Positions 1 through 15,660 of a stretch of DNA of 15,660 nucleotides are shown here, in pieces. The stretch lies in the IMG/VR virus record IMGVR_UViG_3300010367_000170; one strand, given 5' to 3'. The notes below the pieces were generated by a model that did no database searches, had not been told where the DNA came from, and worked only from the letters and a program-made list of their open reading frames with translations. Made by a program: the position numbers and the translations under genes. The DNA comes from a virus (lineage: Duplodnaviria; Heunggongvirae; Uroviricota; Caudoviricetes). Positions within the stretch are counted from its first letter, which is position 1. Every line of letters begins with the position of its first letter.

Positions 1-320
1 GACAGCCCTAGGGCCTGCCGGTAGAGAGCGACTGCGCCCCGCACATCGAAATCAGCGACAGCGGAACGCCACACCTTCCGAACCCTGACCGTGTAATCCT
101 CCATCGCGGCGAACCGGCGTGCGAACACCCTCGCCCACACGCCCTCCAACCTGCCCAGATGGATCGCTACCTCAAGGACCCCCGGAGAGTCCCAATTCTC
201 AGCGCAAATGTCCATAGCAACCAGGCAACCCGCCTGAACCCGCTGCGACATAGGGCCACCCGACTGCGCCCAGCCCTGCGCGTAAGCCGTCCGCGCATAC
301 GGCCGGATAGCGTCATTCAA
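1..320 (-). CDS. Probable phage minor head / head morphogenesis protein, N-terminal part (runs off the left edge; absent from the ORF track)
   Basis: Hand translation from TTG at 320, with GGAGG 6 nt upstream, is open to the window edge: MNDAIRPYARTAYAQGWAQSGGPMSQRVQAGCLVAMDICAENWDSPGVLEVAIHLGRLEGVWARVF... I recall the AYxxGWAxSGGPM...LEVxxHLGRLEGxWA pattern from Streptomyces-phage minor head proteins encoded next to portal genes. Confidence 0.6.
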   Translation of the reverse strand, partial: MNDAIRPYARTAYAQGWAQSGGPMSQRVQAGCLVAMDICAENWDSPGVLEVAIHLGRLEGVWARVFARRFAAMEDYTVRVRKVWRSAVADFDVRGAVALYRQALGL

Positions 321-330
321 CCCCAGCCTC

Positions 331-2130
331 CTAGCTGACAGCCGCCCACATCGTGAAAGCCCCAGTGACAGTATTCGAACCCGGGGTGATTGTCGAAGGA
401 AGAGACGTCTGAGAAGTTCCGTTCACCGCATACCGGAACGCCGCCGCAGCAGCCCCAGCGTTGGCGATCGACAAGCTCGCACCCGACGCCCGAGCCAAAG
501 TCGACGCAGTAGAGGCGTTGTTCACGAAAGCCACCCAGTACGTCCCCGCCACAGCCGCATACGGGGTGACAACCGAAGCCGTCACAATCCCCGCAGACGT
601 GATCAGCGTGTCCAGAGTTCCAGCCGCCGTGACAGCAACCCGAGTCCCCGCCGAGTTGTACAGGCCCAAGAAGTTCTGGTTGGCCGTGACCGTGGCCGCT
701 GCGGTACTGACCCCCACCGAGAGCTTGCTGACCGTAGTCGAATACCGAAGCAGAACCTGCGCCAGATAGACAGTGCCGTTCACCGTCAACGTGCTGTTCG
801 TCGTGGCCGACGGATCGTAGGTCCAAGCCAACAACGCCGAATCAGACGCCTGATACACGTTGCCCGGCACCTGAACCGAGTTCACCGTGAACAAGTCCGT
901 CTGAGGCAGCTCCAAATGGTTGTAGCTGCTAGAACCGCTGTTCGGCCACGCGTTCTGAACGTTCAACCCCACCGCCCCGTTGTTCTGGACGTTGGCGGTA
1001 GAACCGTTCTCATACGTGCCGCCGATAACGGTCGGAGCGATCACCCCAGAGGAGATCTTCAAACAGATCCCCATCGTGTCCACGTAACCGCCGGTGACCG
1101 TCGTGGAATGGGCGCCCGTGTCCAACCAGATCCCGTTACCCGTCCCCGCCTCAACGTCCGGATGAACCAGGTTCGTGGAATGCGACCCGTTGATGTACAC
1201 GCCGCTCGAAGCCGAATCATCCGCCTGAGGCAGCAGGAAACAATCAACGACACTGTTGGAGTGCGCCCCGCCGGTAATCGACACACCAACGCTGGACGTC
1301 CCCCCGTACCGGATCCGGCAAGCCCGCACCTCGTTGTAGTGGGCCGTAGCCGAGTTCATCAAAACCCCGGTCTTCGGAGCCACCCCAGACGCCCCGCCGC
1401 CGTCAACCAACAACATCTCCAACACGGACATGTTGAAGTTGGAGGCGTCGATAGCAGTACCAGAACTCGCCGCGTTCGTCTGCGACACCCTCAAATAACG
1501 CAGGTTGACCCGGATGTTCGACGCCGCCTTGATCGCCGGTGACACCGAAGCCCCGTCGAACAGGATCTGCGACCCCCACCCGTCACCCTGAAACGTTGTG
1601 CCCGTAGTGGAAACGTTCAACGTAGACGTGATCAGGTAAGACCCAGCCGGGAAGTACAGCGTGCCGCCGTTCGACGGCAACGCCGCCAACGCCAAGTTGA
1701 TCGCAGCAGTGTCATCAACAGAACCGCTACCAACCGCGCCATACGCCTTCACCGACACCCACGACAAAGCCGGAACAGTGATGGCCGCTGGAACAACCGG
1801 TGACAACGTCGAAATGTCCACCGTCGAACCCAGCGAATGCGGCAAGCTGACGCCGTAGCTCCGAGGAGACAACCCGCCGATCGTCTCCGTCACCGTCCAC
1901 GACCAGTTAGACGGCGTCAACTGCCCCGTACAAGGCAACACCACCGAGAACGCGCCGGAGCCGTTCAACGACACCGTCACCCCCACGCCACCCAACAACA
2001 CCGACCCGACAGTGTCCACCAAGACCGGGGTCGAAGGCGTGAACGTCAACGTCCCCGCCATCGCCGCGCCCGCTGGAGTCAGATACGTGCCCGTCACCGT
2101 GATGGTGAAGATGTCACCCGGCAACGCCAT
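331..2130 (-). CDS. Modular virion spike/fibre-like protein (599 aa): N-terminal anchor domain, Pectate_lyase_3-like right-handed beta-helix, C-terminal beta-rich domain
   Basis: Start reassigned to ATG 2130 (GAGGAG 6 nt upstream, just after the stop of the upstream gene at 2145). Contains WVSVKAYGAVGSGSVDDTAAINLALAAL...GGTLYFPAGSY, the classic beta-helix cap of tailspikes and depolymerases, followed by G/N/S/T-rich coils. Confidence 0.8.
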   Translation of the reverse strand: MALPGDIFTITVTGTYLTPAGAAMAGTLTFTPSTPVLVDTVGSVLLGGVGVTVSLNGSGAFSVVLPCTGQLTPSNWSWTVTETIGGLSPRSYGVSLPHSLGSTVDISTLSPVVPAAITVPALSWVSVKAYGAVGSGSVDDTAAINLALAALPSNGGTLYFPAGSYLITSTLNVSTTGTTFQGDGWGSQILFDGASVSPAIKAASNIRVNLRYLRVSQTNAASSGTAIDASNFNMSVLEMLLVDGGGASGVAPKTGVLMNSATAHYNEVRACRIRYGGTSSVGVSITGGAHSNSVVDCFLLPQADDSASSGVYINGSHSTNLVHPDVEAGTGNGIWLDTGAHSTTVTGGYVDTMGICLKISSGVIAPTVIGGTYENGSTANVQNNGAVGLNVQNAWPNSGSSSYNHLELPQTDLFTVNSVQVPGNVYQASDSALLAWTYDPSATTNSTLTVNGTVYLAQVLLRYSTTVSKLSVGVSTAAATVTANQNFLGLYNSAGTRVAVTAAGTLDTLITSAGIVTASVVTPYAAVAGTYWVAFVNNASTASTLARASGASLSIANAGAAAAAFRYAVNGTSQTSLPSTITPGSNTVTGAFTMWAAVS

Positions 2131-2144
2131 AGCCGTCTCCTCGT

Positions 2145-2480
2145 CTACGGCAACAACGCCGTCAAATCCACTGTCGAACCCAGCGTGTGCGGTATCGCCT
2201 TGCCGGGATACTGGGCTGTAGGCGCCCCGTTCAGGGCGATACCGATGGTGTAGGTGAACGCTGGGATGTTGGCGTTGTCGGTACAAGCCAACACGACACT
2301 GACGTCGTTGGAGCCGGTCAACGTCACCGCCGTCGGACCGTCAACGATGACATGCCCCACCGCGTCGATCAACGGCAGGGCACTAGGAGTGAACGTCACA
2401 GTTCCCGTTGCCTTCACCCCGAACACGTTCAACAACGTCCCGGTGACGGTGATAGTCGTCAAATCACCCGGCAACGGCAT
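2145..2480 (-). CDS. 111-aa stand-alone paralog of the N-terminal domain of the 331..2130 protein (probable virion adaptor)
   Basis: GGAGG RBS 5 nt upstream. MPLPGDLTTITVTGT...TFTPS...VVLACT...PHTLGSTVDLTALLP aligns end to end with MALPGDIFTITVTGT...TFTPS...VVLPCT...PHSLGSTVDISTLSP. Confidence 0.85.
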   Translation of the reverse strand: MPLPGDLTTITVTGTLLNVFGVKATGTVTFTPSALPLIDAVGHVIVDGPTAVTLTGSNDVSVVLACTDNANIPAFTYTIGIALNGAPTAQYPGKAIPHTLGSTVDLTALLP

Positions 2481-2492
2481 ACAGACCTCCCG

Positions 2493-2657
2493 CTACAACT
2501 TCCTGATCCGCTCCGAAGCCCCAAACAGGTGCAGCGCCAGGAACGTCAGCCCCAAAGACAACAGAGCCAGACCGGAGAACCAGCTGTTCGTAGTGGTTTT
2601 CAACCCCAGCAGGATGAAGTTCACCGCGAAAACGATGATGGAAAGCATCCCAAACAT
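2493..2657 (-). CDS. 54-aa two-transmembrane-helix membrane protein (holin-like topology); absent from the ORF track
   Basis: GGAGG-CTCAC-ATG start. Hand translation: MFGMLSIIVFAVNFILLGLKTTTNSWFSGLALLSLGLTFLALHLFGASERIRKL, two hydrophobic segments and a basic C-terminus. Fits exactly between tRNA-Ser and the RBS of the next gene. Confidence 0.7.
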   Translation of the reverse strand: MFGMLSIIVFAVNFILLGLKTTTNSWFSGLALLSLGLTFLALHLFGASERIRKL

Positions 2658-2670
2658 GTGAGCCTCCTAG

Positions 2671-2752
2671 CGGAAGATGAAGGAATCGAACCCTCTGCGG
2701 AGTTACCCGCTGACCGCTTTCGAAGCGGCTCGCCACCATTGGCCTATCTTCC
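2671..2752 (-). tRNA. tRNA-Ser(CGA), CCA not encoded
   Basis: Acceptor GGAAGAT/ATCTTCC, discriminator G, anticodon arm GCCGC-TTCGAAA-GCGGT, long variable arm GCGG-GTAACT-CCGC, T-arm GAGGG-TTCGATT-CCTTC. D-loop is short and position 8 is A. Confidence 0.85.
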
Positions 2753-2873
2753 AATGACGCCGAGTCGAAGACCCTTGGCTGTCAAGCAGCGCAGGCGTCG
2801 CGTCACGCCCCAGTACCTGGCTGATCAGGCCAAGCGCTTGCGGTTGTTAGTGACCGACACCGCCAAACGGTCG

Positions 2874-2947
2874 TCGGAATGGCAGGACTCGAACCTGCGC
2901 TCTCCTGGTCCCAAACCAGGCGCCTTCCCAAACTTGGCCACATTCCG
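2874..2947 (-). tRNA. tRNA-Pro(TGG), CCA not encoded
   Basis: Acceptor CGGAATG/CATTCCG, anticodon arm CCTGG-TTTGGGA-CCAGG, T-arm GCAGG-TTCGAGT-CCTGC, discriminator A. Confidence 0.92.
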
Positions 2948-3011
2948 AATCTGGGGCTGCCCGGACTGGCCGGACACTTGCGACCGGAGCCATACGCCCC
3001 CAGTACCCACG

Positions 3012-3085
3012 TGGATCAGGTGGGACTCGAACCCACAACCATCTGCATGCAAGGCAGACGCTCTTCCAATTGGAGCTACAGACCC
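3012..3085 (-). tRNA. tRNA-Ala(TGC), CCA not encoded
   Basis: Acceptor GGGTCTG/CTGATCC with the G3:U70 alanine identity pair (one U-U mismatch), anticodon arm TCTGC-CTTGCAT-GCAGA, T-arm GTGGG-TTCGAGT-CCCAC. Confidence 0.92.
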
Positions 3086-3087
3086 AA

Positions 3088-3159
3088 ATGCGTGGCCCGG
3101 AGTTGAACCGGGATCTCCGCCCTTCCGGACGGTGCTCTGACCCGTTGAGCTACCTCGCC
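3088..3159 (-). ncRNA. tRNA-like RNA or pseudo-tRNA with no 7-nt anticodon loop (GGAA tetraloop instead)
   Basis: D-arm TAGCTCAACGGGTCAGAGC and T-arm CCCGG-TTCAACT-CCGGG are canonical. The anticodon arm is CCGTCC-GGAA-GGGCGG (16 nt, not 17). The acceptor GGCGAGG/CCACGCA has two mismatches. Ends 2 nt from tRNA-Ala. Confidence 0.7.
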
Positions 3160-3165
3160 GCACCC

Positions 3166-3196
3166 AGACTAACCCGCCAAGCCGTTACCGCTGTAA
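3166..3196 (-). promoter_or_regulatory. Possible promoter for the tRNA cluster
   Basis: -10-like TAGTCT (3171-3166) lies 6 nt upstream of the tRNA-like RNA. The only -35 candidate (TTACAG) is 19 bp away, so support is weak. Confidence 0.3.
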
Positions 3197-3559
3197 CTAC
3201 TTAGACCGCTTAGCCTTGCCCCCAGCCGGAGCAGCAGGCTCACCCTGCGTCTCAGCCGACTGGGGATCATCCTTCACTTCCGGACCGGCCGAAGTCCCCC
3301 GCTTCGGAGCTTCCTGACCCCCAGAAGCCTGCTCCTGCTCCTGCTCCTCGCCGCCCCGGTACGGCTCCCAGTCGGTAGCGTTCTTGTCGCTGTCGTCCGG
3401 GATCCACTCCTGAGCGTCCTGACCCGGAGCGTTCAACTTCAACTTCGACTGCGAGTTCTCCACCTGATGCCGGACATGATGCCCTTCCGGCCACTCGGAA
3501 CGCCGCATCGGCTGCTGCTGATTGCCAGTTGCCATCTCGTGCGCACTCTGAAAATCCAT
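3197..3559 (-). CDS. Tad2/DUF2829-like small protein (putative nucleotide-signal sponge) with an acidic, low-complexity C-terminal tail
   Basis: Residues 1-67 follow the DUF2829 pattern as I recall it: M-x-F-x-x-A...R-x-x-W (MDFQSAHEM...MRRSEW) and W-x-P-x-x-x-D-x-x-A-x-D-W (WIPDDSDKNATDW). The remaining ~50 aa are E/Q/G/A/P-rich. Confidence 0.6.
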   Translation of the reverse strand: MDFQSAHEMATGNQQQPMRRSEWPEGHHVRHQVENSQSKLKLNAPGQDAQEWIPDDSDKNATDWEPYRGGEEQEQEQASGGQEAPKRGTSAGPEVKDDPQSAETQGEPAAPAGGKAKRSK

Positions 3560-3595
3560 GGCGACCGGCTACCCGCAGACCGCTGAACCATGCGT

Positions 3596-3919
3596 CTACG
3601 CAAGAACCCAACGGCCGTCACGGATCCACCCGTGATCACCACAGGAACACAGAACCGACGGGGACAACGTCAACGGCACCCACGACTCCACATCCCAGGT
3701 GGCCTTGCCGGGACTGATAGCCTCCGCCGTCTCGGAGGCGAACACGACCGACCCCATACAAGGGCTGCCGTCCGGCGTCGAATGCTTGATCAACAAGCCG
3801 TAGCGCTCCACGTCAGGCAGATGCGCATACTGCGGGTTCAACTCCCGGTCCGGAGCCCACGACGTCCACGTGGCGATGTGCCCGTGGCCCAAATCCAAAG
3901 GATCGCTGCTGAAAGACAT
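3596..3919 (-). CDS. 107-aa DUF6527-like putative metal-binding protein
   Basis: Start reassigned to ATG 3919, 2 nt after the upstream stop. The C-terminal W-x-V-x4-PLTLSPSVLCSCGDHGWIRDGRW resembles the DUF6527 motif (TL-x-PS...C...H-x-W-I-x-x-G-x-W), plus an upstream H...C pair (KHSTPDGSPC). Confidence 0.55.
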   Translation of the reverse strand: MSFSSDPLDLGHGHIATWTSWAPDRELNPQYAHLPDVERYGLLIKHSTPDGSPCMGSVVFASETAEAISPGKATWDVESWVPLTLSPSVLCSCGDHGWIRDGRWVLA

Positions 3920-3921
3920 GT

Positions 3922-5739
3922 CTAATCCGCCCACCAAACCGGCGACGGCGGAGTCACCGTGCCGTTCACCTTGATCCAACCCAACGGACCCACCCGGGCC
4001 GTGTACGACAACGCCCCAGACGCCTGAGAAAACACAGTCGTCAACGTCGGAGCCGTAGCACCACCCATCAACGAACTCACCTGAACCGAAGTCACCGTGC
4101 CGTTGCCCTGGAAAACGATGTTCACATACCGGCCCAACGGATTCTGCACCGCCGTGTTGATAGTCAACGCCGGAGGGCTCGCTACCGCCCCAGGGAACTG
4201 GAAGTCGCAGATCAGCTGCAACGGCGTGGACGTGTCATTGCTCAAACCCACCAGAGGTGGACCGGAGATGCCGTTGCTCTTAACGTGGAACTCCCCGCAA
4301 ACCGCTGCGAGACCACCGCCGTTGTCACGGATAGTGGACTGGCCTTCGGTGTCGTAGGAACCGGAAAGCATCGGACCCACACCGGCCTGCCCAGGACCGA
4401 TGATCTCCATCTGGTTGTTGCAGCCCTCAATGCTGACCTGATCCATGAAGATGCCGTGGCTGGCCCCGACGCCGTTGCCGCCATCGCCATAATTCCCCAC
4501 CGGACACACGCCCGACCAGCTGTACAGGATCGTGCCGCCCACCCACTCGGTGTGCTCCGTCACGAAAATCGCCCGGGTGTAGCCGCCGTGACACGTCACG
4601 TTGCGGAGCTGGTTGTTGTCGTTGTTACCAGCCGACGGCAGCAGAACCCCGATAGACACGCCAGCGCTGAAGCCGTTCGGGTTCTGGTAGTCCCCGCCGA
4701 ACGGTGCGTAGGTCGCCGCCGTCCCGTACCCGAAGTTCTCCAAAGCCGCAGCGGCGAGACCGTGGAAATTCAACGCCCCGTAGCCCCAGCCGTTCAACGA
4801 ATGCGTCGTGTACACCTGGATGTTCTGCATCCGCACCAGCGTGTTGTTGTACAGCAAGGCGTCAGTGCCGTAACCGTTGGAGCCGGTCTGCCCTGAGATG
4901 CACGCAGCGGCGCCGTTGGCGTTGAAGGCATTGAGCTGGGCGGTGGCGTTGGCGAACGCCCCGAAACTCACCAACGTAGAACCGGCAAGCTGAGGGATCT
5001 TCTGCTCCCAATGCCGCGTAGTCCCGCCGTCCGTGGCGCCCAGAATCCACAACGCCACCTTGCGGTCGGTCGTGGCTTGGATCGGGATCACCAGCTGCCC
5101 GTTGGCTTTCGTGGCTCCACCGGCCACCAGAGGACCGGCAACCCCGTAGAAGGTGCCGTTGCCGCTCGGAGGAACCCACACGATCCCGGTGCCGTTCACC
5201 TGCCCGTAGGCGTGGGCAGCGTTGATCGTGTTCTGCAACGCCACAGTGTCGTCGGTAGCCCAAAGAACCAAGGCGCCGGTGACCGTGAGCGTCGCAGAGG
5301 CCGCGAGCGTGACAACGCTCGAAGAGGTGTAGCCGATGATCGTGGTCACCAGGGTCGTAACCCCGGAAGTCAAAGCGCCCTTCACCGCGATGGCCTTGCC
5401 GACGTCCGACGGCCGGAACGGATGCGACGTGGAACACGTCAACGTCGCCTGACCGCTGGTCATAGCGCCGTCAACAGCTGACTGACCGTCGCCTACGGCC
5501 CCGTACCGGCGGACGTCGAACACCCACGCCCCAACGTTCACCGCCGACTGGTACGCCACCGACGTGTTGTCCACGCCAACCGGTACCGAACCGATGGAGG
5601 TGCTGTTCGGGTACGCCACCGGCGGTGCGCCGACGGTGGAACCTGCGACGGTCAACGAGTTCGCGGTCACAACATCCAGGTACGTGGGCCCTGGGATGAA
5701 CCGCTCAGTGGTAACAACGTAGGGTTCTGTCGCGGTCAC
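3922..5739 (-). CDS. Second beta-helix spike/depolymerase-like protein (605 aa)
   Basis: Start reassigned to GTG 5739 (GGAGG 7-8 nt upstream; GTGA overlap with the upstream stop). FDVRRYGAVGDG...TDDTVALQNTINAA is a Pectate_lyase_3-type cap split by a ~65-aa insert, followed by G/N-rich beta-helix-like coils. Confidence 0.78.
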   Translation of the reverse strand: MTATEPYVVTTERFIPGPTYLDVVTANSLTVAGSTVGAPPVAYPNSTSIGSVPVGVDNTSVAYQSAVNVGAWVFDVRRYGAVGDGQSAVDGAMTSGQATLTCSTSHPFRPSDVGKAIAVKGALTSGVTTLVTTIIGYTSSSVVTLAASATLTVTGALVLWATDDTVALQNTINAAHAYGQVNGTGIVWVPPSGNGTFYGVAGPLVAGGATKANGQLVIPIQATTDRKVALWILGATDGGTTRHWEQKIPQLAGSTLVSFGAFANATAQLNAFNANGAAACISGQTGSNGYGTDALLYNNTLVRMQNIQVYTTHSLNGWGYGALNFHGLAAAALENFGYGTAATYAPFGGDYQNPNGFSAGVSIGVLLPSAGNNDNNQLRNVTCHGGYTRAIFVTEHTEWVGGTILYSWSGVCPVGNYGDGGNGVGASHGIFMDQVSIEGCNNQMEIIGPGQAGVGPMLSGSYDTEGQSTIRDNGGGLAAVCGEFHVKSNGISGPPLVGLSNDTSTPLQLICDFQFPGAVASPPALTINTAVQNPLGRYVNIVFQGNGTVTSVQVSSLMGGATAPTLTTVFSQASGALSYTARVGPLGWIKVNGTVTPPSPVWWAD

Positions 5740-5966
5740 TGCGGCACCTCCGCTGCGAGGACCATGGCCCGGACAAAACAATCCTTGGCTTCCAGAAGTT
5801 TCCGTAGACCCGTAGTCAACTCTGGGCCGTCCGGCAAAGCCACCACCATCTCGGTGGCCAAGATCGAAAAACGGGCTGAAACGTCAGCCAGCTGCTGCGG
5901 GAGATGCCCGTACTCAAACAGCCGAAGCATATGACGGGTCGATTCGTGACGGCTCTCAAAAGACAT
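5736..5966 (-). CDS. 76-aa conserved phage helical-hairpin protein (possibly Acb2/Tad1-hairpin-like)
   Basis: ATG at 5966: MSFESRHESTRHMLRLFEYGHLPQQLADVSARF...LPDGPELTTGLRKLLEAKDCFVRA. I recognise the F-x-Y-x-HLP...GPE-x-T-x-GLRKLLEAKDC-x-VRA pattern as a widespread phage family. The gene itself is well supported; the function is uncertain. Confidence 0.7.
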   Translation of the reverse strand: MSFESRHESTRHMLRLFEYGHLPQQLADVSARFSILATEMVVALPDGPELTTGLRKLLEAKDCFVRAMVLAAEVPQ

Positions 5967-6019
5967 GAAGCCAACCTGCTTACACAACACCCTGCTGCGA
6001 AAAAGAGACAATGAAACAG

Positions 6020-6049
6020 GTCCCCAGTCCGCCCGCACGGGCTGGGGAC
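6020..6049 (-). terminator. Probable intrinsic terminator downstream of the 6058..6714 gene
   Basis: Inverted repeat GTCCCCAG...CTGGGGAC with an inner CCC-GCAC-GGG stem, followed on the minus strand by the T-rich CTGTTTCATTGTCTCTTTTT. Confidence 0.5.
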
Positions 6050-6057
6050 TACAAAAG

Positions 6058-6714
6058 CTACGTCAAGTAGGCGTACAAGGCATGCCCGGCAGTGCCGGTG
6101 ATCGTGCCCAAACTCGAACCCACCGCAACCGGAGTCGTCTGAGACGTCAACGTCGTACCGCAGTACACCGGTGCGACAGCCGACACAGCAGCGTTAGCCA
6201 TAGCAGCGCTCGCCGCGAACGTCGGCATAGTGCCGGACGCCACCACGCACACGAAGCCGTAGTACAAGCCCGTGTAGCTGGTCGTGAACGGCGTCGCGAT
6301 AGCCGTAGTCACAGCCGTGTTAGCGGCGAAGTAAGCCGCGCCGGTGTTGTCTGCGCTGATACCCAGCACCTTGCCCCGGCTGTCCGCCACCCCAACCCAG
6401 GCGTGGGTGCCGGTCGCCTCCGCAGTCAACGAAATCATCGTCAAGTTGCTGATCAGCAAGTTCGACTCACACGGCATCGCATATGCGTACACCGTGCCCG
6501 ACGTCAACGTGGCTGAAGCAGCCGTAGCCGAAGACCGGCCGTCCAAGCTCGACGCCAACGTGCCCGTCGGCTCCAGGTACTGGTACATCCAGGTTTTGGT
6601 CCCGCCGCCCAGCAGCTGAACTGCCTGCTGCGTCGTCACCGAGTCCACGTTCACTGTGCCCGGCGTGTACGAGTTGGTAGCTACGGCGTACGGAACCTGT
6701 GCCTGCCCCGTCAT
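6058..6714 (-). CDS. 218-aa putative virion protein: N-terminal motif shared with the 3922..5739 protein, body homologous to the C-terminal domain of the 331..2130 protein
   Basis: AAGGAG RBS. PYAVATNSYTPGTVNVDSVT matches PYVVTTERFIPGPTYLDVVT. The GTVY...G-x3-S-x-G...TP...G-x-Y...TSQT pattern matches the 331..2130 C-terminus. Confidence 0.78.
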   Translation of the reverse strand: MTGQAQVPYAVATNSYTPGTVNVDSVTTQQAVQLLGGGTKTWMYQYLEPTGTLASSLDGRSSATAASATLTSGTVYAYAMPCESNLLISNLTMISLTAEATGTHAWVGVADSRGKVLGISADNTGAAYFAANTAVTTAIATPFTTSYTGLYYGFVCVVASGTMPTFAASAAMANAAVSAVAPVYCGTTLTSQTTPVAVGSSLGTITGTAGHALYAYLT

Positions 6715-6799
6715 GGGGGCTCCTTCCTGCCCCCGAGGAGGCTATGCAATATCTTTCCGGATGAAACACGTCACGTCCTGAGCCCGCAGCGGGCGACCG

Positions 6800-8479
6800 C
6801 TAGCCATCTTGACCCCTTCCCGGGCCGGGGAGCTGCTTCAGAGCCTGCTTCCGCCTAGCCCTGTACGCCTTGTCCCAAGAAGCTGCGAGAGCCCGCGTAT
6901 CACTCTCGTACGCGGTTTCCTTCTCACCCTGAGGCAAACCCACATTCGCTGGGCCTCCGGGCCGCACCGAAGGCGACATCTTCGCACCCGGTTTCAAATC
7001 CGGAACCGGAGCGATCAAACCAGCCTTCACCGCAGCCTGCATAGCCGCATCCGAACCCCACGGAGAAGGCTCCTCCGCAGGCTCCGGCAAACCAGGCACA
7101 TACCCGTTCACCCCGGCAGCCGTCAACGGCGCAGCCTTGTTCGCCACCGACGCCCGCGACATAGCCTCCATGTCGTCCCAAGCAACAATGCCCTGACGAG
7201 TCTCGAAGACGTTGATGTCACCGCCGTCAACCGGAGGCTTACCCAGCTCAGCCCGGTAATCGTTCAAGCTGTAAGCGCCGGTCTTCAACCGGGTCTCCCG
7301 CACCTGCTCCACCGTCACCGAATCCCGGAAGTCCACCTCAGCGAACTCCAGATGCCAGCCGACAATGCCGAAACCCTGCTGAACCAGGTGGAAGTTCAAC
7401 TTCTCCAACAACAAGTTGGCGATCGGGATGACCGTGTTCACCTGGAACGACTTGTTCTGGGCCTCACCCGAACCGCCACCGATGTTGCCGGTCTCGATGA
7501 TCCCCACCTTGGAGGGGGGAACCCCGAACGAGGCGATGATCTGATCCCGCAGAACACGCTCCGCATCCAGGTAGTCCGTGACCTTGCGTGGATCCAACAC
7601 CTGCACCGCGCCGCCACCGGAGGTGATCAGCGGGTTGCCGACAGCCTTCGGGCCCAGGTTGTACACCTGGTACTGCTCACGCCACCGCTGAATGTCGGTG
7701 TCCTCGTAATGCGCCAGATCCACGTGCACCCGTGGCGGGTCGCCTCGCCGGAACGTCTCCTGGATCGTGGCCATGGTGAAGATCCACGCCGTGGTAGGCA
7801 ACAGGGCAAGCTGAGCCGGGCTGACCCCGTACAGCCCTCCGCGCGGAGCGTCCAACGAAATGTGGATCACGTCTTCGGTGTCAAAATGCGCCTGCCGCAG
7901 CCCATCCACATCCTGCCGATACCCGGCAACCTCGCCGTGAGAATCCGCCATCACCGTCATCGTCGTCGAATCCAGCAGATACAACGCCACCGGCTCACCC
8001 AGCAGGCGAACAACCTCAATGTAGGAGTCACCGAACAGCATCAAATCGGTGATCACGTTCCGGAGCAGCTGGATGAAGTCTTCCGTCGGGTTGGTGAACC
8101 GCATCAGCCTGCGCAGCCGCAACACCTCCGGCGGCTCCTCCGGGACCTCGTCCTCGGGGATAGCGTCATCCGGGATGACTTCCAGACCGCCCGCCGTCAC
8201 CGTGCGGGCGATCACACCGATAGCAGCGGACATCCACGTGCACGTGTTGTAGGCGTCGTGGAGGTGCTGCAACAACTGCTGACGCTCCGCTGACGCCGCC
8301 ATCTGAGCCGAAGGCATCTCGGAGGTGAGAGGCACACCGAACTCGAAGCCTCGACGCCGGATCTGCTGCGCCGTGTACTCAGGTGTCAGAGCCTGCGCTG
8401 TCGGTGTCTTCGTGGTGGCTTCCACAACGGCCGGAGGGTCAGGCCGGAACAGGCGTGCCAGGGCGTTGCCGACTCCCAT
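6800..8479 (-). CDS. Phage portal protein
   Basis: 559 aa, downstream of terL, GGAGG RBS. Portal-like motifs: LMLFGDSY, VIHISLDAP...YGVSP, IIASFGVPPSKVGI, SLNDYRAELGKPPV. Confidence 0.93.
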   Translation of the reverse strand: MGVGNALARLFRPDPPAVVEATTKTPTAQALTPEYTAQQIRRRGFEFGVPLTSEMPSAQMAASAERQQLLQHLHDAYNTCTWMSAAIGVIARTVTAGGLEVIPDDAIPEDEVPEEPPEVLRLRRLMRFTNPTEDFIQLLRNVITDLMLFGDSYIEVVRLLGEPVALYLLDSTTMTVMADSHGEVAGYRQDVDGLRQAHFDTEDVIHISLDAPRGGLYGVSPAQLALLPTTAWIFTMATIQETFRRGDPPRVHVDLAHYEDTDIQRWREQYQVYNLGPKAVGNPLITSGGGAVQVLDPRKVTDYLDAERVLRDQIIASFGVPPSKVGIIETGNIGGGSGEAQNKSFQVNTVIPIANLLLEKLNFHLVQQGFGIVGWHLEFAEVDFRDSVTVEQVRETRLKTGAYSLNDYRAELGKPPVDGGDINVFETRQGIVAWDDMEAMSRASVANKAAPLTAAGVNGYVPGLPEPAEEPSPWGSDAAMQAAVKAGLIAPVPDLKPGAKMSPSVRPGGPANVGLPQGEKETAYESDTRALAASWDKAYRARRKQALKQLPGPGRGQDG

Positions 8480-8515
8480 TAGCCCTCCTCAGGTACAGGA
8501 TCGTAGGGTTGCGGT

Positions 8516-8803
8516 ATGGCGAAACCCCAATGTCTGAAGTGTTCTAACACGGCCACGATCGCCATGCTGTGCGGACGGTGTCACCGGAACCAGCAGCCGA
8601 CCGAAAGTGTCGTGGCCCCACCGTCCGGGAAGCGTCCGGAAATTGCTGTACCTGCGGCCTTGCCGAATAACCGGACAGTCGAGGTTCCAGAAACGCGCTG
8701 CGAGGGACCGCAGTGTCCGGAAATGGTGGAGCAGCCGACCGGAGCGGGCAGACGCCGGAGGTTCTGCTCCGAAGCCTGCCGCAAACGCGCCGCCCGCACC
8801 TAG
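8516..8803 (+). CDS. 95-aa double zinc-finger protein, antisense between terL and portal
   Basis: N-terminal CxxC-x9-CxxC and C-terminal C-x4-C...GRRRRFCSEACRKRAAR (FCS/CGNR-like finger). Fills the terL-portal gap, and its stop overlaps the terL stop in the palindrome CTAG (8800-8803). Confidence 0.62.
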   Translation: MAKPQCLKCSNTATIAMLCGRCHRNQQPTESVVAPPSGKRPEIAVPAALPNNRTVEVPETRCEGPQCPEMVEQPTGAGRRRRFCSEACRKRAART

Positions 8804-10356
8804 ATCCCCCAAGGGTTCCCGGACGGGTGCAGCACCGGGAAGCCTCCGATCGTCTGACCGGAGTAGCCCGGGGTGAAATCCCCCCGCGCCTGAGGATCCA
8901 GCCTCACCTCAATGCCCGTAGGGACCGGCTCCGGCCAGTGGAACCGGGTTTCCGTCCCGAGGTTCACCAGCATGTACCGCAGTGCGTCAGCGGCGTGGTC
9001 CGGTGCCTTCTGGTCACTGTCCTCCGGGTTGCCGGTCTTCGCGTACGGCAAGTCCGCCAGCTCCGAGAACAGTTTCATACACGGCGAGAAAATGTGCAGC
9101 CTAGGGCAGGTGTCCCAGCCCTCAGCCTGATGCATCCGGCAAGCCGGAGCCTCCGCCAGGTACGAATGGATCCGCTGCCACCCCGCGATACGGGAACCAG
9201 GACCCTTACCGGCCTTCTCCAGGTGCACACCGTTCTCCGCATACGCCGTCGCCAACGGCTTAGCGTCTCCCAGAACGTTCCACATCGCGTCGTCGGCGTA
9301 ACGGGCGTTGATGTGCTCGTCCACACTCTCAGCTGCAAGTATCTGCCGCGCCTGGTCTGCCTCGCCCACCCCGGTCTTGTAAAGCTCCCGGTAGATCCAC
9401 AGGCGGTTGTCCTCATCCAACGCGCCCCACAGAACAGCCCACGGTGCGGCGAAACCCCAGTCCACCGACATGTACCGGCGCCAAGAATGCGGCAGCTCCA
9501 AAGGCTTCACCACGTGCCGGTCATACGACAGCTCCGAGAAGATCTGGCCCTCAAAGACGTCCCAGTTACCCTCCAGGTACGCCTTCCGCAGCTGCTCCGG
9601 CAGGCCAAGCAGGTCAGTGCGGTACTCCTCGTTCAAGTGCGGGTTGTCCGCCAACTTCGACGGAATGAAACGCACCGACCGGCCACGGACGTCCCTGATG
9701 ACCTCGGAGCCGTACTTGGTGGGCTTGATGTACCGGTCCTTTGCGGCGCTGTGAGAAGGGCCTCCAGGGTTGCTCCCGGACCTGATCCCCAGCACCGGAA
9801 CCCCCGAGTTACCGGAACGCAGACGAGACTCGATAAACGTCAACACGTCAGCCGAAGTCAGAGTGCGCTCATCAAACAACAACAGCTGAAACTCCGAACC
9901 CTGCCTACGGGAGGCGTCCACCATGTTCTCCGCATACCGGAACATCAGAATGCTCCCGTTGGGAAACCGCAGCTCATAGTCACTGCCAGCCCACTTAGCC
10001 CCCAAGACGTTAGCGAAGCCGTGCGCCGCCAACTCCTTGATCAACGACTCCTTCAGCTCCGGATACGTCCGCCGAAACGCACCCACCCGAATCCCCGGAA
10101 ACCGCACACACGCCCTGATGCCCTCCATCAACAAAGCAAGCGTCTTCCCCCCGCCCATCGCACCCCCGTACAACACGTCATACTCCGTGGCGTCATGAAA
10201 CGCCTGCTGACGCGGGGTCGGCTCGTACCCCAGAGCCTTGAACACATCAACCCTGCGCAGCTTCTCCATCTGGACCTGCTGATAGCGGGCCTGAAGCCGC
10301 TTCAACTCCTCCAACCGGGAGAGCTTGTACTGCGCCAGGCTCATCTCGCCACTCAT
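8800..10356 (-). CDS. terL: Terminase large subunit (518 aa)
   Basis: Walker A YGGAMGGGKT, Walker B LLLFDE, coupling motif SGSNPGG, nuclease-domain SVDWGF and DHAADALRY. Start reassigned to ATG 10356 because GGAGG lies 9 nt upstream. Confidence 0.96.
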   Translation of the reverse strand: MSGEMSLAQYKLSRLEELKRLQARYQQVQMEKLRRVDVFKALGYEPTPRQQAFHDATEYDVLYGGAMGGGKTLALLMEGIRACVRFPGIRVGAFRRTYPELKESLIKELAAHGFANVLGAKWAGSDYELRFPNGSILMFRYAENMVDASRRQGSEFQLLLFDERTLTSADVLTFIESRLRSGNSGVPVLGIRSGSNPGGPSHSAAKDRYIKPTKYGSEVIRDVRGRSVRFIPSKLADNPHLNEEYRTDLLGLPEQLRKAYLEGNWDVFEGQIFSELSYDRHVVKPLELPHSWRRYMSVDWGFAAPWAVLWGALDEDNRLWIYRELYKTGVGEADQARQILAAESVDEHINARYADDAMWNVLGDAKPLATAYAENGVHLEKAGKGPGSRIAGWQRIHSYLAEAPACRMHQAEGWDTCPRLHIFSPCMKLFSELADLPYAKTGNPEDSDQKAPDHAADALRYMLVNLGTETRFHWPEPVPTGIEVRLDPQARGDFTPGYSGQTIGGFPVLHPSGNPWGI

Positions 10357-10780
10357 ACTCAGCGCCCTCCAGGCGAAGCTGCTTACCCAACTCCTCAATC
10401 TGCCGGTCAATGGCATCCACTGAGGTGATCTCCAAGTTGACCTGGAGCGTCGGATCCAGCTTCAACAGCTTGGTGATACGGTCCGTGGTCTTCAAGACCA
10501 TCTCACCTGCACCCTTGTCGGCTTTGATGGCGTCCGGCCAGAACGCGCGCCTCATCCGCAGCAGCACCAGCAGCTGTTCCTCGATGAGGAGGTCAACGTT
10601 GCGGTTGCGTTCCATGACGTGCTGTTCAAGAGCGCGGTCAAGGTCCTTGCAGGCGGATGCACGATCTGCGTAGCCCAGCTGGTCTGCGATCTGCTGGAAG
10701 GTGAGGCCAGCGAGTTTCAGCTCAACGGCTTGCGCTCTGCGTTTGGCTGTGACGATTCGTTGTGCTTTCGATGCTGCCAT
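10247..10780 (-). CDS. terS: Terminase small subunit (HTH type)
   Basis: N-terminal HTH (RRAQAVELKLAGLTFQQIADQLGY), helical middle, KLLKLD and IDRQIEEL coiled segments; immediately upstream of and overlapping terL. Confidence 0.8.
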   Translation of the reverse strand: MAASKAQRIVTAKRRAQAVELKLAGLTFQQIADQLGYADRASACKDLDRALEQHVMERNRNVDLLIEEQLLVLLRMRRAFWPDAIKADKGAGEMVLKTTDRITKLLKLDPTLQVNLEITSVDAIDRQIEELGKQLRLEGAEYEWRDEPGAVQALPVGGVEAASGPLSAGPDGEAAQG

Positions 10781-10849
10781 CGTTGGCCTGCTTTCTGTGT
10801 TGGCGGGTACTTGCCGACACGGTAAGTCAGGTAAGGCGTGGTGGTCTAG

Positions 10850-11173
10850 TTAGCATTTGCAGCCTGGGTCTGGTGCTGGGCAGTCTTGTTTGTGTGTTTT
10901 GGCCATTTGGTCCCCGTTGGGGTGGCCGTCGGTTGTTTTGGGGGCGTGTTGGGTGCAGGCGTATATGGCGGCGAGGTATGGGGGTGGGCTGTGGTGGCGT
11001 GGGCCGTAGGGTCCTTGGGTGTTGAGGTAGGTGTTTTCTTCGTTTTGGGTGGCGTGGCGTTGCCATTGCCAGGTGGCTGGGTTGGTGCAGTGGGTGTTTT
11101 GGCAGCCGGGGGCTGTGGTGAGGGTTTCGCCTTCGGCGTTGAGGGTGTGGTGTGTCCAGTGGGGTTTGGCCAT
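10850..11173 (-). CDS. 107-aa Cys/His-rich hypothetical protein
   Basis: Starts 4 nt after the stop of 11178..11570. Has C-x4-C, C-x2-H and C-terminal H...C...CxC clusters. Codon bias matches its neighbours. Confidence 0.6.
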   Translation of the reverse strand: MAKPHWTHHTLNAEGETLTTAPGCQNTHCTNPATWQWQRHATQNEENTYLNTQGPYGPRHHSPPPYLAAIYACTQHAPKTTDGHPNGDQMAKTHKQDCPAPDPGCKC

Positions 11174-11177
11174 GTTG

Positions 11178-11570
11178 TTAGGTGATTTCTAGTAGGTCGA
11201 TTTGTTTCACCGGGACTTCGGGGTTGTCGGTGATTTTGATCCAGACGTTGTAGGTTCCGGCGGTGAGCGGTACTCCGCTGTTGGCTGGGCCTACGAGGAT
11301 TTGGGCGAGGTAGGTGTTGGTGCCGGTGGTTGCCCAGGTGCCGGTGTGCCAGTCGGTGTTGGCGGGGTTGGCGTTGGCGGGTTGTGGCATGAATGCGAAC
11401 GCTACGGGGTCGGCGGTGGGGTTGTAGGGGAGTCCTCCGACGATGGCTTGTACGGGGTAGGGCAGGTTTTCGGTGTTTAGGGTGCTGCGGGTGACCATTT
11501 GGGTTCCGGGGTTGGTGTTGATACGCCAGTTGGTGGCGGCTGGTCCGATGGTGAACACGGGGTTGGTCAC
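11178..11570 (-). CDS. 130-aa beta-sandwich hypothetical protein (possible BppU-N-like structural adaptor)
   Basis: GTGA overlap with the upstream gene. I recall W-x-TG-x-W...ILVGP...L-x-AG-x-Y-x-VW-x-KITD-x-PE-x-PV as a recurrent Ig-like pattern in actinophage virion proteins. Confidence 0.6.
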   Translation of the reverse strand: MTNPVFTIGPAATNWRINTNPGTQMVTRSTLNTENLPYPVQAIVGGLPYNPTADPVAFAFMPQPANANPANTDWHTGTWATTGTNTYLAQILVGPANSGVPLTAGTYNVWIKITDNPEVPVKQIDLLEIT

Positions 11571-12079
11571 GTTGCGAGTCCTGGGTTCCCGGTGGCGGCG
11601 GGGATGGGGGTGGCACGGTTTGCGAGGTCTGCGGGGGTGACTGCGGCGGGGGATTCACGTCCGCAGTTCCAGTCGAGTCCGGCTGCTTCGCCGCAGGTGG
11701 CTACGAGCTGGGAGCAGATCATGGCTTTTTCGTTGTCTGCTGCGCGGATGAGCCAGTGCCAGTTGATGCCTAGGGCGTGGAGGGATAGGCGTGCGATGTC
11801 GAGCCAGCCGTATGGGGTGCCGATGAGGGTTTCAGCTTTGGCGATGGCGCGTTGTTGTTGTTCGGGGGTGAGGGTGTCTGGGGCGTAGAGGATGGTGTCG
11901 GTGCCGTAGGCGGTGAGGTTGGAGCGGCGTGCGCCTCCGGGTGCGCCTTCGATGATGCTGCCGTGGGTGTCGGTGATGAGGACGACGTGGTTGTACTTGG
12001 AGCGGGTGCCGATGCGGATGAGCCATCCGTAGAAGCCGCCGGTGCGTATGCAGGCGTAGGTTCCTGGCTGAGGGGTCAT
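11567..12079 (-). CDS. Permuted papain-like (YiiX/YebB-type NlpC/P60) amidase/peptidase, 170 aa
   Basis: Catalytic His before Cys: YNHVVL...IGTPYGW...MICSQLVA...VTPADL, the YiiX/YebB signature order. Start reassigned to ATG 12079 because the longer ORF runs into a promoter module. Confidence 0.82.
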   Translation of the reverse strand: MTPQPGTYACIRTGGFYGWLIRIGTRSKYNHVVLITDTHGSIIEGAPGGARRSNLTAYGTDTILYAPDTLTPEQQQRAIAKAETLIGTPYGWLDIARLSLHALGINWHWLIRAADNEKAMICSQLVATCGEAAGLDWNCGRESPAAVTPADLANRATPIPAATGNPGLAT

Positions 12080-12103
12080 GGTGTTTTCCCAGTTCGAAGG
12101 GGC

Positions 12104-12132
12104 TTTACTCCGCTTAGCAATTCCAGTAGGCT
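12104..12132 (+). promoter_or_regulatory. Cassette promoter P1 (sigma70/HrdB type)
   Basis: TTTACT-N17-TAGGCT, with GCTTAGC at 12112-12118 and ACCGGAGGAG RBS at 12153-12162. Confidence 0.8.
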
Positions 12133-12168
12133 TGCCCCGTAAGCCAAACCGCACCGGAGGAGAAGCCG

Positions 12169-12417
12169 ATGAACACCGTCACCGTCCCCAACAAGCTGAT
12201 GAAGATCATCGCTGACCTGCCGTGGATCGCTGACGCCGAGATCACCCGGAACGGTTCGAAAACCTCCATCACCGCCACCGACACCGCCCTGAAGACCGTC
12301 GGCAGCTACCTGCGCAGACTGGCCCGCGACGTCATGAACTCCCGCAACAGCGTCCCCAGCCACGGTTTCACCGCCTCCCAGCTGGAGCGGTTCGGCAAGA
12401 AGACGTTCGGCGGCTGA
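12169..12417 (+). CDS. 82-aa hypothetical protein (single antisense cassette)
   Basis: Has its own promoter, ACCGGAGGAG RBS 6 nt upstream, and a terminator 14 nt after the stop. Confidence 0.85.
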   Translation: MNTVTVPNKLMKIIADLPWIADAEITRNGSKTSITATDTALKTVGSYLRRLARDVMNSRNSVPSHGFTASQLERFGKKTFGG

Positions 12418-12431
12418 CGCGCCACACCAGA

Positions 12432-12459
12432 AAGCCCCCGGGAACGTTCCCGGGGGCTT
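12432..12459. terminator. Bidirectional terminator between convergent genes
   Basis: Perfect 28-bp palindrome AAGCCCCCGGGAACGTTCCCGGGGGCTT between the stops at 12417 (+) and 12469 (-). Confidence 0.85.
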
Positions 12460-12468
12460 CGCTGTGTC

Positions 12469-12669
12469 CTACCCCAGGACGCCTTCCCGTACGGCGCAGA
12501 GCATGGCGTCGGTGTGGACAGCGAACACAACGTTGTGGAACGGGTCCTTGAACAGGACGAACTTGCCGTCCTGCTGGAAGTAGCTGGCGTTGACGCCCAC
12601 TACGCTCTCCCCGCCGGACTGGGCGTATGTGACGAGGAAACGGAACGTCGGCAGCAGGTCGTTTGTCAT
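12469..12669 (-). CDS. 66-aa hypothetical protein downstream of tRNA-Met
   Basis: AGGAAG RBS; beta-rich sequence; fills the gap between the tRNA and the terminator. Confidence 0.65.
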   Translation of the reverse strand: MTNDLLPTFRFLVTYAQSGGESVVGVNASYFQQDGKFVLFKDPFHNVVFAVHTDAMLCAVREGVLG

Positions 12670-12681
12670 GGTCTTCCTGGC

Positions 12682-12705
12682 GGTGTTGGTGTTGGTGTTG
12701 GTGTT
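12682..12705. repeat. Short tandem repeat (GGTGTT)x4
   Basis: Four exact copies between the tRNA-Met 3' end and the RBS of 12469..12669. Confidence 0.9.
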
Positions 12706-12709
12706 TCTG

Positions 12710-12787
12710 TGGTAGCCGGAACGGGATTCGAACCCGTGACCTTCAGCTTATGAGGCTGACGAGCTGACCGAACTGCTCTATCCGGCG
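12710..12787 (-). tRNA. tRNA-Met(CAT) with encoded CCA; initiator-like acceptor and D-arm, non-initiator anticodon stem
   Basis: CGCCGGA/TCCGGCT acceptor (C1xU72 mismatch), A73, CCA; D-stem GAGC/GCTC; anticodon arm TCAGC-CTCATAA-GCTGA; T-arm ACGGG-TTCGAAT-CCCGT. Confidence 0.92.
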
Positions 12788-12879
12788 CCGGTGGGATGCC
12801 GCCCTTGAGGCGTGGTTGGCGATCGTCCTTCACTGTAGCGGCACTGGTGTCAAGTTGGGAAGTTCCATGTCGGATGGGC

Positions 12880-12908
12880 TTTACTCCGCTTAGCGTTTCC
12901 AGTAGAGT
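12880..12908 (+). promoter_or_regulatory. Cassette promoter P2
   Basis: TTTACT-N17-TAGAGT; GCTTAGC at 12888-12894; ACCGGAGGAG at 12930-12939. Confidence 0.82.
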
Positions 12909-12945
12909 TGGCCCTGCCAACAGAGACAAACCGGAGGAGAAGACG

Positions 12946-13149
12946 ATGGACATCACCCTCAGCACCCGACGCGGACTCCCCGGACACGCCCGAGTCCACG
13001 TTGACGGCAAGCAGGTCGGACTGGTGTCTCGCGAGCCCAACGGCTGGACCTACGCCATTTACATCCCCGGTGAGCAGCAGCCCCTCTATTCCAACGAGTT
13101 CTTCGCCAACCGCGACATGGCAGTCAAAGCCCTGACCCAGATGATCTGA
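12946..13149 (+). CDS. 67-aa hypothetical protein
   Basis: Start reassigned to ATG 12946, 6 nt after ACCGGAGGAG (MDITLSTRRG...ALTQMI). Confidence 0.82.
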   Translation: MDITLSTRRGLPGHARVHVDGKQVGLVSREPNGWTYAIYIPGEQQPLYSNEFFANRDMAVKALTQMI

Positions 13150-13166
13150 CCGGAGGAGAAACCCGC

Positions 13167-13379
13167 GTGAACCGCCAGGACTACAAGGAAGCCGCTGAGA
13201 AGCTGCTGAAGAAGGCTGAAAGCGACATCGATGGGGGCTACACGAACCCTAAGTTTGAGGCGTACACAAGCATCGCCCGCGTCTACGCCATGCTGGCCGC
13301 GCTGCCGGAAGAGCGGGGCCACCCCGACGTGCCGCAGCGCCCCATTGGCCCTGGCGTCTCTGACCGTATTGACGGCTAG
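13167..13379 (+). CDS. 70-aa helical hypothetical protein
   Basis: GTG start 8 nt after ACCGGAGGAG (13149-13158), which overlaps the upstream stop; second gene of the P2 unit. Confidence 0.78.
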   Translation: MNRQDYKEAAEKLLKKAESDIDGGYTNPKFEAYTSIARVYAMLAALPEERGHPDVPQRPIGPGVSDRIDG

Positions 13380-13392
13380 CGGTTCGACTGAC

Positions 13393-13423
13393 AGCCCCTG
13401 GGACTTTACAGGTCCCGGGGGCT
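13393..13423 (+). terminator. Cassette hairpin H3
   Basis: AGCCCCTGGGAC-TTTACAG-GTCCCGGGGGCT (12 bp, one G:U), followed by TTAC. Confidence 0.8.
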
Positions 13424-13451
13424 TTACTCTGCTTAGCGATTGCACTATGGT
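13423..13451 (+). promoter_or_regulatory. Cassette promoter P3
   Basis: TTTACT-N17-TATGGT; GCTTAGC at 13431-13437; CCCGGAGGAG at 13478-13487. Confidence 0.82.
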
Positions 13452-13493
13452 TGTCCTCAGCACCAAAACCACCACAACCCGGAGGAGAACACC

Positions 13494-14213
13494 ATGAAGC
13501 TCGCAGCCGTCCGTGACCGCCAGGGCAACATCCGCGTCCACGCCGCCACCTGCGCCGACGTCAACCGCGAGGTCAAGAAGTTCCGTGACGGCGACGCCTA
13601 CACCGGCGAGTTCGCCAGCCGCACCGAGTTCAACCAGGACTGGTGGGGCGAAGTGGCCGCTGACCACTACGCGGAGGGCACCCCGGAGTGGGAGAAGGAG
13701 TGCGCGGTCAACGGCTCCATGGGAACCCTGTTCCTCCCCTGCTGCTCGGACCTCCCGGAAGACGTGGAGCCGGAGCCGACCAAGCGCACCGCGTACCGCT
13801 CGCTGCGGACCAAGACGATCCACACCCACTCCTGCCCCGCCGTCGCCGCGATGCTGACGAAGGCAACCGGCGAGACCCTGCCGAAGCCGTGGGCTGCCTA
13901 CGACCCGAACCTGGCGTTGGAGGACGTCGCCGCGCACCCGGAGTGGGACTGCTCCCGCTGCTCCCGTATCCGGCGCGGAGAGCAGGCTGCTGCCCGCTCG
14001 CAGGCGAAGGCGGAGCCGCAAGGCTACTTCTCCGCTGCGGCGAAGGTGGCGCACACGGCGCAGTGCCCGTCGATGAAGGCTGCGGCGTCCGGGAAGCTGC
14101 ACATACCGCTGATGAAGACCGGGTTCAAGGCGCTGTCGGCGCTGCTGAGGATGATCGACACCGGCGAGGCGAAGGAGTGCCTGAGCTGCAAGAAGATCCG
14201 CCACTCGCACTGA
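13494..14213 (+). CDS. 239-aa protein with three H-x3-C...C-x(0-2)-C putative zinc-binding repeats
   Basis: Start reassigned to ATG 13494 after the cassette RBS. Repeats: VHAATC...PCC, IHTHSC...CSRC, AHTAQC...CLSC. Confidence 0.85.
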   Translation: MKLAAVRDRQGNIRVHAATCADVNREVKKFRDGDAYTGEFASRTEFNQDWWGEVAADHYAEGTPEWEKECAVNGSMGTLFLPCCSDLPEDVEPEPTKRTAYRSLRTKTIHTHSCPAVAAMLTKATGETLPKPWAAYDPNLALEDVAAHPEWDCSRCSRIRRGEQAAARSQAKAEPQGYFSAAAKVAHTAQCPSMKAAASGKLHIPLMKTGFKALSALLRMIDTGEAKECLSCKKIRHSH

Positions 14214-14225
14214 TGTCTCGACTGC

Positions 14226-14258
14226 AAGCCCCTACGACTTCACAGGTCGTAGGGGCTT
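14226..14258 (+). terminator. Cassette hairpin H4
   Basis: Perfect 13-bp stem AAGCCCCTACGAC-TTCACAG-GTCGTAGGGGCTT, followed by TCTTTT. Confidence 0.85.
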
Positions 14259-14285
14259 TCTTTTGCTTAGCGATTCCAGTATGGT
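14257..14285 (+). promoter_or_regulatory. Cassette promoter P4
   Basis: TTTCTT-N17-TATGGT; GCTTAGC at 14265-14271; ACCGGAGGAG at 14306-14315. Confidence 0.78.
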
Positions 14286-14321
14286 TGAGGTAACAACAGC
14301 GGCACACCGGAGGAGACCGAA

Positions 14322-14786
14322 ATGAGCACCTACTCGCAGGCGAGGATCAACCGGGGCCAGTCCGTTCACTCCGTCCTGCTGGACGACGAAGGTACTGTCT
14401 GCGGAACCCGCTGCATGTCGGAAGGCATCTACGGAACGCGGACCGCCTACCGCAAGACCTCCAGCCCGGTAAGCTGCAAGAAGTGCCTGAAGATCATTGA
14501 GGGATCGGAGCAGGCCCAGACCGGCCGTCCGGCGCACGGAACCATTGAGGCGCCCTCCGGAGTGGCCGTGGAAATCTTCGAAACCTTTGACCTGACGATT
14601 CTGGTGAAGATCACCGTGACGGCGGGAACGAGCCTGGGCCACGCTTGGCTGCGAGCCGACAACGCGGCGCGGGCGTGGGCCAAGAAGCACGGCGCTGGCG
14701 CAACGCTGGTGCGCGAGTCCGCAAAGTCGGACCAGCTGCCCGGGGGTGGCGTGGAGCACATGTACAAGTACCTCTGGTCCGTCTGA
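14322..14786 (+). CDS. 154-aa protein: N-terminal zinc-finger-like domain plus a C-terminal WLRADNAA domain
   Basis: Cassette RBS; VH...VCG...VSCKKC at the N-terminus; C-terminal domain shared with 14899..15519. Confidence 0.85.
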   Translation: MSTYSQARINRGQSVHSVLLDDEGTVCGTRCMSEGIYGTRTAYRKTSSPVSCKKCLKIIEGSEQAQTGRPAHGTIEAPSGVAVEIFETFDLTILVKITVTAGTSLGHAWLRADNAARAWAKKHGAGATLVRESAKSDQLPGGGVEHMYKYLWSV

Positions 14787-14797
14787 CGTCTCGGCTG

Positions 14798-14831
14798 AAG
14801 CCCTTCCCACCTTCACAGGTCGGAGGGGCTT
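14798..14831 (+). terminator. Cassette hairpin H5
   Basis: AAGCCCTTCCCACC-TTCACA-GGTCGGAGGGGCTT (one C-C mismatch, one G:U). Confidence 0.8.
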
Positions 14832-14858
14832 TACGTCGCTTAGCGATTAGGCTATAGT
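14830..14858 (+). promoter_or_regulatory. Cassette promoter P5
   Basis: TTTACG-N17-TATAGT; GCTTAGC at 14838-14844; ACCGGAGGAG at 14883-14892. Confidence 0.82.
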
Positions 14859-14898
14859 TGGTCTTGCCAACAGCGACACCACACCGGAGGAGAGAACG

Positions 14899-15519
14899 AT
14901 GAACAAGAACCAGATAACCAAGGCGCAGGGCAAGGTCTCCTACAAGATCAACACCAGCCTCACCTCCGCGCTGATCCTGGACACCACCGCCCTCTACACC
15001 GAGCGCACCTCCTGGGGCCAGCCCAACCGCTACTCCAAGTCCCCCCTGAGCGCCTGCAAGCAGGACAGGCTGGGCTGCGTCACCGTCGGCTGGCTGGTCC
15101 TCCACGTCTCCGCCTACGGCTACACCGCCGACATACAGGAGCGCACCGCCAAGGCTGAGGCGTTCATCGAGAGCTTCACCGGCACCGCTGCCGACGTCCT
15201 GGACGAGAAGGGCAACGTTCGACGCGACGTGGTTCCGGCGGACGTGAACGTAACCCTGGTCAACAACCGGAAGCTGTCCGAGCGGCAAGCCAAGCCGGAG
15301 GCTGACGGCCCGGTCCGCACCCAGGACGCCGGTGACGGCGTGAAGGTCGTGGAGGACGCGCGGCTGGTGGTGCGGGTGGCCGTCTCCGAGGGGACTTCCT
15401 ACCCGTGGCTGCGGGCCGACAACGCCGCCAAGGCGTACGCGAAGGAGTTCGGGAACGGCTCCAAGCTGGTCCGCAAGTCGGCTGCGAACGGCGTGTACGT
15501 CTACAACTGGGCCGCCTGA
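14899..15519 (+). CDS. 206-aa protein with a C-terminal WLRADNAA domain
   Basis: Cassette RBS; the C-terminal ~55 aa are paralogous to those of 14322..14786; the N-terminus is unrelated. Confidence 0.85.
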   Translation: MNKNQITKAQGKVSYKINTSLTSALILDTTALYTERTSWGQPNRYSKSPLSACKQDRLGCVTVGWLVLHVSAYGYTADIQERTAKAEAFIESFTGTAADVLDEKGNVRRDVVPADVNVTLVNNRKLSERQAKPEADGPVRTQDAGDGVKVVEDARLVVRVAVSEGTSYPWLRADNAAKAYAKEFGNGSKLVRKSAANGVYVYNWAA

Positions 15520-15530
15520 CGTCTCCACTG

Positions 15531-15566
15531 AAAGCCCTCCTGGTCTTCACAGGCCGGGAGGGCTTT
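15531..15566 (+). terminator. Cassette hairpin H6
   Basis: AAAGCCCTCCTGGTC-TTCACA-GGCCGGGAGGGCTTT (15 bp, two G:U). Confidence 0.82.
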
Positions 15567-15592
15567 CCTTTGCTTAGCGTTACCAGTATGGT
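15564..15592 (+). promoter_or_regulatory. Cassette promoter P6
   Basis: TTTCCT-N17-TATGGT; GCTTAGC at 15572-15578; ACCGGAGGAG at 15612-15621. Confidence 0.78.
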
Positions 15593-15627
15593 TGACCTGT
15601 ACGCCACACCCACCGGAGGAGCCCCAA

Positions 15628-15660
15628 ATGGACACCAAGCCCACCTACACCAAGTTCCAC
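15628..15660 (+). CDS. Start of the next cassette gene (partial, MDTKPTYTKFH...)
   Basis: ATG 6 nt after ACCGGAGGAG; open to the window edge. Confidence 0.75.
   Translation, partial: MDTKPTYTKFH

Follow-up and report, generated by a model that had tools for sequence, protein, structure and literature searches.

The window, i.e. the whole stretch of 15,660 nt analysed here (virus record IMGVR_UViG_3300010367_000170), carries on its minus strand a succession of phage genes running from the large terminase (8800-10416) and the portal (6800-8479) through two small ORFs, a pectate-lyase-like tailspike (3922-5781) and a DUF6527-like ORF of 127 aa (3596-3979) to a small gene related to the Tad2 anti-defence family (3197..3559), which is followed by a tRNA cluster (2670..3159) and by tail-fibre genes (331-2480). 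The tRNA cluster, identified with ARAGORN and Rfam, begins 37 nt downstream of the stop codon of the Tad2-like gene and comprises tRNAs for Ser, Pro and Ala together with a tRNA-like gene displaying an aberrant anticodon loop. The earlier note on this DNA had placed the Tad2-like gene in the late head region; it does lie downstream of the portal, but more precisely between the tailspike and the tRNA cluster, beyond which the tail-fibre genes are found.

Two neighbours of this gene have particularities of their own. The tRNA-like gene at the head of the cluster (3088-3159, minus strand) is given a 2-nt 'anticodon' by ARAGORN, yet reaches 40.2 bits against the tRNA model of Rfam, and a similar odd tRNA is present at 9223-9296 of L001, one of the related contigs described below. 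On the upstream side, the DUF6527-like ORF matches PF20137 slightly under threshold (E 1e-4, 22.6 bits for a cut-off of 23.6). DUF6527 corresponds to BubE, a Ser-His peptidase of the bacterial ubiquitination-like Bub operons which removes Ubl-target conjugates (10.1101/2024.11.21.623953), and a phage BubE-like enzyme encoded next to tail genes could free virion proteins of Ubl marks set by the host.

The Tad2-like coding sequence is complete, with an ATG start and 120 codons before the stop, as seen from the ORF list, the translation and homologs of 56-101 aa, and both strings by which it had been described, MDFQSAHEM...RRSEW and WIPDDSDKNATDW, are present in the translation. The protein divides into a Tad2-like domain (residues 1-65, 3365..3559, minus strand), delimited by PF11195, hhalign, AlphaFold2 and VIA-align and devoid of the insertion between strands beta2 and beta3; a predicted disordered acidic linker (residues 66-112, 3224..3364, minus strand), recognised from its composition, low model confidence, tandem repeat and variable length in homologs; and a basic C-terminal patch, GGKAKRSK (residues 113-120, 3200..3223, minus strand), defined from the subfamily alignment and from the tail statistics. 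The gene call for the same protein in the sequence collection (P0001) starts at M9 and gives 112 aa. We favour M1 as the start: the homologs conserve the first eight residues (MDF/MNY/MEY..AH), position 1 of the profile is where the Pfam match starts, M1 is aligned by hhalign with M5 of SPO1 Tad2, and helix 3-11 is modelled with confidence.

Word-indexed searches retrieved 16 homologs of 56-112 aa, including the window's own protein (P0001, 112 aa), whereas an exhaustive phmmer search over 1.84 billion representatives retrieved just 4 proteins. The domain is conserved in the 15 other homologs, with W52, P54, D58, A61, D63, W64 and E65 invariant, and since these homologs keep the domain with its invariant residues, the ORF is to be considered on comparative grounds a real gene and not a chance ORF. 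A chance ORF or a decaying remnant, non-functional in either case, could account for the lack of a clear Shine-Dalgarno sequence upstream of M1 or M9 and for the GC3 of the tail, which at 0.67 is below that of the neighbouring genes (0.76-0.80); it is nonetheless extremely improbable, given the invariant residues and the confident fold, the synteny of the gene in four related contigs and the presence of stops in the other frames. A scan for promoters and terminators around the gene returned 0 promoters, with terminators at chance level. A GCTTAGC box at 3208-3214, on the opposite strand within the tail-coding region, was taken as a coincidence.

Related loci were obtained by an alignment-based scan of IMG/VR, after an earlier single-sequence scan had found none. 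They consist of four contigs (L001-L004, one of them 102.9 kb long) sharing with the window 70-84% identity in the large terminase, 73-80% in the portal and 61-81% in the tailspike. The Tad2-like gene directly precedes the tRNA genes in all four of them, while the set of small genes separating it from the tailspike changes from contig to contig: the DUF6527-like ORF has a homolog in L004 only (L004:7116-7325), and a homolog of ORF 5736-6038 of the window adjoins the Tad2-like gene in L001 and L002. Since the flanking small genes vary and the order of the Tad2-like gene and the tRNAs is kept in the four contigs, this gene stays constant within an accessory stretch that is otherwise variable. 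A conserved site ahead of tRNAs, surrounded by variable genes, is typical of accessory or counter-defence spots.

Several of the database homologs are also located on contigs of 81-107 kb, such as P0003 on a contig of 103 kb, and the source of the window is an uncultured phage of about 100 kb. Neither tblastn over 50,697 deposited phage genomes, at E<=1, nor megablast with the whole window found a homolog of the protein or a related deposited phage, respectively. The large terminase is less than 40% identical to that of any cultured phage, and no relative could be confirmed by subfamily pattern scans of GTDB genome contigs and JGI metagenome contigs. The portal mostly matches, at low identity, phages of Mycobacterium, Arthrobacter and Gordonia, and the sole match of the tailspike is in the 200-kb Streptomyces phage Frankenweenie, whose minor tail protein is 42% identical to it over 66% of the query. 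Together with a GC content of about 62% in the window, these similarities make an actinobacterial, possibly streptomycete, host plausible.

The only Pfam family matched by the 120-aa protein is PF11195 (Tad2-like/DUF2829). The match (E 3.4e-4) is full-length, covering positions 1-71 of the 73 of the profile, but its 21.5 bits remain under the gathering threshold of 25 bits. This threshold is exceeded by three close homologs, P0002, P0004 and P0005 (41-66% identical; 29.5, 26.6 and 29.0 bits, respectively), and a precomputed PF11195 match exists for 9 of the 16 database homologs. No match was found in NCBIfam, and PHROGs gave nothing better than E>0.03. When the protein itself was compared with PDB sequences by phmmer, no match was returned, and profile searches (alignments A1 and A2) returned weak matches to Tad2 proteins only (E 0.26-1.8, the solved Tad2 chains being at E 0.26-0.7). 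Alignments were also compared with one another: the subfamily alignment of 16 sequences (A2) and a reference alignment (A3) of SPO1 Tad2 (gp34.65, L005:42122-42388) with nine cultured-phage homologs were paired by hhalign over 65 columns end to end, with 89.7% probability and an E-value of 1.9e-6.

Structural comparison led to the same family. The AlphaFold2 model has pLDDT values of 84-91 at residues 1-70 and consists of helix 3-11, strands 18-20, 28-34, 37-43 and 50-51, helix 56-59 and strand 64-66. In a Foldseek search of the PDB with this model, ranks 1-24 were all occupied by Tad2 chains (SPO1, Myroides, HgmTad2/AcrIIA7 and SptTad2) with probabilities of 0.97-1.00, and beyond rank 24 the probability dropped to 0.2 or less. 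With VIA-align, the monomer model matched every solved Tad2: ten entries (SPO1, Mo, Hgm and Spt) were aligned over 65-67 residues with Z scores of 10.1-11.2 and an rmsd of 1.4-1.9 Å, the best unrelated chain reaching a Z score of 4.3. Neighbours in BFVD and the ESM Atlas were Tad2-like proteins as well, some of them in clusters of 66-73 aa. The proposal that this is a diverged member of the Tad2/DUF2829 family was thus borne out by profile, profile-profile and structural comparison, and the sequence and the model support the view of the 120-aa protein as a minimal, diverged Tad2. Considering these clusters of 66-73 aa, minimal Tad2-like proteins are already known within the family, and the window gene does not constitute a new kind of system. 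Fused or longer forms of the subfamily were looked for and none was found, which is weak evidence.

The closest point of reference is SPO1 Tad2 (gp34.65; PDB 8SME, 8SMF, 8SMG and 8WJE), the founding member of the Thoeris anti-defence 2 sponges. Like it, the window protein is a small phage protein that stands alone, and the fold is shared, with Z scores of 10.2-11.1 and an rmsd of 1.4-1.8 Å over 66 residues. The two proteins can be aligned at both end motifs, and W25, W73, D79, R22, D84 and W85 of SPO1 Tad2 are kept. The core of the window protein is, on the other hand, about 19 residues shorter, without the beta2-beta3 loop and helix alpha2, and shows Pro instead of Asn26, Asp instead of Ser76 and Ser instead of Thr78; a charged tail of 55 residues also extends it, whereas SPO1 Tad2 ends 4 residues past its final Trp. 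Their genomic settings differ too, the SPO1 gene belonging to a block of small genes beside replication functions and the window gene standing among tail genes and tRNAs.

More similar in size are gp4 of the mycobacteriophages Curiosium (72 aa) and MalagasyRose (71 aa), of which no mention was found in the Tad2 literature surveyed. These proteins are likewise minimal and without the insertion, and their genes, also in Actinomycetota phages, are located near tRNAs (within about 400 nt) and the structural module, so that the Tad2-tRNA neighbourhood recurs in phages that are only distantly related. Unlike the window protein, they have the canonical GWNG motif intact, as GWNGK in Curiosium and as GWNGP in MalagasyRose, along with the SQTD motif, and they lack a tail; their genes are upstream of the terminase instead of between tail genes. 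The annotations next to them comprise a tRNA-Trp in Curiosium (L006 774-1433) and, in MalagasyRose (L007 307-922), a tRNA-OTHER and a tRNA with a cta anticodon annotated as tRNA-Pyl.

The missing insertion bears on the idea, put forward in the earlier note, that the protein might sequester c-di-GMP and affect the development of a streptomycete host through BldD and WhiG. In the AlphaFold2 model, strands beta2 (28-34) and beta3 (37-43) are joined by a tight hairpin turn without any insertion. In the structure and hhalign alignments, about 17-19 residues of SPO1 Tad2, and more of HgmTad2, have no counterpart here; the 66 residues that can be aligned extend over 85 residues in SPO1 Tad2 and about 100 in HgmTad2 (85-103 across the solved chains). 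Insertion-less forms also exist in cultured phages, namely Curiosium gp4, MalagasyRose gp4 and a protein of Acinetobacter phage XC38. HgmTad2/AcrIIA7 and SptTad2 (PDB 8KBI-8KBM and 8WJD), which are dual sponges of gcADPR and cyclic dinucleotides, have the same core fold as the window protein (Z 10.1-10.8), but the insertion domain that forms their cGG/cGAMP pocket is lacking in the window protein. Cyclic dinucleotides are indeed bound by the beta2-beta5 insertion of HgmTad2 (residues 32-72) and SptTad2, with a very high affinity for cGG in both cases, and SPO1 Tad2, whose insertion is shorter, does not bind cyclic dinucleotides (10.1101/2023.11.15.567273). This second, cyclic-dinucleotide pocket is therefore most probably absent here. 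A dual sponge of the HgmTad2 type, also sequestering c-di-GMP and disturbing the development of its host, would draw on the very tight binding of cGG by some Tad2 homologs and on the possible streptomycete host, the sole cultured-phage match of the tailspike being in Frankenweenie; because the cGG-binding insertion is missing, and a shorter insertion already goes with an absence of binding in SPO1 Tad2, we regard it as very unlikely. An anti-CRISPR activity of the AcrIIA7 type was also considered and rejected, as it was not reproducible in the hands of Li et al. (10.1101/2023.11.15.567273).

The site that in characterised Tad2 proteins binds ADP-ribose-derived signals is altered in part. In the complex of SPO1 Tad2 with 1''-3' gcADPR, the ligand is held by W25 and W73 through van der Waals interactions and by N26 and D79 through polar ones; T78, I63 and T65 are close to the adenine, and waters are coordinated by D67, H71 and S76 (10.1101/2023.05.01.538930). 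In the hhalign register, W25, N26, W73, D79, T78 and S76 of SPO1 Tad2 correspond here to W23, P24, W52, D58, S57 and D55, and I63, T65, D67 and H71 to L42, A44, G46 and Q50, respectively. Across the ten reference proteins, F7, R22, G24, W25, N26, G27, W73, S76, D79, D84 and W85 (SPO1 numbering) are invariant. The subfamily of the window protein retains R20, W23, W52, D58, D63 and W64 and keeps position 3 aromatic; the clamping residues Trp25, Trp73 and Asp79 of SPO1 Tad2 are thereby kept, W52 and D58 being invariant and W23 conserved in at least 90% of the subfamily. The GWNGK motif has become xWPxx, with a nearly invariant Pro24 in place of the phosphate-contacting Asn26 and variable residues in place of Gly24 and Gly27. 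The Ser76 position is not conserved in the subfamily (Asp55 in the window protein) and that of Thr78 is Ser57. New conserved positions have appeared in the subfamily, the nearly invariant P24 and the invariant H28, P54 and E65, and His27/28/31 are conserved on beta2. Given the replacement of Asn by Pro and the changes in the neighbouring motif residues, the exact ligand may differ from 1''-3' gcADPR.

The characterised Tad2 proteins are homotetrameric sponges of TIR-derived signals and are promiscuous among ADPR-derived molecules. Their ligands are gcADPR for SPO1 Tad2, His-ADPR and cUMP for MoTad2, and N7-cADPR and 3'cADPR for Tad2_71. Because the window protein belongs to this family by profile, profile-profile and structural comparison, an anti-defence sponge is the best inference as to its function, and the sequestration of an ADP-ribose-derived signal made by a TIR protein the best reading, which we hold with moderate confidence. 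Residues 1-65 form the Tad2 core, in which the N-terminal helix lies against a small antiparallel sheet. Analogy with SPO1 Tad2, HgmTad2 and MoTad2 suggests that the protein would be an oligomer, probably a tetramer assembled through helix alpha1; in the monomer model this helix, the tetramer interface, is present, and helix alpha2, which together with strand beta2 mediates the dimerisation of SPO1 Tad2, is absent. Following the same analogy, pockets at the protomer interfaces would be lined by the conserved Trp23, Trp52 and Asp58 and could sequester an ADP-ribose-derived signal produced by TIR-domain (Thoeris-type) proteins of the host, whose effector would then never be activated. The location of the gene with tail genes and the tRNA cluster suggests that the protein is probably co-produced with virion proteins. 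Such a timing would be in keeping with the reported triggering of type I Thoeris by capsid proteins (Roberts et al. 2025, as cited in 10.64898/2026.06.04.730250).

Functional data on homologs allow this reading to be weighed against another one, namely that the Tad2 fold serves here for a different ligand, for example the signal of an uncharacterised actinobacterial TIR or other signalling defence, or binds no nucleotide at all. In the panel of Hadary et al. 2025, which comprised 84 proteins, 19 inhibited none of the seven defence systems; about three quarters of the tested sponge homologs inhibited at least one of them, and the authors indicate that the inactive sponges may bind undiscovered signals (10.1101/2025.08.24.671296). 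Table S2 of this study contains three Tad2 homologs of the WP type, nos. 69, 72 and 80. The outcomes given here for them come from a machine-read version of the table, the original file being the reference for checking: no. 69 (80 aa) and no. 80 (73 aa, a short form) inhibited none of the seven systems, and no. 72 (108 aa) was positive against type I Thoeris in plaque assays. The motifs of no. 72 are RRKAWPKN and GWAPGDADIKSTDWEY, and its native gene was recovered as L018:4977-5303. It shares with the window protein RR-x-x-WP and W-x-P-G/D-D-x-D...TDWEY (8 of 14 positions identical, E 5e-4), but has a long beta2-beta3 insertion and no charged tail, and its detectable similarity to the window protein is restricted to the C-terminal motif. 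With one WP-type protein positive and two negative, a Pro at the Asn position does not preclude Thoeris inhibition, nor does it guarantee it.

The reading by a different ligand, or by none, thus finds arguments in the pocket, where GWNGK and Ser76 are replaced throughout the subfamily, new invariant residues (P24, H28, P54 and E65) have appeared and the Pro for Asn change is accompanied by variable Ser76 and Thr78 positions and by the conserved histidines of beta2, as well as in the inactivity of two of the three tested WP-type homologs and the restriction of the subfamily to a small clade of uncultured phages of about 100 kb. It has to be reconciled with the retention of both clamping Trp and of the Asp79 equivalent, with the recorded activity of no. 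72 against type I Thoeris and with the known promiscuity of Tad2 among ADPR-derived signals; we therefore consider it possible without favouring it. A more specific proposal, that the WP pocket and the tail with its acidic linker and basic end define a distinct Tad2 subfamily sequestering an undescribed immune signal, the tail contributing by tethering or by capping the pocket, is put forward only tentatively and appears rather doubtful to us. If true, this tailed WP subfamily could be a handle to discover that signal, in the way that Tad2 sponges have already served as tools for immune-signal discovery (gcADPR, His-ADPR).

The tail itself consists of 55 residues after W64-E65, only 2 of them hydrophobic, and is rich in G, A, P, Q and E. 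Some 50 low-complexity residues had been announced after the domain; the 55 found are predicted to be disordered, with pLDDT values of 46-64. The acidic character attributed to them holds for residues 66-112, which have a net charge of -6, but not for the last eight, GGKAKRSK, which carry +4 and bring the whole tail to only -2. A hexanucleotide repeat at 3328-3348, the only one found, encodes EQEQEQ; no DNA-level direct repeat accounts for the longer tail. In 12 of the 15 homologs, the domain is likewise followed by an E/Q/P-rich linker of 16-36 residues and then by a K/H-rich terminus (e.g. KHKK, KSKKSR or GRKKKS), the basic end being missing in the three others. The window protein has the longest tail of the subfamily and retains the basic patch, and from these comparisons the length of the linker appears to be free and the basic end retained. 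The ten reference Tad2 proteins end 2-4 residues past the final DW and none is tailed. The tail is accordingly unusual with respect to reference Tad2, as had been remarked, but as a feature of the subfamily and not a peculiarity of the window gene.

Candidate functions for the tail are those of a solubility or spacing element, or of a tether to nucleic acid or to an acidic partner. These roles are more likely than that of a packaging signal, since a sponge acts stoichiometrically and would have to be abundant. Packaging into the virion, which the earlier note had considered from the position of the gene and the extra tail, found no supporting evidence; it fits poorly with an abundant, stoichiometric sponge, and the tail belongs to the subfamily as a whole. 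A broader form of this idea sees in the protein a small virion- or nucleic-acid-associated component in which the Tad2 fold is reused as a scaffold. The gene is located between the tailspike and fibre genes and co-oriented with them, the terminus is basic in 12 of the 15 homologs despite the free length of the linker, and no reference Tad2 has such a tail. However, the protein has no similarity to any structural protein family in Pfam, PHROGs or NCBIfam, its surroundings are a variable accessory region and not a conserved structural block, the basic end is absent in three homologs, and packaging would presumably not supply the many copies needed by a stoichiometric sponge. We consequently judge this role improbable and retain the sequestration of an ADP-ribose-derived signal as the preferred reading.

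The Tad2-like gene is thus a plausible counter-defence candidate and not a surprising discovery. The Tad2 family already has more than 2,700 known homologs, to which the window protein adds one more, carrying an altered motif in the pocket as well as the tail. What such a diverged tailed subfamily binds could be one of the known Thoeris signals, or could lead to a new one. The signalling defences of actinobacteria, the probable hosts here, are little studied, and Thoeris is not mentioned in the main text of a survey of defence systems in Actinobacteria.

Further features were observed elsewhere in the window. Among the tail-fibre genes, ORFs 2145-2480 and 331-2286 (minus strand) overlap, and a single tail-fibre PHROG is matched by both over its N-terminal ~110 residues. 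Each has about 45% identity to the counterparts that the other has in L001 and L003, which points to the N-terminal module of the fibre having been duplicated in tandem. On the other side of the terminase, the region 10500-12000 displays a strong compositional bias between the strands, with a GC skew of +0.26 to +0.44 and an AT skew of -0.38 to -0.54. Two ORFs of the minus strand are located there, 10846-11658 and 11567-12154, of which the second matches an enoyl-CoA hydratase-like PHROG.

Follow-up and report, generated by a model that had tools for sequence, protein, structure and literature searches.

The window analysed here is a 15,660-nt stretch of DNA from an uncultured phage of soil source with a GC content of ~63%. 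Over ~3.5 kb of it (12100-15592), the pattern GGGCTTT-N5-GCTTAGC-N8-TAnnnT is matched exactly six times, at 12100, 12876, 13419, 14253, 14826 and 15560, always on the plus strand. In 6 of 6 copies this core is followed by TG, an A/C-rich leader, ACCGGAGGAG and ATG. The exact pattern had no match in 200 dinucleotide-preserving shuffles, and a looser pattern allowing up to three mismatches recovered the same six copies and none among the 12 kb of late genes. The six shared promoter modules described in the first-pass annotation are thus confirmed. The modules, designated P1 to P6, and the genes between them are as follows.

12100..12168, plus strand: module P1, with core at 12100-12132, -35 TTTACT, GCTTAGC box, -10 TAGGCT, leader and RBS; no hairpin lies upstream, and a divergent minus-strand gene starting at 12079 directly adjoins it
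12169..12417, plus strand: cassette gene a, 82 aa, ORFan
12428..12460, no strand assigned: GC palindrome forming a hairpin that separates the convergent genes a and b; from its sequence, probably a terminator for both directions
12469..12669, minus strand: gene b, 66 aa
12710..12787, minus strand: tRNA-Met (CAU), inside the array
12876..12945, plus strand: module P2, with core at 12876-12908, leader and RBS, without a hairpin
12946..13379, plus strand: two-gene cassette made up of c (12946-13149, 67 aa) and d (13167-13379, 70 aa)
13393..13493, plus strand: module P3, with hairpin at 13393-13424 (-28.7 kcal/mol, apex TTTACAG), core at 13419-13451, leader and RBS
13494..14213, plus strand: cassette gene E (W13494), 239 aa
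14214..14321, plus strand: module P4, with stop context, hairpin at 14226-14258, core at 14253-14285, leader and RBS
14322..14786, plus strand: cassette gene F (W14322), 154 aa, with C-terminal domain B
14787..14898, plus strand: module P5, with stop context, hairpin at ~14798-14831, core at 14826-14858, leader and RBS
14899..15519, plus strand: cassette gene H (W14899), 206 aa, with N-terminal domain C and C-terminal domain B
15520..15628, plus strand: module P6, with stop context, hairpin at 15530-15567, core at 15560-15592, leader and RBS
15629..15660, plus strand: first bases of cassette gene I, which is G59030-like, encodes 317 aa in the window's own genome and runs off the window

The array runs past the window edge, as had been proposed. 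Sequence L065 is 100% identical to 15305-15660 and then carries the following gene and another module, and the gene map of the window's own genome has four more plus-strand genes beyond the edge. Searches of the region against GenBank phages (megablast and blastn) matched only the tRNA-Met, which was also the only significant hit of the Rfam covariance models on 11900-15660. When 185,579 prokaryote genomes were scanned with the motif, no arrays were found; the three single hits, in unrelated MAGs, are about the chance expectation, and the scan gave no prophage and no host clue.

Architecture of the module

Modules P3 to P6 each carry a GC-rich hairpin upstream of the core, with energies from -27 to -35 kcal/mol (the P6 value was taken from L065, which is 100% identical there). 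Overall, the hairpins range from -27 to -37 kcal/mol and are found immediately upstream in every case in which the preceding gene runs in the same direction; P2 has none because its upstream genes are on the opposite strand. The stop context that the first-pass annotation had placed with a hairpin in four modules was likewise recovered, as TGAyGTCTC..CTG in P4 to P6 and as a decayed version in P3. The hairpin stems covary, with compensatory changes in 6 of 9 consensus pairs, while the apex TTYACAG is conserved. A classical terminator scan accepts only two of the hairpins, the T-runs being short. As read from the sequence, the T-rich hairpin tail (CTTTAC) is also the predicted -35 box of the promoter. 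An AT-rich upstream element is absent, and the GC hairpin stands in that position.

The geometry in the six copies is TTTACN-17 nt-TAnnnT, which fits an actinobacterial-type housekeeping-sigma promoter, the Streptomyces promoter consensus being TANNNT / BTGACN (PMC8780764), and we infer that the host phylum is actinobacterial. In a scan with the E. coli consensus, only P5 scores as a promoter. Contigs from RNA libraries of two studies cover 12039-12810 only and are informative on neither starts, ends nor strand. An inverted repeat in the leader that overlaps the -10 is found in ~40% of modules with a mean z of only -0.49, and is therefore no general feature. GCTTAGC or a one-base variant of it occupies fixed spacer positions 3-9 in the matched modules of several phages. 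A plain sigma-70-type promoter requires no specific spacer sequence. A plain promoter or terminator accounts for neither the invariant spacer box nor the conserved apex of the hairpin.

Conservation and cassette content in related phages

At least four genomes of related soil phages, as well as fragments, carry the module, in 44 distinct versions. The complete relative G001, in which the terminase is 84% identical and syntenic, has 17 copies, each before an RBS and start codon. Of these, 11 lie within 55.0-61.8 kb, in a mid-genome array (55-62 kb of 103 kb) that adjoins the terminase. Further copies are found in L083, L084 and five metagenome fragments. In a set of 31 distinct modules (those of the window, of G001 and of five fragments), only GGGCTTTAC, GCTTAGC, TA...T and TG have high information content, whereas all remaining positions are free to vary. 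Given that the spacing and core are invariant across the 44 versions while the rest is free, the core is under selection. The motif is absent from the distant relatives L027-L033 (terminase 56-72% identical), and repeat searches upstream of their terminases gave no obvious substitute motif. The terminase of the window phage is less than 40% identical to that of any cultured phage, and its best matches are Pelagibacter, Roseobacter and Arthrobacter phages, which are not T4-like.

The region of small genes diverges from the terminase and portal block, and relatives at ~76-86% nucleotide identity differ by whole cassettes. The order is E-F-H-I in the window, E-H-F-I in L083 and E-H-K-I' in L084; L077 and L072 have E-H(-I) with F absent, and L071 has tRNA-H-I. 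Gene F behaves as the mobile unit: it precedes H in the window, follows it in L083 and is replaced by K in L084. Gene a is present in L084 (70% identity) and missing from L083 and L076, while gene b, conserved in L084, L071 and G001, was lost along with a in L083 and L076. The c/d cassette is absent in L083 and L084, a different 77-aa gene fills that slot in L076, and gene c occupies another slot in G001. As the relatives are only 76-86% identical, the cassette events may be rare and old.

DNA blocks shared between relatives overlap by ~100 bp exactly at the modules, and the half-module identities follow the neighbouring genes, the hairpin half resembling the module of the upstream gene and the leader half that of the downstream gene. 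In the H-to-F module of L083, for example, the hairpin shares 0.91 identity with P6 and the leader 0.83 with P4. The L077 module resembles P4 as far as the -10 and P5 from there on, which places the crossover at the -10; in L072 the crossover lies in the -35/spacer. At all module-to-module junctions examined, core spacing is exactly in register and no core is duplicated or truncated. One assembled contig from soil run X1 also lacks F: with a likeness threshold of 90%, it runs from 14283 straight to 14857 and leaves out precisely cassette F. This joint lies in a repeat, and its short side has only 41 bases. Two kinds of difference are of another type: the a+b indel ends at the tRNA, not at a module, and domain swaps (C+B versus C+A) have their junctions inside genes. 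Upstream of E, L084 retains the remnant of a decayed hairpin that no gene precedes. The gain, loss and reordering of genes at the modules that the first-pass annotation had proposed is therefore largely borne out, in that presence, replacement and order all differ and the co-directional junctions lie inside modules and are chimeric. Where relatives could have kept the same genes in the same order, with no junctions at the repeats, the opposite was observed.

The description of the cassette genes as mostly unrelated did not stand. The C-terminal domain of W14322 and W14899 is common to both (40% identity, E 7e-12), and the W13494 domain recurs in cassette genes of relatives. Gene E has three H..C...CxxC units, and its C-terminal Cys-rich unit constitutes domain A, which is common to E, to the G001 genes G56590, G57296 and G60119, and to the J genes of L083 and L084. 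In G56590, domain C is joined to domain A, as against C+B in gene H. By sequence comparison, the domains of cassette genes are shared and swapped between genes. The cassette proteins had no match in Pfam, at most function-unknown families in PHROGs, nothing above noise in the Atlas and empty PDB sequence searches. A search with the 95-aa domain-B protein G58633 found only itself, and an AlphaFold model of W14899 (pLDDT 74) gave no significant fold match in the PDB or AFDB clusters. The cassette genes are thus ORFans; the array delimits a group of fast-turnover ORFans and shuffled domains, which are obvious candidates for roles in host interaction.

Function of the modules

The reading preferred here, to which we assign a probability of roughly 0.75, is that the composite module is both an insulated expression unit and a substrate for homologous recombination. 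In a module of ~110 bp, the GC-rich hairpin would end transcription of the upstream gene, and its CTTTAC tail would serve as the -35 of the next promoter, with the 17-nt spacer and TAnnnT following; a short leader with a strong Shine-Dalgarno sequence would then start the next gene. Nearly every small ORFan gene would then be its own insulated transcription unit, and the modules would most likely be read by host RNA polymerase early in infection. As the ~33-bp cores are direct repeats with invariant spacing, they could act as substrate for in-register homologous recombination. Exchange between two modules would delete, insert or reorder whole cassettes and leave one intact chimeric module. Promoter and terminator activity, early timing, the reading polymerase and the recombination pathway are what we infer from these arrangements. 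Among the recombinase families sought in G001, RecA and ERF gave no match and AAA_24 only one far below threshold; a weak sub-threshold RecT-like match is a lead only.

The modules might instead be purely regulatory and not promote exchange, with cassette differences arising by illegitimate recombination and selection for intact genes. Breakpoints in modules are partly forced, because modules make up nearly all intergenic spaces of the array and gene-sized indels must end there; neither the a+b indel nor the domain swaps involve a pair of modules, and the remnant before E in L084 also agrees with this explanation. We nevertheless regard it as unlikely, given that the junctions are in register with the sequence switch within or adjoining the 33-bp core, and that a reciprocal change in F/H order with ~100-bp overlaps is what homologous exchange predicts. 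More improbable is a system of the integron type, in which the hairpins or boxes would be sites for a dedicated recombinase. The crossover position differs between L077 and L072, which fits homologous exchange, each cassette has its own promoter, unlike integron cassettes, and G001 encodes no tyrosine (PF00589) or serine (PF00239) recombinase domain in searches with positive controls. These points make site-specific recombination very improbable, even though structured repeats flank single genes whose order differs among relatives.

A third possibility is that the core, with its GCTTAGC, is read by a phage polymerase, sigma factor or activator, or that the box is an operator switching the cassette class off or on. 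The fixed position of GCTTAGC in the spacers of several phages would be accounted for in this way, as would a hairpin apex that is conserved over covarying stems. However, the -35/-10 geometry is canonical, GCTTAGC outside the modules occurs at about chance frequency, neither avoided nor enriched, and the motif forms no arrays in the prokaryote genomes scanned. Searches of G001 for sigma-70 region 2 and region 4 domains, with positive controls, found neither; a search for a T7-type RNA polymerase (PF00940) likewise gave no hit, but none in its control set either, and G001 may encode divergent phage polymerases. On balance, we consider a phage-encoded reader improbable. A further reading, which we consider unlikely, is that the GCTTAGC box and the TTYACAG apex are recognition sites of a dedicated phage factor, which might regulate early genes globally, act as an antiterminator or target recombination to the modules. 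If so, the cassettes of these actinobacterial phages would be regulated and actively shuffled as a system, and the array would be more than a set of passive repeated promoters.

Comparison with known systems

Integron attC cassettes and CALINs resemble the array in having structured repeats between single, mostly unrelated small genes of variable order. They differ in that G001 has no integrase: neither an IntI tyrosine recombinase nor promoterless cassettes are found here, the cassettes having their own promoter and RBS, and the crossover position is variable. The host-takeover cluster of the Bacillus phage SPO1 has multiple sigma-A promoters and terminators and lies in the terminal redundancy. 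The likeness consists in numerous small genes, early in SPO1 and presumably so in the array, all or nearly all of which follow a strong (in the array, predicted) promoter of host type (for early host-takeover gene clusters, see PMC13401047). Cassette shuffling at repeats, however, is not known as the defining feature of SPO1, and the G001 array is mid-genome, not in a terminal redundancy. In halovirus HF2 (PMC8707807), repeated intergenic sequence classes act as promoters before phage genes; HF2, in contrast, is an archaeal virus with archaeal promoters, and its repeats are not known to be linked to terminator hairpins or cassette reordering.

The closest parallel, already drawn in the first-pass annotation and in keeping with the published definition, is with the promoter-early stem-loops (PeSLs) of the T4-type phages RB49/phi1, PST/T4 and nt-1/KVP40 (Arbiol et al. 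2010, PMC2839356; Comeau et al. 2014, PMC4122927). Both are composites of a sigma-70-type promoter and a stem-loop, present in many copies in a region of small ORFan genes, and in both relatives differ by cassette insertion, deletion or replacement, with two motifs in one genome facing a single chimeric motif in the other. At the level of sequence, the array thus has the composite motif, the many copies in a variable region, and the motif-bounded differences with chimeras. It lies outside the original scope of PeSLs, namely T4-like myoviruses with an E. coli-type consensus and an AT-rich upstream region. There is no sequence relationship, and the lineage is a different one, from soil and with a GC content of ~63%. 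The promoter is of the TANNNT type, as opposed to the E. coli consensus with AT-rich upstream region; the order from hairpin to a tail that is the -35 is fixed, as opposed to five positional subclasses; and the GCTTAGC spacer box is invariant and the hairpin apex conserved. For PeSLs, experiments have demonstrated that the promoters and terminators are active and that mini-circles form, whereas promoter and terminator activity of the modules is predicted. No literature linking PeSL-type elements with actinobacterial phages was found within open-access text.

That the array represents a PeSL-like system in a new phage lineage is largely supported by these comparisons. The comparative evidence is clean, with the same two genes in opposite order and chimeric modules at every junction. 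The module would also be a compact, well-defined candidate promoter/terminator part for high-GC hosts. The PeSL principle, that portable stop-and-restart modules double as crossover points for accessory-gene swaps, would reach beyond the T4-type phages of Gram-negative hosts and include an uncultured soil phage lineage with high-GC genomes of ~100 kb.

The repeated module and its surroundings

As proposed in the first-pass annotation, the window carries six putative promoter modules. The motif GGGCTTT-N5-GCTTAGC-N8-TAnnnT has six mismatch-free matches, all on the plus strand (12100, 12876, 13419, 14253, 14826 and 15560, for P1 to P6, respectively), and none in shuffles of the window. Allowing up to three mismatches gave no site beyond these six, and none in the 12 kb of late genes. 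Downstream of every copy come TG, a leader rich in A and C, ACCGGAGGAG and a start codon. P3 to P6 have upstream hairpins of -27 to -35 kcal/mol (that of P6 computed from metagenome contig L065, identical to the window there), and the stop context TGAyGTCTC..CTG is common to P4-P6.

By base count, the core consists of TTTACN, a 17-nt spacer and TAnnnT, the layout expected of a housekeeping-sigma promoter; across 2361 start sites mapped in Streptomyces, the consensus is TANNNT accompanied by a weaker BTGACN (PMC8780764). Within the spacer, the GCTTAGC box fills positions 3-9. As the GGGG/GGG end of the hairpin directly abuts CTTTAC, the putative terminator's T-rich tail coincides base for base with the predicted -35 box. 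In an E. coli-type scan, P5 was the sole promoter and just two hairpins the classical terminators to pass; the assignments therefore draw on geometry, conservation and genomic setting rather than on the strength of the consensus. An Rfam search of the module region gave no family besides tRNA. About 40% of modules carry an inverted repeat of differing sequence (GGCTTG..TAAGCC or GTTGGC..GCCAAC), one arm at the 3' end of the -10 box and the other in the leader (12126-12160, 12902-12925 and 14852-14875 in the window), and this signal is weak over 44 modules (mean z -0.49). Many leaders include (C)TGTAAGC(C)A.

The minus-strand block stops at 12079, and small plus-strand genes run from 12169 on, their calls backed by a third-position GC of 0.80-0.93 and a strong Shine-Dalgarno sequence.

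Table. Genes in and beside the array.
6800-8479, minus: portal gene, late-gene block
8800-10416, minus: large terminase gene, late-gene block, alongside other late genes and several tRNAs
12169-12417, plus: gene a
12469-12669, minus: gene b
12710-12787, minus: tRNA-Met
12946-13149, plus: gene c
13167-13379, plus: gene d
13494-14213, plus: gene E
14322-14786, plus: gene F
14899-15519, plus: gene H
15629 to beyond the window, plus: gene I

The array extends past the window edge, as anticipated: L065 covers 15305-15660 at 100% identity and then carries a gene of 316 aa plus a seventh module, and the gene map of the phage's own genome continues with plus-strand genes of 317, 527, 140 and 64 aa, then convergent minus-strand genes.

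Between tRNA-Met and P2, a block at 12829-12862 (CACTGTAGCGGCA.GGGTGTCAAGTTGGGAAGT) is conserved in the relatives L083, L084, L071, L076 and G001; it holds TTGACA on the minus strand and may be the promoter of the minus-strand tRNA-Met and 66-aa gene b. Contigs of two soil metatranscriptome libraries from different studies, which give no strand or transcript ends, cover 12039-12810 (P1 cassette, 66-aa gene, tRNA-Met) as the sole part of the region. A Cys-rich plus-strand ORF (8516-8803, 95 aa) is flanked by the portal and terminase genes of the minus strand; in G001 and L083 a complete module precedes the plus-strand gene found at this point, and in the window just a remnant is left, TACAGG...TAGGGTTG. 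The gene directly adjoining P1 (11567-12079) hits PHROG 1128 (enoyl-CoA hydratase-like, 'host takeover' category; E 1e-26) and has a weak match to a permuted papain-like amidase. A minus-strand gene (3197-3559) has a weak, below cut-off match to Tad2-like Thoeris anti-defence proteins (E 3e-4).

Relatives and conservation of the module

The window is present in soil metagenomes. No cultured phage is close, the DNA-level match being limited to tRNA and terminase identity being below 40%. The complete relative G001 (IMG/VR contig IMGVR_UViG_3300045836_000108; 102,929 bp, direct terminal repeats) is syntenic with the window, with an 84% identical terminase. It has 17 motif copies (up to three mismatches): 11 plus-strand copies at 55.0-61.8 kb, which, like those of the window, begin just beyond the genes on the terminase side, and three minus-strand copies at 63.7-65.3 kb, upstream of convergent small genes. 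Each copy inspected precedes an RBS and start codon. Homologs of E led to two further contigs of ~100 kb, L083 (NCBI metagenome assembly) and L084 (Logan assembly), and a motif scan of JGI metagenomes to five short relatives (L065, L071, L072, L076 and L077). Among 185,579 prokaryote genomes, the same kind of scan found no arrays and three isolated matches, about the chance expectation.

Taken over the window, G001 and the five short relatives (31 distinct modules), information content is high solely at GGGCTTTAC, GCTTAGC(G), the TA and T in the -10 box and the TG after it, while the positions between vary freely; with L083 and L084 added (44 distinct modules), the spacing is fixed as before. 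Constancy of core and spacing while the rest varies argues for selective conservation rather than a leftover of recent duplication. Hairpin stems vary among modules yet pair, with double changes in 6 of 9 consensus pairs, and the apex TTYACAG is retained.

Reordering of cassettes and chimeric modules

Gene content between modules differs among relatives in presence, replacement and order, with the junctions between co-directional cassettes lying in modules.

Table. Order of cassettes (b is on the minus strand).
Window: a / b / tRNA / c,d / E / F / H / I / J
L083: tRNA / E / H / F / I / J
L084: a / b / tRNA / E / H / K (117 aa, no homolog) / I' / J
L077: E / H
L072: E / H / I
L071: b / tRNA / H / I
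L076: tRNA / different 77-aa gene / E

F and H are cleanly exchanged in order between the window and L083, as seen in the DNA blocks of E (13405-14316 to 9912-10816), F (14210-14848 to 11436-12080) and H (14783-15598 to 10708-11518); neighbouring blocks overlap by ~100 bp, a stretch that corresponds to the module. G001 is more divergent: its F-like gene (95 aa) occupies a different slot, and it has genes that combine domains differently. In L084, a decayed hairpin lies upstream of E without a preceding gene. As shared DNA of the compared phages is 76-86% identical, cassette events need not be frequent.

Since nearly all intergenic spaces in the array are modules, gene-sized differences must end in modules, and some are not bounded by two: the a+b unit (12105-12703), absent from L083 and L076, ends at the start of P1 and beside the tRNA. 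The argument for homologous exchange is therefore drawn from in-register chimeras, not from location alone. Where the window has E-P4-F-P5-H, L077 has one module between E and H, P4-like over hairpin, -35 box and spacer and P5-like from just past the -10 box; in L072 the switch lies slightly more upstream. Scored separately, the hairpin half tracks the upstream gene and the leader half the downstream gene, and exact core spacing is kept at all scored L077, L072, L083 and L084 junctions.

Table. Identity of module parts at junctions.
L083, E to H: hairpin 0.93 to P4
L083, H to F: hairpin 0.91 to P6, leader 0.83 to P4
L083, F to I: leader 0.91 to P6
L084, E to H: core 1.00 to P4, leader 0.93 to P5

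Against a site-specific, integron-like mechanism, the crossover position varies among junctions, and no tyrosine or serine recombinase was found in G001, where positive controls worked. As a separate line of evidence, a contig from soil run X1 joins 14283 to 14857 in the P4/P5 -10 region, skipping exactly cassette F; its short side has just 41 bases, it lies in a repeat, and it diverges again at 14935. It most likely derives from a co-occurring L077-like relative rather than an excision event. The sole hint of a phage annealing protein is a RecT-like match below threshold (20.3 bits against a cut-off of 24) at 2223-2498 of G001, in a 363-aa ORF possibly encoding a single-strand annealing protein that might act on short module homologies. 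The F/H order change, F-less relatives and in-register chimeras largely support the proposal that modules are points of cassette gain, loss and reordering.

The genes between modules, described initially as mostly unrelated, are not so, as domains A, B and C are shared and exchanged among them. H consists of domain C and domain B (WLRADNAA...YNW), and G56590 of G001 of domain C and the Cys-rich domain A, which is also C-terminal in E, G57296 and J genes; domain B ends F, H, I and G58633. This intragenic exchange points to recombination between paralogous domain-coding segments as a second source of novelty. Protein E (13494-14213) has three H-x3-C ... C-x2-C units (VHAATC...; IHTHSC...CSRC; AHTAQC...CLSC), probably small zinc-binding modules, the third being the shuffled domain A. 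A 514-aa ORF of G001 (60119-61663; L024:17121-18665) runs in frame through an entire module (core 61075-61107, leader, RBS and in-frame ATG, without hairpin) that separates an E-like N-terminal portion from a C-terminal domain A; the ORF resembles a fusion of two cassettes, in which an internal promoter and start codon may still serve a short domain-A protein.

Cassette proteins gave no match in Pfam or in a sequence search against solved structures, and nothing above noise in a protein atlas; PHROG matches, solely for E and F, are to function-unknown families, and H, modelled with moderate confidence (pLDDT 74), had no significant fold match. Effector roles are thus a guess from context.

Probable reading by the host polymerase, and comparison with PeSL elements

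Sigma-70 region 2 and region 4 domains were not found in G001 (positive controls worked), and a T7-type polymerase search of G001 gave no match, its control set being silent too; the most economical reading is therefore that the host polymerase would read the module promoters. From GC content, the Shine-Dalgarno sequence and the TANNNT promoter type, we infer actinobacterial hosts.

The PeSL (promoter-early stem-loop) of T4-type phages is a small cassette that pairs a strong sigma-70-like promoter with a terminator stem-loop; PeSLs gather in hyperplastic regions, upstream of ORFans, a cassette flanked by two PeSLs in one phage may correspond to a single PeSL in a close relative, and recombinant mini-circles with a chimeric PeSL were demonstrated by inverse PCR (PMC2839356, PMC4122927). 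The open-access literature held no paper linking PeSL-type elements to actinobacterial phages. The three PeSL features that can be read from sequence recur here; taxonomic and sequence scope differs. The reading of the array as a PeSL-like system of terminator-promoter cassettes, in a soil phage lineage that is new and uncultured, is largely supported, and there is clear comparative evidence that cassettes have been gained, lost, replaced and reordered at modules. Unlike PeSLs as described, the modules have a fixed overlap of terminator tail and -35 box, an invariant GCTTAGC spacer box and a conserved hairpin apex; the last two lack an explanation and are where novelty may yet lie.

Follow-up and report, generated by a model that had tools for sequence, protein, structure and literature searches.

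Four hairpins in a phage genome fragment are likely, judging from their sequence and surroundings, to be the terminator halves of composite terminator/early-promoter modules that bound small gene cassettes. The conserved apex shared by these hairpins is probably an upstream box of the adjoining promoter rather than a signal presented in an RNA loop.

The window studied here is the whole 15,660-nucleotide stretch of IMG/VR record IMGVR_UViG_3300010367_000170. Its source is an uncultured high-GC, actinophage-like soil phage lineage. The portal protein is only 22-26% identical to those of known phages, and GenBank phages give no DNA match to the region except at its tRNA-Met. A genome collection representing 185,579 species yields single chance matches only, with no host or prophage copy of the modules. 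Likewise, tRNA-Met is the sole Rfam 15 match with E up to 1 between 11500 and 15660, and the hairpins there are unmatched. One sub-threshold sRNA match lies elsewhere. Within IMG/VR, the modules are carried by a single true relative, the complete 103-kb genome G001; the promoter pattern GGCTTT-N5-GCTTAGC is absent from a second relative (G002) and from four fragments. Together with soil contigs, the window and G001 supply 35 non-redundant modules. At least 17 non-redundant modules bear hairpins, including the four in the window:

13393..13423, + strand: predicted terminator hairpin of module 1; apex TTTACAG at 13405-13411; -27 kcal/mol, z -4.7
14226..14258, + strand: predicted terminator hairpin of module 2; apex TTCACAG at 14239-14245; -25.8 kcal/mol, z -7.0
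14796..14833, + strand: predicted terminator hairpin of module 3; apex TTCACAG at 14812-14818; -24.8 kcal/mol; one C-C mismatch
15530..15567, + strand: predicted terminator hairpin of module 4; apex TTCACAG at 15546-15552; -32.3 kcal/mol, z -6.4

These positions, all on the plus strand between 13393 and 15567, agree with a preliminary description of the region, as do the coordinates of its one TTTACAG and three TTCACAG apices. The mid-stems that it gave as different but paired (TGG/CCG, which includes a T-G wobble, TAC/GTA, TCC/GGA and CCTGG/CCGGG) are also correct. All four hairpins are GC-rich, with stems of 12-16 bp that start 12-14 nt downstream of stop codons (14 nt past the stop at 13377-13379 for module 1). 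Orthologues of the module 4 hairpin are found in G001 (58932-58967) and in contigs L101, L108 and L111. RNA folds of the four are predicted at -24.8 to -32.3 kcal/mol (z = -4.6 to -7.0), and none of 200 shuffled sequences is as stable. The sequence TTYACAGG occurs four times in the window where 0.67 occurrences are expected, a count reached by 0 of 200 shuffles. RNAfold extends pairing into the apex (U-G or C-G, then U-A), so that only CAC, UAC or UCAC remains as the loop. The apex also fits the anticodon-loop pattern YU-NNN-RN, and its reverse complement is the loop of a G001 tRNA-Tyr; this resemblance was judged to be chance.

GC-rich hairpins on the coding strand just 3' of a stop codon, as these are, have the form of intrinsic terminators. 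Their T-tracts had been described as three T's followed by mixed sequence. The first three T's are indeed present, but the tails stay U-rich beyond them, with four to seven U's in the first 8 nt, and are as U-rich as, or richer than, the tails of this phage's stand-alone terminators. Intrinsic terminators have a U-tract of 7-9 nt immediately 3' of the stem; a simple terminator scan passes two of the four hairpins. Short T-tracts are usual in this phage and no special trait. Mycobacterial RNA polymerase, aided by NusG, uses actinobacterial rho-independent terminators that have imperfect U-tracts (Czyz et al. 2014, PMC3993855). The hairpins in the window resemble these terminators in following a stop codon directly and in having a partial U-tract, but differ in having a tail that is also a -35 element and a conserved box within the loop.

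Each hairpin forms the front half of a composite module of about 100 nt. Its 3' arm and U-rich tail lead directly into a predicted sigma70-type promoter, in which a TTTACn -35 is followed by 17 nt containing an invariant GCTTAGCG and then by a TAnnnT -10. Next come a conserved leader and an RBS, and then a small ORFan. The promoters that abut the four hairpins are as follows:

13423..13451, + strand: predicted promoter of module 1; -35 TTTACT at 13423-13428; GCTTAGCG at 13431-13438; -10 TATGGT at 13446-13451
14257..14285, + strand: predicted promoter of module 2; -35 TTTCTT; GCTTAGCG at 14265-14272; -10 TATGGT at 14280-14285
14830..14858, + strand: predicted promoter of module 3; -35 TTTACG; GCTTAGCG at 14838-14845; -10 TATAGT
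15564..15592, + strand: predicted promoter of module 4; -35 TTTCCT; GCTTAGCG at 15572-15579; -10 TATGGT at 15587-15592

Information content peaks at GGGCTTTAC, GCTTAGCG, TA and TTG. The -35 and -10 elements are 17 nt apart in all but two of the modules, which were selected by motif. The window contains six modules, of which four have a hairpin and two lack one; their promoters fall within 3.5 kb, and 14 promoters lie within 55-66 kb of G001. A strict scan with the E. coli consensus passes only one of the six window promoters, that of module 3, at 9 of 12 positions. A search of G001 for sigma70 region 2 gave no match. Other assignments were considered and rejected. TGCTTAG resembles a MotA box, but its center lies near -24 instead of -30, and this is not a T4-like phage. 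TTCACA could represent the -35 of a second promoter, but no TAnnnT follows 16-18 nt downstream. The TCACA half-site of a CRP-type site is present, but its partner is absent.

Pairing in the stems was counted in 15 hairpin modules from several phages, divided into two gap-free subsets. A MAFFT alignment of all 18 hairpins had put the 5' arms out of register, so these subsets were used instead. Paired cells make up 96.4% and 99.0% of the two subsets, compared to 86-89% in shuffles (none of 500 reaches the observed value), and fall to 25-70% when partners are slid out of register. Four and five pairs, respectively, have changes on both sides. The covariation proposed from the window thus extends to homologous modules by pair counts, and supports the view that the hairpins are under selection to pair. 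The stems hold about 26 G-U cells versus one A-C cell, a bias that identifies the strand, and in all four window hairpins the plus strand folds 1.3-6.5 kcal/mol better than the minus strand.

This bias bears on the proposal that the hairpins are extruded as single-stranded DNA or cruciforms to act as N4-type promoters or integron attC-type recombination substrates. The region is a long DNA palindrome and cassette order differs among relatives, as such a process might produce. However, every G-U pair in the RNA is an A-C mismatch on the opposite DNA strand, and an ordinary -35/-10 promoter stands 3' of each hairpin. In lambda nut boxB, a stem of 5 bp carries a GNRA-like pentaloop; in N4 promoters, which a giant virion polymerase reads, the stems are 5-7 bp long and the loops 3 nt. 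Although these elements are also phage early-region hairpins with a conserved apex, the 12-16 bp stems and the CAC, UCAC or UAC loops here do not correspond to boxB, and the apex motif of the modules is additionally found without a hairpin. The largest ORF in the complete relative encodes 1147 aa, which leaves no giant polymerase to read an N4-type hairpin. A search for T7-type RNA polymerase (PF00940) gave no match in this genome, but its control also gave none. Tyrosine and serine recombinases are absent as well (PF00589 and PF00239 unmatched), which counts against the suggested recombinase substrate. Extrusion is thus extremely improbable.

Conservation is higher in the apex than in the mid-stem, in support of the preliminary description, and goes beyond what recent duplication accounts for. 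The apex is unchanged among orthologous modules even where the coding DNA of the phages concerned is only 66-80% identical. In eight orthologue sets, C-49 and A-48 (numbered from the promoter) never vary, while positions -46 to -41 vary 4.2 times per site. It is nonetheless conceivable that the apex has no function of its own and is kept by descent with recombination or gene conversion, and that promoters without hairpins are decayed modules. Common ancestry of the modules is clear, with 63-77% identity across 78 nt. Some 3'-arm variants, such as TTCGAAGGGGC, recur unchanged in non-orthologous modules, which indicates exchange between modules. The more distant G002 (portal 79% identical) has the same design of a stem running into the -35, with another promoter family and variable loops. 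However, conserved and variable blocks alternate every 6-8 nt, a finer scale than expected of conversion tracts, and the positions beside the box are saturated with changes while its core is constant. The box also outlives the stem in stem-less orthologues. Descent alone is therefore an unlikely explanation, though less so than the other alternatives to the preferred model.

The distribution of the apex motif outside hairpins indicates that it is linked to the promoter. The promoter is also found alone at the heads of transcription units (12101 and 12877), and stand-alone terminators provide an internal control for loop content:

12086..12132, + strand: hairpin-less promoter copy heading a divergent unit; TTCCCAG at 12086-12092 in apex register; -35 at 12104-12109; -10 TAGGCT at 12127-12132
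12866..12908, + strand: hairpin-less promoter copy after tRNA-Met; CATG at 12866-12869 in register (C-49, A-48); -35 at 12880-12885; -10 TAGAGT at 12903-12908
12432..12459, two-way (no single strand): stand-alone terminator of the GCCC...GGGC type with loop GAACGTTC; no promoter follows

The first copy forms no stable hairpin (-14.9 kcal/mol in another fold), and its TTCCCAG overlaps the ribosome-binding region of the divergent gene, a possible other constraint on this sequence. Orthologues of the second copy in L095, L108 and L117 carry TCACAG or CCACAG at this position. Among 18 hairpin-less promoters, ten have CA and eight have CAG at the apex offset (CAG at -49 to -47). Five have CA[GT]G there, and none of 5,000 permutations gives that count at any offset; other offsets have only zero or one CAG or CA[GT]G. 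About half of the hairpin-less promoters are without the box, most conspicuously those at 84-93 kb of G001. Those with the box could descend from hairpin modules that lost their 5' arms. The register is also maintained where modules have come apart. In L117 and L119, the orthologues of module 1 retain TTCACAG although most of the stem is gone (-10 to -13 kcal/mol). In G001, a terminator at 58514 with loop GTCCGC is separated from a promoter at 58564 that retains TTCCAG in register.

These observations weigh on the idea, raised in the preliminary description, that a protein such as an antiterminator, a processing nuclease or a termination-efficiency factor reads the RNA loop and makes the cassette boundary a switch. 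The hairpin is a feature of the RNA strand by its G-U bias, YACAG is at the apex in 13 of 17 non-redundant hairpin modules of the window's own lineage, and the imperfect U-tracts leave room for regulated read-through. However, the motif stays in register in promoters that have no 5' arm and cannot form the hairpin. ACAG is in the loop of 9 of 13 promoter-abutting hairpins versus 1 of 15 stand-alone terminators (Fisher p = 0.001), although the modules are not independent samples and such p-values overstate the case. Stand-alone terminators of the GCCC...GGGC type have loops unrelated to the motif. One stand-alone terminator on the minus strand of G001 (24587-24628) has CACAG in its loop, which would suit a loop-reading protein. 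Conversely, some hairpin-plus-promoter modules have other loops (GCGCATGT, CAT and TTCGT). In the predicted folds, most of the 7-mer is paired and only 3-4 nt remain as the loop; the 5' flanks show no alternative, antiterminator-like pairing, and no Rfam family matches. Recognition of the RNA loop is accordingly an improbable account of the apex.

In the preferred model of a terminator fused to an early promoter, transcripts of the upstream gene would fold the 12-16 bp GC stem and then stop or attenuate in the U-rich tail. The same DNA would serve host RNA polymerase as a promoter, with the -35 (TTTACn) contained in the tail and followed by the 17-nt stretch with GCTTAGCG, the TAnnnT -10, the conserved leader and a strong RBS. 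The apex lies at -53 to -47 of this predicted promoter, with C-49, A-48 and G-47 as its core, and belongs to a conserved upstream block. We infer both activities, as well as the nature of the box's reader, from the arrangement of these elements. The box is most likely read as double-stranded DNA, and candidate readers are RNA polymerase itself, through an UP-like contact, or a host or phage factor. In this model, the terminator stem is made of the sequence that flanks the box on both sides. The box would end up in the loop, and the unconstrained positions -46 to -41 would covary with their partners, because the stem is built around it. Positions -53 to -47 are within the range of a distal UP subsite and the box travels with the promoter, but it is a 7-nt element with a C/A/G core that is only moderately A/T-rich and has no A/T run. 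We know of no UP consensus established for actinobacteria. One dedicated factor might instead read the box twice, tuning the promoter as double-stranded DNA at -50 and termination as a nascent RNA loop, but this is very improbable.

The closest known concept is the cassette boundary formed by PeSL (promoter-early stem-loop) elements, described for T4-like phages (Arbiol et al. 2010, PMC2839356; Comeau et al. 2014, PMC4122927). These are likewise intergenic repeats that combine a GC-rich stem-loop terminator with a sigma70-like early promoter, and the likeness extends to the TTTACW -35 found in the PST/T4 pair. In both cases the copies are clustered among small ORFans; the cassette proteins here have no Pfam match and at most match PHROGs of unknown function. 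Gene order and indels differ between related phages, as cassette order and domain combinations do between the window and G001. The modules here represent a new, actinophage-type form of such a boundary, whose stem overlaps its promoter, in a high-GC phage lineage with a different host range. Whereas an AT-rich stretch separates stem from -35 in PeSLs, here the 3' arm (GGGGC) and U-tail overlap the -35, the sole A/T-richer patch upstream of it is the hairpin apex, and the spacer carries an additional invariant GCTTAGCG box. PeSLs are further characterized by transcription termination at the stem-loop, early promoter activity and the formation of mini-circles.

The repeated modules probably also act as patches of homology that shuffle cassettes, as T4-type PeSLs do. 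The PeSL idea of insulating and shuffling small early genes would extend from T4-like phages of Gram-negative hosts to high-GC soil phages, in a more compressed design where one stretch of DNA is stem arm, U-tract and -35. These modules also offer a caution, in that a conserved hairpin loop can stem from the DNA-level constraint of an overlapping promoter and not from RNA recognition. The approximately 35 natural promoter/terminator variants are candidate parts for use in actinobacteria. If double reading of the box were true, each cassette boundary would couple the stopping and restarting of transcription during infection.

From 12.1 kb on, the plus strand of the window carries small genes without Pfam matches, and one copy of a conserved module lies ahead of each transcription unit. 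The promoter part occurs six times, and the hairpin noted in the preliminary description is present in the last four copies. Among the other genes of this GC-rich phage DNA are a portal gene on the minus strand (6800-8479) and a set of five for tRNAs or tRNA-like RNAs. An ARAGORN tRNA-like call with an undetermined two-base anticodon (3088-3159, minus strand) adjoins tRNA-Ala, tRNA-Pro and tRNA-Ser genes.

Promoter copies in the window (position of the GGCTTTAC anchor, all plus strand)
12101: no hairpin, divergent from a minus-strand gene; spacer box GCTTAGC(G) 12112-12119; conserved bases after the -10 at 12133-12150; in-register TTCCCAG 12086-12092
12877: no hairpin, after a minus-strand tRNA-Met; spacer box 12888-12895; conserved bases after the -10 at 12909-12925; in-register CATG 12866-12869
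13420: hairpin (module 1); spacer box 13431-13438
14254: hairpin; spacer box 14265-14272
14827: hairpin; spacer box 14838-14845; conserved bases after the -10 at 14859-14876
15561: hairpin; spacer box 15572-15579

No close relative of the window was found among GenBank phages. A motif scan of IMG/VR yielded a single complete phage, IMGVR_UViG_3300045836_000108 (G001; 102,929 bp, with terminal repeats), which has about 20 promoter copies and coding DNA 66-80% identical to that of the window. Scanning metagenome contigs contributed about ten more from soil, all short and of this lineage. Once near-duplicates were removed, 35 modules were left, of which 17 form a stable hairpin and 18 do not. No module copy was found in the 185,579 species genomes of the collection. 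The cassette proteins are mosaics (genes 14322-14786, 14899-15519 and 13494-14213), parts of each matching different G001 genes; the adjacent genes 14322-14786 and 14899-15519 share a C-terminal domain, with 72% DNA identity over 82 nt.

Re-inspection of the window reproduced exactly the stems, apex sequences and mid-stem differences reported earlier, and TTYACAGG occurs four times against 0.67 expected. The four RNA hairpins have fold energies of -24.8 to -32.3 kcal/mol (z-scores -4.6 to -7.0). In RNAfold structures the stem reaches into the apex 7-mer (U-G or C-G, then U-A), leaving only CAC, UAC or UCAC as open loop. Stem positions 5-12 from the base each show two to six standard pair types, with nearly all cells paired. 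The proposed stem covariation, checked on two gap-free alignments, holds.

Pairing of stem cells (alignment of 7 sequences; alignment of 8 sequences)
Cells paired: 96.4%; 99.0%
Cells paired in shuffles: 85.6%; 88.9%
Shuffles as high as observed: 0/500; 0/500
Cells paired with partners slid: 36-58%; 25-70%
Pairs changed on both sides: 4; 5

Plus-strand stem cells include about 26 G-U against one A-C, all four window copies fold better on the plus strand than on the minus strand, and the hairpins start 12-14 nt past stop codons. Judged from sequence, selection acts on the stem to pair, on the RNA strand, and the hairpins look like a terminator or attenuator of the gene upstream. Their tails contain 4-7 U in eight positions, equal to or above the phage's stand-alone terminators. 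Mycobacterial RNA polymerase uses imperfect U-tracts with the help of NusG (PMC3993855).

The conserved apex had been attributed to a factor that reads the loop in RNA or extruded single-stranded DNA. That interpretation is supported only in part: the constraint on the apex is real, but its level appears to be DNA. The box keeps its register in some promoters that have no hairpin. If the -35 hexamer is numbered -35..-30, the apex falls at -53..-47. Among the 18 hairpin-less promoters, CA lies at the apex offset in ten and CAG in eight; at almost any other offset in the 40 nt upstream, CAG and CA[GT]G are seen 0-1 times. Since modules are related by descent, the module counts here and below are non-independent samples. 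CA[GT]G is found at the apex offset in 5/18, a count that 0/5000 permutations reach at any offset. The CATG at 12866-12869 is replaced by TCACAG or CCACAG in orthologues from three soil contigs, where the next eight bases differ at most positions. Across eight orthologue sets, C-49 and A-48 are unchanged, with 4.2 changes per site at -46..-41 and 5.9 in the 5' flank.

ACAG occupies the loop of 9 of 13 GCCC...GGGC-type terminators that abut a promoter versus 1 of 15 that stand alone (Fisher p = 0.001); the window's stand-alone example, at 12432-12459, carries GAACGTTC as its loop. Where a G001 terminator (58514, loop GTCCGC) lies apart from its promoter (58564), an in-register TTCCAG stays with the promoter. 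In two soil contigs, the module 1 orthologues keep TTCACAG but little of the stem is left (-10 to -13 kcal/mol). Their 5' arm has given way to a sequence that nearly repeats the 3' arm in direct orientation (GAAGGGCTT on either side), so that the hairpin is lost and the apex box and promoter are kept.

Module 1 orthologues with a replaced 5' arm
L117, 975-1020
L119, around 1231 (minus strand)

Four to five hairpin modules have other loops (GCGCATGT, CAT, TTCGT, GATATCTC), which speaks against a strict loop requirement. The box is absent from G001 promoters at 84-93 kb, one copy shares bases with a divergent gene's ribosome-binding region, and CACAG occurs in the loop of one stand-alone G001 terminator. 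On balance, the apex appears to go with the promoter and not with the loop, the evidence placing the constraint at the DNA/promoter level. The box does not correspond to a classical A/T-rich UP element.

Readings as boxB, N4 or attC elements lack the defining features of each, and the stems are long; N4 and attC are also ruled against by G001, a complete genome with no giant polymerase and no recombinase. The apex 7-mers match the anticodon-loop pattern YU-NNN-RN (13405-13411), and TTTACAG, when reverse-complemented, gives the anticodon loop of tRNA-Tyr in G001 (contig L083, 9104-9187), a likeness judged to be coincidence.

Within the promoter, an invariant GGGGC is followed by TTTACn, 17 nt, TAnnnT and TG, the 17-nt spacing being kept in all but two motif-selected modules. 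Information content peaks at GGGCTTTAC, GCTTAGCG (-27..-20), the TA of the -10 and TTG. Downstream are a conserved leader, a CCGGAGGAG ribosome-binding site and ATG. The two hairpin-less window copies lie at sites without a co-directional gene upstream. No sigma70 region-2 match was found in G001, and a T7-type RNA polymerase was looked for without a match, the control for that search giving no match either; the likely reader is thus the host polymerase. Every promoter copy in the window has the invariant GCTTAGC(G) box in its spacer at -27..-20, and the box also occurs in G001 and the soil contigs; with the preceding C it forms the palindrome CGCT-T-AGCG. As a rule, promoter spacers are not conserved in sequence, and the box may therefore be an operator or factor site. 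The first bases after the -10 take two conserved forms, ...CGTAAGCCAAAC or TTGG...TGCCAACAG, the latter with a small inverted repeat, also in many G001 copies, and the mRNA leader start is conserved across modules.

One piece of DNA at the cassette boundary would perform two jobs, a transcript stop and then a restart. The transcript arriving from upstream would be halted or attenuated by the RNA hairpin and U-rich tail. Transcription would resume, for the gene that follows, at a promoter whose upstream half consists of that tail, the invariant GGGGC and the -50 box. DNA flanking the -50 box would have been recruited as the terminator stem, which would place the box at the apex and let the sequence-free -46..-41 covary with its partner. 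A more distant relative, G002, whose portal is 79% identical, does without this promoter family and has the same design with a different one, GGTTGACG-N2-GTTTAGGT, in which the terminator 3' arm leads into and takes in a TTGACG -35. Its loops are variable (TTTCTTGT, ATTCTT, ATCAC, CTCGC).

G002-type modules (-35 inside the 3' arm)
Contig L075 (G002): 11966, 12339
G002: 20418, 21058, 39235, 97553 (minus strand)

The closest described system is the PeSLs of T4-like phages (PMC2839356, PMC4122927). These conserved motifs combine a terminator with an early promoter, border ORFans in hyperplastic regions and bring about modular shuffling. The present modules probably work like PeSLs. Unlike PeSLs, they have the GCTTAGCG box and a stem that overlaps the -35, leaving no AT-rich linker; they also belong to another phage lineage. 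The window and G001 differ in the order of their cassettes and in domain make-up: the 14899 gene, for example, matches G001 56590-57006 in its N-terminal part and 58636-58917 and 59786-60004 in its C-terminal part. Such differences fit an exchange of cassettes at the repeated modules or close to them.
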